Below, piece after piece: positions 1 through 64,000 of a stretch of 64,000 bases of DNA; the stretch's first letter is position 1, and every line of letters begins with the position of its first letter. The DNA lies in NCBI GenBank assembly GCA_965205505.1, contig CBDBHB010000009.1, positions 2,688,001-2,752,000 of the forward strand, written 5' to 3'. The notes beneath the pieces were generated by a model. That model had not been told where the DNA came from, searched no databases, and saw only the letters and a list, made by a program, of their open reading frames with translations. A program made the position numbers and the translations under genes. Source of the stretch: Acidobacteriota bacterium. Lineage in GTDB: Bacteria > Acidobacteriota > UBA890 > WLXD01.

Positions 1-399
1 GAGGAACAGCGCGCAAGCGGTTAGCACGAAGGCCACGATGGTGACCGCGGAACGCAGTCGGATGCGCGGTGCCACGACCGCATAGAGCTGTAAAGCAAGT
101 ATCGGCATCGCGAATACCAGGCCGCTCGACAACGAAACCGTGAAGTACAGCACGAACGGGTCGGTTAGCCCGGTGAACGTCAGTCGCGGATCTTGGCCGC
201 GTACGGCGAGCGCGTCGATCAGCGGGCTGGCCAGGAACCGGAATATCTCGCGCGACCAGGTCCACGACAACGACGTGCCGATCGCCAACCCCAGGAGCGA
301 CCAGACGGTAAGCTTGCGGGCACGTTCCAACCCCGCCAGCAGCGTCCGTAGCGGGGAGTCATCGTCCGTCTCAGGCTCGGTCGCGGATTCGGTTGTCAT
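1..399 (-). CDS. tatC: TatC-like Sec-independent translocase subunit (5' part; runs off the window)
   Basis: Manual translation from ATG 399: ...WSREIFRFLASPLIDAL...LTFTGLTDPFVLYFTVSLSSGLVFAMPILALQLYAVVAP..., matching the TatC TM1-loop-TM2 pattern. Confidence 0.7.
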   Translation of the reverse strand, partial: MTTESATEPETDDDSPLRTLLAGLERARKLTVWSLLGLAIGTSLSWTWSREIFRFLASPLIDALAVRGQDPRLTFTGLTDPFVLYFTVSLSSGLVFAMPILALQLYAVVAPRIRLRSAVTIVAFVLTACALFL

Positions 400-504
400 G
401 GCTCGCCGGGAGTGGATGCGGGGGGTCGAATTCTAGCAGCCTGCGGTGCCGCTGCGGCATCGGTGAGGGCGCCGTCCGGTTGGCGCCGAGATCGGGGTAG
501 GGCA

Positions 505-1089
505 ATGGCAAGACTCGAGCCGAGAGCACCGCATCACGAGTTCGGAACAGTCGAGGTGATCTGCGGCAGCATGTTCTCCGGCAAGAGCGAGGAGTTGATT
601 CGCCGCCTCCGGCGGGCCCAGATCGCCAAACAGGTAGTGCAGGTTTTCAAGCCGCGCGTCGACGATCGTTTCGACAGCGATCACATCGTGTCGCACAACC
701 AGCAGAAACTGCCGAGCGCCCGCGTCCGTGACTCCAAGGAGCTGTACGCGGGTGTGCGCGCCGACACTCAGGTAGTCGGCGTGGATGAGGCACAGTTCTT
801 CGATGACGGGCTCGTCGAGGTCTGCCAACGCCTTGCCGCTGAGGAGCATCGCGTTATCGTGGCTGGGCTCGACAAGGATTACCGCGGTGAGCCCTTCGAG
901 CCCATGCCGGCGTTGCTGGCGATTGCCGAGTACATCACCAAGACCCTCGCGATCTGCATGCAATGCGGCCGACCCGCCAACTTCTCGCAGCGGCTGACCG
1001 CCAGCAAGCAGCGCGTCGTGGTGGGTGCATCGGATGTGTACGAGGCTCGTTGCCGTCACTGCTTCGATCCGCACAACGACGCCTGCTAG
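505..1089 (+). CDS. tdk: Thymidine kinase
   Basis: GSMFSGKSEELIRR P-loop, VGVDEAQFF, VAGLDKDYRGEPF, Zn-binding CMQC...CRHC. Confidence 0.95.
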   Translation: MARLEPRAPHHEFGTVEVICGSMFSGKSEELIRRLRRAQIAKQVVQVFKPRVDDRFDSDHIVSHNQQKLPSARVRDSKELYAGVRADTQVVGVDEAQFFDDGLVEVCQRLAAEEHRVIVAGLDKDYRGEPFEPMPALLAIAEYITKTLAICMQCGRPANFSQRLTASKQRVVVGASDVYEARCRHCFDPHNDAC

Positions 1090-1163
1090 CAGGCAGTGGT
1101 GGAAGTGTGGTGGGCCTGGTTGCGGCGAGTTGGGGCCGGATGGAAGGCGGCCTGACGCGGGCG
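1086..1163. repeat. Truncated left part of a family-A CTAG-bounded MITE-like element
   Basis: CTAGCAGGCAGTGGTGGAAGTGTGGTGGGCCTGGTTGCGGCGAGTTGGGGCCGGATG aligns with the start of the copy at 33944. Confidence 0.8.
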
Positions 1164-1167
1164 CCGC

Positions 1168-1290
1168 TCAGTCGCCGGAGCCGCTCCGCCATCGCTCGCC
1201 TCTTACCCGCACCCGGGCCCCGAACTCGACGGTAAGGGCTCCGTCTCGGTCCGTGCGGTACACCGCCGTGCGATGTGCTCTCAGTCGTGT
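1168..1290 (-). pseudogene. comEC: comEC 3' fragment cut off by IS insertion
   Basis: Translates TRLRAHRTAVYRTDRDGALTVEFG...*; YRTD..GA is the typical ComEC MBL-domain C-terminus and continues in frame from 2562. Confidence 0.85.
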
Positions 1291-1366
1291 TGACCTGACC
1301 CCACGGTTAGTACCACGTCTTATCTCAGTAACTCGGTGCTTGACCCCACCCCGAAATCAGTACCAG

Positions 1367-2221
1367 TCAGAGGTTTAGGATTCGGTGTTCCGAAGCCTCC
1401 GGTTGCCAGCCCCTGGCGAACTCCGTAGGAGTTCGATCGTTCAGTGAGCTGTGTGGTCTGTGGGTATTGTAATCAAGCCTCCAAGCCTCCAGTTTTCGGC
1501 GCGCGTCATCGATCGAGAAGAACAGGTTGGCGTTGAGGCATTCGTCGCGAAGCCGTCCGTTGAAACTCTCGATGAACGCATTCTCCACGGGCTTTCCCGG
1601 CCGAATGAACTCCAACTGCACGCCTCTTCGGTACGCCCAGGAGTCCATCGCCTGGGAGTAGAATTCTGAGCCATTGTCGACGGTGATGACCCGTGGCAAC
1701 GGCCCGGCAAACGACAGCCGCTCGAGTGCTCCAGCCACCGCCTTGCCGGTCATCGACACGCCCGGCTCAAGTAACGGACATTCACGGCTAAACTGATCGA
1801 CCACCGTCAGCACCCGAAACGGCCGGCCACTCTCGAGCCGATCGGTCACGAAGTCCATGCTCCAGCGCTCGTTGGGCCGCTCTGCGGGCGGCAGCACAAG
1901 CCGTATGTGACTCGCCCGCTTGCGCCGTCGCTTTTTGGTCCGTACCTCCAGCCCCTCCTCTCGATAGATCCGATACACGCGCTTCTGGTTCACTACCCAT
2001 CCCTCGCGGCGTAGCAACACGCACAACCTCCGATACCCGAACCGCGGACGCGCCGCGGCGAGCTCGCCAAGACGACGCCGCAGCACGGGGTCGTCCGTCC
2101 TTGTGCTCTGATACCGATGGCTGGTGCGCGACAACTCGATCAGCCGACACGCTCGACGCTCACTGACACGGAACCCGTCCTGCAGGTACCGCACCACCTC
2201 GCGCTTGCGCGCCGGCTTCAC
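1367..2221 (-). CDS. IS3-family transposase OrfB (DDE integrase core)
   Basis: [49 protein letters not shown]. Confidence 0.95.
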
Positions 2222-2484
2222 ACCTTTTTTGACAGCACCTCCTGGAGCATGTGCTTGTCCAAGCTCAGATCTGCCACCAGCTGCTTCAACTTCCGGTTCT
2301 CATGGCGGAGTTGTCGTAGCTCCCGAAGTTCGGCCACGCCCATCCCGGCGAACTTGCGGCGCCACGTGTAGAACGTCTGCTCGCTGACGCCCAGCTTGTG
2401 ACACACCTCCTTGATCGGCGTGCCCGCCTCAGCCTGCCGCAGCGCGTAGGCGATCTGCTCGTCCGTGTACCTCTTCCGCTTCAT
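2218..2484 (-). CDS. IS3-family transposase OrfA (HTH); A6G slippery site for OrfAB -1 frameshift
   Basis: [11 protein letters not shown]...[14 protein letters not shown]...[11 protein letters not shown]; minus-strand AAAAAAG at about 2224-2230 in the orfA/orfB overlap. Confidence 0.93.
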
Positions 2485-2561
2485 CTGTCCTCCTGCTTGG
2501 AGGACGACGGTACACCGATTTCCTAAACATCAACCTGGCACCGTTTTCGGGGTTTGGGTCA

Positions 2562-4788
2562 TGTGAGCACGCTGGAACGCGGCAGTGACCAGGGGTTGGT
2601 AGCACCTACCGACACCACCGCGTGGCGCGGCCGCAGGCGACTCAGGAGACTGTCTGAGGTGGCGCTGGCGCTGCCGTGATGTCCGACCTTCAGAAACGCG
2701 CCTGCCATTCGCGTAAGGTCCCAGTGTCGCTCCGCTGTCGTACCGGCGTCGCCGGTGAGCAGCATTTGCTTGGTGCCGCAGGTAGCTACAAGAACCAACG
2801 AAGCCTCGTTGTTCACCTCACGGGCCCCGGCTCGCAGTTCGTTACCTGGCGCCGGGAGGCTGCGCCAGCGGCAGCCGGCGATCGTTCGCTCGACCGCGGT
2901 GGGCGTGAGCATGACGGTGCGGCGCGCTCGAGCCAGCTCGTATAGGCGGGCTGCTGTCTCGGACCCGGCCGGGGTTGCGCCTTGCCACAGCTCACTGACT
3001 CGAAAGTGGCGCAGAATCGTCGACACTCCGCCCATATGGTCGGCGTGATCGTGGGTGATCGCTACCACTTCGATGCGTTCGATGCCAGTCGACGCAATTC
3101 CGGCTCGACAATGCGGTAGCCGGTGTCGTAATCGATGCCCGGGTAGCCGCCAGCATCGACCAGCACCGCCCCGTCGGCCGAAACCAGCAGCAGGGCGTCG
3201 CCTTGTCCCACATCAAGGGCGAGCAGGCGTGGATACACTGGCTGCTGCGGGGATCGGAGTGCGAGACCGATTGCGACGACCATCGATAACAGGCCCGCGA
3301 TGAGCAGCCGACCACGCGCGCGTACGACGACGATCATGCCGAGACCGTACAAAACCGCTGATGCGGCGCTGGCCGAAGCGAGGGCGACCGGACCGATTCC
3401 CAGGGAGGCAGGAGCTCGCGAACACGCGAGCACGACGTCGAGCATCGCTTCGGCACCGGCCGCCAGGCCGCCCGGAAGCGCCGGCAGCCCGGCTGCCGCG
3501 GCGATCAGCGCGACCACCGCGAGCACCAGGGCAGCAGAGACGGCCGGGATGGCGACCACGTTGAGCAGCAGTCCGGCGACCGGGACCGCACCTGTCTGCG
3601 TCGCCAGCAAGGGCGCCACCGCGCTGCTAGCCACCAGGCTGGTGCCGAACATGCGGACGAGTAGCATCTCGCCACGGTGGGCCGCCAGTACGATCGCTGC
3701 GGTGGCGGCAACACTCAGTTGGAAGCCGAACTGCTCCAGTGCGACGGGCTCGACGGCGACAATCACCAGGATGGCGAAGCCGAGCGCGTCGGTCGACGCC
3801 ACCCGTCGCCCAGTCAGGCGACCTGCGAGCAGGCACGTGACCATCGTTGCGGCGCGCCGGATCGGCGCCCGCGGCTCTACCAACGATACGAGGAGCAGGG
3901 CAGCGCAGAGCCCCGCGCACCAACTCGCCCGCGGCGAGCGGCCCAGCACGCGCAGGGCGGCCGTCGGTGCCATCGCGAGCAGCCCGACGTGCAACCCGGA
4001 TATGGCTAGCAGATGGATCAGGCCGCTACGCGTCATGTCTTGCAGCAGGCTCTCATCGAGATCGCGTCGTTCACCGAGCAGCAGGGCGCGCACGAGATTC
4101 GGGTGGCGCCGGAAGGTCGCGGCGATTTGCGCGCGGACGAAATCGCGAGCTCGTCCTGGAAGGGTCGCTAGGTACGTCGCCGGCGGTGCCCGCATCCGCA
4201 CCTGGCCGTAGCTCTTCAATCGCGCGCGTAGGTCAATGCCACGCAGTCGTAGCCGGTCGATCGTCGCGCGTGCCGGGTTCGCCGGTGGTCGGTCGGGTTG
4301 CAGTCGAAGCCAGGCTTCCAATCGTGTTCCGGAGTACCAGTTAGGTCGCGGCGGGGCTTCGGGGATCTGCAGCTCGACTCGTCCTTGAAGCAACTGCCAC
4401 CGCTGCTGTAGCCATACGCGATCCACATCGACGGTCACCGTCGATCCGCGCGCCACCGCCGTCGGCTCACGTACGACGTGGCCTTGGATTCTCCAAGGGC
4501 CATCTAGGCCGCCGTCATGCTCGGCCAGGAAGCGCAGAGAGCTAGGCCGGGAGGCGCTACTGCCGGCGACCCCTCCCATTAGCGTGGCGGCGACAAGGAC
4601 GGCGAAGGCACCCTGCGGCCGTCTGACGCGACCTGCCGCGACCCAGAGCAGAAGACTGGCGAGTACCGAGGCGGCGCTCGACCACGGAACGCTCTCGAGT
4701 TGGCCTGGAGCAACGGCGCTGGCCCAGGCGCTGGCGCCGCTCCATGTAACCACCACCGCCACACGAGCAGGGGCAGACCAGCGGTCAC
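2562..4788 (-). pseudogene. comEC: ComEC/Rec2 DNA-uptake protein (frameshifted and IS-interrupted)
   Basis: GLIHLLAISGLHVG, FQLSVAAT, LDVGQGDA, THDHADHMGG, LKVGHHGS; frame breaks near 4760 and 3090, IS at 2561. Confidence 0.9.
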
Positions 4789-5363
4789 ACGGTCCAGGGA
4801 CTAAAGCGTGGCAATCGGAGGGTGGGCAGCCCGCTCCGGGCCTCGGCGGTGTTGCGGAACGTGGCCTCGATAGTATTGGCTCGACGGTCGAGCTCGGTGG
4901 CTCCGAGGGCGCCGGCTTCAACTGCCAAACGATCGAGAGCGGTTGCCGCAATCTGCAGCGCTTCGGCAAGCTCCGGCGTGGTCTCGATGGCCGCACGGCA
5001 GGTAGTGGCGACCCGTTCGAGGTGCTCGACGGCCGGATCCCCGTCGCCACCCGTATCGGCGCCCGGAAGTATCCCGAGCCGACTCTGCTCCTCCCATGCC
5101 GCCTCGACCTGCTGCCTGCAGTATGACAGTGAGTTCACCTTCCTTCTCGACGAGGCGCTCGCGTCGAAGCGGTCGAACGCGCCATTGATGCCTCGCAGCA
5201 CCGTATCCAGCGGGATGCCGCGATCGTACCAGCGCTCGACGACCTGCCAGTCGCGCGGCGACAGCAGCAGCGGACCGTCGCGGCGTATGCCGAAGTGCCG
5301 CTCGATCTGTCGGAAGTAGTCGTTGCGACGTGCCTCGTCGTCGGTCTCGTGCTGGTCGCTCAT
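4785..5363 (-). CDS. Conserved-type hypothetical protein (YFxxIExHF...LLSPxDW...W...GIPL..VLRGI...SLSYC), translationally coupled to comEC
   Basis: Natural amino-acid composition; GTGA stop/start overlap with comEC. Confidence 0.7.
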   Translation of the reverse strand: MSDQHETDDEARRNDYFRQIERHFGIRRDGPLLLSPRDWQVVERWYDRGIPLDTVLRGINGAFDRFDASASSRRKVNSLSYCRQQVEAAWEEQSRLGILPGADTGGDGDPAVEHLERVATTCRAAIETTPELAEALQIAATALDRLAVEAGALGATELDRRANTIEATFRNTAEARSGLPTLRLPRFSPWTV

Positions 5364-5583
5364 CGTGTCGGTCGCTCACGCAGACTGGAGACGGTCGTCG
5401 GTTGCCGTGATCTGCTGCGGCAGCCGAACGTTCCGCCACCGACACGGCAAGCGCAAGTCCGAAAGCGTCGCCGGGTATGCGCCACGAAGCGGTGGCGGCA
5501 GGCTGCAGCCTGGTAGTATCGATCTCTTGTCCGTCGGGCGAAATAGAATCGCGCAAAGGGTCTGTTCGGAGGCATGCGGGGAA

Positions 5584-8403
5584 ATGGGGGTGGAAGCCAC
5601 GGTGGGCACGTCCGCGGCGGCAGCGAGTGAACCGATCGTCGTTCGAGGGGCGCGCGTCCACAATCTGCAGAACATCGACGTAGAGATTCCGGCCGGCAGC
5701 CTGGTAGTGGTCACAGGCGTGTCCGGCTCCGGTAAGTCGAGCCTCGCCTTCGACACCGTTTACGCCGAGGGCCAGCGACGGTATGTGGAGTCGCTATCCG
5801 CCTACGCGCGCCAGTTTCTCGAGCGCATGGACAAGCCGTTGGTTGACGAAGTTCGTGGCGTATGTCCGGCCATCGCCATCCAGCAAAGGGTGCCACCGCG
5901 CAACTCTCGCTCAACCGTAGGTACGGTCACTGAGATCCAGGACTACCTGCGGCTGCTGTATGCGCGTGCCGGGACGACGATCTGCCCAAGCTGCGGCACC
6001 GCGGTGCGCGCCGACGCGCCCGGAGAGGTCGCCGCGCGGCTGCTCGACGAGCACGCGGAGGAGCGTGCGTTGATAGCCTATCCGCGTCCGTTGCCTCGAG
6101 ATGACGTATCACGACTCGGGCTCCTTCAGCACCTGCTCAAGTCGGGTTTCCGGCGCCTCTTGACCGACGGTGCGGTGTGCGAGCTGACCCCATCCCAGCT
6201 CGCGGAGTTGACTTCGACGTTGCGCGGCGACGAGGTCGACGTAATCGTCGACCGACTGCGTCTACGTCAGCGGTCGCGCGAGCGCCTGCTCGACTCGATA
6301 GGGGTCGCCTTTCGCGAGGGCGAGGGCCGAGCGCGGGTTTGGATCCAGCTTGATGACGGGCTGGAGCTGCGCTCGTTCGACGATCGCTACCGGTGCGCGG
6401 ACTGCGATCGCGACTTCCTTCGGCCGGAGCCGCGGTTGTTCTCATTCAACAATCCGTACGGCGCCTGCCCTGAGTGCAAGGGGTTCGGCAGCATCATCGA
6501 GATCGATCTTGAGAAGGTCATTCCCGATCGCCGCAGGAGCCTCGCCGACGGAGCCGTAGAACCGTGGAACAAGGAGAGTAGACATCGCATCCGAAGTTCG
6601 ATGCGTGCGTTCGCTGCCAAGCGTGGCATTCCGCTCGATGTCGCTTGGGCAGATCTCGAGCCCGAACAACGTGACGCGATTCTCGACGGCGGTGATGGCT
6701 TTGTCGGAGTGCACGGGTTTTTCGCCGGACTTCGGAAGAAGCAGCACAAGCTCCACGTCCGCGTTCTACTGGCGCGCTATCGCGGCTACGTTGGCTGCCC
6801 GGCGTGCCAGGGTACGCGTCTTCGCAGCGATGCCCACGCCGTTCGTATCGACCGCCGCACCTTGCCCGAGGTCTCCTGTCTGAGCATCGGTGAGATCGCG
6901 GCGTTTTTCGACGATCTGGAACAGCCGGCGCATGTCGCGGTGGTGGTCGATCAGGTGCTCCGAGAGATCCGGGCGCGGCTCCGCTACCTGATCGAAGTGG
7001 GCCTCGAGTACCTCACTCTCGACCGCCTCACCGGTACCCTGTCGGGCGGAGAGGCGCAGCGCATAAGCCTGGCAACCTGTCTCGGCTCGATGCTGGTGGG
7101 GTCTATGTATGTGCTCGACGAGCCTAGCGTCGGACTACATCCGCGCGACAACGAGCGGCTGATCTCGATCCTCGAACGTCTCCGAGATCTCGGCAATACC
7201 GTCTTGGTGGTCGAGCACGACCGCCAGATGATCGAGGGTGCCGATTACTTGATCGATATGGGCCCCGGGGCCGGAGTTCTCGGTGGCCGCGTAGTGTTCG
7301 CCGGCGCGCCCAGTAAGATCCACGACGCCACCGAGTCGGTTACTTCAGCGTACCTTTCGGGCCAGCGCAGAGTCCCGATGCCGGCGCTGCGCCGTCCGCG
7401 CGTTCAAGAGCTACGGGTGATCGGAGCGCGGCAGCACAACCTCAAGAACATCGACGTTACGTTCCCTCTCGGCGTGCTTTGCTGCGTTACCGGCGTCTCG
7501 GGGTCGGGCAAGAGCACGCTTATTCACGACGTCCTCCACGCCGGCTTGCTTCGACGCCTGGGTCAGTGGAACGGAGCGGTGGGCGATCACGACGATATCG
7601 AAGGGGCGGGGTTGATCCGTCAGGCGGTGTTGGTTGACCAAGCGCCGATCGGTCGAAGCGCAAGATCGAACCCGGTGACCTATGTAAAGGCGTTCGACCC
7701 TATCCGAAAGCGCTTTGCGGCGACGCGCGAGGCGCTCGCCCGTGGTTACGGCCCTGGGCACTTCTCGTTCAACGTCGCCGGGGGGCGTTGCGAGGTGTGT
7801 GAAGGCGCCGGCCAGATCCTTGTGGAGATGCAGTTCCTTCCTGACGTCAACTTGCCTTGCGAGGAGTGCGGCGGCAGTCGATTCCGGCGCGAAACGCTGG
7901 ATATTCGCGTGCGTGGTAAGAATATCTACGACGTGCTCCAGCTGACTGTCGGAGAGGCGCGTCGGTTCTTCGCGGATCTGCCCAAGGCGGAGTCGCGGCT
8001 GAAGGCGCTGGAGGACGTCGGTCTCGGCTACCTCCGACTGGGGCAACCTTCCAGCACGTTGTCGGCGGGCGAGGCGCAGCGCGTCAAGCTAGCGTCACAT
8101 CTGCTCCAGGGTGGCGGCAAGGGAATGCTCTACCTGTTCGATGAACCCACCACCGGGCTGCACTTCGACGATATCGTCAAGCTCCTGTTTGCCTTGAACC
8201 GGCTGATCGACACCGGCGCCTCGGTCATCGTAATCGAGCACAACCTCGACCTCATCAAAGCGGCCGACTGGGTGATCGATCTTGGCCCCGAGGGCGGTGA
8301 TGGGGGCGGCTCGCTGGTAGCGGCGGGTACACCCGAAGAGGTTGCTGTCTGCACCGGATCGCACACCGCCCGCTACCTACGTGAAGTTGTTGACGATGAC
8401 TAG
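5584..8403 (+). CDS. uvrA: Excinuclease ABC subunit A
   Basis: Two GVSGSGKS Walker A motifs, [35 protein letters not shown]; start codon approximate. Confidence 0.96.
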
Positions 8404-8409
8404 CGTTCC

Positions 8410-9447
8410 ATGACCGCGCCGCTTATCGATCTGCGCAGCGACACGGTGACGCAGCCCACGAATGCCATGCGCCAAGCCATGGCGTCGGCCGAAGTCGGTG
8501 ACGATGTCTACGGTGAGGATCCCACCGTCGAGCGCCTGCAGGAGGTCGGCTCCGAGCTGCTCGGCAAGCCGGCGAGCCTGTTCATGCCCACCGGCATGAT
8601 GGCCAACCAGGTGGCGGCGCATCTGCAGGCGCGACCGGGTGACGAGGTGCTGATCGAGGCATCGGGCCATGGGCACGACTGGGAGCTCGGCGCGACAGCG
8701 GTGCTCTCGGGCCTGCAGCTACGCGCTGTCGCCGGCGAGGCAGGTGTGCTGCACCCACGCCACGTAGAGGCCCACTTGATGTCGCGCCCGTACTATCAAT
8801 CGCGCTGCGCGCTGATCGTGCTCGAAAACACACATAACATGGCCGGCGGGAAGGTGTACCCACTCGAGATCGCCCGCCAGGTGGTCGCGGTGTGTCGGGA
8901 GCGGGGTTTGCGCGCCCATCTTGACGGGGCGCGCTTGTTCAACGCGGCGGTGGCCACCGAACGACCCGCGGCGGACCTGGCGGCAGATTTCGACACGGTT
9001 ATGGTGTCGCTGTCGAAGGGCCTGTCGGCCCCGGTGGGCTCGTTGCTCGCAGGGGGCGCTGATTTCATTCGCGAGGCACGGCGCGTACGCAAGATGTTCG
9101 GTGGCGGTATGCGCCAAGTCGGGGTGGTGGCCGCAGCGGCGCTTGTGGCGTTGGAATCCGGCGTCGATCGATTGGCCGAGGATCACGCAAGCGCTCGTCG
9201 TCTGGCGGACGGCCTGCTGCAGACCGGGTGCGTCTCGTTGACGTTTGGTCATGTCGACACCAACATCGTGGTCTTTGATGTCGATGGCATGACCGCGCCT
9301 GCTTTCTGTCGTGCGGCGCGGGACAGAGGCGTGCTCTGCACGCCAACCGCTGCCGGTGCGGTGCGGCTGGTTACTCACCGGCACATTACGACGCCGGACG
9401 TCGACGAAGCTCTGGCGCGGGTACTGCCGCTGGTGGAGAGCGCGTAG
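8410..9447 (+). CDS. ltaE: Low-specificity L-threonine aldolase
   Basis: [45 protein letters not shown]. Confidence 0.93.
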
Positions 9448-9483
9448 CTACTGGAAGTGTGACAGGCCTGGCGGCGTGTGCCG

Positions 9484-10593
9484 CTAGCGTACCCGCACAT
9501 CGAGGCTCAGCATCGGATGCGAGCCGGGTGCGGTGATGGCGTTCATCACCTGGAGCTTGAGAGCGAAAGCCGAACGGGGCTCGCCGGCAACGATAAGCGT
9601 GACGTCGCCGTGTGCGGGTACCCGGATCAGCGACGCCTGGTCTTGGAAACGATGGTCGCCACGGTTCGCCAGCTCGAAGGTCGCGTCCGACGCATTGGAC
9701 AGCGTCACGTCGACGATGTCACGTTGGCCTCTCTTGACGACTTCCGTCACCGTCAGCGACGCCTCGATCAGCGGCATCAGTACCTCGTCGCGCCCAATCA
9801 GCGTGTTGTTCATCCAGGCAACGGTTCGCCGCGCCAGCAGCGCTTCGCGGATCGCCTCGGCGGTGCGGCTGACTGCGAAGACAAGCGTGACGGTGCGGTG
9901 CCCGCCGCCGTGGATGTCGTAGTCCCAGTCGATCAACCCGTGGATGTCGGAGACACCGAGAATCGTGAGGTCGTGATCGAGCGCGATCTGAAGCGCGTCG
10001 GACGAGTAGCTGTTCCCGTTGGCCACCTCGATGCCATGCAACAGGCCGTCGGCAATGAGCGATCGGTGCATGTCGGTAAGCGCGGCGACGCCGTCGCTCC
10101 GCAGCCCGTACGACCACGGGTGGTTCCAGAACAGGAAAGCGCCTTGACGGTTGGCCGCGCGGAAGACGCTCATCGGGTCGTCGGCCCGGAGGGCGTTCGC
10201 GTCGATCAGAAAGACGGCGTTCACATGCCCGAGGGGCGGTTCGCGGGTAATTTCAGCACCGTTGACGACAATGAGCTCCGACCCGGCACGCTCTGCATGA
10301 TCGGTGGCCAGCACAAACGAGCGGTTGCGATCGGGATGGGGAATATCCTCCGAGTGCGGTTGGTACTCGAGATGCTCGGTCACCGCCACCAGATCGAGCC
10401 CGTCCAGCTTCGACTCGTCGATGCGGATGGAGGGCCACACCAGGCCGTCGGAAAAGACCGAGTGCGTGTGCGGGTCGACGATCAGCGTGTGGTAGCCGGA
10501 GACGTCGGGAAACTCGATCACCCTGTCCTGAGCCATTGCTCCGACAGCCGTTCCGACCATCGCCATCAATACCAGAGCGCGAGAGGCATGCAT
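9484..10593 (-). CDS. Secreted PHP-domain phosphoesterase (Sb-PDE-like)
   Basis: Signal peptide; DPHTHSVFSDGLVWP, VTEHLEYQPH, GAEITR, NHP, GVSDIHGLIDWDY. Confidence 0.82.
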   Translation of the reverse strand: MHASRALVLMAMVGTAVGAMAQDRVIEFPDVSGYHTLIVDPHTHSVFSDGLVWPSIRIDESKLDGLDLVAVTEHLEYQPHSEDIPHPDRNRSFVLATDHAERAGSELIVVNGAEITREPPLGHVNAVFLIDANALRADDPMSVFRAANRQGAFLFWNHPWSYGLRSDGVAALTDMHRSLIADGLLHGIEVANGNSYSSDALQIALDHDLTILGVSDIHGLIDWDYDIHGGGHRTVTLVFAVSRTAEAIREALLARRTVAWMNNTLIGRDEVLMPLIEASLTVTEVVKRGQRDIVDVTLSNASDATFELANRGDHRFQDQASLIRVPAHGDVTLIVAGEPRSAFALKLQVMNAITAPGSHPMLSLDVRVR

Positions 10594-10724
10594 GTGGCCC
10601 GTCCTCGATCTTTTCCCTGCGGGCTCGGCTCGAGTCGCCGGTCGCCAGGTTGGTGAGCTCGACGCCGCGCATCGGCGCACGGACACCGTAGGCTCGCGGT
10701 TGTCGCCGGTCAACGGAACCCACG

Positions 10725-10756
10725 CAGGAGCACTAACCTCTGTTACAGGCCTCTAG
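10725..10756. repeat. Tandem remnants of MITE ends (C-type CAGGAGCACTA, B-type CTCTGTTACAGGCCTCTAG) at the aroC stop
   Basis: Match the right ends at about 50146-50157 and 15753-15772. Confidence 0.55.
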
Positions 10757-12021
10757 TCGGCTGACGGAAAGTCCGCCACCTGCTTCATGTAGCCGCGGTA
10801 GTTGCGCAGCGTCTCCCGCAGGCTGTCACCGCCGAACTTCTCGATGCACGCATCGGCCAATACCAGCGCGGTCATTGCCTCGCCTACGACCGCGGCGGCG
10901 GGCACGGCGCAGGTGTCGGACCTCTGCACCACAGCATCGACCGCTTCGCCGCTGACGATGTCGACGGAGGGCAGCGGCTGTCGGAGCGTCGATAGAGGCT
11001 TCATGTAGACAGTCACCCGCAGCTCACCGCCGTACGTGATACCGCCCTCGGTACCGCCGGCGCGGTTGGTCGGCCGGCCCCAGCGGTTGTCCGGCTCGCG
11101 GATGATCGCGTCGTGCGCCATCGAGCCGGGCTGTGAGGCGCACCAGATCGCCGGCCCGATCTCCACGGCCTTCTGCGCTTGAATCGATAGCAACGCCTGG
11201 CCGAGCCGCGCCTCTAGTCGGCGGTCCCACTGGATGTGGCTCCCTAGACCGGGCGGCAATCCCGTTCCAATGACCTCGAACGCGCCGCCGAGTGTCTCGA
11301 GCTCATCGTGGGCGTGGTCGATGGCTGCAATCATTGCGGCCTCGACCTCGGGGTCGACGCAGCGCACCGGCGACGCATCGGCGCGCTGGCGTACAGATGC
11401 GACCGGCGTCGGTGGGGCACCGGCCTCGATCGCGGCGGCGCCAATGCGCGTCACGTGGCTCGTGACCTCGATGCCGAGATGGCCCAGAAACTGTTTGCAC
11501 AACGCCCCTGCTGCTACCCGCACGGCCGTCTCGCGGGCGCTGGCGCGTTCGAGCACATCACGCAGATCGTCGCGGTCGTACTTCAGCCCGCCGGCCAGGT
11601 CGGCATGCCCCGGCCGCGGCCTCGTGATGCGGCGGATATTCACCGCCGACGGTCGGTTCCCACTCTCCGCCACAGCCTGCGATCCTTCGCCGGCACCATC
11701 GCCATCCGACGAATTGCCGTCCTCCGCAGGAGCTTCCGCCGCCATCACCTCCCGCCAGTTGACCCAGTCGCGATTCTCGATCAGCCAGGCGATCGGGCTC
11801 CCCAGCGTCTCACCGAGTCGCACGCCGCCCACCAGGCGCGCCGCGTCGGCCTCGATCTTCATACGCTTGCCGCGGCCATGACCACCCATGCGGCGGCGCA
11901 GATCAGCGTTGATGGCGTCGACATCGATGGGAATCCCGGCGGGCAGGCCTTCGAGCAGGCCGACCAGCATCGGTCCGTGAGACTCTCCGGCGCTGAGAAA
12001 GCGCAGGCAACGCAGCGACAC
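10753..12021 (-). CDS. aroC: Chorismate synthase
   Basis: LRFLSAGESHG, RPRPGHADLAG, ERASARETAVRVA, TNRAGGTEGG, RSDTCAVPAA. Confidence 0.96.
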   Translation of the reverse strand: MSLRCLRFLSAGESHGPMLVGLLEGLPAGIPIDVDAINADLRRRMGGHGRGKRMKIEADAARLVGGVRLGETLGSPIAWLIENRDWVNWREVMAAEAPAEDGNSSDGDGAGEGSQAVAESGNRPSAVNIRRITRPRPGHADLAGGLKYDRDDLRDVLERASARETAVRVAAGALCKQFLGHLGIEVTSHVTRIGAAAIEAGAPPTPVASVRQRADASPVRCVDPEVEAAMIAAIDHAHDELETLGGAFEVIGTGLPPGLGSHIQWDRRLEARLGQALLSIQAQKAVEIGPAIWCASQPGSMAHDAIIREPDNRWGRPTNRAGGTEGGITYGGELRVTVYMKPLSTLRQPLPSVDIVSGEAVDAVVQRSDTCAVPAAAVVGEAMTALVLADACIEKFGGDSLRETLRNYRGYMKQVADFPSAD

Positions 12022-12220
12022 GATTGACCCCTGGGTTCGAGGGTTACCTGATATACACGCGAACGAGTTTATGCGGTGAAGCATCGTTCCGGCGTCCCGG
12101 CCACTCCTTCCGCACTTCCCTGTACCGACAAGAACGGCCGCGCCTGAGATACTTGGCGCAACCACATGATTGTCCATCTCGTGCATCCTGCATCAAACCA
12201 GCCACTCGCGTGCCCTCGTC

Positions 12221-13786
12221 ATGATCAAGGTTCTCGACACCGCCGCCATGCAAGCGTGTGATCGCGCTGCGATCGACGACTACGGCGTCCGGGGCGACCT
12301 GCTGATGGAAAACGCCGGGTTGCAAGTGGTCGAGGCGCTGACGAGCCACTTCGGCGATCAGCCGCCAGCGAGCGTCGCGGTTTTGTGCGGGCGCGGCAAC
12401 AACGGCGGCGACGGGTTCGTCGTGGCACGCCACCTCCACAACACGGGCGGCGAGGTGGTGGTGTACCTGTTCGGCGAGGGATCGGTGCTGCGTGATGGCG
12501 CCGCCACCAACCATCGAATTGCGGTGACCCTCGGCGTGCCGGTGGTCGAGGTACACAACGAGGAGGCATGGGGCCCGCTGGCAGACGACCTGGCGGAGTT
12601 CGACTGCATCGTGGATGCGCTGCTGGGAACCGGGATCGAAAGCGCCCCTCGGGGTGCCATCGCGGCCGCTATCGAGAGCATCAACGCATCGGATGTTCCC
12701 GTGGTTGCGGTGGACCTGCCGAGCGGGCTGTTGGCCGATACGGGCGCTATTCAGGGCGCTGTCGTGGAGGCGGCCTTGACGGTTGCTCTGGGCGCGCCGA
12801 AGGTCTGCCACCTCTTGGCCCCGGCGAGCGAGACGTGTGGCGAGGTGGTGGTGGTGGACATCGGCCTCCCCACCGCGGTCATCGAAGCGGCGCGGGCCGC
12901 ATTGTGGCGACCGACTCGGGAGGATTGTGCGGCGGGATTGCCGCTCCGCTGGTCCGATAGCCACAAGGGGGATTATGGCCGCGTACTTGTCATCGGCGGG
13001 GCTCCGGGTACCGCCGGCGCCGCGGTGCTGGCGGCGCGCGGTGCGCTGCGGGGTGGGGGAGGTCTGGTGCACGTGCTGTGCCCCGAGACCGCCTATTTGC
13101 CTATTGCCTGCCAGCTTACGGAGGCGCTTGTGCATGTCGCCCCGGCCGGAGCCAGCGGTGGCCTCGGTGCAGACGCCGTGCTGGCGGCGCTCGAGCGTGC
13201 CGAGGCAGCCGACGCCGTGGCGATCGGGCCGGGTATCGGCACCGCTACCGAGACGGTCGCGTTGGTACGGCAGCTAGCGACGGAATGTGCCCGCCCCATG
13301 GTGATCGATGCCGATGGCCTCAACGCGCTCGTCGGCGTCCTTGAAGTGTTGACAGAAGCGGTCGGGCCGCGCGTGCTCACTCCGCATCCTGGCGAGGCGG
13401 CGCGGCTGCTGGGAGTCGATGTCGCCGACGTACAGTCGGATCGAGTCGGCGCAGCACGCGAGCTTACCGAGGCGTCCGGGGCGGTGGTGCTGCTTAAGGG
13501 GCATCGCTCTCTCACCGTCGAGCCCCAACAGGCGCCGGTCGTCAACCTGAGCGGCAATCCGGGGATGGCTACCGGCGGAACGGGCGATGTGTTGACTGGC
13601 CTGATCGCCGCTCTCATCGCGCAGGGGTTGCGCCCGGGGGCGGCCGCCTGGACCGGGGCCTGGCTGCATGGGCTGGCGGGCGATCTCGCAGCACAGCGCC
13701 TCGGGCAGACGGGCTGCCTGGCTTCGGATCTCGTCGACGAGATCCCTGACGCTTTCCGGCGCGTCGCCGAGGGGGCGGAGCCTTGA
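12221..13786 (+). CDS. nnr: Bifunctional NAD(P)H-hydrate epimerase/dehydratase NnrE-NnrD
   Basis: LMENAG, CGRGNNGGDG, VDALLGTG, DSHKGDYGRV, LTPHPGEAARL, MATGGTGDVL. Confidence 0.94.
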   Translation: MIKVLDTAAMQACDRAAIDDYGVRGDLLMENAGLQVVEALTSHFGDQPPASVAVLCGRGNNGGDGFVVARHLHNTGGEVVVYLFGEGSVLRDGAATNHRIAVTLGVPVVEVHNEEAWGPLADDLAEFDCIVDALLGTGIESAPRGAIAAAIESINASDVPVVAVDLPSGLLADTGAIQGAVVEAALTVALGAPKVCHLLAPASETCGEVVVVDIGLPTAVIEAARAALWRPTREDCAAGLPLRWSDSHKGDYGRVLVIGGAPGTAGAAVLAARGALRGGGGLVHVLCPETAYLPIACQLTEALVHVAPAGASGGLGADAVLAALERAEAADAVAIGPGIGTATETVALVRQLATECARPMVIDADGLNALVGVLEVLTEAVGPRVLTPHPGEAARLLGVDVADVQSDRVGAARELTEASGAVVLLKGHRSLTVEPQQAPVVNLSGNPGMATGGTGDVLTGLIAALIAQGLRPGAAAWTGAWLHGLAGDLAAQRLGQTGCLASDLVDEIPDAFRRVAEGAEP

Positions 13787-14232
13787 GCCGCACACGCGAC
13801 TACGTGACCCATAGCGCCGAGGAGACCGAGCATGTCGGCGCCGGTCTCGGTCGCCGGCTTCGCGGTGGCGAGGTGATCCTGATCTTTGGCCCGCTCGGCG
13901 CCGGTAAGACGCAGCTGGTGCGCGGCATCGCGGCCGGGCTAGGGCTCGATCCCGGCCAGGTGTCGAGCCCGTCGTACGCGCTCATCAACGAGTACACCGG
14001 ACGGCGAACGCTCTACCATGTAGATCTATACCGGCTGAGTACAGCCGACCTCCCAGACTTGGGTCTAGAGGACCTCTACGGTCGGGGGTGCGTGGTGGTG
14101 ATCGAGTGGGCCGAGCGTCTAGAGGAGGCTGGATGGGATCTGGGCTCGTCGATCATCGTCGAGGTCGATCATCACCCTGACCGCTCCGACGTGCGCATTA
14201 TCGGCGTCGACGAAGCGGTCTCGGGCGGCTAG
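13783..14232 (+). CDS. tsaE: tRNA threonylcarbamoyladenosine biosynthesis ATPase TsaE
   Basis: GPLGAGKT, VSSPSY, HVDLYRL, IEWAE; directly after nnr. Confidence 0.94.
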   Translation: MSRTRDYVTHSAEETEHVGAGLGRRLRGGEVILIFGPLGAGKTQLVRGIAAGLGLDPGQVSSPSYALINEYTGRRTLYHVDLYRLSTADLPDLGLEDLYGRGCVVVIEWAERLEEAGWDLGSSIIVEVDHHPDRSDVRIIGVDEAVSGG

Positions 14233-14334
14233 ATGAGATGAGATGAGAAGGCCAACCTCCTGAACGCAGTAGCCTGACGGCTCTGCAAACGTTTCTTCAA
14301 ACGTAACGGGCTCGAAGCCCAAGGAGGTTGGCCG

Positions 14335-15377
14335 ATGAGGAGTGTAACGATTGGACTGGACGTAAGCGACCGGTACAGCCGTATGTGCGTGCTCGACAGT
14401 AAGGGCAGGGTGATGGAGGAAGGGCGGGTGAGGACGAGCCCGGAGGGGCTGGCGAGGCGGTTCGGGTGCGAGGAGCCCGCTCGAGTAGTGCTGGAGGTTG
14501 GAACGCACTCGCCGTGGATGAGTGAGCAGTTGAAGCAACTGGGTCATGAGGTGCTGGTGGCTAACCCGAGGCGGCTGAAGCTGATCTATGGCGAGCACGG
14601 ACCGACCGGTTGGATGCCGAGCACCTGGCACGAGTGGGCAGAATGGACCCAAAGCTGCTTAAGACGGTGCAGCATCGAGGCAGACAAGCGCGAGCGGATC
14701 TAGCCGTGATTCGGAGCCGAGATGCTCTGGTAAAGAGCTGCACGCAGTTGGTGAGCCATGTGCGTGGTGCGGTCAAGTCGGCCGGTTGTCGTATTCCCAG
14801 GTGCTCGACGCCGGCGTTCGCGCGCACCGCGCCAGAGCACATACCGGAGCGGCTCAAGGGAGCGCTCGAGCCGGTGCTTGAAACGATCGCCATGCTGACG
14901 GGCAACATCCAGCAATACGAGCGTCAGATCGTGCAGCTGTGCCAGGGGCGATACCCGGAGACACAGCAGCTCCAGCAAGTGGCCGGGGTCGGAGCTCTGA
15001 CCGCACTGGCGTATGTGCTGACGCTCGAGGAGCCGGAGCGGTTCAATACCTCCAGAGCCGTGGGCCCGTACCTGGGACTGAGACCGAAGAAACGGCAGTC
15101 GGGGGACAAGGACCCTGCGCTACGAATAACCAAGGCGGGCGACAAAATGCTCCGACGCCTGTTGGTGGGCTCGGCGCATTACATCCTGGGCCCCTTCGGG
15201 CCCGATACTGAGCTCAGACGCTGGGGGCTCAAGCTGGCCGGACGCGGTGGTCCTCATGGCAACAAAAAGGCAGCAGTTGCTGTCGCCCGTAAGCTCGCCG
15301 TTGTGCTGCACCGACTGTGGCTGAGTGGAGACGAGTACGAACCGTTGCGCGCACCTGTAGAGGTTTCAGCAGCATGA
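14335..15377 (+). pseudogene. IS110/IS1111 DEDD transposase (recombinase), frameshifted near 14600
   Basis: IGLDVS, VVLEVG, [K]TDRLDAEHLAR, GVGALTALAY, YLGLRP..QSG, ITKAGD, AVARKL; two frames (14335-14703, 14610-15377). Confidence 0.9.
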
Positions 15378-15610
15378 ACTAACCCGCAACCAGGAGGTCG
15401 GTAGGGCGACGCGACCCAACGGTTATCGATCTGACCGCCCGGTCCGGGCGACTGCGAAGGTCACTACGAGCTTCGAGCTCGGCAGCTAGATTGCAGCGCC
15501 TCGAATCGGGACGGACCCCAGAATGCACCGGACGACCTGAATCCTCGTCCACCAGAGTGCGAATAGGAGCATGGCGTGCAGATCGATTCTTCGCTGGGCA
15601 CCACATTGCC
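15378..15610 (+). ncRNA. Putative bridge/seekRNA in the IS right non-coding end (boundaries approximate)
   Basis: Stem GGCG-A-CTGCGA/TTGCAG-CGCC enclosing GGTCACTA + hairpin CGAGC-TTCGA-GCTCG + GCAGCTAG, which match both strands of the empty site GGCGGCTAGTGGCC. Confidence 0.7.
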
Positions 15611-15637
15611 CTTGACCGAACTAGGCCTTCTCATAGA

Positions 15638-15772
15638 AGTGGCCTGTAACAGATGGATATCGGCGTTGCGCCTCGTCGATGATGCCTATTGCATCGCCTT
15701 CCTCGCCGCGCCTTGATCTCACCCGCAAATCCCTTCTGCGATATGCGACGATCATCTGTTACAGGCCACTAG
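15638..15772. repeat. Family-B MITE-like element (single module), left end split by the IS1111 insertion
   Basis: IRs (CT)AGTGGCCTGTAACAGATG / CATCTGTTACAGGCCACTAG; internal TCGATGATG-N7-CATCGCC..CCTTG; followed by duplicated AGGCCACTAG (15773-15782). Confidence 0.8.
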
Positions 15773-15849
15773 AGGCCACTAGGCTGGGCTGTCGAGGTCT
15801 CTCTTGTGAGCTTCGTCGCGAGCATGTCGCGCCCCAGCTGCAGCGCCTC

Positions 15850-17496
15850 TCACTTGCTGTCCGAGAAGACGGGCGCCAGTAGATTGTCGACGGGTGCGTG
15901 GTCGTCGGTCAGCACCAACCCACCGCCGCGCTGCAGCACTGTCGCCATCTCTCCACCTAGGTGATCGGCCTCGGCCCAGGCAAACACGTGGCCCCAGGCG
16001 TCCGGAACGTTCTCTTTAGGTCCGATCTCCAGGATCGGTAAGGCTCGTCGAGAGCTCACCACGATGAAAGTGTCGCGCTCGTCCGTGGGTCCATCCGGGT
16101 CGCCAGCGAACACGTAGACGAACGGGAACGTCAATCGCACGGTGCCTACATAAGCACCCAAGAACCGGCCCAGACCCTCACGATAGATATCGATGATGTT
16201 GATCATGTAGACGCCGTCGGGCGTCATTACTTCGGCCAGGCGTTCGTTGAAGCCCCGTGTGGTCAGGTGGTAGGGCACGCCGAGGTCGTTGAACGCGTCT
16301 CCGTATACGAAGTCGAATTGATGTGGGTGCGTCACGCGTCGATTCTGCCGCCGCAGATCGTCGATGTAATTGCGAGCGTCCAGCGTGTGCGTCCGGATGC
16401 GGGTAGCATCGTCGGCGGGCAGGCCCAGAGCGACCTGAGCGGCACGCTTGACTGCCGGGTCGATCTCGGCGACGTCGATATCTGCTGCTGCGAAACGCGT
16501 ATCGAGATAGCGCGGAAACGTAAAACCACCACCGCCGATGAACAGCGCGCGCAAGGGCTCGTCAGTGCTTACCAAGTGGTGGGTCACCGCGGCGTAGACG
16601 GTCTCATAGCCGTAGTCCAGCTGCGTGATGTCGTCCATGTTCACGTAGCTGTGCACGAGATGATCCAGCGCCAACACGCGGGTGTTGTCGAATTCCTCGG
16701 CGTCATAGATCTCGATCGTGAAGTAGCTGCTCTCGTCCTGATAGTGAAGATGGTCGGTAGCGAAGCGTAGGCCCAAGAAATGGCCCCAGCGCTCGCTCCA
16801 CGCCCACGGCGCCACGGTTAGGGCAGAGATCAGAAACAGCAACGATAGCCAGACCACGAAGAACGAAGCAGGGCTGCGGCGCAAACCCCGTCCCGCTAGC
16901 AGGCCCATTGTCCCGAGGCCCGCGGCGATGACGCAGACGATCGTCTTGGTGCCGAAGGCATCGATCAACACGTAGCCGGTAAGGAACGTGCCGAGGATGC
17001 TTCCGGAGGCACCGCTCGCGTACAAGGTTCCAACCGTCGCGCCCACTTCACGTCGCGCTCCGAGAGCCAGCTTGGCTGCCACGGGCGAGATCGTGCCCAT
17101 GATGGTTGCCGGGGCAAGAAACGTGAGGGCGACGTTGCGAAGGATCCAGAGCGGCCAAGAGATGACCTCCGGCCTCTCCCAAGACCCCATCCAGTCGACG
17201 ACGAACAGCACGGAAAGACTCGACATCGAGGCCAGCAGGAACAAGGTCGTCAACAGGGCGCGGGGCGGATACAGGTCAGCAAGCTTGCCGCCGACGTAGT
17301 TGCCCACGGCGATCCCTGCCAGCACCACTCCGATTACCGCCGTCCAGGTGTAGAGCGATACGCCCAGATGCTGTGCTACGAGGCGCGCCGCGACGATCTC
17401 CAGCGTCATGATGAACGCCGAGCTGGTGAACACGACGAGGCTCGCACCCGCGATGGCACGACGCGACGAGGTGTGAGTGGAGTCTGGAGGCGGCAT
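15850..17496 (-). CDS. Fused membrane (MFS-like) / spermidine synthase-like methyltransferase
   Basis: LEIVAARL..HLGVSLYTW TM region; LFIGGGGFTFPR, EIDP, DAFND, LTDDHAPVD. Confidence 0.85.
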   Translation of the reverse strand: MPPPDSTHTSSRRAIAGASLVVFTSSAFIMTLEIVAARLVAQHLGVSLYTWTAVIGVVLAGIAVGNYVGGKLADLYPPRALLTTLFLLASMSSLSVLFVVDWMGSWERPEVISWPLWILRNVALTFLAPATIMGTISPVAAKLALGARREVGATVGTLYASGASGSILGTFLTGYVLIDAFGTKTIVCVIAAGLGTMGLLAGRGLRRSPASFFVVWLSLLFLISALTVAPWAWSERWGHFLGLRFATDHLHYQDESSYFTIEIYDAEEFDNTRVLALDHLVHSYVNMDDITQLDYGYETVYAAVTHHLVSTDEPLRALFIGGGGFTFPRYLDTRFAAADIDVAEIDPAVKRAAQVALGLPADDATRIRTHTLDARNYIDDLRRQNRRVTHPHQFDFVYGDAFNDLGVPYHLTTRGFNERLAEVMTPDGVYMINIIDIYREGLGRFLGAYVGTVRLTFPFVYVFAGDPDGPTDERDTFIVVSSRRALPILEIGPKENVPDAWGHVFAWAEADHLGGEMATVLQRGGGLVLTDDHAPVDNLLAPVFSDSK

Positions 17497-17681
17497 CTCG
17501 TCGGCTCGGGAGGCTAGCGAGTGGGTCGGGCATTGACGCCAGCCCCACTGCTGGGGCTCTACGACAGCGGCCTCATGCGAAGATGGGCATCAGTTCGCCG
17601 CCCGGCGGCTGACGATACCCGCAAGCCTTGACGATTACCAGCAGGGGAAGTGATGCGACGCCGCATTGTTACGCACCCGTC

Positions 17682-18644
17682 ATGCCGGTGACGACTGCCT
17701 CGGTTCCGTCACGAGCTGAGATCGACTCGGCGGCCGCGCGGATTGCGCCCCATGTGCGCCGTACCCCGGTCATCGAGATCGCCGGTGCGGAGCTCGGGCT
17801 ACCGGACGTTCGATTGCTCCTCAAGCTCGAGGTTCTTCAGCACACCGGATCGTTCAAGGCTCGCGGTGCCTTCAACCGGTTGCTCTCTGCCGACGTGCCG
17901 GAGGTCGGTGTGCTGGCGGCCTCGGGAGGCAATCTTGCTCTGGGCGTGGCATTCGCAGCGCGCGAGCTCGGCCACCGCGCCGAGATCTTCGTGCCGGCTA
18001 GCACGCCGACCATGAAGGTGCGTCGGCTGCACGATCTTGGTGCGCAGGTTGTGCAGATCGGTGAGGTCTACGATGAGGCGCGCGAAGCTGCTGATCAACG
18101 CGCGCTGGAGACCAGCGCGCTCGTCGTTCACGCCTACGATCAGCCGCAGATCGTCGCCGGGGCTGGAACGATCGGTCGTGAGCTACAGCAACAGGCGCCT
18201 GACCTCGAGACCGTTCTGGTGGCCGTCGGCGGTGGCGGGTTGATCGGCGGAACGGCGGCCTGGTTGCGCGAGGAGGCAAATGTCGTGGCGGTCGAGCCGG
18301 AGGGGTGCCCGACGCTCTCGCGAGCTCTTGCAGCTGGGAAGCCGGTGCATGTCGAGGTCGGTGGGCTGGCGAAAGACTCGCTCGGGGCAAGCCGGATCGG
18401 CGATATCGGCTTCGCTAGCGCCAGTCGTTGGGTCAGCGAATCCGTGCTGGTGTCGGACGCCTCGATCAAGCGAGCGCAGTGGCTACTGTGGAACCGTCTG
18501 CGGGTGATCGCCGAGCCCGGCGGCGCCACGGCGCTTGCGGCGCTGGTATCCGGTGATGTTCGGCGTCGACCGGATGAGCGTGTCGCGGTGCTCGTCTGTG
18601 GTGGCAACACCGACCCGGCAATAGTGGCCGACCTATCTGAGTAG
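17682..18644 (+). CDS. PLP-dependent serine/threonine dehydratase
   Basis: KLEVLQHTGSFKARGA, AASGGN, VAVGGGGLIGG, AEPGGA, VCGGN. Confidence 0.88.
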   Translation: MPVTTASVPSRAEIDSAAARIAPHVRRTPVIEIAGAELGLPDVRLLLKLEVLQHTGSFKARGAFNRLLSADVPEVGVLAASGGNLALGVAFAARELGHRAEIFVPASTPTMKVRRLHDLGAQVVQIGEVYDEAREAADQRALETSALVVHAYDQPQIVAGAGTIGRELQQQAPDLETVLVAVGGGGLIGGTAAWLREEANVVAVEPEGCPTLSRALAAGKPVHVEVGGLAKDSLGASRIGDIGFASASRWVSESVLVSDASIKRAQWLLWNRLRVIAEPGGATALAALVSGDVRRRPDERVAVLVCGGNTDPAIVADLSE

Positions 18645-18660
18645 CCTCGGTGTCCGCGAG

Positions 18661-18674
18661 CCACGGCCTGCTAG
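18661..18674. repeat. Family-A MITE right-end remnant
   Basis: CCACGGCCTGCTAG is identical to 34209-34222; lies between convergent genes. Confidence 0.5.
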
Positions 18675-18705
18675 CAGGGTGGAGGTGTGGCGGCTGTGCG
18701 ACGGA

Positions 18706-19839
18706 TCAGCCGAAGCGCGTCGGGGAGAACGGGTCCATGGGCAGTCGGGTGGCTCCGTCGACCACCAGGTCAGCAAGGGCCTCGCCCACTACCGGTGCGA
18801 ACTTGAAGCCGTGGCCGGAAAACCCGACGGCGATGAAGACCCCCTCCGCGCTAGGGTGCGGCCCGATGACGAAGTGCGCATCGGGTGTATTGGTGTACAT
18901 GCAGACGGCGCCCTCGAGCCAGCGTCCGTTGAGGGTCGGGATTCGATCGACGAGACAACACCGGACGGCGTCGATGTCGGCCTCATGCACAGTGCGATCC
19001 AGGTGATCTGCCGTCGTCGATTCGCCGCCATGATGGAGTCCTACCTTGACCCCCCCACGCGCCCCATCGAGTGCGGGCAAGCCGTAGAGAACCGGGCCCG
19101 CGCGAGACTCCCACAGGTAGATGGGGAGGCGATCTGGAGCGAAGGCCTCGATGCCGTCCGTAGGCTCGAACCAATGCATCACCTGCCGCTCGACGCTCAG
19201 CTCGGAGTCGAACTCGGGCAAGAGCTGGGAGGCCCAGGCGCCGGCCGTTACGATGAGTGACTTGGCTACGTGCTCATCTGCCTGGGTGCGCACGCGCACG
19301 TCATGGCCGTCCCGACTCCAGCTCAACACCTGCTCGCCGTAGCGTAGGTCGGCTCCGGCGGCCGACGCGGCGTCGAGGCAGGCGGAGACACACGCCTCGG
19401 GTTCGAGCACGCCGGCGACCTCTTCGTAAAATGCTGCCAGATCGTTATCGGGCTGAAACACCGGAAAGCAGCGCCGGATCTCGGCTGCGTCGAGCAACTC
19501 GTGAGGCAGGGAGTGCAACCGTGCGCTTGCCAGGCTGCCGGCTACCGCGTCGCTATCCGGAAGCCCGATCATCAACAGGCTCGTTCTGCGAAGAAGCTCC
19601 TTGTCTGTCATGGCTTCGAGCTCGCGCCAAAGCTCGAAGGATCGCTGCACGAGCGGCACGTAGGCCGGGTCTTCCATATAGGCGGTGCGAATGATGCGCG
19701 ACCTGCCGTGCCCTGATCCGAGCGCATGCGGTGGAACGTGGCGGTCAAGGCCGAGCACCGAGCACCCGCGGGCGGTGAGCTGCCACGCAGCGGCGCTGCC
19801 CATGGTACCCAGACCAACGACGATGGCGTCGTGTGACAA
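18706..19839 (-). CDS. solA: N-methyl-L-tryptophan oxidase / monomeric sarcosine oxidase
   Basis: GLGTMGSA, GSGHGRSRIIR, CMYTNTPD, GFSGHGFKF. Confidence 0.85.
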   Translation of the reverse strand: MSHDAIVVGLGTMGSAAAWQLTARGCSVLGLDRHVPPHALGSGHGRSRIIRTAYMEDPAYVPLVQRSFELWRELEAMTDKELLRRTSLLMIGLPDSDAVAGSLASARLHSLPHELLDAAEIRRCFPVFQPDNDLAAFYEEVAGVLEPEACVSACLDAASAAGADLRYGEQVLSWSRDGHDVRVRTQADEHVAKSLIVTAGAWASQLLPEFDSELSVERQVMHWFEPTDGIEAFAPDRLPIYLWESRAGPVLYGLPALDGARGGVKVGLHHGGESTTADHLDRTVHEADIDAVRCCLVDRIPTLNGRWLEGAVCMYTNTPDAHFVIGPHPSAEGVFIAVGFSGHGFKFAPVVGEALADLVVDGATRLPMDPFSPTRFG

Positions 19840-19930
19840 GGGGGCTCTCCGGCGTGGCTTACGTGGCTCGCCGCGATCGCAGCGACGACGCGCAGCATAC
19901 CGCGGCGCGTTCTTGACGGTGGTGGGCCAC

Positions 19931-19958
19931 GATGCTAGTTTTTTAGCATCATGCTAAA
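19931..19958. promoter_or_regulatory. Palindromic operator candidate for the BlaI-family regulator
   Basis: GATGCTA-N6-TAGCATC overlapping TTTAGCAT-C-ATGCTAAA; AT-rich patch about 60 bp upstream of the gene. Confidence 0.6.
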
Positions 19959-20018
19959 GAAACAACACATGGATCAGCAGGGCGCCCGAACGCGGGGCGC
20001 TGCGACCAGCGAGCTGCC

Positions 20019-20414
20019 ATGAGCGATCAGATTCATCGCGACCTGAGCCGACGAGAGCGCCAGATCATGGACATCCTTTACGAACACGGCGCCTCGAGCG
20101 CTGCCGATGTTCGCGGTCTGATGCCCGCCCCGCCTAGTTACTCGGCCGTTCGCGCCATGCTGCGGGTGTTGGAAGACAAGGGTCATATCGGACACCAACA
20201 AGATGGACCACGTTATGTTTATCGGCCGCTGGTGGCTCGCGAGGAAGCGCGACGCAGCGCCTTACAGCATCTGGTACGGACGTTCTTCGATGGCTCGCGC
20301 GAGGCCGTTGTTGCAGCGCTGCTGAGCGAGGGCAGCGGCGACCTCGACGAGCAGGATCTCGACCGGCTCTCGAAGCTGGTCGAGCTGGCGCGCCACCAGG
20401 AAGCGCAGTCATGA
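20019..20414 (+). CDS. BlaI/MecI/CopY-family transcriptional repressor
   Basis: LSRRERQIMDILY, SYSAVRAMLRVLEDKG, RYVYRP, VRTFFDGS. Confidence 0.92.
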   Translation: MSDQIHRDLSRRERQIMDILYEHGASSAADVRGLMPAPPSYSAVRAMLRVLEDKGHIGHQQDGPRYVYRPLVAREEARRSALQHLVRTFFDGSREAVVAALLSEGSGDLDEQDLDRLSKLVELARHQEAQS

Positions 20415-20613
20415 GCGGCCTGCTGGGGCGGGCCACGGCCGCCTGGTCGACGCGCTCGCCGACGAGGGCACGGAGGTGCGCCGTCAGGCCGCCTGGGCTC
20501 TGGAAATGATCGAGTCGGACGAGGCGTTGGAGGCCCTGCTCGACGCCATGAAGGACACGGATCGCGACGTACAGCGGCAGGCGATGCGGGCGATCGCCCG
20601 GATTACCGGGTAG
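20411..20613 (+). pseudogene. Internally deleted BlaR1/M56-HEAT-repeat gene remnant
   Basis: ATGA-coupled start joined out of frame to HEAT-like repeats (LVDALADEGTEVRRQAAWAL...LLDAMKDTDRDVQRQAMRAI*). Confidence 0.65.
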
Positions 20614-20721
20614 GGGACGAGGTCGGCCCTGCCTCGTTTGGCGACGCCGTACCCAGACCCATCAGAGTCCTTCAGCACCCTGCTATAAGCTAGCGGCGCC
20701 CGCTGACCAACCGGAGTCGCC

Positions 20722-21971
20722 GTGCCGGCTGAGCCGCTGATCACCAACGACGCCGTAGTGCGTAGGCATCTTGCTTGTGATGCTGGCGTTTGTTTTCACC
20801 ACGTCACACAGCGGATCACGGTTTTGGCAGCGCTTCTACTCGGTCGTGCCGACGGTCCTCGTTTGCTACTTCCTGCCGTCGCTGTTCAGCACTCTGGGCA
20901 TCATTTCCGGCGAGGTCTCCAACCTCTACTTTGTCTCCTCGCGCTACCTGCTGCCCACCAGCCTCGTCTTACTGACCCTCAGCGTCGACGTGCGCGGCAT
21001 CGTCCGTCTCGGACCCAAGGCGCTGATCATGTTCTTCGCGGGTACGGTCGGCATCGTGCTCGGCGGCCCGCTGGCGATCCTGGTGGTGGGCGCGATCGAG
21101 CCAAGTATCGTCGGTGGTGCAGGACCGGATGCCGTGTGGCGTGGGCTTACCACTGTGGCGGGGAGCTGGATCGGCGGCGGCGCGAACCAGGCCGCGATGA
21201 AAGAGGTGTTCGAGGTAGGCGACGATCTGTTCTCCGCGATGATCGCGGTCGACGTGATCGTCGCCAACGTCTGGCTGGCGGTATTGCTCTTCATGGTCGG
21301 GCGTGCCTCCCGCATCGACGCCTTCATCGGCGCCGACACGTCGGCCATCGATGAGCTTCGTGCACGAGTGGAGCGCCAACAACGCGAGCACGCCCGCATC
21401 CCCAGCCTCACCGACCTGATACAGATCTTGGCTGCGGGCTTCGGGGTAACCGCCGTGGCCCATTTCTTCGCCGATCAAATATCTTCCGCGATCGAACGGG
21501 CGGCGCCGAGCTTGGCAATCTACAACCTTACGTCACAGTTCTTTTGGCTTGTCGTGCTGTCAACGGTGATCGCCATCGGGCTCTCTACGACGAAGCTACG
21601 GCGGCTCGAGCATGCCGGCGCGTCGAAAATCGGCTCGGCGTGTCTGTACGTGCTGATTGCGTCGATCGGCATGCGCATGAACCTGATGGCAGTCTTCGAT
21701 AACCCCGGACTGTTCGTGGTCGGCAGCGTGTGGATGGCCATACACGCCGGCATCATGCTCGGGGTGGCCTGGTTGATTCGTGCGCCGGTGTTCTTCATGG
21801 CCGTGGGCAGCCAAGCGAACGTCGGCGGCGCGGCGTCGGCACCGATTGTGGCCTCGGCGGTGCATCCTGCGTTGGGCCCCGGTAGGCGCCCTGCTGGCGG
21901 TGCTTGGTTATGCCGTGGGCACGTACGGTGCATATATCTGCGGTCAGATCATGCGCCTGGCGGCGGGCTGA
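20722..21971 (+). pseudogene. DUF819-family membrane protein (two frameshifts)
   Basis: ITNDAVV, SRYLLP, GSWIGGGANQAAM, GSQANVGGAASAP, LAVLGYAVGTY; breaks near 20760 and 21880. Confidence 0.8.
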
Positions 21972-21974
21972 CGG

Positions 21975-23684
21975 TCAATCCGGCAGCGTTTCTCCGGGAC
22001 GCCATCCGGCCGCGTCGAGCTTCTGCAACATGCCCAGCACCTCCGCGCGCTGGGCGTGAAGCAGCAGCATGAGCAGATCACCCGGCCGCCCCCAGCGTAG
22101 CGCCGACTGCACCGCCTCGACCTCCGAGGCTGCCACCTCAATGCGATCCGATGGCGTACCGAGCTCCAGCAGACGCTGCTGGAGTCGCTCGACCACTTCA
22201 CCCTCGGCACGGCCGCGCAGGTAGCCCGGCATTTGCTTTAGAACGATGCGCTCCGGACGCGTGCGCCAGGTGACCTCGGCAAGTCGGTCGATCGAGAAAT
22301 TGTCACGATCCCCGGCCTGCCCGAGGATTACCAGGCGGCGCTTGACGGGCATCGCGGCCCCCATCTGCAGAACCAACTCCAAGCCCTCCGGATTGTGGGC
22401 GAAATCGGCATACGCCTTCAAGCCGCCGAACTCGAAGTAGTTGCCACGGCCCGGGTTCTGCTCAGCGTCGCTACGGAACTCCTTCAGGCCAGCGTCGATG
22501 GCGCTGGTGCTGAGGCCGACGGAGTCGGCGATCGCCGCAGCTGCGAGTGCGTTGTAGACGTTGTGACGTGCTGCGCCGCCGAGGGTGGCTGGCGCTGCGA
22601 TGGTCTCGAGCAGCGCTACGAAGCGACCGCCCTGCAACCGGCCGAGCACCCCATTCCGTTGGACGTACGCTACTGCGGAGCGTGTCGCCGCGCCCACCGG
22701 CGGCACCTCGGCGTCGAGCGTCAGCCAGGTGACCGGCACCCCGGCCGAGGCCGCGTGGCGTCGCAGGAGCGGATCGTCCGCGTTCAGAAGCAGTACCCCG
22801 TCCGGGCTGGCGGCTCGGGCCACTAGCAGCTTGACGTGCGCCAGAGCGTCCAGATCGATTACCCCGTATTCGCCCAGATGGTCGGTGCCGACGTTGCTAA
22901 CATATGCGACGTCTGCCCGCCCGAGAGGTAGTCCGCGGCGTAGAAGGCCGCCGCGCGCCGTCTCGATCAATGCCAGATCGACCCGCGTGTCGCGTAGCAG
23001 GGTTCGGGCACCCTCGCCGCCTGTGTAGTCGCCGCTGAGCATTGTCGTTCCGTCGATCTGCACACCGTCGGTCGACGTGTTGCCGCAGTGAATACCGGCT
23101 GCGGCAGCAATCGCGGCCAGCATCCGAACCGTCGTCGTTTTTCCGTTCGTTCCGGTGACCAGGGCCACCGGCACATCGTGCGCCTAGCCCCAGGTCACCG
23201 AATCGGGGGCCGGCAGGCGGTCTACCGGCCATGCCAGGGAGCCCGACCCGAGCCCGACCGAAGCGATCTCGTCGTCGCAAAGGAATGCGAGGCTATGCTC
23301 AGCCGCCGCCGCGGCCAGCGACAGCAGCGCCGGGTTGGCTTCGGCGTCGACCAGTTCCTGAAGCTGCGGCAGGCCATGGCTTGCCGGCGGTTCCGCGCCA
23401 AACGATGCTACCGCCGTCGCCCAGGCAGCCTCGTTGATCTCGCAGGCGGCGTAGAGTCCGTCGATGGGCGCGCTGATCGCCAAGCTGGCGCCTCGGTCGT
23501 AGCGGCGTAGGGCGGTTCGCTCTTTGCCCCACCCAACCGCGGCGAGGAGTCGCTGCGCCTGTCGACGCCAATCGTCAACGAGCTCTTCAGCGCAGTCTTC
23601 CGGAAGCTCCACCTCGATGACCGCCCCGGCTTCGTCCTGGACCAGGCTTGGCCCCGTGAGGCGGCGCGAATCGACCAGCCGCAT
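21975..23684 (-). pseudogene. CphA-related N-domain + Mur-ligase-domain protein with an in-frame TAG at 23184-23186
   Basis: DSRRLTGPSL N-terminus; VTGTNGKTTT, ETARGGLLRRG, DFAHNP, GDR; both ORFs are in the same frame. Confidence 0.8.
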
Positions 23685-23687
23685 GCT

Positions 23688-26479
23688 TCAGTCTGCCTCT
23701 TCGACCTCGCGTGCCAGCCGCACGCCGCGTTCGTCCCGGATGAGCCGTTCGTCACCGGTGAGCAAGCTCACGGGCACCTCCGGAAGATCAATCGGTACGG
23801 CTACCGGAGCGGTCGACGACTCGGACGCATCGGAAGGCTCGAAGTGGATGATCTGGTTCCAGCAACGGGACAAGTTGTCGGCGAAGACGAGCAGGAGATC
23901 GCCGGGGGCGGCGCTACGCAGGGCCGCATCGATGGATTCGACCTCATCAGGAATCACGCGTATGGCTTCGTCAGCGACTCCGGCCGATTTCAGCGTGTTG
24001 GCGAGTAGCTCGGGATCTCCTCGGGGCCACGTCCGCGTAGCCGATCGTCGCGCTTGCAGACGAACTCGTCGAAATGGGGCGCGGCGATCTGCGCGATTCG
24101 GCGGATGTCTTCGTCGCGACGATCCCCGGGTGCTGCCAGCACGCAGATTGCCTTGCCGTCGCGATCGAGGCGGCTCACCAGATCGCAGATGGCGCGCATC
24201 GCAGCCGGGTTGTGCCCGTAGTCGAGGATCACCTTGAACGGGTGCTCGTCGAAGATATTCATGCGCCCGGGAGCCTGGAAGAAGGTCGTATCGAACGTCT
24301 TCAAACCCTGCCTGATGTTGTCGATGCCGACGTGCAGGCAGTGGGCCAGCGCTGCCGCGAACATGGCGTTCTGCACGTTGTGCATCGCACGTCCGTTGAG
24401 GGTCGCGGGGATCAAGTAGGTCCACAACAGCGGGACGTGGGTCCCGCCATCGTAGAGCGCGATCATGTGCCCGTTCATGCCCTCTTCGAGCACTACGGTC
24501 TGGCCGCCGGCACGAATGTGCTCCTTAACCAGGGTGTGCTCGCGGCTCATAGTGACGTAGCAGATCTGCTCGGCTTCCGTGTAATCCGCCATCCGCAGAC
24601 AGTGGGGGTCGTCGGCATTCAACACCGCAGCGACTGCCGCTACCTCGATCGGGATTCGCTTGACCTCGGCCAGTTGCTCCAGGGTATCGATGCCACGCAT
24701 GCCGAGGTGGTCTTCCTCCACATTCAAGCAACACGCCACATCGCAGCGGCGATACCCCATGCCGGCGCGCAGTAGTCCACCGCGAGCCGTCTCGAGCACT
24801 GCCACGTCGATGGCAGGATCACGCAGCACCATGCGTGCCGCCATCGGTCCGGTCATGTCGCCCTTCACGCTGAGCTGGCCGTCGATGTATACGCCATCGG
24901 TCGACGTCAGCCCGACGCGGCTTCCGGATAACTTGAGGATATGCGCGAGCATGCGCGCCGTGGTGGTCTTGCCGTTGGTCCCGGTGATCGCCGCGATCGG
25001 CACACGGCTCGCGCTGCCCGCCGGAAACAACATGTCGATCACCGCGCCGGCGACGTCGCGTGGCTTACCCTCGCTGGGAGAAACGTGCATTCGAAAGCCG
25101 GGGGCCGCGTTGATCTCACAGATAGCCCCGCCAGACTCCTTGTACGACTTCGAGATGTCGTCGGTGAGGAAGTCAACGCCGGCCACGTCCAGACCGATGG
25201 CGCCGGCGGCACGCACCGCCATCTCGCGGTTGTCCGGATGCACGATATCGGTAACGTCGATCGCCGTGCCGCCGGTCGACAGGTTGGCCGTTGCACAGAG
25301 GTAGACGATCTCGTCGCCAGGCGGCACGCTCGTTCGGCGGTAGTTGCTCTGTGCCAGCAGGCGGTCAGACTGGTGGCTGAACTCGATGCGGGTCAAGACC
25401 TTCTCGTGACCGATACCTCTTCGCGAGTCTTCGTTTACCTTGTCGACGAGTTCCTCGATGGTGTGGACACCGTCACCGACTACGTGCGCGGGCATGCGCT
25501 TGGCGGCGGCCACCAGTTCCCCGTTGACCACTGCCAGGCGATGGTCGAGGCCGCTGATGAAACTCTCGACCAGCACGCTACGACTGTGCTGTTGTGCTTG
25601 TTCGACCGCGGCGGCCACCTGTCCGGCATCGCTCAAGTCGATCGAAACGCCTCGCCCATGGTTGGCGTTGTAGGGCTTCACGACTACCGGGTAGCCGATG
25701 TGCTCTGCGGCGCGCACGGCGGACTTCGATGAGCGCACCAGGTGCTGTTTCGGCACCGGCAAGCCGAGGCCCGAGAGGATCTTGTGGGTCTCTTCCTTGT
25801 CGGACGAGATCTCGACCGCGATGTGGCGGGTCTCGCTTGTGATGGTCGCCTGGATGCGCTTCTGGTGTCGTCCAAAACCGAACTGCACGAGGCTCTGGGT
25901 GTTGAGCCGGATCCAGGGAATGTCGCGTTCCTCCGCCGCCCGCACCAACGCGGCCGTGCTGGGCCCCAGGGCGCGCCTTTGCGCCCAGCGGATCAGCTGA
26001 TCGCGCTCCTCGGCGAAGTCGAAGTCGACGGGGACAGCACCCGGGGGCTGTAGCTCTTCGGGCAGCAAGCTGTGCAGCAGGGTGAGCGTCAGATCTCCCG
26101 CCGCGCGTCCGACGTCTTCTTGCTCGTACTGGTACACGACGCCGTAGACGCCGGGCTCGTTGTCGACGGCGCGGGTACGCCCGAAGGTCACGCGGCTGCC
26201 GGCGATGTTCTGGACCTCGAGGGCGCAATGCTCGAATATGTGGCCCATCCAAGTACCTTCGTCCTCGCGGAGCCGCCGCTCGAAGCCCCCGGCCTGGCGA
26301 TAGGAGCAGCCGTGGTCGGCGAGGCCGGGCAGGGCGCCGAGCAGCGCGTCGATGAACCCTTCCCCGAGCCGAGCGGTGGGCCATTGCTCGAGAGTGCCCA
26401 GATCGACCGTCATCTGGATCACCGGAAAGTGGGCGTAGAGGCTCGGACCCAGATAGACGCGCGAATCGAGGATTTTCAT
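23688..26479 (-). pseudogene. cphA: Cyanophycin synthetase CphA (single-base frameshift near 24015)
   Basis: HGCSY...HIFEH N domain, ATP-grasp (VVKPYNANHGRG, ANLSTGG, EINAAPGFRMH), Mur domain (GTNGKTTT, ETARGG, DYGHNP). Confidence 0.9.
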
Positions 26480-27309
26480 CGGCTCTGTGTCTCCCTTGGC
26501 GGAAGCGGGCTTCGAGTCTGTATGTCGTACGTGCAGCCGTGCAACAGGATGTGCAGGCGTAGACCGAGCAGGCAGACCGGATCGCCGGCTCGCTCTCCCA
26601 CCGATGAGTGCTCGAGATCGGAGCCGTCGACCAGAGTGCACGATCCGGTACCAACGATCTCCATGGTCCGGTCCGGCGCGATGAAGGCGGCGGTGTTCTC
26701 GTCGAGTCCCATGCCGACGATGGAGGGGTTGTAAGCCAGTACGGTTAGCAAGCGACCGAGTCGGTCGCGCTCGCGGAAGTGTTGATCGATGGTGAAGTCG
26801 CGGGTGAGGCCGATTCCCGGAGCGAACGCCACCATGTGGGTGCGGGGTGAGGCGCCCTTCTCACCGAAAGCGATCATGTGCTCGGAAAGATAGCTCGCGC
26901 CCGCCGAGGTGCCGGCGATGTGGACGCCGCGGTTCGATGCTGATGTCAACGCGCGAGCTACTGGTGTCCCACCGAGCGTTCGACTCAATCGTAGCTGCGA
27001 GCCGCCGGTGAGAAAGATGCCTGTTGCCTCGGCGATGACGCGTAGCCAATCGGCGCGGTTGCAGTCGGCGCGATCGGCGAACGGCAGCGAGGTAGCGTTA
27101 GCGGCGCCGATCTCGGTAAAGACCCGCTCGTACCGCGGCCCCGTCGTGCGCATCTTGGATGCCGTCGGCACCACGACGATACGCGCGTCGCGCCCGCCGC
27201 ACAGCTCTACGAAGCGACTCAGGATTAACGGGTCTCGTGCCTTCTTCTCGGCGCCGCCGATCGGGATCAGATAGCCGCCTGTCGGCTCTTCGGACGAAGT
27301 GCTCAGCAT
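26476..27309 (-). CDS. cphB: Cyanophycinase
   Basis: LIPIGGAE, FLTGGSQLRL, GTSAGA, IDQHFRERDRLGRL, GLDENTA; ATGA-coupled to cphA. Confidence 0.92.
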   Translation of the reverse strand: MLSTSSEEPTGGYLIPIGGAEKKARDPLILSRFVELCGGRDARIVVVPTASKMRTTGPRYERVFTEIGAANATSLPFADRADCNRADWLRVIAEATGIFLTGGSQLRLSRTLGGTPVARALTSASNRGVHIAGTSAGASYLSEHMIAFGEKGASPRTHMVAFAPGIGLTRDFTIDQHFRERDRLGRLLTVLAYNPSIVGMGLDENTAAFIAPDRTMEIVGTGSCTLVDGSDLEHSSVGERAGDPVCLLGLRLHILLHGCTYDIQTRSPLPPRETQSR

Positions 27310-27358
27310 GGCGCGAGATTCTGCCACGCCCTGCCGAGGCTGTAGAGTCGACTCGCCG

Positions 27359-27637
27359 CTAGCATGCCGTGGTGAAAGTGTGGTGGGTCTGGCGACAGGG
27401 TCTTGCGAAGTGGAGGCAAGGAGAGAGGAGGAGGCGATGGTTACCCCATCGTTGACAAGGAACGACGCAGCATACGCGCGCAACCCCCTGTTGCCCGAAG
27501 GGTTACGGCGATTTGGGGCCATCTGCGGCGTTGGCCTTCCTCGACGATGGCTAGGGCATCGCCAGTGTCAGGCCGCCTTGCATCTGGCCCCAACTCGCCG
27601 TAACCAGACCCACCACACTTTCACCACGGCCTGCTGG
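27359..27637. repeat. Family-A 279-bp MITE-like element (inverted relative to 33944)
   Basis: Near-identical reverse complement of 33944-34222; IRs of about 33 bp. Confidence 0.9.
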
Positions 27638-27644
27638 AGTTGAC

Positions 27645-28340
27645 TCAGACGACGGCGACCTGCTCGTCAACGACCATGCCGTCGAACAGGTGGATGGTGC
27701 GTTGGGCGTGCTCGGACCACCTGGGGTCGTGGGTGACCATGCAGATCGTGGCACCACCCTGATGGAGCTCGGCCATCAGATCCATGACGGCGGCGGCATT
27801 GCCAGAGTCGAGGTTGCCGGTGGGCTCATCGGCCAGCAGAATGGAAGGGTCACCAACGACGGCGCGAGCCACGGCGACGCGCTGTTGTTGACCACCGGAA
27901 AGCTGGCTGGGCATGTGCTTGGCACGATGCGTCATGCCGACCCGATCGAGCGAGGCGTTGGTGCGTTCGCGACGCTCCGAAGAGGCCATGCCACGGTAGG
28001 TGAGCGGTAGCTCGACGTTCTCGTACACGTTGAGGTCGCCGATGAGGTTGAAGCTCTGGAAAATAAATCCGATCTCACGGTTGCGCACTCGGGCGCGCTC
28101 GGAAGCGGTGAGGTTGGAGGCGTCGTTGGCGTTGAGCAGGTAGTTGCCACCAGTGGGCGTGTCGAGCAACCCGAGGATGGAAAGCAGCGTCGTCTTGCCA
28201 GAGCCGGATGGGCCGGCGATCGACACGAACTCGCCAGGTGCGATGTCGAACGTGACCTCCGACAACGCGTGCGTCTCAACTTCCTCGGTCACGAAGACCT
28301 TGGTGATCTCGTCCATCTTGATCAGCGGCTCACCAGACAT
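27645..28340 (-). CDS. ABC transporter ATP-binding protein (MacB/LolD-type)
   Basis: GPSGSGKTT, GFIFQSFNL, LSGGQQQRVA, LADEPTGNLD, MVTHD. Confidence 0.92.
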   Translation of the reverse strand: MSGEPLIKMDEITKVFVTEEVETHALSEVTFDIAPGEFVSIAGPSGSGKTTLLSILGLLDTPTGGNYLLNANDASNLTASERARVRNREIGFIFQSFNLIGDLNVYENVELPLTYRGMASSERRERTNASLDRVGMTHRAKHMPSQLSGGQQQRVAVARAVVGDPSILLADEPTGNLDSGNAAAVMDLMAELHQGGATICMVTHDPRWSEHAQRTIHLFDGMVVDEQVAVV

Positions 28341-28416
28341 CGGACGCTCCTTCACACGGGGTGGCGGGTGTCCGGAGCCGCGAAGGCGAGACAGGACACC
28401 CGAAAGCCTCGTTGAA

Positions 28417-28445
28417 TTAGACGCACGCGAGGTGCAGAAGGTTCC
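28417..28445 (-). promoter_or_regulatory. ECF sigma-type promoter candidate
   Basis: Minus strand GGAACC-N17-GTCTAA upstream of the ABC ATPase gene. Confidence 0.45.
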
Positions 28446-28461
28446 GCAGATTTAGCGAGAA

Positions 28462-29025
28462 TCAGTCCTCGACGACCTTCGTGCCAGCCAGCTTGTCTCC
28501 CAGGCGCCGTCCTTCCGCGTCCGTGAACAGGAGAACCAACTCGATCACGGTCAATGCCAATGCCGCGAGTAGAACGAACGGTACGAGCACCATTCCGATG
28601 ATTGTGAAGACCAACAGCGGCACCAGTGGCCCCAGCGCGAACATCCAGTTGCGCTTGAGCGATGTCGTAACGTCAAGCGGGGCTCCGTCTACCGACTGCA
28701 GGTGGAGCTTCATGACGTGCTTGCCGACCGAACGATGGTTCATGAAATCGAATTCCATGCCGTCTCGAAGCACCATGTACGCGGCGGCGATCAATGCCCC
28801 GATCCCTGGTATGAAATTGATGACGAACGCGATAGCGCCATCGATCAGCATGGCGACGATACGCTTGCCGAGATCCGCCTTGGCGCCGGGAGCGGCATCG
28901 GGGCCCGTCGATGCTGGCGGATCGGGCTGTGCGACGGGCTCCCGGACGTCGGAAGCGGCGGCGTCACCCGTCGAGGCTGGCGGATCAGATTGCGCTGCGG
29001 GCTCCTGAACGTCGGAATCGGTCAT
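28462..29025 (-). CDS. RDD-family membrane protein
   Basis: ADLGKRIVAMLID, SVGK, RRLGDKLAGTKVV. Confidence 0.85.
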   Translation of the reverse strand: MTDSDVQEPAAQSDPPASTGDAAASDVREPVAQPDPPASTGPDAAPGAKADLGKRIVAMLIDGAIAFVINFIPGIGALIAAAYMVLRDGMEFDFMNHRSVGKHVMKLHLQSVDGAPLDVTTSLKRNWMFALGPLVPLLVFTIIGMVLVPFVLLAALALTVIELVLLFTDAEGRRLGDKLAGTKVVED

Positions 29026-29363
29026 CGAGCTACCTCCGGCGAATTTCGTACAGAAACGATGCTGTGTACCCCTACGTACGCCATTCTCCCGCGCATATCA
29101 ACCGATCATCCCCATCGGTCGGCCGGGGCACTGGTCCGGAACCTCGGTATCGGGCCCCGGCGCCGGTCCCAGCCGCCGCGGGGCTTCGTCGCCTCAGCCC
29201 GTTGGTTGCCGCTCCTGTCCACGCGCTTGAGCAGCACCATGCGGTTCGTCTGGTCGCCGCCGCCGGCGCGACCCAACATGGGCGCAAGCGGCAACCACGC
29301 CGAACACCAGCAGCACCCGTCTCACGCCCAGTAGCAATCGCGACGCCGTCCAGGAGAGCGACA

Positions 29364-29957
29364 ATGAGAGATCACGCCAGGCACATGGTTTCGGCGGCTG
29401 CGCTCGTCGCCATCACGGCAGCGGCAGGTTGCGCGCCGGGGCGCTCGATTGTCCGTGGCAGCTGGCCGGACGGGCGAATCGAAGGTCCGGCGATGAGTCG
29501 GCCCGCGCCCGTCGCGATTGCCTACGTGCGTCCCGAGCTCGCAATCGAGACCGATGACTGGCTGCCCGCGGAGACTACGTACGACGGGTTGAGCGCCGCC
29601 GAGCTCAACGGCATGGGTGTTTTGCAGCCAATTTACTTTGCCCTCGATCGGGCCGATATTGATGCCGACCAGATGGCAGCGCTCGACGCCAACATCGAGT
29701 GGCTAGCCCAGGTTCCCGACGCCGCCATCGTTATCGAGGGTCACGCCGATGAGCGCGGCTCGCGCACCTATAACCTGGCCCTCGGGCAACGCCGCGCCGA
29801 GGTGGCACGTGACTACCTGGTCTCGCGCGGCATCGCCGCATCTCGGATCGAAGTGGTGTCGTATGGGGAGGAGCTTCCTGCCAACCCGGAGCACAACAAC
29901 GCTGCCTGGGACTCCAACCGGCGCGACGAGTTCGTGATTACCGCGAGAGGTCGCTAG
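29364..29957 (+). CDS. Pal/OmpA-family peptidoglycan-binding lipoprotein
   Basis: Lipobox AAGC; IYFALD, IEGHADERGS..YNLALGQRRA, SYGEE, NRR. Confidence 0.85.
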   Translation: MRDHARHMVSAAALVAITAAAGCAPGRSIVRGSWPDGRIEGPAMSRPAPVAIAYVRPELAIETDDWLPAETTYDGLSAAELNGMGVLQPIYFALDRADIDADQMAALDANIEWLAQVPDAAIVIEGHADERGSRTYNLALGQRRAEVARDYLVSRGIAASRIEVVSYGEELPANPEHNNAAWDSNRRDEFVITARGR

Positions 29958-30031
29958 CAGGCCCACCACACTTCCACCACGCCTGCGGGCAGGTCGTCGC
30001 CGGGCCCGCCACACTTCCACCACGCCTGCGG
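29954..30031. repeat. Degenerate family-A MITE ends; 29-bp direct repeat
   Basis: CTAGCAGG at the stop codon, then GGCCC(A/G)CCACACTTCCACCACGCCTGCGG at 29960-29988 and 30003-30031. Confidence 0.65.
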
Positions 30032-30109
30032 CCCCTCCATGGCCCCCAACTAACGGCTGCACTACCATGGCGCCCTGCTTGACTGTGGGGAAGACGTACG
30101 CAGGTCGCC

Positions 30110-31519
30110 ATGTTGGAACGGTTCTTCGGGCTAAAGGCCGCGGGTACGAGCGTACGCACGGAGGTCGTTGCCGGGACGACGACGTTCGTCACGATGGCGT
30201 ACATCATTTTCGTCCAGCCGGCGGTGCTCAGCGGCGTGCTGACGGGCTCGCCTACCGGCATGGACTTCGGTGCGGTAACAGTGGCCACCTGCCTCGCGGC
30301 GGCACTGGCAACGGGCATCATGGGCCTGTATGCGCGCTTTCCAGTCGCGCAGGCTCCGGGAATGGGGCAGAACTTCTTCTTCGTGCTGTCCATCATTCCG
30401 GCGGCCGCGGCGACCGGGCATCCGGAGCCCTGGCGCGCTGCGCTGGGAGTGATATTCGTCGCCGGCGTACTGTTTCTCGTAGTGTCGGTGCTCGGTGTGC
30501 GCCAGCTGATGATCGATGCGCTGAGCGCATCGATGAAGAGTGCCATCGCCGCCGGGATTGGCGTCTTCATCGCCTTCGTCGGCCTGCAAAACGCGTCCGT
30601 AATAGTGCGCGACCCGGGAACGGCGGTGTCACTCACAGCGGCTCTGGACTCGCCTGACAGCCTGCTGTTCTTCTTCGGCCTGACCGTGACGTCGATCCTC
30701 TATGCCCGGCGGGTCCCGGCGGCGCTTCTCTTGGGTATGGGCGCGACGCTTATCGCCGCTGTGGTGACGCGTTCCCTGTTGTTGGCTGCCGGTCCCGGCG
30801 GAGCCAGCGCGCATGCAACCTCGATGCTCATGACCCGGTTCGAGGTCGCCGACCGGCTGATGGCAGCTCCGCCGTCGATCGCGCCGACATTCTTGCGACT
30901 GGACCTGGCGGCGGCTCTGTCCTGGGAACTGCTGCCGCTGGTGGTGCTGGTGCTGTTCATGGACTTGTTCGACACCATCGGAACCTTGGTGGCGGTCGCG
31001 CAGCGCGCTCGGCTCATGCGCGGTGGCCGGCTATTGCGATCCGGCAAGGCGCTGCTGTCGGATGCTATCGGCACGGTGGCGGGGGCAGCTCTCGGCACGA
31101 GCACGGTGACGAGCTACGTCGAAAGTGCCGCTGGTGTAGAGCAGGGAGGCCGCACCGGCCTGACAGCGGTTGTCGTCGCGGGCCTATTTCTGCTGGCGTT
31201 GCCGCTGACTCCCCTCATCGCCATGATCGGTAGCTACCCACCGATCACGGCGCCGGTGCTGCTGATCGTCGGCGCCTTGATGATGCGCGCCGTAACCACG
31301 ATCGAGTGGGACGACGCCACCGAAGCGCTTCCGGCCTTCTTGACCCTGATCGGCATTCCGCTGACGTACTCGATCGCCGACGGCATCGCGCTCGGGCTGA
31401 TCGCCTATCCGATTCTCAAGTTGACGACCGGGCGGGGCCACGAGGCGAACTGGATGTCTCGTCTGCTTGCCCTGGTGCTGGCGGCCTACTTCGTGCTGCT
31501 ACGACCTCAAATCGGCTGA
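30110..31519 (+). CDS. NCS2/AzgA-family purine permease
   Basis: TEVVAGTTTFVTMAYI, APGMG, FDTIGTL, YVESAAGVEQGGRTGLTA, PLTYSIADG. Confidence 0.92.
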   Translation: MLERFFGLKAAGTSVRTEVVAGTTTFVTMAYIIFVQPAVLSGVLTGSPTGMDFGAVTVATCLAAALATGIMGLYARFPVAQAPGMGQNFFFVLSIIPAAAATGHPEPWRAALGVIFVAGVLFLVVSVLGVRQLMIDALSASMKSAIAAGIGVFIAFVGLQNASVIVRDPGTAVSLTAALDSPDSLLFFFGLTVTSILYARRVPAALLLGMGATLIAAVVTRSLLLAAGPGGASAHATSMLMTRFEVADRLMAAPPSIAPTFLRLDLAAALSWELLPLVVLVLFMDLFDTIGTLVAVAQRARLMRGGRLLRSGKALLSDAIGTVAGAALGTSTVTSYVESAAGVEQGGRTGLTAVVVAGLFLLALPLTPLIAMIGSYPPITAPVLLIVGALMMRAVTTIEWDDATEALPAFLTLIGIPLTYSIADGIALGLIAYPILKLTTGRGHEANWMSRLLALVLAAYFVLLRPQIG

Positions 31520-32833
31520 TCAGCGTAGCTGGCGGGCCGACTCTACCCAGTTTTCGCGAACGATTCGCTTGGCGTTCGTATCGAGTCCCTTGGCGATGCG
31601 TTCGATGTCGTCGGGCGTCCACTGAGCGATCTGCCCGAAGTGCGTGACCCCGATCTTGTTCAGCAGCAGCTCGAAGATCGGTCCAATCCCTCGTATTAGC
31701 TTGAGGTCGTCGCGGTCCGATTGGGGAAGCGGCGGATGTCGCTGTTCCTCGAGGTCGGCCAGCCGACGACGATACGCGACGATCTGCGAGTCGCGCTCGG
31801 CGAGCGCTTCCCGCCAGCGCTCGCTGTCGCCAGTACCTGCCTTTCGTGATTCGAGCTCCTTGCGGATCGACAGGGCGTCGCGGGCCTCACCGCGTAGCGT
31901 TTCGAGCTCCCGTTGAAGGTTCTCCACCACGGATCGGTGCACCGTCTCTTGCTTTCGGTTGCGCTCGATTTGTCGCTGCAGCTTGCGCGCTGACTCGTCC
32001 TGCTCCCGCTGTAGCCGGGCTGTGCTGGCGGTGCTATCGGTGAGCGCGCTGTCGGCACGTCGCTGCTCGCGGTGCGCCGTTTCGAGCTCGGCACGCAGGT
32101 CGTTGACGCGGGTGCGGAGCTCGTTGATACGTATCTCGCGCATGTTCAGTTGCTCTTGCAGCGCCCCGGATGTGGTCTCCTGTGCCGGAGACGACTCGGG
32201 CGCCGCTGCCGCCTCGAGCTCCTTAAACTTCGCCTCACTGCATCGCAGCTGTTCCTCGAGAGGCTCGAGCTCGATCATGCGGCCTTCCAGCTTGACGATA
32301 TGCGCAGCACGCTCATCGACGGCGCTCCGAAGGCTCCCGACCTCTGAGCGTAGGGAGACCAGTGCCGACGCTTTCTCGCGTAGCTCCGTTTCTACTGCGG
32401 CGCGCAATCGGCGCTCGTTGGCGAGGTCGGCACGGGCATCCCGCCGTTGCCGCGCGTCCTCGAGAACCTCCACCGCGGCTCCGCCCCGCGGGCGCTCGGG
32501 AATCGTTTCGGGTACCGGTTGACTCATCGCTGCCGCCAGCTGCGCCCGCCCCCGCGGGGCCTCCGGCGTGGCGGCCGTTGTTGTCTCGTCGAGCTTGGCC
32601 TCGAGGCTCCGGTTCGTGTTCTCCAGCGCGTCGCTGCGCGACCGCAGGCTCTCCACTTGCCGAGACAAACCCGACAGCTCGCGGTCTTTGACATCGACCG
32701 TAGCGCTGAGGGTCTGGCGCAGATCTTCAGCCTGGTCGGTATCACGGAACCCCCGCATCGACCAGCCGAGGAACCAACCGGCCAGCGCGGCGAGCAGCAA
32801 GCACAGACCGATCTGTAGCAATAGCCAAATCAT
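31520..32833 (-). CDS. Membrane-anchored coiled-coil protein with C-terminal helix-hairpin-helix domain
   Basis: N-terminal TM, long coiled coil, DDLKLIRGIGPIFE..LNKIGVTHFGQIAQWT...RIVRENWVESA. Confidence 0.75.
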   Translation of the reverse strand: MIWLLLQIGLCLLLAALAGWFLGWSMRGFRDTDQAEDLRQTLSATVDVKDRELSGLSRQVESLRSRSDALENTNRSLEAKLDETTTAATPEAPRGRAQLAAAMSQPVPETIPERPRGGAAVEVLEDARQRRDARADLANERRLRAAVETELREKASALVSLRSEVGSLRSAVDERAAHIVKLEGRMIELEPLEEQLRCSEAKFKELEAAAAPESSPAQETTSGALQEQLNMREIRINELRTRVNDLRAELETAHREQRRADSALTDSTASTARLQREQDESARKLQRQIERNRKQETVHRSVVENLQRELETLRGEARDALSIRKELESRKAGTGDSERWREALAERDSQIVAYRRRLADLEEQRHPPLPQSDRDDLKLIRGIGPIFELLLNKIGVTHFGQIAQWTPDDIERIAKGLDTNAKRIVRENWVESARQLR

Positions 32834-33528
32834 GCGTCGCCTCCGCCGGCTGCGCCGCCACGGGCGTTGAACAGTTCGAAGCGCCAGTGTAGCCCGGGGA
32901 TCGACGCCGCTAATTCGTCGATGCGTCGTCGCTCAGCATTGCCGCGTACGCGTCCGCCGAGGATGGCCTGGTCGCCACGGACGCTGAGCCGGCCCGTATC
33001 CGACAGGGCGTTCATGATCCGCACCAATGCGTTGGCATTGAGCATCCAATCGTTCGGTTCGAGCTGGTTATCGATGCGCAGGTCGGAGCGCACGCGGCCG
33101 GCGCCGAATATATGTTCCGCGGCGACGACGAGGTTCTGTGCGTCGGTGTCGGACACACGTCCGGAGACGACGAGCATCGAGCCCAGTCGCTGCAGTCGCA
33201 GTTCGGCAAGCGCCACGCGACGCGGCGTGGGCGTGGACGCGATCACTCGCTCGACGACGAGCCGGTCGCGCACCGCACGCACACCGGGCACGGCGCCGAC
33301 GATCGCGACGATGCGTTCAGCCTGGTCGCTCGACGGCACGAAGCCACCCAGGACCGCGTCGCGACCGTCGAATTTCAGTCCATAGTAGGCAACGCCGGCG
33401 CTGGCCAGTGCGGCCTGCGTACGCCTTAGTAGGTCGGCCTGGATGCCGCCCACCGTTACCACGACACTCAGGATCAGGGTCCCGATGAGCATGAGTGTGA
33501 TGGTACCGAACCGCGCCCGCTCTCTCAT
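32830..33528 (-). CDS. BON-domain membrane protein
   Basis: N-terminal TM; FDGRDAVLGG..VPGVRAVRDRL; repeated BON-like units. Confidence 0.7.
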   Translation of the reverse strand: MRERARFGTITLMLIGTLILSVVVTVGGIQADLLRRTQAALASAGVAYYGLKFDGRDAVLGGFVPSSDQAERIVAIVGAVPGVRAVRDRLVVERVIASTPTPRRVALAELRLQRLGSMLVVSGRVSDTDAQNLVVAAEHIFGAGRVRSDLRIDNQLEPNDWMLNANALVRIMNALSDTGRLSVRGDQAILGGRVRGNAERRRIDELAASIPGLHWRFELFNARGGAAGGGDA

Positions 33529-33938
33529 GGCGATACCTCAGGCTCGGCGAGCTCCAAAGCCCGGCGGCGCCCAGGCAACATCAATCCGGCGGCCAGGAGC
33601 GCCAGCCCGGCGCCCAGCGCCGCCGCAAGCAGCATCAGCTGTGCGGGAGTCACGCCCTCGTGGTTGTTGAAGCGGATTCTGAGCTCGTCAGGGTCAACCG
33701 GAACATGCCCCGGTCCTTGGCGTAACTCGCCGTCCTGGGCCACCTGCAACAGGGGCTGGTCCTGCAAATAGACTTCGACCCGCGAGCCCGCTTCGCCGAG
33801 GCTCGGGGCGTCCTCGAGCAACGGCCAATAGGCATCTTCACGTAGCGGGTTCGATACCTGTATGGCCATGGCTACCGCTATCGCCAGACAGACGCCGGCG
33901 GGCACCAGCAATGCGACTCTCGACGGCGTGCGACTCAT
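33525..33938 (-). CDS. Hypothetical two-TM membrane protein
   Basis: ATGA-coupled to the BON gene; two hydrophobic segments. Confidence 0.65.
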   Translation of the reverse strand: MSRTPSRVALLVPAGVCLAIAVAMAIQVSNPLREDAYWPLLEDAPSLGEAGSRVEVYLQDQPLLQVAQDGELRQGPGHVPVDPDELRIRFNNHEGVTPAQLMLLAAALGAGLALLAAGLMLPGRRRALELAEPEVSP

Positions 33939-33943
33939 CGGCC

Positions 33944-34222
33944 CTAGCAGGCCGTGGTGAAAGTGTGGTGGGTCTGGTTACGGCGAGTTGGGGCCAGATG
34001 CAAGGCGGCCTGACACGGGCGATACCCTAGCCATCGTCGAGGAAGGCCAACGCTGCAGATGGCCCCAACTCGCCGTAACCCTTCGGGCGACAGGGGGTTG
34101 CGCGCGTATGCTGCGTCGTTCCTCGTCAACGATGGGGTAACCATCGCCTCCTCCTCTCTCCTTGCCTCCACTTCGCAAGACCCTGTCGCCAGATCCACCG
34201 CACTTTCACCACGGCCTGCTAG
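33944..34222. repeat. Family-A 279-bp MITE-like element
   Basis: CTAGCAGGCCGTGGTGAAAGTG...CACTTTCACCACGGCCTGCTAG; two internal stem-loop arms; central CCCTTCGGG. Confidence 0.92.
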
Positions 34223-34477
34223 CCCCTTCAGTGTCCAATCCATGGGATTCTGACCACCCTTGTACCTTATCCGACTCGGGACCGTTTTTCCTGGCGTCCG
34301 GCCGTACGCAGCGTCGCGCGTCCGCCTGTTCGCCGCCACCGAACAGCGAACAATTACAGGGAAAAGTCCGTACAATGAGGTTTTCCGCGAGTCGGAAGCC
34401 CTACGGACTGGCTGGTGCCGGCGATCGTCGTGGCTCTGCCTCGGACGGAAGATCCAGCCAGGCCGCAGGAGCAGGTG

Positions 34478-35905
<1,428 letters not shown>

Positions 35906-35930
35906 GGCCACCGGTCGGACGTCGCGACGC

Positions 35931-36113
35931 TCAGTCGACGCAGGACCGATACCAGCCGCACGCTAAGCAAATTTGCTTGCAGTGCTGCTCATGAATCGCC
36001 TGAATGCCACACCAGGGGCACGGCCGCGGAGTGTTCACCGACGGATGCGTCTGCCAGTCGAAGCTCTCTTCAGCCTCTGGTTGTTTTTTCAGCTGCGGCT
36101 CGGTAACGCTCAC
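35931..36113 (-). CDS. Small zinc-ribbon protein (60 aa)
   Basis: CPWCG...HCKQICLACGWYRSCVD; GTGA overlap with the SDR stop. Confidence 0.65.
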   Translation of the reverse strand: MSVTEPQLKKQPEAEESFDWQTHPSVNTPRPCPWCGIQAIHEQHCKQICLACGWYRSCVD

Positions 36114-36787
36114 CACGGAAGCTCTTTCCCGGAGAAATCGAAGAAGCCGCCGTTGTCGTCGTCGCCGAGTCCGTCGATCAGGCGAACAAGCCCGGCCGCG
36201 CTCTCGCGAATCGACGTCGGAGCGGCCGACCCTCCCATGTCCGTTTGCACCCATCCGGGGTGCAGAACGGCGCATATGAAGCCCTCTTCGGCCAGATCGA
36301 CCGACAGGCTGCGATTGAGCATATTGAGCGCCGCCTTGCTGGCCCGGTACGCATAGGAACCACCGCTGGTGTTGTCGCTGATGCTGCCCATCCGGCTCGT
36401 GAGGTGCATTACCTTGCGTGCTTTGCCGCGGCGTAGATGCGGCAACAGAGCTTCGGTGACGCGCATCGCTCCGACCGCGTTGGTATCGAAAAACCGCAAC
36501 ATCTTGTCGAAGTCGAGGTCGCCGAGCGGCCGGCCCCGGACACCGACACCGGCGTTGTTCACCAGCACGTCGAGAGCGCCAGGCTCCAGAGCTGCCGCGA
36601 GTCCGCCAACCTGGTCGGCGTTGGTGACATCGAGTGGCTCGACGCGTACGTCGAGGGAGCGCAACTCATCGGCCGCATCGGGGTTGCGGGCCGTCGCCAC
36701 GACCCGATCGCCTCGCTGCGACATCTGACGTGCGATCTCGAGCCCGACGCCGCGATTGGCACCGGTGATCAGAACATCCAAAGCCAT
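36110..36787 (-). CDS. Short-chain dehydrogenase/reductase (C-factor-like)
   Basis: TGANRGVG, NNAG, SSRMGSI-like, YRASKAALN, HPGWVQTDMGG. Confidence 0.92.
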   Translation of the reverse strand: MALDVLITGANRGVGLEIARQMSQRGDRVVATARNPDAADELRSLDVRVEPLDVTNADQVGGLAAALEPGALDVLVNNAGVGVRGRPLGDLDFDKMLRFFDTNAVGAMRVTEALLPHLRRGKARKVMHLTSRMGSISDNTSGGSYAYRASKAALNMLNRSLSVDLAEEGFICAVLHPGWVQTDMGGSAAPTSIRESAAGLVRLIDGLGDDDNGGFFDFSGKELPW

Positions 36788-36894
36788 TGTTCACCCTCCC
36801 AGTCGACTCACGGCGCCATAACTCCACCCCGCTGTGCCGTTGCAAGGCTCCAGTTTATTGCCCGTCCGCCGACGGCACTACAGGGGGCGGCCGG

Positions 36895-37992
36895 CTAATC
36901 GACGAGCTCGAAGAGGCGCATTTGTGGCAACGAGCTCGCTTGCGCCTCGGCGCCCTCGGGAAGCTCCTCGAGCCTCCCGAGGTTGGCGACCCCGAGCCCG
37001 ATCAGGCGGATTCCGGTCCCCGGTTGCAGCTCAACACGGCGGGCCAGCTGACGCGCGATGGTGCGTAGCTCCTCGCTGCTGCGTACCGGGTCGCCGGGCG
37101 TCAGCGAGCGAGTCACGGTGCGAAAGTCATGGAAACGTACCTTGAGCACGACGGTACGCGCCCAGAGGTCTCGACGCTCCAGCGATGCAGAGATTTGCTC
37201 GGCGAAGCGACGAACATGCGGGGCCGCCTCTCGCCAGCTGCGGATGTCCCGGTCGAACGTGGTCTCGGCGGAGATTGACTTCGGTCGCCCCGGCTTGGAC
37301 ACCGGTCGCGTATCAATGCCGCGCGCCAGCTCGCCGATGCGCACACCGCTCTTGCCCAGGAGCTCCCGTAGCCGCTCCGCATCGGCGGCGGCCAAGTCGC
37401 CGATGCGCGGCAGCCCGGCGTCTCGTAGCCGCGATGCGGTGGAAGGCCCGATACCCCAGATGCGATCGACGTCGAGCGGGGCGAGGAAATCGACCGCATC
37501 CGCATCGGCGATTTCCGTCAGCCCGTCCGGCTTGTCGTAATCGGAGGCGAGCTTGGCCAGGAACTTGTTGCTTGCCACGCCAGCCGAGACTGTCAGTCCG
37601 GATCGGGCAAGAACATCCCGGCGGATGATCGCGGCAATCTCGACGCCGCGTTCGCGGCGCTCCGAGACATCGAGGTAGGCCTCGTCGAGAGACAGTGGCT
37701 GCATGAGGTCCGTCCACTCTCGGTAGATCTCGAACACCAACCGCGACAGCTCACGGTAACGGTCGAATCGGGGCCGCAGATAGATTCCGTCCGGACAGCG
37801 GCGCCGAGCAATCGCCATCGGTAGTGCCGAGTGAACACCGATGGCGCGCGCCTCGTACGAGGCCGATGCCACAACGCCGCGCCGTCCGAGGCCGCCGACG
37901 ATGACCGGCTTGCCGGCAAGTTGCGGATCGTCGAGAACCTCGACGGAGGGGTAGAAGGCATCGAGGTCCAGGTGCAGGATCTTTCTCGACAT
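36895..37992 (-). CDS. dinB: DNA polymerase IV
   Basis: HLDLDAFYPSVE, SASYEAR, SLDEAYLD, NKFLAKLASD..KPDG, WGIGP. Confidence 0.95.
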   Translation of the reverse strand: MSRKILHLDLDAFYPSVEVLDDPQLAGKPVIVGGLGRRGVVASASYEARAIGVHSALPMAIARRRCPDGIYLRPRFDRYRELSRLVFEIYREWTDLMQPLSLDEAYLDVSERRERGVEIAAIIRRDVLARSGLTVSAGVASNKFLAKLASDYDKPDGLTEIADADAVDFLAPLDVDRIWGIGPSTASRLRDAGLPRIGDLAAADAERLRELLGKSGVRIGELARGIDTRPVSKPGRPKSISAETTFDRDIRSWREAAPHVRRFAEQISASLERRDLWARTVVLKVRFHDFRTVTRSLTPGDPVRSSEELRTIARQLARRVELQPGTGIRLIGLGVANLGRLEELPEGAEAQASSLPQMRLFELVD

Positions 37993-38027
37993 GGGCATCG
38001 CCATCGTATCAACGAGTGGATGCGGAC

Positions 38028-39103
38028 ATGATGAATCTGGACGACCTCCCGACACCGGCGCTAATCGTCGACCTTGACAAGCTCGAGGGCAACATCAGCT
38101 CGATGGCCGGGCGCGCACGGCAGCTCGGCGTGTCGCTGCGTCCCCACGTCAAGACCCACAAGTGCATCGAGATCGGCAAGCTGCAAGTGGATGCGGGCGC
38201 GGGCGGAATCACCGCAGCGACGCTTTACGAAGCCGAGGTATTTGCCGATGCTGGATTCGACGACATCACCTGGGCGTTCCCGCTGATTCTGTCGCGCATT
38301 CCGCAAGCGCTGGTGCTGGCGCAGCGCGTTGAGCTCGGTGTTGTCGTTGACTCCATGCATGCGGCGCAGGCGCTGGCAGCAACCAAGCATCCGTTCAAGA
38401 CCTGGATCAAGGTCGATTGCGGCTACGGTCGTTCCGGCATCGATCCTGCCGCCGACATGGCCGAACGTCTCGTCGGCCTGATCGAGGCCGAGCGACTGCG
38501 CTTCGCCGGCCTGTTGTCTCATTCCGGCGATGCCTACGATCACGACACCGTCGAGGGGCGTGCCGCCGCCGCCGAGCAGGAGCGCCGGGTCCAGGTTGAG
38601 GTTGCTGACCGACTTCGCGCGGCGGGCTACGAAGTTCCAGCGCTTAGCGTGGGCTCGACCCCATCGATGACCGCGGTCCGCGACCTCGATGGGGTTACCG
38701 AGGCACGCGCCGGCAACTACGCGTACTTCGACCTGATGCAGGTGCGTCTGGGCTCGTGCACCGTGGCCGAATGTGCCCTGACAGTTGTCAGCAGCGTGGT
38801 CTCGTCGAGTCGTGACCACGCGGTTGTCGACGCCGCGCGTTGGCCCTCTCCCAGGATCCCGGCCTTCCACCTGCGAGCATGGGCGCGATCTACGAAGACT
38901 ACGAGGCCGGGACCCTCGATGACGATCTGCAGGTCGTCTCATTGAGCCAAGAGCACGGCAAGCTGTCGCAGCCTCGACCAGTCGGCAGACGTCTCCGGAT
39001 CCTACCGAACCACGCCGGTCTGACCGCCGCATGCTTTCCCGAGTGCTACGTGGTACGCGGACAGCGTGTAGTCGATCGGTGGCGGGTATGGAACGGACGC
39101 TAG
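38028..39103 (+). pseudogene. DSD1/D-threonine-aldolase-family PLP enzyme (frameshift near 38835)
   Basis: LPTPAL, LRPHVKTHK, SVGSTPS, RAGNY, LSQEHG, ILPNHA; VVDA[G]ALAL broken by a 1-nt loss. Confidence 0.82.
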
Positions 39104-39366
39104 CAGGCTGTCCGACTGCACCGCAGGCGGTGCAAACCGCTCAGAGTCCCCCGCTGGCGCACGACCTGCCCGAGGACCGTCGCTTTTCAACAACGGTTTC
39201 CACAAGTTCAGTGAACAACGGGTTCACCGGATAAATCGACAGGATCCAGAGAATTATCCTGCACCAGACGAAGAGGTCGCCGTCGCCAACGGAGTATCGT
39301 GATCCTGGAGCTCAGGCACCGGCTCGGGGCCGAGCCAGGATCACCGCAACCAGGAACCGAGGCAAC

Positions 39367-41357
39367 TTGTATCGACAGCCGGGATTGGGAGCGGCCAGTA
39401 GCTCGCTTCTCTTGTTTGCATTAGCGACGTGGGCCATGACATCGGGCCACTCACTCGCCGAGCAGGAGGAGGTCGAGGTACGACATCCGCTCGACCCACT
39501 CACGGAGCGCGAGTACACCACCGTTAGGCTCGGCCTGAGACGCAGTGAGCATGTCGGCCCGATGGCGCGCTATCCGTTGGTCACTCTCCACGAGCCACCG
39601 AAGGCGGACGTCCTGCGATGGCAGTCCGGCGAGACCATCGACCGACCGCAAGGCGTTCGTGATTGTCAAGCAACGCCGGCGCCGTGGTCGACGCAGCCAG
39701 CAGCGAAGTGCTGTCGTGGACTCCGATCGAGGGTGTGCAGCCCGGCGTACTCATGACCGAGGAATGGAGCCTGGCCGTAGCGTTGGTGCTCAGGGATCCC
39801 GAGTGGCAGGCGGCAATCGGCGCACGAGGGATCACGGATCTGCGGCGTGTTGTCTGCACTCCGCTGACGGTGGGCAACTTCGGCCCCCAAGAGCACCCGC
39901 GCCGGCGGCTCGCCAAGGTCATCTGCTTTGACGCCCGCGGCATAGGCAACTACTGGGGACGGCCGATCGAAGGGCTGATTGCGACCGTCGATCTGGTCAA
40001 GCGCACCGTCGAGCTAGTTGACACCGGGACCGTCCCGATGCCGCAATCCCCCGTAGACCTCGCCGGCGAATCCGTGGGCGAGCTCCGGACGCCACCGAAT
40101 CCGGTCGAGGCAACGCAGCCTCTGGGGCCGAGCTTCGAGCTCGATGGGCAGCGTGAGCTGGCAGAAGTGGCGTTTCCACTTCCGCATCGATCCACGCCTG
40201 GGTCCGGTGATCTCCACGGTGCGATACGAGGACGGCGGCAGGCTGCGGTCGATTCTGTACCAGGGCTCGCTATCGGAGCTGTTCGTTCCCTACATGTCGC
40301 CGGACGAGGGTTGGTACTTCAGAACCTACATGGGCGCCGGTGAGTACGGCGTGGGGAAGCTGGCATCGCCCCTCGAGCCAAACCTGGACTGCCCGCCCTG
40401 GGCAACCTTCTTTGATGCGGTGTTCGCCGACGACTGGGGTGATCCTTACACGACGCCACGCGCCGTCTGTCTGTTCGAGCGCAGTGCAGGCGATGTCGCC
40501 TGGCGGCACTACGAATCAGTCACTGGGCGCACGGAGGTCCGCAGGCGCACCGACCTGGTCCTGCGCTTCGTTCCCGCGGTCGGCAACTACGATTACGTGA
40601 TCGACTGGGTGTTCCGGCAGGACGGCACGCTGCAGGTGGACCTGGGCGCCAGCGGGATCGCCCAGGTCAAAGCGGTGGAAAGCCGGACGCTGGCCGAGGA
40701 TGAAGAGGGCCGCGACACCGCTTACGGACGCATGGTGGCGGAGCACACAGTTGCCATAAGCCACGACCACTTCTTCTCGTTCCGGCTCGACCTGGATGTC
40801 GACGGTACGGACAACAGCTTCCTGGTGGACCGCCTGCGGACGGTGAGGCCGCCGGGCGACACTCGGCGCCGAAGCGTCTGGGTGGTCGAGCCGGCGATCG
40901 CCGAATCCGAACATGCCGCAAGGATGCGAATCGACCTCGAGCGGCCGGCCCTGTGGCGGGTCATCAACCCCAACGTCCATGGGCCGCTCGGTTACCCGGT
41001 GAGCTACGAGCTGAAGCCACAGGCGAACGCCGTGTCGCTGATGAAGCCAAACGATCCTCCGCAGCGACGCGCCGGGTTCACCGACTTCCACGTCTGGGTA
41101 ACTCCCTACGAACCGGACGAGCTCTACGCTGCCGGCCGCTACCCGAACCAGAGCCCAGGCGGGAGTGGCCTCCCCGAGTGGACGAGCGCGGATCGGCAGA
41201 TTCGCAATACGGATCTGGTCGTCTGGTACACCATGTGGTCCGCGCCGAGGACTGGGCCGTGCTACCCACGACGCGGGGCGGCTTCGAGTTGCGGCCCTTT
41301 GACTTCTTCCCACGTAACCCGGCTCTCGACATTCCCGAACAGACCAAACAGAACTGA
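39367..41357 (+). pseudogene. tynA: Copper amine oxidase (TynA-like), multiply frameshifted or deleted
   Basis: HPLDPLT, GSLSELFVPY, TPQ motif GNYDY, HDHFF, VWYT..HVVRAEDW; four reading frames, with a deletion in the WYT-x-HH segment. Confidence 0.85.
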
Positions 41358-41451
41358 CGCGGGCCGCAAAATCGAGGCACGAGCGATGCAGGACGAAAGC
41401 GAGCAGCGAGCAGATCTTGGGGCAAGGAAGCTACAGTGTGCGCCGATCACG

Positions 41452-41620
41452 ATGGCGCTCCTGGTGCTCGTTCTCACGGCCGGCGTGGCCCACTCGCACG
41501 ACATATGGCTTCATGCCGACAGATTTCGGCTCGACGTCGGCGACACGCTGATCGTCCGGCAGCTACTCGGCGAGGAGCTCGACACCGACCTGTCGCGACC
41601 CGAGGCTACGCAGGAGCTGC
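41452..41620 (+). pseudogene. 5' fragment of a DUF4198-type secreted protein fused to an unrelated 3' fragment
   Basis: MALLVLVLTAGVAHSHDIWLHADRFRLDVGD..LLGE: signal peptide plus HDxW, typical of DUF4198 N-termini. Confidence 0.6.
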
Positions 41621-41902
41621 ACAAAGTCAAGAACGTAAGCGAGAGCTCCCTGGCCAGATTCATGGACAGGGGCGCGTGCCGGTTGACCGCATGCGCGTCC
41701 AACGAGGTTGATGGGGACGACGTCATCACGCAGTACGTCTTCTTGCCGGGTGGCTCGTGCGATGCCACCGACGCCAACGACGACGGCTGGTGCGATGCTA
41801 CTGGCGCTCCGAGCGAAGTTCCCGCTGCGCTGAGCGCGGTCGGCATAACGCCCGCGTGCACGCCCTCGCACTGAGTAGGCGTAAGCGTATCCGGGGCGTG
41901 GC

Positions 41903-42544
41903 CTAGTCCAGTTCGAAGCTGTAGGCGGTCCAGGCGCTCTCCCAGTCGGCGTCTTCGCACTCGCCGTCCGTGCGCCCGGAGCACGGCCTCATGTTGACGA
42001 GGCGAACGAGCCATAGCCCCGCACCCGCGAGGTTGAAGCGCGCGATGCCTTCGGCGTCGGTGTGGGCCTGCTGCCTCGAAACTGGCGCGCCGCGTCCGGC
42101 GTTGAAGGCGTTCACCAGCTGGCCCTCGACCGGGGTTCCGTGCGCCAGCACCTGGACCTCGAGTGTATCGCCAGGGTCCAGGCGGTACGGGTTCTGTAGC
42201 AGCACGATCTCGATCCTCTGACCCAGGACCTGCCTGTGTAGCTCGCTCGGGATCGCGTCGGCGCCATCGCCTCCGACCTGCACAAGGCACTTGAGGGTGC
42301 GGACGTAGGCCTCAGTCTGTTCGGTCCTCGATCCCATCGCCCGCCGGTGTTCCTCAGTGTCGACGGCCTCGTGCTCCAGATACTCGACGAACTCCTCGTT
42401 GGTGAACTCGCTATAGATAGGGTAGTGCTCCATGGTCACCAGGGCCAGGCCCTCAAAGCCTACCGGGCGCTCGATTACCGGCGTGAGAGTGGTGCGATCC
42501 TGTATGTCCGCCAGCAGGTCGACCGCCCCCTGGTCGGTGATCAT
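41903..42544 (-). pseudogene. 3' part of a DUF4198-type protein (no signal peptide)
   Basis: FVEYLEHE, EAYVRTLKCLVQVG, LGQRIEIVLLQNPY, TDAEGIARF, GLWLV..V.M, DWESAWTAYSF. Confidence 0.72.
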
Positions 42545-42748
42545 CGCGGCCTATTCTGTACCCGCTGAGCGTGCCTGGGCTGATGCCGAGCTCGCCGGCG
42601 AGAGTGCGCATGGAGGCCGGGTGATCGTCGATGAGGTCGCCGAGGTAGCCGCCGAACTGCCGGAGAGGGTAGGCGAGAGGGCGGGCGTACCCAAAGACGT
42701 AGTCGACACCTTCTGGCTCGTGAGCCTGGACCAACAGCGCGGCGGCGT

Positions 42749-43210
42749 TTATCGGTCCTGCTCGCCGTGCGACCCTGTCCGAAGCGTTTGGATCGGCATC
42801 CGAGCGGCGTCTGCGTGCTGGATGCGGCCGCTTCGTAGCAGCGCCACCATGTGCGCGTTGGGCGGCGGGACAGCGTAGTCGCTCAGGTCGCGTAGTGGCA
42901 CCCAGCGGATCTGCCGGTGCACGCGCGGCTGTGGCGTGTCGGTGATCTTGGCGTCGAAGAAACGCAACCAGACGTGCTTCTCGGGATAGGTGTGCCGCGC
43001 CTCGGCGAGCTGACGACCGATCTGCGATGCTACGCCGAGCTCTTCGCGAAGCTCGCGCAGCAATGCTGCCCCCGGAGTCTCGTTGGCCTCGATCTTGCCA
43101 CCTGGAAACTCCCAAAGGAGGGGCAGGTGATCGCCGTCGTGGCGCTGACACAGCAACACGCGATCCCTTTCCATGACCACCGCTGCTACGACCTCGATCA
43201 CGTCGCTCAT
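42749..43210 (-). CDS. NUDIX hydrolase (MutT/NudG-like)
   Basis: WEFPGGKIEANETPGAALLRELREELG Nudix box. Confidence 0.9.
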   Translation of the reverse strand: MSDVIEVVAAVVMERDRVLLCQRHDGDHLPLLWEFPGGKIEANETPGAALLRELREELGVASQIGRQLAEARHTYPEKHVWLRFFDAKITDTPQPRVHRQIRWVPLRDLSDYAVPPPNAHMVALLRSGRIQHADAARMPIQTLRTGSHGEQDR

Positions 43211-43674
43211 TCGCCATCTCCGATGCTCGCTGGCTGGCGGTTGGTGAGGTCACTGCTGGCTGTTCGGCAACGCTTTCCAACCTGAGCGAGCTTGGCCGCG
43301 TGGGCTCGGGCCCCGTCGAGGTAGAGTGCCTGCGTGCCGCCGGCGGTGTCGTCGACGTGAATCTCCTCGAGGTTGTCCGCTAGCAGGTAGGCAGATCGCT
43401 CGGCATCGGCGGCAATGTCGTTGAGTCGCTTTGCCGTCCGTCCGAGTTGGCGGTGCTGGGTTTCCAGCAAACCCAGCGTCGCCGACCAGTGGCTCCTGAA
43501 GTAGAGCACTGCGGTGGCCCAGAAGATCAGCACTCCGAGTCCCAGGCGCGCCCAGGGAAGCGGCAGGACCCTCTCCAGGAGGTCGACCAGTAGCTGATCG
43601 ATTGCCAGGATCGGCACCGCCAAGGCAAGCACGGCCCCCACCATCAGCCAGCCGTAGCCCTGCAACTTGCTCAT
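43207..43674 (-). CDS. Hypothetical membrane protein
   Basis: Two TM segments plus coiled coil; ATGA-coupled to the NUDIX gene. Confidence 0.65.
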   Translation of the reverse strand: MSKLQGYGWLMVGAVLALAVPILAIDQLLVDLLERVLPLPWARLGLGVLIFWATAVLYFRSHWSATLGLLETQHRQLGRTAKRLNDIAADAERSAYLLADNLEEIHVDDTAGGTQALYLDGARAHAAKLAQVGKRCRTASSDLTNRQPASIGDGE

Positions 43675-43748
43675 CGATTTCTTCCCGGAGGGCGGATGCT
43701 ACCACGGCGTGATTGACCAACCTCTTGACGCCGGGCTAGCCTGTAGAC

Positions 43749-44762
43749 GTGCTTGAACATACTCCCATCGAGTCTCCTATTAGCGACAGCTACGGACGCC
43801 CCGTCGGTGACCTTCGCCTGTCGGTAACCGACCGCTGCAACCTCCGGTGCGCCTACTGCATTCCAGAGGAGACACCTCAGTTCCAGCCGCGCGACGAGCT
43901 GCTGACGTTCGAGGAGATGGAGCGGCTGGTACGGCTGTTCTGTCGGTTGGGTGTGGCCAAGGTTCGACTTACGGGCGGCGAGCCGCTGTTGCGCCGCGAG
44001 CTGTACCGCCTCGTGGCGGCCCTCGACGGTCTTGATGGTGTCCGGGACCTCGCCCTGACAACCAATGGCATCTTCTTGCGAGAGCAACTCGACGGCCTGC
44101 TTGCTGCCGGGCTGCAGCGAGTGAACATCAGCCTCGACACCCTGCGCCGCGAGCGCTTCCGGCTGCTCACGCGCCGCGGCGGACTGTCGAAAGTACTCGA
44201 TGCCATCAACGCTGCCCGCGAAGCGGAGTTGTGGCCGGTAAAGGTCAATGTGGTTCCCATGCGCGGCTTCAACGATGATGAGTTCGTCGCCTTCGGAGCC
44301 CTGGCACGCGATTTGGGCGTGATCGTGCGGTTCATCGAGTTCATGCCGTTGGAGGCTGGCGACGTCTGGAGTAGGGAACTGATGGTTCCGGGTCGAGAGG
44401 TCCGCGCGGCGTTCGAGCGTCAGTGGGGCGGCCTCGTGCCGGTCGATCCCAACCACCCTTCGGAAACCGCCGAGCGCTTCCGTTTTGGTGACGGCGTTGG
44501 GGAGATCGGTATCATCTCGCCGGTCACGCGACCGTTTTGCGGCGCCTGCAATCGCGCCCGTTTGACGGCTGACGGGAAGCTACGTACCTGCTTGTTCTCG
44601 CTTACCGAGGTCGACCTGAAGGAGCCCATGCGTGCCGGTGTGCCGGATGATGTGCTGCTCGAGCTCATCATCGGGGCATGGCAGCGTAAGGAAAAGGGTC
44701 ACCTGATTAACAGCCCCGACTTCGTGCGGCCGGCACGGACGATGTCGGCGATCGGCGGCTGA
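43749..44762 (+). CDS. moaA: GTP 3',8-cyclase
   Basis: LRLSVTDRCNLRCAYC, LTGGEPLLR, FCGACNRARLTADG, MSAIGG. Confidence 0.96.
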   Translation: MLEHTPIESPISDSYGRPVGDLRLSVTDRCNLRCAYCIPEETPQFQPRDELLTFEEMERLVRLFCRLGVAKVRLTGGEPLLRRELYRLVAALDGLDGVRDLALTTNGIFLREQLDGLLAAGLQRVNISLDTLRRERFRLLTRRGGLSKVLDAINAAREAELWPVKVNVVPMRGFNDDEFVAFGALARDLGVIVRFIEFMPLEAGDVWSRELMVPGREVRAAFERQWGGLVPVDPNHPSETAERFRFGDGVGEIGIISPVTRPFCGACNRARLTADGKLRTCLFSLTEVDLKEPMRAGVPDDVLLELIIGAWQRKEKGHLINSPDFVRPARTMSAIGG

Positions 44763-44774
44763 GGCAGCGGCATC

Positions 44775-45020
44775 TTGCGGGTGGAGGTACTGCTGTTCGC
44801 GCGCGCTCGTGAAATCTGCGGTGGCGACCACGTGCAGCTGCAGCTGTCCGATGGCGCCACTGTAGGTGATTGTTTCGCTGAGTTGGCCGCCGACGCACCA
44901 GCGTTCGAGTCGATGCACGAGCGCCTACTGGTGGCGGTGAACGAGTGCTACGCCGGGTGGGATACGCGACTGAGCGATGGAGACGTGGTGGCGATGATTC
45001 CGCCGGTCAGCGGCGGGTGA
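44775..45020 (+). CDS. moaD: Molybdopterin synthase sulfur carrier
   Basis: LLFARARE, AVNE, PPVSGG C-terminus. Confidence 0.93.
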   Translation: MRVEVLLFARAREICGGDHVQLQLSDGATVGDCFAELAADAPAFESMHERLLVAVNECYAGWDTRLSDGDVVAMIPPVSGG

Positions 45021-45028
45021 GCTGACCG

Positions 45029-45499
45029 GTGGACGACGAGCCGCAGGCGACCGGGGCCACGGGCGTGGTCGACGTGCGGGTCGGCACCGAGACCATCTCT
45101 GCTGCGGCCTTGGCACAACAGGTGGGCTCGCACAGCGCTGGAGCCATCGCGACGTTCGAGGGCGTGGTGCGAGACCACCACGAGGGCAAGGCGGTCAGTT
45201 TCCTCGAGTACGAAGCCTATGTGCCGATGTCGGAGGCGGTGCTTCTGAGCATCGCCGAGCGCGCTTGCAGTCGCTGGGAGATCGAGGCGGTGGCGGTGCA
45301 TCATCGTGTCGGGCGGCTGGAGATCGGGGAGGTCTCGGTAGCGATTGCGGTGTCGGCAGCACACCGCGCCGCCGCCTTCGAGGCATCGCGCTACGTCATC
45401 GATACGCTCAAGAAAGAGGCGCCGATTTGGAAGCGTGAGACCGGTCCCGACGGGGCGTTTTGGGTTGAGGGGCCGGAGCTCATCGAGGCGTCCGACTGA
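45029..45499 (+). CDS. moaE: Molybdopterin synthase catalytic subunit
   Basis: GAIATFEGVVR, LEYEAY, HRVGRL, SAAHR, APIWKRE. Confidence 0.94.
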   Translation: MDDEPQATGATGVVDVRVGTETISAAALAQQVGSHSAGAIATFEGVVRDHHEGKAVSFLEYEAYVPMSEAVLLSIAERACSRWEIEAVAVHHRVGRLEIGEVSVAIAVSAAHRAAAFEASRYVIDTLKKEAPIWKRETGPDGAFWVEGPELIEASD

Positions 45500-45535
45500 G
45501 CAAGCGCCGATCGAGCCCCGTGCTAAGATTTTGCG

Positions 45536-46300
45536 ATGTCAGCAGATCACGTCGCTCGTAAAGATCTCAAGAAGTCGGACGAGTTCCAGCGTGGAGCTAC
45601 GGCCGCAATCTCTTGGTTCATGCAGCGGCGGAAGAGCATCGGACTGGTTCTTCTTTTCGTCGTCGCTGGACTGTCGGTTCTGGCTGGCGTGCGCTCGTAT
45701 CGAATGCGGCAGGAGCAGAATGCCGCGGCGATGCTCGCGGTAGCGCTGCAGGCGTTCAATGCCCAGATCGCCGGTGCCCCGACGACCATACCCGCCAGCT
45801 CTCCGGCCGGGCCAGCGTACGAGTCGGAAGAGGCGAAGCTCGAGGCTGCGATCCCGCCCCTGCAGGCGGTAATCGATGCCTATGGCACGTACCCTTCGGG
45901 TCGTGCCGCGTCGTTCTACCTGGGAACCAGTCTGGCGCGTCTCGGTCGCCTGGAGGCGGCCGAAGCGAGTCTACGGGACGGGGCTCAGGCGGCCGCTCCG
46001 CTGCCGCGTGCCACGTCGCTCCTTCGGCTCGGCGGGCTGTTCGCGCAGCAGGAGCGCTACGCTGAAGCTATCGAAGTGTTCGATCAGACGATCAGCGATC
46101 CGCCGCATGGGTTCCCCGTCGAGGAGGCGCTTGTCGCCAAGGCACGCGCGCATGAGGCGGCCGGACAGACTCAGGAGGCGATGCTCGCGTATCAGCAGAT
46201 CGTCGACAATCACCCAGGCTCGGTATACGCGCAGTCCGCCAAGACGCGTGCCGACGAGCTAGCCGCTACGCTCGGCCTCGACCCGGACGCAGAGCCCTAG
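45536..46300 (+). CDS. Membrane-anchored TPR protein (YfgM-like)
   Basis: RKDLKKSDEF, one TM, TPR repeats. Confidence 0.75.
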   Translation: MSADHVARKDLKKSDEFQRGATAAISWFMQRRKSIGLVLLFVVAGLSVLAGVRSYRMRQEQNAAAMLAVALQAFNAQIAGAPTTIPASSPAGPAYESEEAKLEAAIPPLQAVIDAYGTYPSGRAASFYLGTSLARLGRLEAAEASLRDGAQAAAPLPRATSLLRLGGLFAQQERYAEAIEVFDQTISDPPHGFPVEEALVAKARAHEAAGQTQEAMLAYQQIVDNHPGSVYAQSAKTRADELAATLGLDPDAEP

Positions 46301-46357
46301 CAGGCCGTGGTGCATCAGACCCCGACTCGCCGCAACCAAGCCCGCCAGCCTTCCTAG
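46297..46357. repeat. Internally deleted family-A MITE remnant
   Basis: CTAGCAGGCCGTGGTG + CCCCGACTCGCCGCAACCA, ending in CTAG; starts on the TPR gene stop. Confidence 0.65.
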
Positions 46358-46369
46358 TGCAGCATCTTA

Positions 46370-47557
46370 TTGGTTGCTAGCCAGCGGATTTTCGAGCCAT
46401 TCGTGGTCGTTGTCTGCGATAGCGTCGGCTGCGGCCTGGCGCCCGATGCTGCCGAGTTCGGTGACGAGGGTGCGAACACCCTCGCCCACGTCATCGAGTC
46501 GGCGACGCCGTCGTTGCCGAACCTCGCTGCTCTCGGCCTCGATCGGATTCCCGGAGTCCCTCCGTTGACCACGCCAGGTGGCGCCCCACAGGCGGCTCAC
46601 GGTCGGTTGATCGAACATGGCCCCGCCAAGGACACCATGATGGGGCACTGGGAGCTCATGGGGGTAGTGGCAGAGCAGGAAGGTCCGCTCTACCCCGAGG
46701 GCTTCCCGGAGGAGGTTATCGAGGCCTTCCGCACTGCGACTGGCTACGAGGTGTTGGGCAACTACGCAGCCTCGGGCACGGCCGTGATCGACGAGCTCGG
46801 GGCCGAGCACATGCGCTCTGGCTGGCCGATTCTCTATACCTCGGGCGACAGCGTGTTTCAGCTCGCCGCGCATGAGCGTGTGCTTGCCGTCAGCGTGCTC
46901 TACGAGCTCTGCGTGAAGGCTCGTCGGTTGCTACGCGGCGAGCACGGGGTTGGTCGGGTAATTGCCCGTCCGTTCGCCGGGGCCGGCCCCGGAAACTTTG
47001 TCCGCCTGTCGTCGCAACGCGTCGACTACCCGCTACCCCCGCCTCGGCCGACCGCGTTGGAGCATCTCCTCGCGGCTGGTGTGCGCACACGCGGCATCGG
47101 CAAGATCAACGACATCTTCGGCGGCCGCGGTATCAGGGCCTACGAGAAGATCGCTGACAACGCCCACGGGATCGAGCTGATCCGCCGTTCTCTGATCGAC
47201 CAGAATGAGCCGTTCGTGATGGCCAACCTCGTCGACTTCGACTCCTTGTACGGCCATCGCAACGACGCCATCGGATACGCAGCCGCGTTGGAGGAATTGG
47301 ATCAGGCCGTGCCGATCTGGCTGGAAGCGCTGCCCGATGCGGGCATGCTCGTGCTGACCGCCGACCACGGTAACGACCCGACCTGGCCGGGTACCGACCA
47401 CACGCGAGAGTGCGTGCCGTTGCTGGCCGTCGGGCATCACGTTCCGCCGGTATCACTCGGGGTGCGCGCGTTCGCCGATCTCGGGGCGACGATTCTCGCC
47501 AACTTCGGAGTCGACGCGCCTACCGACGGCGAGTCGTTTCTCGACGCGCTGAACTGA
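46370..47557 (+). CDS. deoB: Phosphopentomutase
   Basis: DSVGCG..PDA..FGD.GANT, KDT..GHWE, YTSGDSVFQLAAHE, GRVIARPF, NLVDFD..YGHR, TADHGNDP, TDHTRE. Confidence 0.94.
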   Translation: MVASQRIFEPFVVVVCDSVGCGLAPDAAEFGDEGANTLAHVIESATPSLPNLAALGLDRIPGVPPLTTPGGAPQAAHGRLIEHGPAKDTMMGHWELMGVVAEQEGPLYPEGFPEEVIEAFRTATGYEVLGNYAASGTAVIDELGAEHMRSGWPILYTSGDSVFQLAAHERVLAVSVLYELCVKARRLLRGEHGVGRVIARPFAGAGPGNFVRLSSQRVDYPLPPPRPTALEHLLAAGVRTRGIGKINDIFGGRGIRAYEKIADNAHGIELIRRSLIDQNEPFVMANLVDFDSLYGHRNDAIGYAAALEELDQAVPIWLEALPDAGMLVLTADHGNDPTWPGTDHTRECVPLLAVGHHVPPVSLGVRAFADLGATILANFGVDAPTDGESFLDALN

Positions 47558-47576
47558 TCGGGGGACCCCCGATCAG
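47554..47576. terminator. Perfect GC-rich hairpin between convergent deoB and ccmD
   Basis: CTGATCGGGGG-A-CCCCCGATCAG; no U-tract. Confidence 0.45.
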
Positions 47577-47580
47577 CCTG

Positions 47581-47724
47581 CTACGCGTCCGGGTTCATGC
47601 GGTCCTCGACACTACCTAGCCGTTGCTGCAGGTCTTTGGTGCGCCTCGCCAGGTACCAGAGGTACCCGAAGGTGATTGCCCATGCGGCGGCGAATCCCGC
47701 AAACAAGAACCCCAGGTCGCTCAT
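47581..47724 (-). CDS. ccmD: CcmD-family heme exporter protein
   Basis: Manual translation MSDLGFLFAGFAAAWAITFGYLWYLARRTKDLQQRL...; AGAAGGA RBS; follows ccmC. Confidence 0.8.
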   Translation of the reverse strand: MSDLGFLFAGFAAAWAITFGYLWYLARRTKDLQQRLGSVEDRMNPDA

Positions 47725-47764
47725 CGCTGTCGTCCTTCTCTGTACTGCATGCTGCCCAACGTGC

Positions 47765-48490
47765 CTAACCTTCGGAACGAAGAAGTTCCCCGGCCACCTC
47801 GAGACGCCGTTCCATGCGTTCCAAACGCAGGCGCAGCCGCAGCAAGACGGCGAACAGCATGAGTGCTGCCACGGTACCCAGCGCCAACGTGAGGAACATC
47901 GACGTTTCCATGCCCCCGCCCATGGAGCCCTGTGTCATGACCTTGGGCTCCGGGTGGAGCGTGCGCCACCACTGCACCGAATAGTGGATGATGGGGAGGT
48001 CGGCGAAGCCGATGATGCCCACCACGGCACAGTAGCGGGCTACTTGCTCGCCGCCCCCACCGTAGGCGCGCAACATCAGGTACGCGCAGAAGATCAGCCA
48101 AAGCAGCAACGTCGTGGTAAGGCGTGCGTCCCAAACCCAGTAAGTCCCCCACGCCTTCTTGGCCCAGATGGGGCCGGTTATCAGCACGGTTGTGGCGAAC
48201 ACGGTACCGACCTCGGCTGACGCCGCCGCCAGCTCGTCCCAGCGGCTATCGCGTCGCGTCAGGTACATGACGCTGGCGAGGAACACGAGGCTGTAGGCGA
48301 CATACATCGTCATGGCCGCGGGCACGTGCATATACAGGATGCGCTGCACGATGCCCTCGATGCGCTCGGTCGGCGCATACAGGAAAGCAGCCCAGAGAGC
48401 CACGAGCGCGGCAAGAAAACCGATCGGTACGAGCGTGTTGAGGGAGTCAGTGCCACCGCTCGAGGGGGTGTCGGATTGGTCGGCACTCAC
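47765..48490 (-). CDS. ccmC: Heme exporter CcmC
   Basis: RILYMHVP, TGPIWAKKAWGTYWVWDARLT, WWRTLHP. Confidence 0.94.
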   Translation of the reverse strand: MSADQSDTPSSGGTDSLNTLVPIGFLAALVALWAAFLYAPTERIEGIVQRILYMHVPAAMTMYVAYSLVFLASVMYLTRRDSRWDELAAASAEVGTVFATTVLITGPIWAKKAWGTYWVWDARLTTTLLLWLIFCAYLMLRAYGGGGEQVARYCAVVGIIGFADLPIIHYSVQWWRTLHPEPKVMTQGSMGGGMETSMFLTLALGTVAALMLFAVLLRLRLRLERMERRLEVAGELLRSEG

Positions 48491-48494
48491 GTGC

Positions 48495-49172
48495 TCACTC
48501 CTCGAGTAGGGCCGGGAAGGTCAGGTATCCAAGTGCCAGAAACAGCGCGTCGAAGGCAATCAGCAATCTCAGCCAGTGTAGCTCCTCTGCGAGACCTCGG
48601 CCGGCCAGGATGGAGCCGGTTGTCTCGACGCAGGCGATCAGCAGCGGCACGGCGAAGGGTATCAAAAGCAGGGGCAGCATCACCTCGCGCGTTCGTGTTC
48701 GAACCGACATGGTTGCGAGCGTTGTTCCCAAGGCCACCAGACCCATTGTGCCGAGTGCCACGACAAGCGCGAGCGCCCCGACCAGACCGTAGACGGGCAC
48801 GTTGAAGAAGACCACGAACAGCGCAAGGGTCACGATCTCGGTGGCCGAGAGCAGCAGGAACAGGCTCAAGCACTTGGCGATATATAGGCTCGTGCGCTGC
48901 ATGGGGCAGAGCATCAACCCCTCGAGCCTGGCGTCCTCTCGTTCGTCGAGCATCAAGCGGTTCATTGCCAGGATCGACCCGAAGAGGAACGCTATCCAGA
49001 GAATTCCGGCGCCAACCACGCTGAGATCGCGGGTACCGGGATCGAACGCGAAGTTGAAGACCAGCAGCACCAGCAGAGAAAAGAAGACGGTCGAGATCAG
49101 GGCCTCTTTGGTGCGCAGTTCGCCGCGCAGGTCCTTAACGACGATCAGCGCGATGTGGCGTGCTGCGTTCAT
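48495..49172 (-). CDS. ccmB: Heme exporter CcmB
   Basis: KDLRGELRTKE, GILWIAFLF, EREDARLEGL, REVMLPLLLIP. Confidence 0.92.
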   Translation of the reverse strand: MNAARHIALIVVKDLRGELRTKEALISTVFFSLLVLLVFNFAFDPGTRDLSVVGAGILWIAFLFGSILAMNRLMLDEREDARLEGLMLCPMQRTSLYIAKCLSLFLLLSATEIVTLALFVVFFNVPVYGLVGALALVVALGTMGLVALGTTLATMSVRTRTREVMLPLLLIPFAVPLLIACVETTGSILAGRGLAEELHWLRLLIAFDALFLALGYLTFPALLEE

Positions 49173-49879
49173 CGGCCACCCTCTGCGACCAGACCATAGT
49201 AGGTGGCTTCGAACTCGTCGGCGGCGCCCGCCGGCTGGATATGAGCTAGCTTGCCTCGCCGAAGCACCGCCACGCGGTCGGCCAGCTCGATGCCGCGGCG
49301 AAGGTCGTGGCTGGTCATGATGACGGTGCCGCCGGCGGCGTGGGCGGCGCGCAAGAGGTCTACCAAGCGCTCGGCGGCCATGGGGTCGAGCCCGGAGAAC
49401 GGCTCGTCGAAGAGCAGCACCTCGGGCTCGTGCACCAACGCGCGTGCGATGGAGCATCGCTGTACAAGCCCACGCGAGAAGGTCCGCACCTGATCATCGA
49501 GACGATTGCTGAGCTGCATCATGTTGGCAACGGCGCGTACGCGTGCTTCAGGATGCTCGACACCGAACATTCGGGCGTAGAAAAGAAGATTCTCGCGCGC
49601 CGTGAGCTGTCCGTAGAGGAACGATTGGTGCGACACGACGCCGATCCGTGCACGGATCCTGGCGTCGGCGCGCAACAGCCCGGTTCCGAGGATCTCGACG
49701 GTACCGGTGGTGGGACGGGCCAGCGTCGATAAGCAACGAATCAGGGTTGTCTTGCCGGCACCGTTGGGTCCGAAGATGGTAAGGAACTCGCCCCGCGGCA
49801 CCTCGAGCTCGACGCCGGCCAAGCCCACGTGCCGCCCGAATCGCTTCCCGAGCCCACGGGCAACGATGGTGGCTTGCAC
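49169..49879 (-). CDS. ccmA: Heme ABC exporter ATPase CcmA
   Basis: GPNGAGKTT, LYGQLTARENL, FSRG, DEPFSGLD; operon context. Confidence 0.9.
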   Translation of the reverse strand: MQATIVARGLGKRFGRHVGLAGVELEVPRGEFLTIFGPNGAGKTTLIRCLSTLARPTTGTVEILGTGLLRADARIRARIGVVSHQSFLYGQLTARENLLFYARMFGVEHPEARVRAVANMMQLSNRLDDQVRTFSRGLVQRCSIARALVHEPEVLLFDEPFSGLDPMAAERLVDLLRAAHAAGGTVIMTSHDLRRGIELADRVAVLRRGKLAHIQPAGAADEFEATYYGLVAEGGR

Positions 49880-50157
49880 TAGTGCTCCTGATCATAAGTA
49901 CGGTGACGTTTGCAGGAGCGAGATGCGGGCGAGATCAAGGAAGGGTGAGGAAGGCGATGTCTTAGCCATCCTCGACGAGCCCTGACGCCGAGATCGCCCG
50001 CATCTCGCTCCTGCCCTCCGGGTGGCCGCGGGGCCGGCCACCTTGGGCGTCGCGGCGCCTCGACGATACACCCAGCATCGCCCTCGTCGCCGCTCCTACA
50101 ATTCGCCCCGGTCGCGCGCGCCACAAACGTCACCGTACTTATGATCAGGAGCACTAG
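49879..50157. repeat. Family-C 279-bp MITE-like element
   Basis: Perfect 34-bp IR CTAGTGCTCCTGATCATAAGTACGGTGACGTTTG; 21-bp internal stem; central CCCTCCGGG. Confidence 0.92.
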
Positions 50158-50165
50158 TAGTGTCA

Positions 50166-51341
50166 CTAGCTAGTCGCGCGCGTTGCTCGCGCCAATTTGG
50201 TTTGCTGCTCCAGTAGCTGTAGACGCTCCAGCTCCAGGCCGCGCTCTCGAAAGTATTGGTGGTCGGCGATCTCGCCGCGCTCATGCCCTAGGTCGAGGCG
50301 CGCTATCCGGTCGATCAGACGGGCGTGGAGTTGGCGAGCATGTTGCACCGACCCTCCACCGTGTAACGACGCCAACACGGCCGTCACCATGGCGATAGCA
50401 AGGCCGATTAGCGCCCAGTGCGTTGACAGCAGCCGGACACCACGAGCGCTGAGCTCGAACGACAACTCGGTCCCAGGCGCGAGCGCCTGTGCCGTCCACA
50501 GCTCGTACAGCTGGCCGCCGATATCCTGCGGCTCGTCTTGCTGCAGCGTCGAGGTCGTGAGCTCGAGGCCCGTCGTCGCGTCACCGCCCAGCATCACACT
50601 GGCCGTGCTCACCGGGTAGGGCAGGTCGAGCCTGAACGGCAAGCGGCTGTCATCGGCGGTCAACGTGTAGGTCACCGCCACCTGGCGTCCGGCGGGAGGT
50701 ACCGGTCGCGCATCCAATACTCGACCGGGCTCGATCTGGGTGTCGGCTCGCGACAGGGCATCTTCCGGCGTTGGAAACGGTGCAGGGCTGACTTCAGACG
50801 CTTGATCGGGGAGTGGAATAACCAATCCGGCCGGTCGTCCATCGTCGAGCTGCGGGCCACCGGCGTAGGCTGCTTGGCCGGCGTTGCTGACGGTCATGAA
50901 CTGCAGGACGCGGTAGATGTTGGGGTCATCGGCCTGGACAATCACGTGCAGCGTGTCGATGTGGAGCGGGTTTCCGACAGCGGTGACCGGGAATACCGGT
51001 AGGTCGATCTGGAGAACCGTCCCGATGCTCACAGTGGCCGTCGCTGATCGATAGGTGGCACCGTCGTACTCGGCGCTGACGGTGGCGTGCATGCCTGGTG
51101 CGGCCGGTACCGAATCCCACCGGACGGTGCCAGTGTCGTCTGCATCGGCCCGCGCCGAAAACACGACCGCGGTGCCGTCGTGTACTTCAAGCCGCATGAG
51201 CGGCGATGCCGGCGAGCCGTCCGGGAGCGTCGCGCGAGCCTCTACCGAGGTGGTCTCGTCCTGGGTCGGTGCCGCCGTGACCATGCCACCGGCGATCAGG
51301 GCGACGATCGCGCTGCAGGCCGCACCTCCCTTCCAGCGCAT
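50166..51341 (-). CDS. Exported beta-rich protein with C-terminal TM in the ccm operon
   Basis: Signal peptide, AEYDGATY, C-terminal TM plus RIARLD..HERGEI...Y..ER. Confidence 0.7.
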   Translation of the reverse strand: MRWKGGAACSAIVALIAGGMVTAAPTQDETTSVEARATLPDGSPASPLMRLEVHDGTAVVFSARADADDTGTVRWDSVPAAPGMHATVSAEYDGATYRSATATVSIGTVLQIDLPVFPVTAVGNPLHIDTLHVIVQADDPNIYRVLQFMTVSNAGQAAYAGGPQLDDGRPAGLVIPLPDQASEVSPAPFPTPEDALSRADTQIEPGRVLDARPVPPAGRQVAVTYTLTADDSRLPFRLDLPYPVSTASVMLGGDATTGLELTTSTLQQDEPQDIGGQLYELWTAQALAPGTELSFELSARGVRLLSTHWALIGLAIAMVTAVLASLHGGGSVQHARQLHARLIDRIARLDLGHERGEIADHQYFRERGLELERLQLLEQQTKLARATRATS

Positions 51342-51343
51342 CG

Positions 51344-51859
51344 TCAGGTGGCTTTGAGCCCGGCGCCGCAGGCGGCACAGAAGCGATCTCCGGGGTCGGT
51401 GACGTGGCCGCAGGAAGTGCAAAACCTGGCCGTCGCCCCGGGCGCGTCGCCAGCGGCCGCCATGCCCGCAGCGGTGGCACGATCGGTCGTTGCCTCCGAT
51501 GCGTTTTGCTCCTCCTGCAATACGCGGTGCCGAGCCGAGGAGATGCTCTTCTCGAGCGACTTCGTGGCTTGCGGCGCCTGGTTGCGCAATGCTTCGATCT
51601 GCGCCACTACCTCGATCGCCTGGCTCTTCAGCAACTCGACCTCGAGCCGGTAGTCCTCTTCGCCGACCTTGTCGGTGCGGAAGTCGAAGCTCGCCTCGCG
51701 AATCGCTCCGTAGAGAACCAGCTTGCGCTCCTCGAGGGCGGCGAGCTTTGACCACGGTCCGGCGCCTTCATCGAGGGCCAGCAACGGTGGCCGCACTAAC
51801 GGATACAGCAGCCCGAGGGCTGCCAGCACCGCCACCGCCACGGGAATGACGATGTCCAT
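51344..51859 (-). CDS. CcmI-N-like membrane protein with C-terminal zinc ribbon
   Basis: TM; LEERK..LY.AIRE..FDFRTDKVGEEDY; FCTSCG...FCAACG. Confidence 0.72.
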   Translation of the reverse strand: MDIVIPVAVAVLAALGLLYPLVRPPLLALDEGAGPWSKLAALEERKLVLYGAIREASFDFRTDKVGEEDYRLEVELLKSQAIEVVAQIEALRNQAPQATKSLEKSISSARHRVLQEEQNASEATTDRATAAGMAAAGDAPGATARFCTSCGHVTDPGDRFCAACGAGLKAT

Positions 51860-52377
51860 CAGTCTTCGAGCGAGCTCAGCTCGCGCTCGACGATCTCGCG
51901 TAGCCTGGCGTCGTCGTCACTGCTTGGCGGTGCCACCTCGTCGCCGCTGTCGTCGGGACTGCGTCGAGTCCAGCGCGACAGCACCGACCCGACACCGACG
52001 GCGCCCACCGTCAACAACAGGATGGGTGCTGCCCAGGCGGCCAAACCGAGCCCGGAGCCCTCGGGCTTGATGCGCACCGACGCATCGTAGCGGGCCACTA
52101 AGGTGGCCATGACCTGCTCATCGGATTGGCCGGAGTCGACCAGCTCGTGGAGCTCGGCAAGCATGCCGTCGGCGTAGCCGCATCCGCAGGTAGCGATGGG
52201 TCTCAGCGGGCAGGTCCCACACTGGCATCCGATCTCACCGGCCAGGCGAGTGAACGAGTCGACGCTGTAGTCCGGCTGAGCCATCCACCACGCTGCACCC
52301 AACCCCAATGCGACCGCCACGATGGCAGTCAGCACGAATAGCTTTCCAGTGCCGTCTTCGTGGCGCCTTGTACCCAT
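51859..52377 (-). CDS. ccmH: Cytochrome c biogenesis protein CcmH
   Basis: CQCGTC..IATCGC..ADGM, G.SDEQV...LVARY, AWAAP. Confidence 0.8.
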   Translation of the reverse strand: MGTRRHEDGTGKLFVLTAIVAVALGLGAAWWMAQPDYSVDSFTRLAGEIGCQCGTCPLRPIATCGCGYADGMLAELHELVDSGQSDEQVMATLVARYDASVRIKPEGSGLGLAAWAAPILLLTVGAVGVGSVLSRWTRRSPDDSGDEVAPPSSDDDARLREIVERELSSLED

Positions 52378-52391
52378 GATGTAGCTCGTCG

Positions 52392-54353
52392 TCAGTAGTT
52401 CGGAATTCCGACCTGGCTGCGCTGTCGGTCGGGGAACATCGCCAGAATGGAGCCCAGCGCCAGCACCGCGAGACCGATCCAGATCCACTTCACCAGTGGA
52501 TTCAAGTATGCCTTGAACGTCGCCGTCTGCTGCGCATCCCAACCAGCGAGCACAATGTACAGATCGTGGCGCAGGCTGCTCCAGATCGCTACTTCCGTGG
52601 TGGGGTTTTCCTGCGCCGGATGGAAGTGCCGTTGCGGTACCAGTCGGAACCGCGGGCGGCCTCCAGCAAAGGCGATCAGCGAAGCCGAGCTCACCTCGAC
52701 CCCGCTCACCTGGAAGTGGTTGAGCTCCTCGTATTGGAGCCGATAGCTGCCGATATCGACGGTCTCGCCCGGGCGCAGCGTCGCCTCTACCTCGCGCTGG
52801 AACACGCTGGATCCGGTGATACCTACGGCCATCAGAACGATCCCTACGTGAATGACGTAGCCGCCGTAGCGGCGTTTGTTGCGCATCGTCAGGCCGAGCA
52901 GCGCTTGGTGCCACGACTCGTCGTTGGCTGAGGATCGTGCCCTAGTACCGCGCCAAAATTCCTGGACAACGGTGCCAACAACGAACGCCGACAGGCCGAT
53001 CGACATGAGCGCGTAGGGGCCGCCGACGCGCATCACCAGCATCACGATCATCGCGCCAAGCCCTGAGATGCTTGGCCATACGAATGCCCGACGCAGGCTG
53101 GGCCACGAGGCCCGTCGCCAGGCGATGAGCGGGCCGATTCCGGTCAGCGCCAGGAGCATGAGGAAGATGGGCACGTTCACGCGGTTGAAGAAAGGCGGCC
53201 CGACGGTGATCTTGACGCCGTTTATCGCCTCGCTGATCACCGGGAACATAGTTCCCCAGAGCACCGCGAAACAGGACACCACCAAGACGAGATTGTTAAA
53301 CAGAAACGATGACTCGCGCGACAGCACCGACTCGAGCTGATTCTTGCTCCGGAGGTCGGGAAGTCGCCACGCCACCAAGCCGAGACTGACTGCAAGGATG
53401 ACCGCCAGGAAGATGGCGAACAACGGGCCCAGGTTCGAAGTTGTGAATGCGTGTACTGACGAGACGATTCCCGAGCGGGTGAGGAACGTACCGAAGATGC
53501 ATAGTGCGAAGGTCGCGATGACCATCAGCATGTTCCACACCCGCAGCATCTGTTTCTTCTCTTCGATCATCACCGAGTGCAGATATGCGGTCGCTACGAG
53601 CCAGGGCATCAACGAGGCGTTTTCCACCGGATCCCAGCCCCAGTAGCCTCCCCAGCCGAGCTCGACGTAAGCCCATTGCGCTCCCAGCGTGATGCCGATG
53701 GACAGGAAGAACCAGGCAACAATCGTCCAACGTCGAATAGCATGCAGCCACGACGTATCTAGCCGACCGCTGGCCAGCGCGGCGATCGCGAAGGCGAACG
53801 GGATCGTGAACCCCACAAAGCCGAGATACAGGTTGGGCGGGTGGATGGCCATCGCCGGGTTCTGCAAGAGCGGGTTCAGGCCACGCCCATCCAGCGGCGT
53901 GAAGGGCAGCGTCTCGAACGGATCCGCGGCGAACAGCTGCAGCGCAATGAAGAACATCGCCGTCGTCATGCATACGGCATAGACGTAGGGCATGAGCTCC
54001 GGGTGGCTTCGCCTGTTAGTCCACACGGCCAGGGACGAGTACATGCACAGAACCACAGTCCACAACAGTAACGACCCGGCCATCCCCCCCCAGAGCGCCG
54101 AGATCTTGTACACGAGTGGCTGGTCGATACGTGAGTTCTCGGCTACGTAGCGAACGACGAAGCGATCGTTGGCCATCAACCAGAGAAGCGACCCAACGGC
54201 GACCACTACCAGGCCCGAGGTCACGTACACGCCGTTGCGGGCGCTCGCTATGAGGCTAGCCTGCCGGCGGCGGACGCCGAGCAGCGCCACCGCAATCGTG
54301 TATGCCGCCGTGCCAAACGCGGCGATCAGGGCACTGTGACCTAGGACGATCAA
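52392..54353 (-). CDS. ccmF: Heme lyase CcmF
   Basis: WGGMAGSLLLW, GLNPLLQ, HPPNLYLG, WAYVELGWGGYWGWDPVENASLMPW, TFLTRSG..SVHAF. Confidence 0.96.
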   Translation of the reverse strand: MIVLGHSALIAAFGTAAYTIAVALLGVRRRQASLIASARNGVYVTSGLVVVAVGSLLWLMANDRFVVRYVAENSRIDQPLVYKISALWGGMAGSLLLWTVVLCMYSSLAVWTNRRSHPELMPYVYAVCMTTAMFFIALQLFAADPFETLPFTPLDGRGLNPLLQNPAMAIHPPNLYLGFVGFTIPFAFAIAALASGRLDTSWLHAIRRWTIVAWFFLSIGITLGAQWAYVELGWGGYWGWDPVENASLMPWLVATAYLHSVMIEEKKQMLRVWNMLMVIATFALCIFGTFLTRSGIVSSVHAFTTSNLGPLFAIFLAVILAVSLGLVAWRLPDLRSKNQLESVLSRESSFLFNNLVLVVSCFAVLWGTMFPVISEAINGVKITVGPPFFNRVNVPIFLMLLALTGIGPLIAWRRASWPSLRRAFVWPSISGLGAMIVMLVMRVGGPYALMSIGLSAFVVGTVVQEFWRGTRARSSANDESWHQALLGLTMRNKRRYGGYVIHVGIVLMAVGITGSSVFQREVEATLRPGETVDIGSYRLQYEELNHFQVSGVEVSSASLIAFAGGRPRFRLVPQRHFHPAQENPTTEVAIWSSLRHDLYIVLAGWDAQQTATFKAYLNPLVKWIWIGLAVLALGSILAMFPDRQRSQVGIPNY

Positions 54354-54378
54354 CTGCGGGAAGCTCCGCTGCCCGTGA

Positions 54379-54828
54379 TCAGGGCGAGGTCTGGGTTCGG
54401 GCTGCTACGCCGGCCTCGCGGTACTTGGAGAGGTCGGTCTCGGCCTCGTACTTCGAGGGGCACTTGGCCATCACGAAGGTGGCGTGGAACACGCCGTCCG
54501 CACCCAGTTTGCCTTCGACCACGGCGTCGGCACCGTCAACCAGAGTATCTGGCGTAATGCCGTGGTAGGTGACCGGAATCTGGAAGCCACCTTCCTGGAT
54601 CACGAAACGCCGATCGAGATGATTCGTGTCCGACACCTGAATCGTGCCGGCGACAACCTTGCCAGCAACGCGCAGCGGGACGTTGCCGAGCGTGTCACGC
54701 TGCGAGGAGACCTCGCTGACGGTATAGTAGAACACCATCGTGTCGCGCATGCCGGTAACGATCAGGTAGCCGAGCGCTGTGGCCACGATCAACCCCGCGA
54801 TCACGATCCCTTTACTTCGAATGCCCAT
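54379..54828 (-). CDS. ccmE: Heme chaperone CcmE, CxxxY variant
   Basis: FYYTVSE, RVAGKV, YHGITPD, VEG, MAKCPSKY. Confidence 0.92.
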   Translation of the reverse strand: MGIRSKGIVIAGLIVATALGYLIVTGMRDTMVFYYTVSEVSSQRDTLGNVPLRVAGKVVAGTIQVSDTNHLDRRFVIQEGGFQIPVTYHGITPDTLVDGADAVVEGKLGADGVFHATFVMAKCPSKYEAETDLSKYREAGVAARTQTSP

Positions 54829-55179
54829 GGAATCGCTCCCTACAATTCGTGCCGAGAAACCAGTTAGAGGTTAGCACAGCGGGTATCGCGCCGATCATTC
54901 CGAGGTGTTCCGTCGTAGGCTTCTTTCGGGCTCGCAAGTGCGCTTCAATGGAGCGCTCGAGGCCGAGCGAGTCGAGCCGAAACTTGAACACCTTGCGGCC
55001 GGCCAGCACCCCGACCGGTATCTGCGCACCGTACTTCCGCTCCCAGCCTGGATCGAGCCCGACATTGCGCTCCTCTATACGCAGAGCTAGCGGGCTACGA
55101 ATGGTGCCAGGGCCTCCTTGGCCTCATCGCAAAGGTGGCAACCGGGGCGGCTGTAAAGCACCAACAGCAACTCGGACAT
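54812..55179 (-). pseudogene. Glutaredoxin-like (DUF836) protein, frameshifted near 55090
   Basis: LYSRPGCHLCDEAK... then in another frame IEERNV..DPGWERKYGAQIPV...VFKFRLD. Confidence 0.72.
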
Positions 55180-55305
55180 TGCCTCCACCACGGCCTGTTG
55201 ATCCGGCGTTAGGGACTGTACGCCGTGGTAACATCGGCCGCCGTTCGCAGCCTCTGTTCGTCGGCGCCGTCTGCCGGCACCCTCCGCGCGACCTTCCACG
55301 TGACG

Positions 55306-56112
55306 ATGTTTGACGGACTTCGTGTCACCTTTCTGGGTACGGGCACCTCGGCGGGGATTCCTGTCATCACCTGCGGCTGCGATGTTTGCACATCTGCCGA
55401 TCCTCGCAACCGGCGTTTGCGTGCCAGCTTGTTGCTGGAATGGTCCACACCCGATGGGGAGGTGGCCAAGGTACTCGTGGATACTGCAACCGATCTTCGC
55501 CAGCAGGCGCTGCGAGCGGGCATCGACCGGGTCGACGCGGTGATGTATACGCATGCTCATGCCGACCATGTTCTGGGGCTCGACGAGCTCAGAATCTTCA
55601 ACTTCGTGCACCGACGGGCGATCCCGCTCTACGGTGATGGTCGAACGCTCGCCGCGCTGCAGGGAATGTTCGAGTATGCCTTCGATCCTGACGCCATCGC
55701 CGTACCAAGGCTGACACCTATAGAGATCGGCGATTGTTTCGAGCTACTCGGGTTGACGGTCGAGGCAATCGCTTTGCCACATGGGCAGGGAACCGTGCGG
55801 GCATTCCGCATCGGCGACTTCGCCTACGCGACGGACTGCAACGAGATCCCCGCCGATGCCGCCGCCCGGCTGCGCGGTCTCGATGTGCTGGTCGTTGACG
55901 CGCTTCGTCGTAAGCCACATCGGTCGCACTTCACCGTAGAACAGGCGCTGGAGCAGGTGGCGAGACTGCGACCCAGGCAGGCCTACCTGACTCATTTGAG
56001 CCACGATCTGGAACACGCGGACATCCAGGCGAGCCTCCCCGACGGCGTCGCCGTGGCGCACGACGAGCTTACCCTCGAGCTGACCCTACCGGAGCGATCC
56101 CGATGCGTGTAG
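55306..56112 (+). CDS. PhnP-like metallo-beta-lactamase-fold phosphodiesterase
   Basis: LGTGTSAGIP..CGCDVC.S.DPRN.R.R, THAHADH, YATD, THLSH. Confidence 0.88.
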   Translation: MFDGLRVTFLGTGTSAGIPVITCGCDVCTSADPRNRRLRASLLLEWSTPDGEVAKVLVDTATDLRQQALRAGIDRVDAVMYTHAHADHVLGLDELRIFNFVHRRAIPLYGDGRTLAALQGMFEYAFDPDAIAVPRLTPIEIGDCFELLGLTVEAIALPHGQGTVRAFRIGDFAYATDCNEIPADAAARLRGLDVLVVDALRRKPHRSHFTVEQALEQVARLRPRQAYLTHLSHDLEHADIQASLPDGVAVAHDELTLELTLPERSRCV

Positions 56113-57041
56113 TGCGCGGGTTTCGCCATCTGGATCTTCACCTCGATCGCCCGGCGGTGACCATCGGAAACTTCGACGGTGTGCACCTGGGACATCAGGA
56201 GGTCATGCGCCGAACGACGGATGGGGCACGCCAGCGAGGCGCGAAGGCCGTCGTGTGCACTTTCGATCCCCACACCATGGCAGTGCTATCGGACAATCCC
56301 CCGGCGTCGCTGCAGACCACCGAGCAGCGCATTGCGGCGATCGAGGCGGTCGGTGTCGACGTGGCGGTGGTGATCCCTTTCGATCGCCAGATCGCCGCGA
56401 TCGGCCGAAGGCGATTCGTCGATGACTTCCTCATCGCCGAGCTCGATGTGGGCTCGGTGCATGTCAGCGAGGGGTTTTCCTTCGGTCGCGAGCGCGCCGG
56501 CCGAACGGCGTATCTAGAGCGCCGGGCGGAGGACGCCGGGTTCACCGTCGAGCGCGTTCCAGCGGTCGTCGTGGATGGCGAGCCGGTCTCGTCGTCGCGC
56601 GTCCGTGAGCTCATCGGCAGGGGCAAGATCGAGGCGGCGGCGGCGTTGCTCGGCAGGCCCTACGCACTTGCCGGGGAAATCGTCTCCGGAAGGGGCCGCG
56701 GCCGGCTGCTAGCGGCGCCCACGGCGAATCTCGAGCTTGGCGACGCCTGCACGCCGCGCCGCGGCGTGTATGTGGCCGAAGTGAGGCTCGATGGTGAGAC
56801 CCATCAGGCGGTCGCGAATATTGGCAGTCGACCAACATTCGAGGCCCACGGAGACCTCGTTGCCGAGGCTCACATGCTTGATTTCACCGAGTCGATCTAC
56901 GGTCGTAACATCGAGCTTGGGCTGCTGCGCATGCTTCGCGAGGAGCGCACGTTTCCGGATGGCGCGGCGCTCGCGGCGCAGATCCAAGACGATGTTCGAG
57001 CAACTCGACATTATTTCCAAACGCGGTCGACATCGCCCTGA
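56103..57041 (+). CDS. ribF: Bifunctional riboflavin kinase/FAD synthetase
   Basis: TIGNFDGVHLGHQ, TFDPH, VSSSRVR, LLGRPY, PTAN, NIGSRPTF, EAH. Confidence 0.95.
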   Translation: MRVVRGFRHLDLHLDRPAVTIGNFDGVHLGHQEVMRRTTDGARQRGAKAVVCTFDPHTMAVLSDNPPASLQTTEQRIAAIEAVGVDVAVVIPFDRQIAAIGRRRFVDDFLIAELDVGSVHVSEGFSFGRERAGRTAYLERRAEDAGFTVERVPAVVVDGEPVSSSRVRELIGRGKIEAAAALLGRPYALAGEIVSGRGRGRLLAAPTANLELGDACTPRRGVYVAEVRLDGETHQAVANIGSRPTFEAHGDLVAEAHMLDFTESIYGRNIELGLLRMLREERTFPDGAALAAQIQDDVRATRHYFQTRSTSP

Positions 57042-57147
57042 GACGTTGCTTCCGGCGGAACCCGGTTCAAGGGATAGCGTGAGCTATACTGCCACCTTCT
57101 GACGTTCGGGCGCCGCGTCCATCGGCCATGAGGCGATCACTGCGATC

Positions 57148-57432
57148 ATGAACCACGAGCTTGTTGGCGAGGAGGTCACCCTCACCGGGACGGCCTCCGG
57201 GATGCTCCGTCTCGTTGTGGACGCCACTGAGTCTTTCATGACCGCCGCCGGCGCTGCCGGATGCGATAGCGCTCAACTGGAGGCCGGTGTTCGACAGGCG
57301 CTCGACGATATCGGAGAGACGTCGGCCACCGCGATTCGTGCTCGGTTGATCGTCGTCACCGAGGGCATCGACGTGATCATCGGTCCCGATGCCGAGGGCG
57401 CGGAGTCGCACACGGTTTCGTGCCGCGTCTAG
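57148..57432 (+). CDS. Small hypothetical protein
   Basis: Open frame with natural composition between ribF and cysS; its stop coincides with the MITE CTAG. Confidence 0.55.
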   Translation: MNHELVGEEVTLTGTASGMLRLVVDATESFMTAAGAAGCDSAQLEAGVRQALDDIGETSATAIRARLIVVTEGIDVIIGPDAEGAESHTVSCRV

Positions 57433-57709
57433 CAGGCCGTGGTGAGAGTGTGATGGGTCTGGTTACGCCGCCAAGGGCGCAGCTGCAAGGCGCAGCGACG
57501 CCAGCAATGCCTCCGCGCATCGTTCAGGAGCGGCAACGCCGCAGATGTACCGTTGGCGGCGTAACCCTTCGGGCAAGTGGGAGTTACGGGCAAATGGCAT
57601 CGTCGTTCCTCCTCGACGATGGGCACCGCATCGCCATCCTCATCGCGCCTTGAGCTTGCCCCCATCTCGACCCAGCAATATGCAACGAACCTCTGCTACA
57701 GGCCACTAG
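57429..57709. repeat. Chimeric 281-bp MITE-like element (A-type left end, B-type right end)
   Basis: CTAGCAGGCCGTGGTGAGAGTG ... CCCTTCGGG ... CTCTGCTACAGGCCACTAG. Confidence 0.85.
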
Positions 57710-59190
57710 TGTCAACGCGCCTCTACAACACATCAACACGCCGCAAGGAACAGTTCGAGCCACTGTTGCCGCCGCGGGTGTGCGTTTACTCGTGTGGCCC
57801 CACGGTCTACGACACACCTCACATCGGCAACTACCGCTTCTTCGTATGGGTTGACCTCGTGCACCGCTACCTTGCGTGGCGCGGCTACGACGTGAACCTG
57901 GTGATGAACATCACCGACATCGACGACCGCACTATCTCCGGCGCGCTTCAAGCCGGGGTGCCGCTGCGAGAGCACACGGAACCGTTCGTCGACCAGTTTC
58001 TCAGCGGCCTCGAAGTGCTCGGAGTGCGGCCGGCGGCGTGCTATCCGAGGGCGACCGATCACGTCGAGGAAATGATCGACCTGATCTCTCGGCTGCTAGC
58101 CAACGATCATGCCTATGTTGCCGAAGGCAACGTCTTCTTCCGAGTGGGGTCGTTCGCCTCCTACGGTCAGCTGGCGCGGCTCGATCCGGAAGCGATGAAG
58201 TCGACGGAGCGTGTCGAAGGCGACCGGCTGGCGAAGGAGGAACCCCGCGACTTCACGCTATGGAAGGCGGCTATCCGAGGTGAGCCATCGTGGCCATCTC
58301 CGTTCGGCGAAGGCAGACCGGGGTGGCACCTGGAGTGCTCGGCGATGAGCATGAAGTACCTGGGTGAGACCTTCGACATTCATCTTGGCGGCGCCGATCT
58401 GATCTTCCCTCATCACGAGAACGAGATCGCACAGAGCGAAGCCGCTACCGGTGTGCAGTTCGTCCGTTACTGGATGCACTGCAGCCACCTGATCGTTGAC
58501 GGCACCAAGATGTCCAAGTCGCTGGGGAACTTCTACACCCTGGCCCAGCTGCTCGAGGCAGGCCATGATCCGATGGCGATTCGCTACTTGCTTGCCAAGG
58601 TGCACTACCGTCGCCCGCTCAACTTCACCTTCGAGGCCATAGAACAGGCCGCGGCATCGATCGGCCGGGTGCACGAGCTGTTGGCACGAATCGAGGAGCG
58701 ATCACAGCGTCTGCCGAGTGACGATCCCGAACGAGCGTCGTCGTTGCGTGCCGCTCTCCGCGACGCTCAGCGGGATTTCGGTGCAGCCATCGACGACGAC
58801 CTCAACAGCGCCGGGGCTTTGGGCCATGTGTTCAGCCTCGTGCGTGAGGTCAACACCGCCCTCGACCGAGAGGAGGCCGATCGCAGCGTTCTCGACGCGG
58901 TGACCGAGTGGCTCGTGGATGTAGATTCGCTGTGGGGCATCCTGCCGCGCGACGAGCGACGTGAGCTCGATATCGACCATGAGGGGACGAGCATCCGCGC
59001 CAGTGGTCCGGTGGTTCCGCCCGGCGTCGAGGCGATGATCGTGCAGCGTGCGAAGGCACGCATGGCGCGTGATTTCGAGGCCTCCGACGCTCTCCGGAAA
59101 CAACTCCGTGAGCTGGGTGTAGAGCTCGAAGACACGGCCGAGGGGGTGCGCTGGCGGCGCGTGGCAGCGGGGAGCGTCGCGGATAGCTGA
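57709..59190 (+). CDS. cysS: Cysteine--tRNA ligase
   Basis: [41 protein letters not shown]. Confidence 0.97.
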
Positions 59191-59209
59191 CCGTCTCCAT
59201 GGTTTGCAC

Positions 59210-59587
59210 ATGGGACAGCACAGCGCCTGGCGCAGTCGTTTCGGCCGCGCCGCCGAGCGCCATGCAGAGCAGTTGCTCACCCGGGCCGGCTTGCGGGTGA
59301 TCGAACGCCGTTTCCGCAGGGCAGGAGGCGAGATCGACTTGATCGCCCTCGACGAGGACGGAGGCTTGGTATTCGTCGAGGTGAAGGCGCGGCGTTCGGA
59401 TCGCTTTGGAGCACCCTTCGAGGCGGTCGATCGTCGCAAGCAGCGCCGCCTGGCGCGCGCCGCCGCAGCGTTTCTACACGAATACGAGCAGCCGTTCCAA
59501 TCAGCCCGATTCGACGTTGTGTCCTTGCTGACCGATGGGCGAGGCAGCCTGCTGTCGGAGTGGGTTCGCGACGCCTTCCGGATTTGA
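59210..59587 (+). CDS. yraN: YraN/UPF0102 endonuclease-like protein
   Basis: GRAAE, GEIDLIA, FVEVKAR, EAVD..KQ, RFDVV. Confidence 0.92.
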   Translation: MGQHSAWRSRFGRAAERHAEQLLTRAGLRVIERRFRRAGGEIDLIALDEDGGLVFVEVKARRSDRFGAPFEAVDRRKQRRLARAAAAFLHEYEQPFQSARFDVVSLLTDGRGSLLSEWVRDAFRI

Positions 59588-59596
59588 TAGCCGCGG

Positions 59597-60496
59597 TTAC
59601 GCCCACAGTCGCGCTGCGGCTCGTACCGTGTTGCCGTGAATTGTCACGGTGTCCTCGACACGGCGGGCGTAGCCGCCCGCCAGCACCACAGCCACGGGAA
59701 TCTGGTGCTGTTCGCAGGCGCCCAGAACCAACTCGTCGCGGTGTCGAAGCCCATCGATTGACAGCGCCAGCGAACCGAGTTGATCCTCCACGTACGGATC
59801 TGCTCCGGCCACGTAGATGGCAAGCTCGGGCTGGTGTGTGGCGATCAACGGTATCAGGCTCGAGCTCAATTCCCTCGAGTACTGTTCATCTCCGGTGCCC
59901 GATCCTAGTCCGACATCGACGGTGCTCGGTGGCTTGTAGAACGGGTAGATATCTTGTTGGTGGATCGAGAACGTAGCTACGGCCGGATCGTTGGCGAAGA
60001 TCGCGGCGGTGCCGTTGCCTTGATGCACGTCACAGTCGATCACGATGGCACGCTCGATGCGACCCTCCGCCAGCAAGGTGCGGACCGCGCAGGCCGGGTC
60101 GTTGAACACGCAGAAGCCCTCGCCGTGGTCAGGGAATGCGTGGTGAAAGCCGCCGCCGATGTGGATACCCACCCCGTGCTCGAGCGCCAGGCGAGCCGCC
60201 ATGCTCGTGCCGCGGACGCACCGCATCGAGGCCTCAAGTAGCGCTGGCGACCAGGGCAGCTCCAACTGAGCGATCTCGGTGGCCGAGAGTTTGCCGCTCA
60301 GGCACCTCGAGACGTAGCCCGGCGTATGGACTCGTCGTAGCTCGTCCTCGTCGGCCGGATCCGGATCCACGATCTCGGTTGGGCTGAGCGTTCCGTCGGC
60401 CAATAGGCGAGCTATCAGCAGCGCGTACTTGTTCGTCGGGAACACGTGGGCGCCGATGTCGACGCCGTATCGGGACGAGGTGACGACCTGTCGCAT
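59597..60496 (-). CDS. Histone deacetylase-family protein
   Basis: HVFP..KY, GGGFHHA, GFCVFND, DCDVHQGNGT, AGADP..D.LG, GGY. Confidence 0.92.
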   Translation of the reverse strand: MRQVVTSSRYGVDIGAHVFPTNKYALLIARLLADGTLSPTEIVDPDPADEDELRRVHTPGYVSRCLSGKLSATEIAQLELPWSPALLEASMRCVRGTSMAARLALEHGVGIHIGGGFHHAFPDHGEGFCVFNDPACAVRTLLAEGRIERAIVIDCDVHQGNGTAAIFANDPAVATFSIHQQDIYPFYKPPSTVDVGLGSGTGDEQYSRELSSSLIPLIATHQPELAIYVAGADPYVEDQLGSLALSIDGLRHRDELVLGACEQHQIPVAVVLAGGYARRVEDTVTIHGNTVRAAARLWA

Positions 60497-60516
60497 GACG
60501 ACGAATTATAGAGTTC

Positions 60517-60545
60517 TTGCCTGTGTCTCACCCCGCCGATATCCT
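60517..60545 (+). promoter_or_regulatory. Sigma70-like promoter of the tRNA pair
   Basis: TTGCCT-N17-TATCCT ending 12 bp before tRNA-Gly. Confidence 0.5.
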
Positions 60546-60557
60546 GTTGATTCCGGA

Positions 60558-60633
60558 GCGGGAATAGCTCAGCTGGTAGAGCGCAACGTTGCCAACGTTG
60601 AGGTCGCGGGTTCGAATCCCGTTTCCCGCTCCA
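60558..60633 (+). tRNA. tRNA-Gly (GCC)
   Basis: GCGGGAA/TTCCCGC acceptor stem, CAACG-TTGCCAA-CGTTG anticodon arm, GGTTCGAATCC, encoded CCA. Confidence 0.97.
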
Positions 60634-60721
60634 ACTAATCTTGGCGCGCGGACCCTCTTCGCGCGTAGATCCGGCCGCCCCCACAGCACGTCGGGGCGAG
60701 TCCGGCGTCGACCCTTGATGA

Positions 60722-60793
60722 GGCGGCGTAGCCAAGTGGTAAGGCAGCGGTCTGCAAAACCGCGATTCGGCGGTTCGATCCCGCCCGCCGCCT
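60722..60793 (+). tRNA. tRNA-Cys (GCA)
   Basis: GGCGGCG/CGCCGCC acceptor stem, GCGGT-CTGCAAA-ACCGC, GGTTCGATCC, U discriminator; CCA not encoded. Confidence 0.95.
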
Positions 60794-60855
60794 CCTCCTT
60801 TGCACACGCCGCTGATGTCGAAGCCACTCGACATCGACGTGGCCGACGTGTTGTC

Positions 60856-61395
60856 GTGCGTATCGTGGGGTTGGCCGTCTTGGTTGGCCTGACGCTATGT
60901 TCGCAGTCGATGACCTCCGTCGCGGCCATCCAGCAGGAGCCCACACCGCCGGACCAGCCGCCGCTCGAGTGGACAAACTGGATCTCTGACGTACCGGTGG
61001 TGGACATGACGGGTGAGTGGGTGTTCGACACCGCGTCGAGCGACCCGATGGTCGAGGTATGGCGCGAGCGTGAGGTGGTCTACCAGATCGACCAGCAGCT
61101 CGATCGGATCGTTTTCGAGTTCCGACCCGAGAACGGACAGCAGAACGTGCAGACGTATCGCTGGGGCGGGTCGATCAGCGAGTTTCAGCGCGGCGATGCC
61201 GAAGTGCGTGAGCGCGCCCGATGGACGGAGGGCGGCCGCGTTCTCGAGGTCGAAGGTCGTTGGTGGACGTTCGACGATCTGTCGACGGTGCGGCAGTACA
61301 CCTTCCGCTACGAGACGACGAGCTTCGACATGCTTGTCCTTACGCAGGGCGATGAGCACGGCACGACGATGTGGCGTTTCCGTCGCCGCCGTTAA
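60856..61395 (+). CDS. Secreted hypothetical protein (possible beta-barrel)
   Basis: Signal-like N-terminus; DMTGEWVFD..SSD and alternating beta strands; start uncertain. Confidence 0.6.
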   Translation: MRIVGLAVLVGLTLCSQSMTSVAAIQQEPTPPDQPPLEWTNWISDVPVVDMTGEWVFDTASSDPMVEVWREREVVYQIDQQLDRIVFEFRPENGQQNVQTYRWGGSISEFQRGDAEVRERARWTEGGRVLEVEGRWWTFDDLSTVRQYTFRYETTSFDMLVLTQGDEHGTTMWRFRRRR

Positions 61396-61434
61396 CAGGG
61401 TGCTGAAGAACTCTGCTAACAGATCGGCGTCGGA

Positions 61435-62540
61435 TCAGCGGTTGGCTCCGTTTGGCGGAGCCAGGTCCGGGTCGCGCAGGCGGAATCGGTGCAAGAGGCC
61501 CTCGTGGTCGATGACCCAGACCGTACGATCAGGGGCGACAGCCACGATGCGTGCGGAGTAGGGGAGCATCACCGAGCCGCGGTATGCGCCGGAGGTGTCA
61601 TAGCGGTACAACTCGGTGCCGATCGTCCAGGTGCCCTCGGCGGTACGATCGACGTACCCGGCTAGCACCCAATAGAGGCCGCGGGCCTCGTCCCACGAAA
61701 TGTCGGAAGCGGTTCGCGCCACGTGATCAAGGCTCTGGTTGCTAATGTGCCGGGGCAGACTCCCCAGCGGTGCCCAGATGGCGGCCTTGTAAAGGACATC
61801 GATCGTTCCGGTTCTCGACCCGAGTCGATCGTAGATTTGCACCTGGCTGGCGACGTGGGTATGCGCGAGCGCGAAACCACCGCCAGGAGCCGGCGCGAGG
61901 CGGCGAGTGTTGAGCAGAAAGTAGAGGATTCCGACGTCGTGCCGCTGCGGGGGCACGAGGCTATCGAGGAGCTTGCCATCGCGATCCAGCACGCTCACCA
62001 AGGGCTCGGCTTCGGGGCCGAACATGAACGACGTTGTGGGCAGCCGTAGCACGAAGATGTGCTCCGCCGTTCCGACCACCCCGAGCGGGAGGTAGTCGAC
62101 CGGAATCTCGTCGAGCGGCTCGGCTGCGGCACCGAAGCGCGCGAGGCGTCGGTTTCCTGTATCCGCAATCAGGATCTCGCCGTTTGGATACACCCACATC
62201 CCCTCGGGGCGGTTCATCTCGCCGGGCCCGTTACCCTGCCTGCCACGCGACGCGACGAGCTCCCCGGCAGGCGAGAATACCTGCACGCGATGGTTGCCGC
62301 TGTCGAGCACGTAGATTTGGCCCAGGGCGTCGAATCCCAGGGCGGCCGGATTCAAGAAGGCGGTGGCGGCATCAACGGGAGTTTTCCCGAGGGTGCTGAT
62401 CTCCTCGGCCTCCAATGTCCATTCCGCCGGTACGGGAGGCCGCTGGCAGGCGCTGATCAAGCCCAGATTCCACAGGCACAGCCACACCACGTTGCCCGGG
62501 AAAGCGAAACCTCCCGAGCGGTTCCGCCACGACGACGCAA
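61435..62540 (-). CDS. NHL/6-bladed beta-propeller probable lipoprotein (start uncertain)
   Basis: LISAC lipobox; IYVLDSGNHRVQVF..G..GNGPGEM..P, IADTGNRR. Confidence 0.78.
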
Positions 62541-62555
62541 CGCCGCTGCGGTAGC

Positions 62556-62822
62556 CTAGGCCGCGCACCGGCATGCGTCGTGGTTGCCGAGCATGATGTG
62601 GTGGTACGCATCGATGCTGCAGTCGCACGCCATCATGTTGGCGTCGCGGATGAGCCTCCAATCGAGCTCCGTGATGCCGTTCCCCAGATGCTCCTGAACC
62701 CGGTGCATGCATGAGCGGAGCTCCTTGACGCACACTGCGCCGGGTGAGCCGGGTACAGAGGCGCCCCCGATGAGCAGCAAAGCGGTGAGGCACAGCAGCG
62801 GGTTGCGCAGCGAATGAGCCAT
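62556..62822 (-). CDS. Small secreted cysteine-rich protein (88 aa)
   Basis: GGGGA RBS-like site, signal peptide, six Cys in the mature part. Confidence 0.6.
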   Translation of the reverse strand: MAHSLRNPLLCLTALLLIGGASVPGSPGAVCVKELRSCMHRVQEHLGNGITELDWRLIRDANMMACDCSIDAYHHIMLGNHDACRCAA

Positions 62823-63001
62823 TGACGTCCCCCAGGACGGGGACGCGGCGCCACCCCCCGTCGCGCCTTGCGCCCAGTCCTCAACCCGCTTTGACGGACA
62901 CCGCTTGGTAGAATCACGAAACGTTCGGGAAGTCCGTAGATAATCTCCACATCTACGCGGATCCGCTTGTCCAGCTCGCCTCATCAGGCGGAGGTTCAAA
63001 C

Positions 63002-64000
63002 GTGCGCGTTCGCCTTGATTCGATCGGCTGTCGGCTCAATATCGGCGAGATGGAGGAGCTCGCCTTGATCTTGGCCGGGCATGGCCACCGCATCGTAGGC
63101 CCGGGTGACGACGCCGACCTGTTCATCTTCAACACCTGCGCCGTTACTCACGTGGCGGCGCGCAAGTCGCGCAAGATCTTGCGTCAGATACGGCGCGATC
63201 ATCCTCACGCCAGCATCGTGGCGACCGGCTGCTACGCCGACCTGTCGGCAGAAGAGGTCGAGAGGCTCGGCGTCGACATGGTGGTCGGAAATCATCAAAA
63301 GGACCAGCTCGCCGACGAGCTTGCCAACGCCGGTTTGCTACACGACGCCGACCCGATCGGCGACGCTGACGCGGCGCCCTTCCCCGTGCCTCATGGTCGG
63401 ACGCGCGCCTTTGTCAAAGTGCAGGATGGCTGCGACAACCGCTGCACCTTCTGCATCGTCACCGTGGCGCGCGGCAACAGCCGGAGTCGGCCGCTCGAGT
63501 CGGTAGTCGCCCAGGTCCGGCATCTGACAGAGATCGGGTATCGAGAGGCGGTGCTGACCGGGGTGCATTTGGGCTCGTACGGGCACGATCGTGACGATCG
63601 ACACGGCCTCGAGAATCTCGTCGCGGCGATCCTCGAGCGCACCGATATTCCACGTCTGAGGCTGTCGTCGCTCGAACCCTGGGACATGCGCCCCGAGCTC
63701 TTCGACCTCTGGAGCGATAGGCGCCTGCAGCCGCATTTGCATCTGCCACTGCAGAGCGGCTGCGATGCCACGCTGCGGCGCATGTCGCGGCGCACCAGCC
63801 AAGTCGAGTTTGCGTCCTTGGTCGCGGCGGCCAATGCGGTGATTCCGGATCTGGCCGTCAGCACCGATGTGATCGTCGGGTTTCCCGGGGAGACCAAGGA
63901 GGACTTTGAAGAGTCGATCGAGTTCGTCGAATCGATGGCCTTCTCGCGGTTGCACGTATTCCGCTATTCGCCGCGGGCAGGCACCGCGGCAGCGCACATG
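63002..64000 (+). CDS. mtaB: tRNA t6A methylthiotransferase MtaB (MiaB-like; runs off the window)
   Basis: Manual translation from GTG 63002: IGCRLN, NTCAVT..A.RKSR, TGCYA, RTRAFVKVQDGCDNRCTFC, LTGVHLG.YG, RLSSLEP. Confidence 0.88.
   Translation, partial: MRVRLDSIGCRLNIGEMEELALILAGHGHRIVGPGDDADLFIFNTCAVTHVAARKSRKILRQIRRDHPHASIVATGCYADLSAEEVERLGVDMVVGNHQKDQLADELANAGLLHDADPIGDADAAPFPVPHGRTRAFVKVQDGCDNRCTFCIVTVARGNSRSRPLESVVAQVRHLTEIGYREAVLTGVHLGSYGHDRDDRHGLENLVAAILERTDIPRLRLSSLEPWDMRPELFDLWSDRRLQPHLHLPLQSGCDATLRRMSRRTSQVEFASLVAAANAVIPDLAVSTDVIVGFPGETKEDFEESIEFVESMAFSRLHVFRYSPRAGTAAAHM

Follow-up and report, generated by a model that had tools for sequence, protein, structure and literature searches.

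How does an insertion sequence come to lie exactly between the stop codon of tsaE and the terminus of a MITE, and can that site be read from the element itself? The locus is in the window, the 64,000-nt stretch of an Acidobacteriota contig that was analyzed as a whole. Our reading, to which we give a probability of about 0.9, is that the element is a transposase-dead copy of an active IS1111-group element, and that an RNA from its 3' end, with a target part and a donor part, guides insertion at CT-AG-TGGCCT. The element spans 14233-15639 on the + strand (1407 bp with one AG counted) and belongs to the IS1111 group of the IS110 family. It follows the tsaE open reading frame (13783-14232; Pfam TsaE match, E 1.4e-33). 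An AG stands at each junction (14231-32 and 15638-39), and excision of the element together with one AG restores GGCGGCTAG followed by TGGCCTGTAACAGATG. The loop, stem, hairpin and junction coordinates of the first-pass annotation all agree with the sequence. The features of the element and its right flank are as follows.

14230-14232, + strand: stop codon of tsaE, TAG; AG at 14231-32 supplies the left copy of the core dinucleotide, common to target and element
14231-14242, + strand: left terminal extension AGATG-AGATG-AG
14243-14253, + strand: left subterminal inverted repeat ATGAGAAGGCC (inverted-repeat pair I9)
14250-14333, + strand: hairpin GGCCAACCTCCT / AGGAGGTTGGCC in the left end (inverted-repeat pair I5)
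14335-14703, + strand: transposase fragment 1, the N-terminal DEDD/RuvC-like part, out of frame past residue 88
14599-14600, + strand: 4 nt present in intact copies are deleted here, which causes the frameshift
14610-15377, + strand: transposase fragment 2, coiled coil and C-terminal Transposase_20 domain, with GLRPKKRQSG
15612-15617, + strand: outward-facing hexamer TTGACC, similar to a -35 box and kept as TTGACA in relatives
15624-15634, + strand: right subterminal inverted repeat GGCCTTCTCAT (pair I9)
15635-15639, + strand: right terminal extension AGAAG; its final AG (15638-39) is the right core copy
15640-15768, no strand assigned: 129-bp MITE bounded by terminal inverted repeats TGGCCTGTAACAGATG…; CTAG (15769-72) lies beyond its far end
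15763-15782, - strand: two tandem empty CTAGTGGCCT sites at the other end of this MITE

The two window ORF pieces match Pfam DEDD_Tnp_IS110 and Transposase_20, at 63 bits for PF02371 and at 26.6 bits for PF01548, the latter on a truncated piece and below the cut-off of 29. Both domains are annotated in the intact protein P0001. The intact 348-aa sister protein scored 205.5 bits (cut-off 140) against NCBIfam NF033542, "IS110 family RNA-guided transposase", and its GLRPKKRQSG fits the IS1111 motif GL-P----SG; section 6 of PMC11187229 gives 330-350 aa and a GL-P----S/TG motif for IS1111 transposases, a range that includes 348 aa. Among 21 homologues D9, E54, D92, D95, S257, and G258 were invariant or nearly so. 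The subterminal inverted repeats are 11 nt long and 100% complementary, with extensions of 12 nt on the left (7 nt in the other copies) and 5 nt on the right, as in the IS1111 group, whose subterminal repeats measure 7-17 bp (section 12 of PMC11208160) and whose terminal extensions are short. The group's longer non-coding region downstream of the transposase gene is present as well, with 262 nt past the stop codon (15378-15639) versus 102 nt ahead of the ATG (14233-14334). The family profiles, the motif, the subterminal repeats, and the downstream non-coding end thus bear out the IS1111-type identity first proposed, and support the window copy as a broken member of this group of the IS110 family.

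The genome carries 28 near-identical copies (98.4-100%) and 4-5 fragments. The deletion at 14599-14600 is common to 12 of the 27 full-length copies, and 11 other copies have kept an intact 348-aa transposase gene. Because its transposase is frameshifted, the window copy can at most provide RNA and ends. Its left end contains one 5-nt unit more (AGATG-AGATG-AG) than all other copies (AGATG-AG). The left-end hairpin pairs AGGAGG upstream of the transposase ATG (14335) and may have a role in translation attenuation, and the TTGACC hexamer could conceivably create a promoter at a circle junction. A sigma-70 promoter scan of 14150-15800 returned 0 sites, and thus none for the RNA or the transposase.

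Comparison of the copies defines the target. We examined 31 right and 29 left junctions, which follow the pattern N-CT|AG…AG|TGGCCT; the core dinucleotide flanks the element on both sides and nothing else is duplicated. TGGCCT was found at 30 of the 31 right junctions and TGACCT at the remaining one. CT precedes the core in 27 of 28 unique left flanks and TT in one, and beyond CT only AG is shared. MITE termini make up 24 of the 31 right junctions; the first-pass annotation saw MITE ends as safe sites, which they may be. In the window, the MITE at 15640-15768 has perfect terminal inverted repeats of 16-18 nt (pair I2) and contributes, with its left terminus, the right half of the IS target. 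Most insertions are at MITE ends because CTAG followed by TGGCCTG is the flank and terminus of a resident MITE family. The target GCRGCT-AG-TGRCC of the first-pass annotation was too specific in its left half, the copies sharing only CT-AG-TGGCCT.

A shared right flank could also reflect common descent, if the element had been carried along by the MITE or had multiplied through segmental duplication and homologous recombination. Some flanks do recur: two copies share a left flank and differ on the right, and two share the right flank TGGCCTAACGCC… and differ on the left, which shows recombination between copies. Passive spread as the source of the pattern is nevertheless the least probable of the explanations considered here, and we regard it as scarcely credible. 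The left flanks include 28 unique sequences, and the right flanks come from at least two MITE families and from seven further sequences, off the MITE-end pattern, that share only TGGCCT or TGACCT. Moreover, 65 MITE ends of the same kind, with CTAG before them, are empty, and the element was not found in the four same-genus genomes searched. The closest genome match was an interrupted copy, 63-68% identical, in a genome of the same order (G011).

The reading we prefer, insertion guided by an RNA, places the target information in the 3' non-coding end. From structure and homology, this end is predicted to encode a structured RNA of about 160 nt with the following parts.

15425-15587, + strand: predicted bridge/seek RNA, about 163 nt, closed by a long-range helix 15425-39 / 15573-87 (pair I4)
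15445-15457, + strand: target-loop stem, 5' strand, with invariant GACUGCG inside
15458-15466, + strand: right target guide AGGUCACUA, pairing with top strand T-AG-TGGCCT with one U:G wobble
15467-15481, + strand: spacer hairpin CGAGCU-UCG-AGCUCG separating the guides, variable in length and sequence among relatives
15483-15489, + strand: left target guide CAGCUAG, with the same sequence as the left flank plus AG on the top strand and hence pairing with the bottom strand
15491-15503, + strand: target-loop stem, 3' strand, with invariant GCAGC inside
15513-15523, + strand: 5' strand of the donor module, GGACCCCAGAA, candidate right-donor guide
15524-15561, + strand: UGCAC / GUGCG, inner stem of the donor module around a hairpin at 15530-50
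15562-15569, + strand: candidate left-donor guide AAUAGGAG, corresponding to the right-end CATAGAAG with one G-for-A difference

The target loop consists of GGTCACTA (15459-66), the hairpin CGAGC/GCTCG (15467-81), and GGCAGCTAG (15481-89), enclosed by a stem of 15447-57 with 15491-15500. The same internal loop appears in the minimum-free-energy fold of 15430-15520, at -42.2 kcal/mol and z = -2.9; of 200 shuffles, 2 folded equally well. In the flanks that are not MITE ends, conservation ends at the T of TGGCCT, exactly where the pairing of A15458 ends. For the window copy alone, chance matches were assessed by 5000 mononucleotide shuffles of the 262-nt non-coding end. Both guide matches at the correct spacing arose in 15 of these shuffles and the right guide match alone in 146; a left guide match of at least 6/7 arose in 2205, so that the left-guide match of this single copy is unremarkable. 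The weight of the evidence for guidance is in the other copies and the relatives. Against Rfam 15, the region 13500-16500 matched no bridge-RNA family at E up to 10; the one hit was snoRNA-like and due to chance. Contigs from two metatranscriptome runs, which give neither RNA ends nor strand, cover 14236-15768 including the non-coding end and stop short of the flanking genes; these contigs are no evidence for or against transcription, because contaminating DNA could be the source of assembled contigs for a repeat with 28 copies. Neither a circle junction nor an empty-site joint was found in the four sequencing runs examined.

Relatives of the element provide a comparison between guides and flanks. 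ATGAG-type ends ATGAGAAGG were present in 48 of 80 homologous loci; the other 32, with a different repeat, a contig end, or another end type, fall outside the guide analysis. The GACUGCG…GCAGC scaffold was found in 46 of the 48, which with the window copy gives 47 elements from many phyla. Compensatory changes occur in 8 of the 16 pairs of their consensus structure, in which 96.4% of cells are paired; the covariation score was equaled in 0 of 500 shuffles, and slid controls were 19-51% paired. The guides of 36 non-redundant elements were then taken from the scaffold alone and scored against flanks (10,000 permutations). The right guide matched its own flank at a mean of 7.40 of 8 positions, versus 5.42 for the flanks of other elements, and the left guide at 6.35 versus 4.40 of 7. 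For neither guide was the observed sum reached in any of the 10,000 permutations. The own flank was unbeaten by that of any other element for 29 of 36 right guides and 27 of 36 left guides; the cognate right-guide score was below 7/8 in four elements (L072, L075, L103, and L117) and the cognate left-guide score was at most 5.5/7 in six. These 36 elements are not independent events, because relatives inherit guides and targets together. The first-pass annotation had proposed a guide RNA with two loop strands for the two target strands, and had suggested covariation of both guides with the flanks of homologues as a check; the check was strongly positive, and the fold and the order of the guides, which is the published one, agree with the proposal.

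These data also bear on the alternative that the protein reads the DNA, for example the MITE terminus directly, and that the loop matches are coincidental or vestigial. The RNA is so far a prediction, to which Rfam offers no match, and the scaffold stems are largely invariant and to that extent carry no covariation evidence of their own (7 of the 16 pairs never vary). Against this, the guides of the relatives differ and follow their own flanks on both sides, and transposases that are 50-60% identical occupy quite different sequences. Other members of the family have been proven experimentally to be RNA-guided (sections 9-10 of PMC11187229; PMC11208160, in the part on this point). We regard direct reading by the protein as very improbable.

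The RNA-guided reading includes a second module, which follows the target loop. Its inner stem contains one pair with a compensatory C-G to G-C change in five relatives. The donor motif reproduces the element's own right-end heptamer in 37 of the 41 elements compared, a match that holds over three sequence classes, and the window motif matches its own right end at 6 of 7 positions. Because the second module carries this right-end motif, the RNA probably follows the published bridge-RNA plan, with one part for the target and one for the donor. Section 12 of PMC11208160 locates the donor nucleotides of IS1111 bridge RNAs in a multi-loop, in agreement with the second module of the window element. 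The 5' strand of the second module (GGACCCCAACA) has CUCA with left end AGATGAG in five relatives and CCCA with AGATGGG in most. The window copy and L079 break this correspondence, so that it is at best a tentative rule for the right-donor guide; the conserved 5' strand of the window, CCCCAGAA, pairs badly with the left end AGATGAG. In the two relatives with an AA core (L111 and L120), AA or UU is found at the matching places in the left guide, right guide, donor motif, and left end.

The two target guides do not appear to contribute equally. The segment GGCAGCUAG (15481-89) was originally credited with an 8/9 match to the left flank, which is true for the window copy and does not extend to the others, which share only CT plus AG. 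An alternative is that guidance acts through the right guide and the core only, that the left strand past CUAG is idle, that the target is the roughly 10-bp CT-AG-TGGCCT, and that the 8/9 match at tsaE is a coincidence. CT alone is invariant over the 28 unique left flanks, a left-guide match of at least 6/7 arose in 2205 of the 5000 shuffles, and the match to GGCAGCT barely differs between occupied sites (mean 3.96/7) and empty ones (3.57; Mann-Whitney p = 0.058). The genome contains 109 matching CTAGTGGCCT sites that are empty, and against these the occupied sites are enriched in the guide base at two flank positions: A at -4 in 10/28 occupied versus 12/109 empty sites (p = 0.003), and G at -3 in 11/28 versus 21/109 (p = 0.04). 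The left guides of relatives, moreover, typically match five flank bases plus the core, as reflected in their cognate scores. A wholly idle left strand is a possibility that we hold below even odds; it would refine our main reading and not replace it. Under the main reading, the right guide and core hold most of the specificity, and the left guide past CUAG gives at most a bias. A further and somewhat more doubtful proposal is that of a natural bridge system with a relaxed left arm, in which the right guide and the 4-nt CUAG suffice and the other left-guide bases only bias the filling of the approximately 140 CTAGTGGCCT sites. If this were true, the 28 occupied and 109 empty sites would be a natural data set on the pairing needed per arm.

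By homology with IS621 and ISEc11, insertion would proceed as follows. The target part would be the internal loop between the invariant stem GACUGCG/GCAGC and the variable hairpin, and the donor part the multi-loop module carrying AAUAGGAG, the mirror of the element's right end CATAGA-AG. A DEDD/serine recombinase from intact sister copies would bind the RNA, and the circularized element (junction …CATAGA-AG-ATGAG…, with an expected reading of …CTCATAGA-AG-ATGAG…) would be brought to a CT-AG-TGGCCT site. Strand exchange at AG would leave AG on both sides and no other duplication.

Several known systems resemble this one. The core of IS621 is CT, and that of the window element is AG on the transposase strand. 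The RNA of the window element lies 3' of the gene whereas that of IS621 lies 5', and the inverted repeats of the window element are long (11 bp). IS621 has a two-part bridge RNA with target- and donor-binding guides, the layout predicted for the window element, and, like that element, carries the core on both sides after insertion, as described by Durrant et al. 2024 (PMC11208160). Among the IS1111 elements treated by Siddiquee et al. 2024 (PMC11187229), ISEc11, ISPa11, ISKpn4, and ISPst6 are, in the sections drawn on here, alike in the DEDD transposase of 330-350 aa with GL-P----SG, in subterminal inverted repeats and a long downstream non-coding region, and in having an own target per element or group. 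In the IS1111 seekRNA, according to section 9 of that paper, the segment complementary to the top strand comes first (5'), the segment for the bottom strand follows, and they overlap at the insertion point; the window element has the same guide order (15458-66, then 15483-89). It differs from these four in that its target CT-AG-TGGCCT is a MITE terminus, and in that this target is known from sequence alone. Transposases of solved structure are no more than distant relatives of this element's transposase; the protein match to 8wt6 (IS621) and 9t56 (ISCro4) is weak, at E 6e-8 over residues 188-339 only.

Landing in the repeat of another small mobile or repetitive element also has precedents: IS1111 of Coxiella burnetii inserts into QMITE2 (review PMC10969869), IS4321 and IS5075 are reported to insert into the terminal repeats of the Tn21 family, and ISPpu9 and ISPa11 insert into REP sequences (for ISPpu9, PMC12288879). 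In contrast to these, the MITE family here is a different one (termini TGGCCTGTAACAG…, CTAG-flanked), and insertion is exactly at the boundary of flank and terminus and not within a palindrome. The "half-match" of a preprint (10.64898/2026.08.31.748434) concerns, in the part relevant here, donor loop versus target loop and not left versus right arm.

RNA guidance in IS110/IS1111 elements and insertion of an IS1111 element into a MITE are both already published. The element is a clear but ordinary case of the bridge/seek RNA mechanism described in 2024, and the understanding of that mechanism is unchanged. Its subfamily, as judged from the subterminal repeat ATGAGAAGGCC and more than 8000 homologous proteins, is very large and uncharacterized, with guides readable from an invariant scaffold; the two 2024 papers may already include it in their supplementary tables of predicted bridge RNAs and their targets. 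Closer relatives, 70-92% identical, are known as proteins. The sequence of the element's RNA gives both halves of its target, and dozens of relatives from at least six phyla can be read in the same way. With the scaffold GACUGCG … GCAGC, followed by UGCAC … GUGCG-AU(G/A)GAAG, targets could be predicted across a large IS1111 subfamily known mostly from metagenomes, and the tolerance of the left guide could be gauged from the large number of filled and empty sites within one genome.

The first-pass annotation had placed an IS1111-type element directly after the tsaE stop codon at the end of a MITE, and the protein domains, the subterminal repeats and the AG junctions agree with this placement. 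The features at the locus are as follows.

13783-14232, + strand: tsaE (Pfam TsaE, E 1.4e-33), stop codon TAG at 14230-32
14233-15639, + strand: element of 1407 bp, between the tsaE stop and TGGCCTGTAACAGATG…
14335-14703, + strand: transposase ORF 1 (PF01548 DEDD_Tnp_IS110), overlapping ORF 2
14610-15377, + strand: transposase ORF 2 (PF02371 Transposase_20), overlapping ORF 1
14243-53 and 15624-34: subterminal inverted repeats of 11 bases

Non-coding sequence covers 102 nt 5' of the transposase ATG and 262 nt 3' of the stop. BLAST searches of the 5.98-Mb genome gave 33 matches to the element (27 full-length copies, 98.4-100% identical, one copy cut by a contig end, and 4-5 fragments); searches of four genomes from the same genus did not recover it. 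All 29 left junctions consisted of the flank ending in CT (TT in one) followed by AGATGAGATGAGAAGGCC, and all 31 right junctions of …CTCATAGAAG followed by TGGCCT (30) or TGACCT (1), the next base being G in 27 of the 31. This pattern across copies gives the target as CT-AG-TGGCCT with the AG kept on both sides, and the tsaE stop codon is preserved because its AG is the core. A longer programmed target, GCRGCT-AG-TGRCC, had been proposed from the window; CT-AG-TGGCCT stands across copies, but beyond CT the left flanks are variable (28 unique). In two pairs of copies in the source genome (C6:423090 / C6:513833 and C6:13156 / C6:189957), the flank on one side is shared and the other is not: a common left flank stands with unlike right flanks, and a common right flank with unlike left ones. 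This suggests that the genome was rearranged by homologous recombination between copies.

The left end of the window copy (14231-14245) contains three AGATG units, one extra 5-nt unit compared to the two in every other copy, with an AG periodicity of 5 nt; replication slippage, or strand exchange with the register shifted, could have produced the extra unit. A perfect 12-bp hairpin (14250-14261 / 14322-14333) pairs the AGGAGG just 5' of the transposase ATG (14335), and it looks like a structure that would block translation of read-through from outside the element. No promoter was called in the linear copy by a sigma-70 scan. A conserved, outward-facing TTGAC(C/A) is located approximately 18 nt from the right tip (window 15612-15617, same place in homologous loci L061-L139). 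In a circularised element GAAGAT, half of it supplied by the left end, would stand at -10 distance from this motif, and together they may form a junction promoter.

An open 348-aa transposase gene is kept in 11 copies. The intact sister-copy protein matched NCBIfam NF033542, 'IS110 family RNA-guided transposase', at 205.5 bits, above the cut-off of 140, and contains GLRPKKRQSG, which fits the GL-P----SG motif used as an IS1111-type criterion in PMC11187229, section 6. Its closest solved structures are ISCro4 (9t56) and IS621 (8wt6), E about 1e-8. Twelve of the 27 full-length copies (the window copy and 11 others), at twelve different loci, have in common a 4-nt deletion near 14599 (alignment columns 369-372), by which the frame is lost after residue 88, before D92 and D95, both invariant, are reached. 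This distribution arose either through trans-mobilisation of dead copies by intact ones or through gene conversion that passed the deletion on. Five further copies carry a 1-nt deletion elsewhere.

The central claim of the first-pass annotation was that two loop strands in the 3' non-coding end spell the target. Folding of 15430-15520 (-42.2 kcal/mol, z -2.9) placed both guides in one internal loop, AGGUCACUA (15458-66) opposite GCAGCUAGA (15482-90), bounded by the stem CUGCGA/UUGCAG and a hairpin at 15467-81. The 5' strand of the loop can pair with T-AG-TGGCCT of the top strand, one of the pairs being a U:G wobble, and the 3' strand is identical to the left-flank top strand plus AG. For the window copy alone, both matches occurred jointly in 15/5000 shuffles and the left guide match by itself in 2205/5000. 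Positions 15385-15503 are without any difference in all 27 full-length copies.

Homologous proteins number more than 8000, the closest at 92% identity. Species-representative genomes yielded 80 loci with transposases 49-60% identical, from Gemmatimonadota, Actinomycetota, Acidobacteriota, Chloroflexota, Eremiobacterota and others. The nearest genome homologue, from the same order (G011:C1:3908161-3911885; L032, L038; 63-68% identity), lies in two pieces about 2.7 kb apart, probably because a further insertion has split it. Of the 80 loci, 48 shared the repeats and the end arrangement of the window element (ATGAGAAGG…/…CCTTCTCAT, left extension AGATG(G/A)(G/A), right extension (G/A)GAAG), and all but two of those 48 had the downstream non-coding scaffold: GACUGCG, a gap of 1-3 nt, variable sequence up to a CU, a hairpin that also varies, variable sequence up to an AG, 3 nt, and GCAGC. 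In 36 non-redundant elements the scaffold by itself defined the guides, which were then scored against windows of 21 nt lying outside the repeats. The right guide matched its own flank at a mean of 7.40 of 8 positions vs. 5.42 for other elements' flanks, and the left guide at 6.35 of 7 vs. 4.40; for either guide, 0/10,000 permutations reached the observed sum. The 36 elements are not independent events, because kin share guides and targets, and they represent well over twenty distinct targets. Right-guide scores were below 7 in L072, L075, L103, and L117, and left-guide scores were 5.5 or lower in L062, L069, L100, L117, L122, and L132. The guides covary strongly with the flanks in homologues, which was the check that the first-pass annotation had called for.

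The 16 consensus pairs in an alignment of 40 RNAs fall into three helices: the target-loop stem, an inner stem UGCAC/GUGCG, and a helix that closes the structure over a long range. Of the cells, 96.4% are paired, and 8 of the 16 pairs show compensatory changes. The covariation score was reached by 0/500 shuffles, and sliding one strand reduced pairing to 19-51%. Directly 3' of GUGCG stands AU(G/A)GAA(G/A); in 37 of 41 elements it is identical to the heptamer at the element's own right end (classes ATGGAAG, 31; ATAGAAG, 4; ATAGAAA, 2); the window has AUAGGAG vs. the right end ATAGAAG. In two relatives, L111 and L120, AA replaces the AG core, and the left guide, right guide, donor motif and left end have all changed in step. 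The partner strand (GGACCCCAACA-like), a candidate right-donor guide, agrees only partially with left ends, and fails in the window. The candidate donor nucleotides lie in a multi-loop with a long-range closing helix, like those of many IS1111 orthologues described by Durrant et al. (PMC11208160, section 12).

The 13-nt MITE terminus TGGCCTGTAACAG occurs 82 times genome-wide vs. 0.1 expected, including 20 inverted pairs of exact termini spaced 129-614 bp apart (commonest 270 bp), of which 10 have CTAG on both sides. Among 102 ends matching TGGCCTG[TA][AG]NCAG, 65 were empty with CTAG upstream, 24 were preceded by an element end, and 13 by variant tetramers. A second MITE family, with TGGCCTGAGTCAG termini, likewise serves as landing site. 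Unoccupied CTAGTGGCCT sites numbered 109 vs. 13 expected, two of them at the far end of the window's own MITE (15640-15768); A directly precedes CTAG in 60/109, and C stands one base further out in 56/109. These common bases (C at -4, A at -3) were rarer in occupied than in empty sites. A at -4 was found in 10/28 occupied vs. 12/109 empty sites (p 0.003), G at -3 in 11/28 vs. 21/109 (p 0.04), and the total match to GGCAGCT was 3.96 vs. 3.57 of 7 (p 0.058). These base frequencies suggest that the left guide exerts a modest bias on site choice, nothing stronger.

Insertion of family members into other repeats has been described before: IS1111 itself lands in Coxiella QMITE2 (review PMC10969869), IS4321/IS5075 land in Tn21-type terminal repeats, and ISPpu9 in REP sequences. 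Experiments published in 2024 showed that IS110 and IS1111 elements choose their targets through RNA guides (PMC11187229, PMC11208160), and the guide order found here is that published for IS1111 members in PMC11187229. The first-pass observation was correct and its interpretation essentially right; the element belongs to an already known RNA-guided kind, and its mechanism is not new.

Follow-up and report, generated by a model that had tools for sequence, protein, structure and literature searches.

A 5.98-Mb acidobacterial genome (64% G+C) harbors about 100 full-length copies of a two-armed element, mostly 278–281 bp long and inserted at CTAG, which combines ends matching those of three IS types with an interior of fixed geometry that covaries at canonical as well as non-canonical pairs. 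These elements are MITEs, being short, non-coding, multi-copy and bounded by terminal inverted repeats, and they constitute an undescribed variant of this kind: neither the element nor its shared core or junction is described in the searchable literature, beyond which most subscription papers, ISfinder and preprint supplements lie, a coverage that does not prove absence from print. The interior of a bacterial MITE is usually regarded as decayed filler, or else as RNA hairpins that arise incidentally. In these elements, it is better conserved across the phylum than the ends and obeys position-level rules; the central mini-hairpin with its GNA loop, the predicted gap-free four-way junction and the paired G·A modules with non-canonical exchange are all new. 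We tentatively propose that this interior works as a folded-DNA hinge that would help visiting transposases to pair the ends, a reading in which our confidence stays somewhat short of even.

Elements, ends and insertion sites

The window, by which we mean the whole 64-kb stretch of DNA that was analyzed, contains the following MITEs and parts thereof.

33944..34222 (no strand): focal family A two-armed MITE, 279 bp; empty single-CTAG site in G002, filled in G004
33944..33977 (+): left terminal inverted repeat, 34 bp with CTAG; its first 21 bases equal the left end of the G011 IS1182-like element
33978..34078 (+): arm 1, a 101-nt hairpin with its G·A-rich fold on the + strand
34001..34055 (+): module conserved in arm 1, made up of two double units of tandem mismatches (centers 34004 and 34014, 10 nt apart) and then a 7-bp hairpin that has a free loop and contains a G·T wobble
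34079..34087 (−): mini-hairpin at the center, 3 bp, its loop being GAA when the − strand is read; in the predicted junction it is the fourth helix
34088..34188 (−): arm 2, a 101-nt hairpin with its G·A-rich fold on the − strand; module at about 34110–34164
34189..34222 (−): right terminal inverted repeat, 34 bp with CTAG
27359..27637 (no strand): family A copy in reverse orientation relative to the focal copy, 97% identical to it; CTGG right border
49879..50157 (no strand): family C two-armed MITE; ends IS630-like by resemblance only, partner IS not found
57429..57709 (no strand): single-copy hybrid, 281 bp; left end A-type, right end B/D-type
15638..15772 (no strand): family B internal-deletion remnant that retains one arm in truncated form; an IS1111-type element splits its left tip
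1086..1163 (+): decayed family A half-element, whose TAG terminates the upstream gene
46297..46358 (no strand): short family A remnant at the TAG stop of a gene
10732..10756 (−): lone B/D-type end
20640..20686 (−): lone A2-type (IS5-like) end

Five of these stretches had been singled out in the initial annotation, and their lengths (279, 279, 279 and 281 bp), CTAG borders (CTGG at 27634–27637), inverted repeats, arm stems and central 9-mer are as described there. Of the general layout that it proposed, the inverted repeats, the arms and the 9-mer stand; the repeats of about 30 bp are part of a 34-bp end stem that includes CTAG, and the presumed linker in the center is a hairpin. Family B, taken for a one-module version, is normally two-armed and 278 bp long, 15638–15772 being an internal-deletion remnant, and 57429–57709 is a one-off hybrid of an A-type left and a B/D-type right end rather than a regular family member.

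Several copies abut genes. The left CTAG of the family C element contains the TAG stop of an ABC-transporter gene (49169–49879, −), and the hybrid is flanked by cysS and by a short gene whose end falls in the element's CTAG. Judged from the empty site in G002, the focal element (33936–34230 with its surroundings) separates a purine-rich stretch resembling a Shine-Dalgarno sequence from the ATG of the gene at 33525–33938 (−); folding of its end stem would rejoin the two, and the same insertion is found in G004. Elsewhere in the window, 28884–29009 is a 63-bp tandem duplicate within an ORF, 29948–30031 consists of two A-type end fragments in tandem, and 60558–60795 contains tRNA-Gly and tRNA-Cys genes.

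A profile search of the genome yielded 383 arm hits, from which 141 inverted pairs and, where both tips are present, 104 elements were obtained. The fixed length claimed for the family holds, as 91 of these 104 elements measure 278–281 bp, which is not a broad distribution, and the arm-to-arm distance is 178–180 in 127 of the 141 pairs. The conserved module is equally real, having 178 full matches in the genome and 0 after shuffling (449 and 23 for a loose core), and it lies 48 or 49 bases from the tip in 308/316 arms with a typed end, irrespective of which of the five end types they carry. Folding z-scores of the elements range from −13 to −14. A micropeptide starting from a Shine-Dalgarno-like stretch and ATG in the arm was rejected: the frame is open to a far TAG in arm 2 of family A, and elsewhere it stops early or is out of frame.

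The focal site illustrates how the elements insert. In the relative G002 it is an empty, single CTAG, whereas G004 carries the same insertion, about 97% alike in the element and about 91% in the flanks. The element thus has a duplicated target and an empty orthologous site; the duplicated unit is TA or CTAG, the two not being firmly separated by a tip search that required TAG. The outer base often differs on one side, and about half of these cases are junctions with the IS1111-type element. Of 40 G004 copies compared with this genome, 18 were without mappable flanks; for the other 22, the site here was empty in 14 cases, occupied by other sequence in 7 and filled in 1. Individual sites come and go, but the master element persists.

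Autonomous IS with similar ends, which the initial annotation had suggested looking for, do exist. The ends of family A agree in 21/21 bases with those of a 1505-bp IS1182-like element in G011 (whose top NCBIfam match, IS1182, is under the cut-off), the A2 ends resemble an IS5-like element of G007, and those of D and E are similar to IS630 right ends from this genome and from G007; no partner IS of family C was found in the loci examined. The partner of family A is absent from this genome and from 25/26 genomes of the order (present in 1/26), which may reflect past bursts by visiting elements. The tips have many private but few shared variants (29 against 5), as expected if they matter only for moving. 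As had been claimed, the elements exchange their ends without losing structure or length, and the interior is no remnant of a deleted IS, since the end-matching IS copies have no arm; among 30 DUF772 and 24 IS630 loci, there was no arm-bearing autonomous IS, arms occurring only as separate neighbors and not within the IS ends examined. The annotation's suggestion of a REPIN-like mobilization, in which a RAYT/Y1 HUH enzyme would excise the element as single-stranded DNA, could appeal to the two inverted structured units at fixed spacing that are also seen in REPINs (PMC3116915, partial text), but a Y1 HUH transposase (Y1_Tnp) occurs in 1/26 genomes of the order and is absent from this one, and the elements have DDE-type ends and a duplicated target; we regard this reading as highly improbable.

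IS630 copies often share a CTAG with a MITE tip, namely at least 6/9 of one G007 type (L209 and L211–L217 in G007; L005, L006 and L210), which suggests that MITE tips are insertion hot spots for IS630. An identical IS630 copy with identical flanks in this genome and in G004 (L001, L208) indicates a recently shared region, and the 5.1-Mb genome of G007 shows a large IS expansion, with 146 DUF772 (IS5/IS1182-like) matches (L044–L073).

A further element uses the MITE tips as its target.

14236..15637 (+): IS1111-type (IS110 family) element, 1402 bp; 31 near-identical copies in the genome
14335..15377 (+): DEDD recombinase gene, split over two reading frames in the window copy
15458..15489 (+): candidate target guides (15458–15466 and 15481–15489) in the downstream non-coding region, found by eye

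It belongs to the IS1111 subgroup by its DEDD and Transposase_20 domains, its subterminal repeats (11–13 bp in the subgroup, 11 bp here) and its downstream non-coding region. The repeats leave 7 and 3 bases outside, following the 7/3-base rule in the accessible text of PMC11187229, and insertion is between the CT and AG of MITE tips; 25/31 copies adjoin tips of families B, D or E. By eye, the candidate guides match both sides of the insertion site in the order given in PMC11187229 (partial text). A putatively RNA-guided IS aimed at MITE tips would add a parasite-on-parasite layer to this system.

The elements are not confined to this genome. A-like elements occur in 22/41 relatives, the arm covariance model matches 40/121 genomes of the phylum, and a pattern scan returned 28 loci, including some in Gemmatimonadota and Nocardioidaceae genomes. 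Two-armed forms of 271–284 bp with many different ends recur across families, as do one-armed forms of 165–178 bp. One Nocardioidaceae genome has one-armed elements of about 166 bp, and one Gemmatimonadota genome (G138, L245–L274) has about 40 copies of a one-armed 128-nt class with a longer apex, whose short terminal stems vary by copy yet remain paired and which mostly comes without long ends or TA borders. In this genome, the 32 one-armed derivatives that retain both ends are of scattered lengths and show no amplification; an arm 1 deletion joint is present in contigs of three public runs. No conserved gene was found next to lone arms among 12 loci inspected. Two loci stand apart: in G006, the sole model match is a lone antisense arm without IS ends (L095:1501–1610), placed by eye right after an apparent tmRNA 3' end, and at L082:1299–1641 an arm is broken by two small GC-rich hairpins of a different repeat type.

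Predicted fold of the interior

The arms fold into long hairpins whose pairing is upheld by covariation. In 56 arms, 87.6% of cells are paired, as compared with at most 45.6% for slid partners, and double changes occur in 30/38 pairs, with a covariation score of 0.52 against 0.16 in shuffled data. Among 64 divergent arms (<85% identity, selected among the top 82 of the 99 model hits), G·T is more frequent than A·C by 134 to 43, or 96 to 43 excluding a conserved wobble, which identifies the strand of each arm that folds; on either strand, the arm beside the 5' end is the G·A-rich one. The apical loops are free, 5–8 nt long and not tetraloops. Bridge-RNA-like guides in the arms were ruled out, as the variable stretches pair with one another.

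Each arm contains two double G·A modules ten bases apart. At their heart are the lone pairs G30-C76 (64/64) and C40-G66 (C-G in 45, G-C in 16), which lie ten positions apart and are each enclosed by tandem purine mismatches. Column pair 32:74 is C·A in 40, A·G in 23 and otherwise composed in 1 of the 64 arms, but never A·A; it ranks 9th of 5565 column pairs, and on a tree from which these columns were left out, noisy as it is given the short sequences, both columns switch together about 14 times. In DNA, a tandem of G·A plus A·C can replace sheared tandem G·A. The latter stacks strongly in DNA (PMC8163305, partial text).

These mismatches bear on the view that we are dealing with ordinary MITEs, in which template switching would perfect the palindromes and thereby create covariation, while the length would be inherited from a single ancestor. 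Such repair does act on these elements, as is evident from hairpin deletions and end hybrids, and long-stem folds are common among bacterial MITEs. Repair would erase mismatches, however, and the G·A tandems, the G·T wobble, the C·A/A·G exchange and the GNA loop persist across families and phyla. Repair cannot keep such mismatches; the non-canonical covariation already goes a long way toward refuting this explanation, and we consider it improbable.

Between the arms, the central CCCT(T/C)CGGG can pair into a 3-bp hairpin with a 3-base loop. This center is present in 121/136 arm pairs, with a GNA loop on one strand in 119/121 (background 18.5%); of 42 non-redundant cores, 38 have the center, 31 of them with GNA and 3 with ANA. 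Its stem covaries from CCC/GGG to TCC/GGA in the triloop register. The opposite strand reads as a cUNCGg RNA tetraloop in 35/38 cores, a register broken only by the TCC/GGA family (family B). With its GNA loop, C-G closing pair and short G-C stem, the center has the defining features of a DNA GNA mini-hairpin as given in the accessible part of PMC13037366. According to the same partial source, such hairpins are unusually stable in DNA, resist nucleases and bind SSB poorly, and a related GNNA-loop hairpin is far less stable as RNA (39 vs 76.5 °C).

No unpaired base separates the end stem, arm 1, the mini-hairpin and arm 2, which are thus predicted to form a four-way junction. In a test of 12 junction pairs, 67/101 full-length copies have all 12, 17 score 11, 9 score lower and 8 are without the center, whereas 0/303 shuffles reach 12 of 12; the passing copies come from families A, A2, B, C, D and F, and the layout is exactly 34+101+9+101+34 = 279 in 47 copies. 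The same gap-free geometry is found in 25/31 two-arm loci of the model search, mostly in other genomes.

Strand, gene context and the role of the interior

With genes called by our own codon model, 0/101 copies lie inside genes, 45/100 are on TAG stops (vs 22% of intergenic CTAG), and convergent sites are enriched (37% vs 24%) and divergent ones depleted. In 73 pure-family copies, hybrids being left out, copy-specific substitutions per 1000 amount to 16.8 in the loop, 11.7 in the end tip, 10.3 in the inner stem, 6.4 in the hairpin, 6.2 in the motif, 5.2 in the outer stem and 4.8 in the inner end. The motif is thus depleted even of private changes (p=0.003 vs loops, p=0.2 vs ends), which leaves room for a constraint, that is, for a role after insertion.

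Such a role could be exerted as RNA: co-transcribed copies would fold, and their G·A arms and cUNCGg loop would tune mRNA decay or avoid polarity, with one arm per strand making any orientation tolerable to the host. This is in line with the gene context and with the scarcity of private changes in the motif, and RNA often contains G·A pairs in tandem as well as G·U wobbles; moreover, ERIC RNA changes mRNA stability via RNase E in an orientation-dependent manner (PMC2229807, partial text). The strands, though, point the other way. At 57 co-oriented sites, the GNA strand is sense in 38 and the UNCG strand in only 19, so that the RNA-type UNCG reading is the less frequent one in transcripts; family B breaks the tetraloop register, and the apical loops are free and no tetraloops. 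In one-armed elements, the G·A strand is more often antisense (15:5 in G138, 8:4 in E. coli, 14:7 in this genome, 22:19 in a looser set), a bias that could also arise functionlessly by selective loss of the better-folding arm. The one RNA run, which held 6% of the words and a single 42-base piece of the end, is uninformative in this respect. The Rfam search for a known RNA family, another check that had been suggested, found only tRNAs in the window and nothing relevant at gathering or E-value thresholds, the weak generic hairpin hits being far under threshold. The initial annotation, whose interpretation is partly supported as a whole, had offered an RNA cargo as one of two options; this part we disfavor, as the GNA triloop, the stem covariation and the strand preference fit folded DNA better, and we rate an RNA role as rather unlikely.

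As for replication, the GNA strand is the lagging-strand template in 66/105 copies (p=0.011; for two contigs, the direction of replication is an assumption based on skew). By context, the ratio is 31:11 at genes transcribed with the fork, 8:7 at head-on genes and 27:21 elsewhere; a clear bias is confined to sites at which transcription runs with replication, and the two effects are therefore not separated. A preference for the lagging template would suit a single-strand initiation or restart site, which as folded single-stranded DNA would exclude SSB and recruit primase or PriA, enabling re-replication or survival of single-strand transfer. GNA mini-hairpins are indeed found in phage and plasmid single-strand priming sites and in the N4 promoter, and the RSF1010 priming site ssiA has the very 7-base mini-hairpin of the element's center, a type that binds SSB poorly (PMC13037366, partial text); a host-driven route would also fit the scarcity of partner IS. 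On the other hand, transposases matter, since the tips agree exactly with IS ends and are under constraint in lineages that spread; the focal element, moreover, has no match in a plasmid collection. We therefore think a priming site doubtful at best.

For the folded-DNA hinge, the functional steps that we infer are the following. The non-autonomous elements are probably moved by visiting DDE transposases, and their 211-bp interior likely folds as DNA, the two long hairpins and the mini-hairpin making up a flexible hinge that would bring both 34-bp ends together for any visiting transposase. Exposure of a strand or underwinding of the duplex may allow this fold to form, and the GNA mini-hairpin is a plausible nucleus for it. 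The G·A modules, which are spaced by one helical turn, would be recognized by a conserved host structure-binding factor; we favor a host factor over the transposase as their reader because the transposase families differ. Intact elements would be favored in copying, and the interior would thereby outlast each change of ends. Such a hinge would explain the fixed geometry, the indifference to the type of end and the failure of deleted copies.

Some observations speak against it. ViennaRNA prefers a three-way fold with an open center in 7/8 folds, the center can be read as cUNCGg, and tandem G·A pairs suit RNA as well. Furthermore, one-armed versions have spread elsewhere (ERIC, the elements of about 166 bp in Nocardioidaceae and the 128-nt class in Gemmatimonadota), and two arms and a center are thus not always required. 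No protein that binds the fold was found. That the strand bias is confined to co-directional sites, that private changes are scarce in the motif and that the IS1182-like partner occurs in a single genome out of 26 likewise count against the hinge.

The rules of the interior, i.e. the GNA loop, the C·A/A·G exchange, the ten-base spacing and the gap-free junction, translate into exact, testable mutants. If they are rules for DNA, they would amount to a new route by which non-autonomous elements compete for transposases, one that may extend to ERIC, and a transposase-agnostic enhancer of this kind could serve engineered mini-transposons.

Comparison with known systems

REPINs, which go with RAYT, resemble the element in having two inverted structured units, a fixed length and compensatory changes, but differ in that 25/26 genomes here are without a Y1 enzyme and the elements combine DDE ends with a target duplication. 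RUP with IS630-Spn1, Correia/NEMIS and bcr1 likewise have IS-shared ends, a TA-type target and a structured interior; bcr1 keeps a two-stem cruciform through compensatory changes (PMC3184786, partial text). Unlike in those MITEs, a single interior is common to IS1182-like, IS5-like and IS630 ends and absent from the IS themselves, and it retains non-canonical pairs and a fixed, predicted four-way geometry.

Integron attC sites invite comparison as strand-specific folds of DNA whose stems vary and whose unpaired features are conserved, much as proposed for the element. Phage and plasmid single-strand initiation sites offer the same parallel (PMC13037366, partial text). In contrast to both, the element has no linked integrase or primase gene and, by eye, no attC box order.

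The neighboring IS1111-type element shares with IS4321/IS5075 and ISPa11 of the IS1111 family the subterminal repeats, the downstream non-coding region and a mobile or repeated target (PMC11187229, partial text); it differs from them in that its target is the tip of this MITE family.

ERIC (IRU, RU-1; 127 bp, in enterobacteria) is, like the element, a TA-bounded, folded MITE that is intergenic and co-transcribed. At E=0.11 in 3 kb, the arm model aligns with the E. coli ERIC found between aceF and lpd, whose basal loop agrees on either side and which has tandem G·A steps; searched against the whole K-12 chromosome, the model gave no match. ERIC differs in having one arm, a longer and different apical part and no central mini-hairpin, and its end repeat is 7 bp long (PMC2229807, partial text) as compared with the 34-bp ends here; a 279-bp two-armed element therefore falls outside the definition of ERIC by a length of about 127 bp, a single stem and short TA-bounded ends. 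From the shared basal motif and the intermediate forms, the two may nevertheless be kin. In the accessible parts of reviews on ERIC, its mobilization is still unexplained. It is conceivable, if on balance unlikely, that ERIC-type cores across phyla are a structure-coded DNA signal that would, through a universal host factor, hijack passing DDE transposases, and that the acidobacterial two-armed form with its predicted junction and GNA mini-hairpin would be the clearest blueprint of such cores. If this is true, the question of how ERIC-like repeats spread becomes directly testable.
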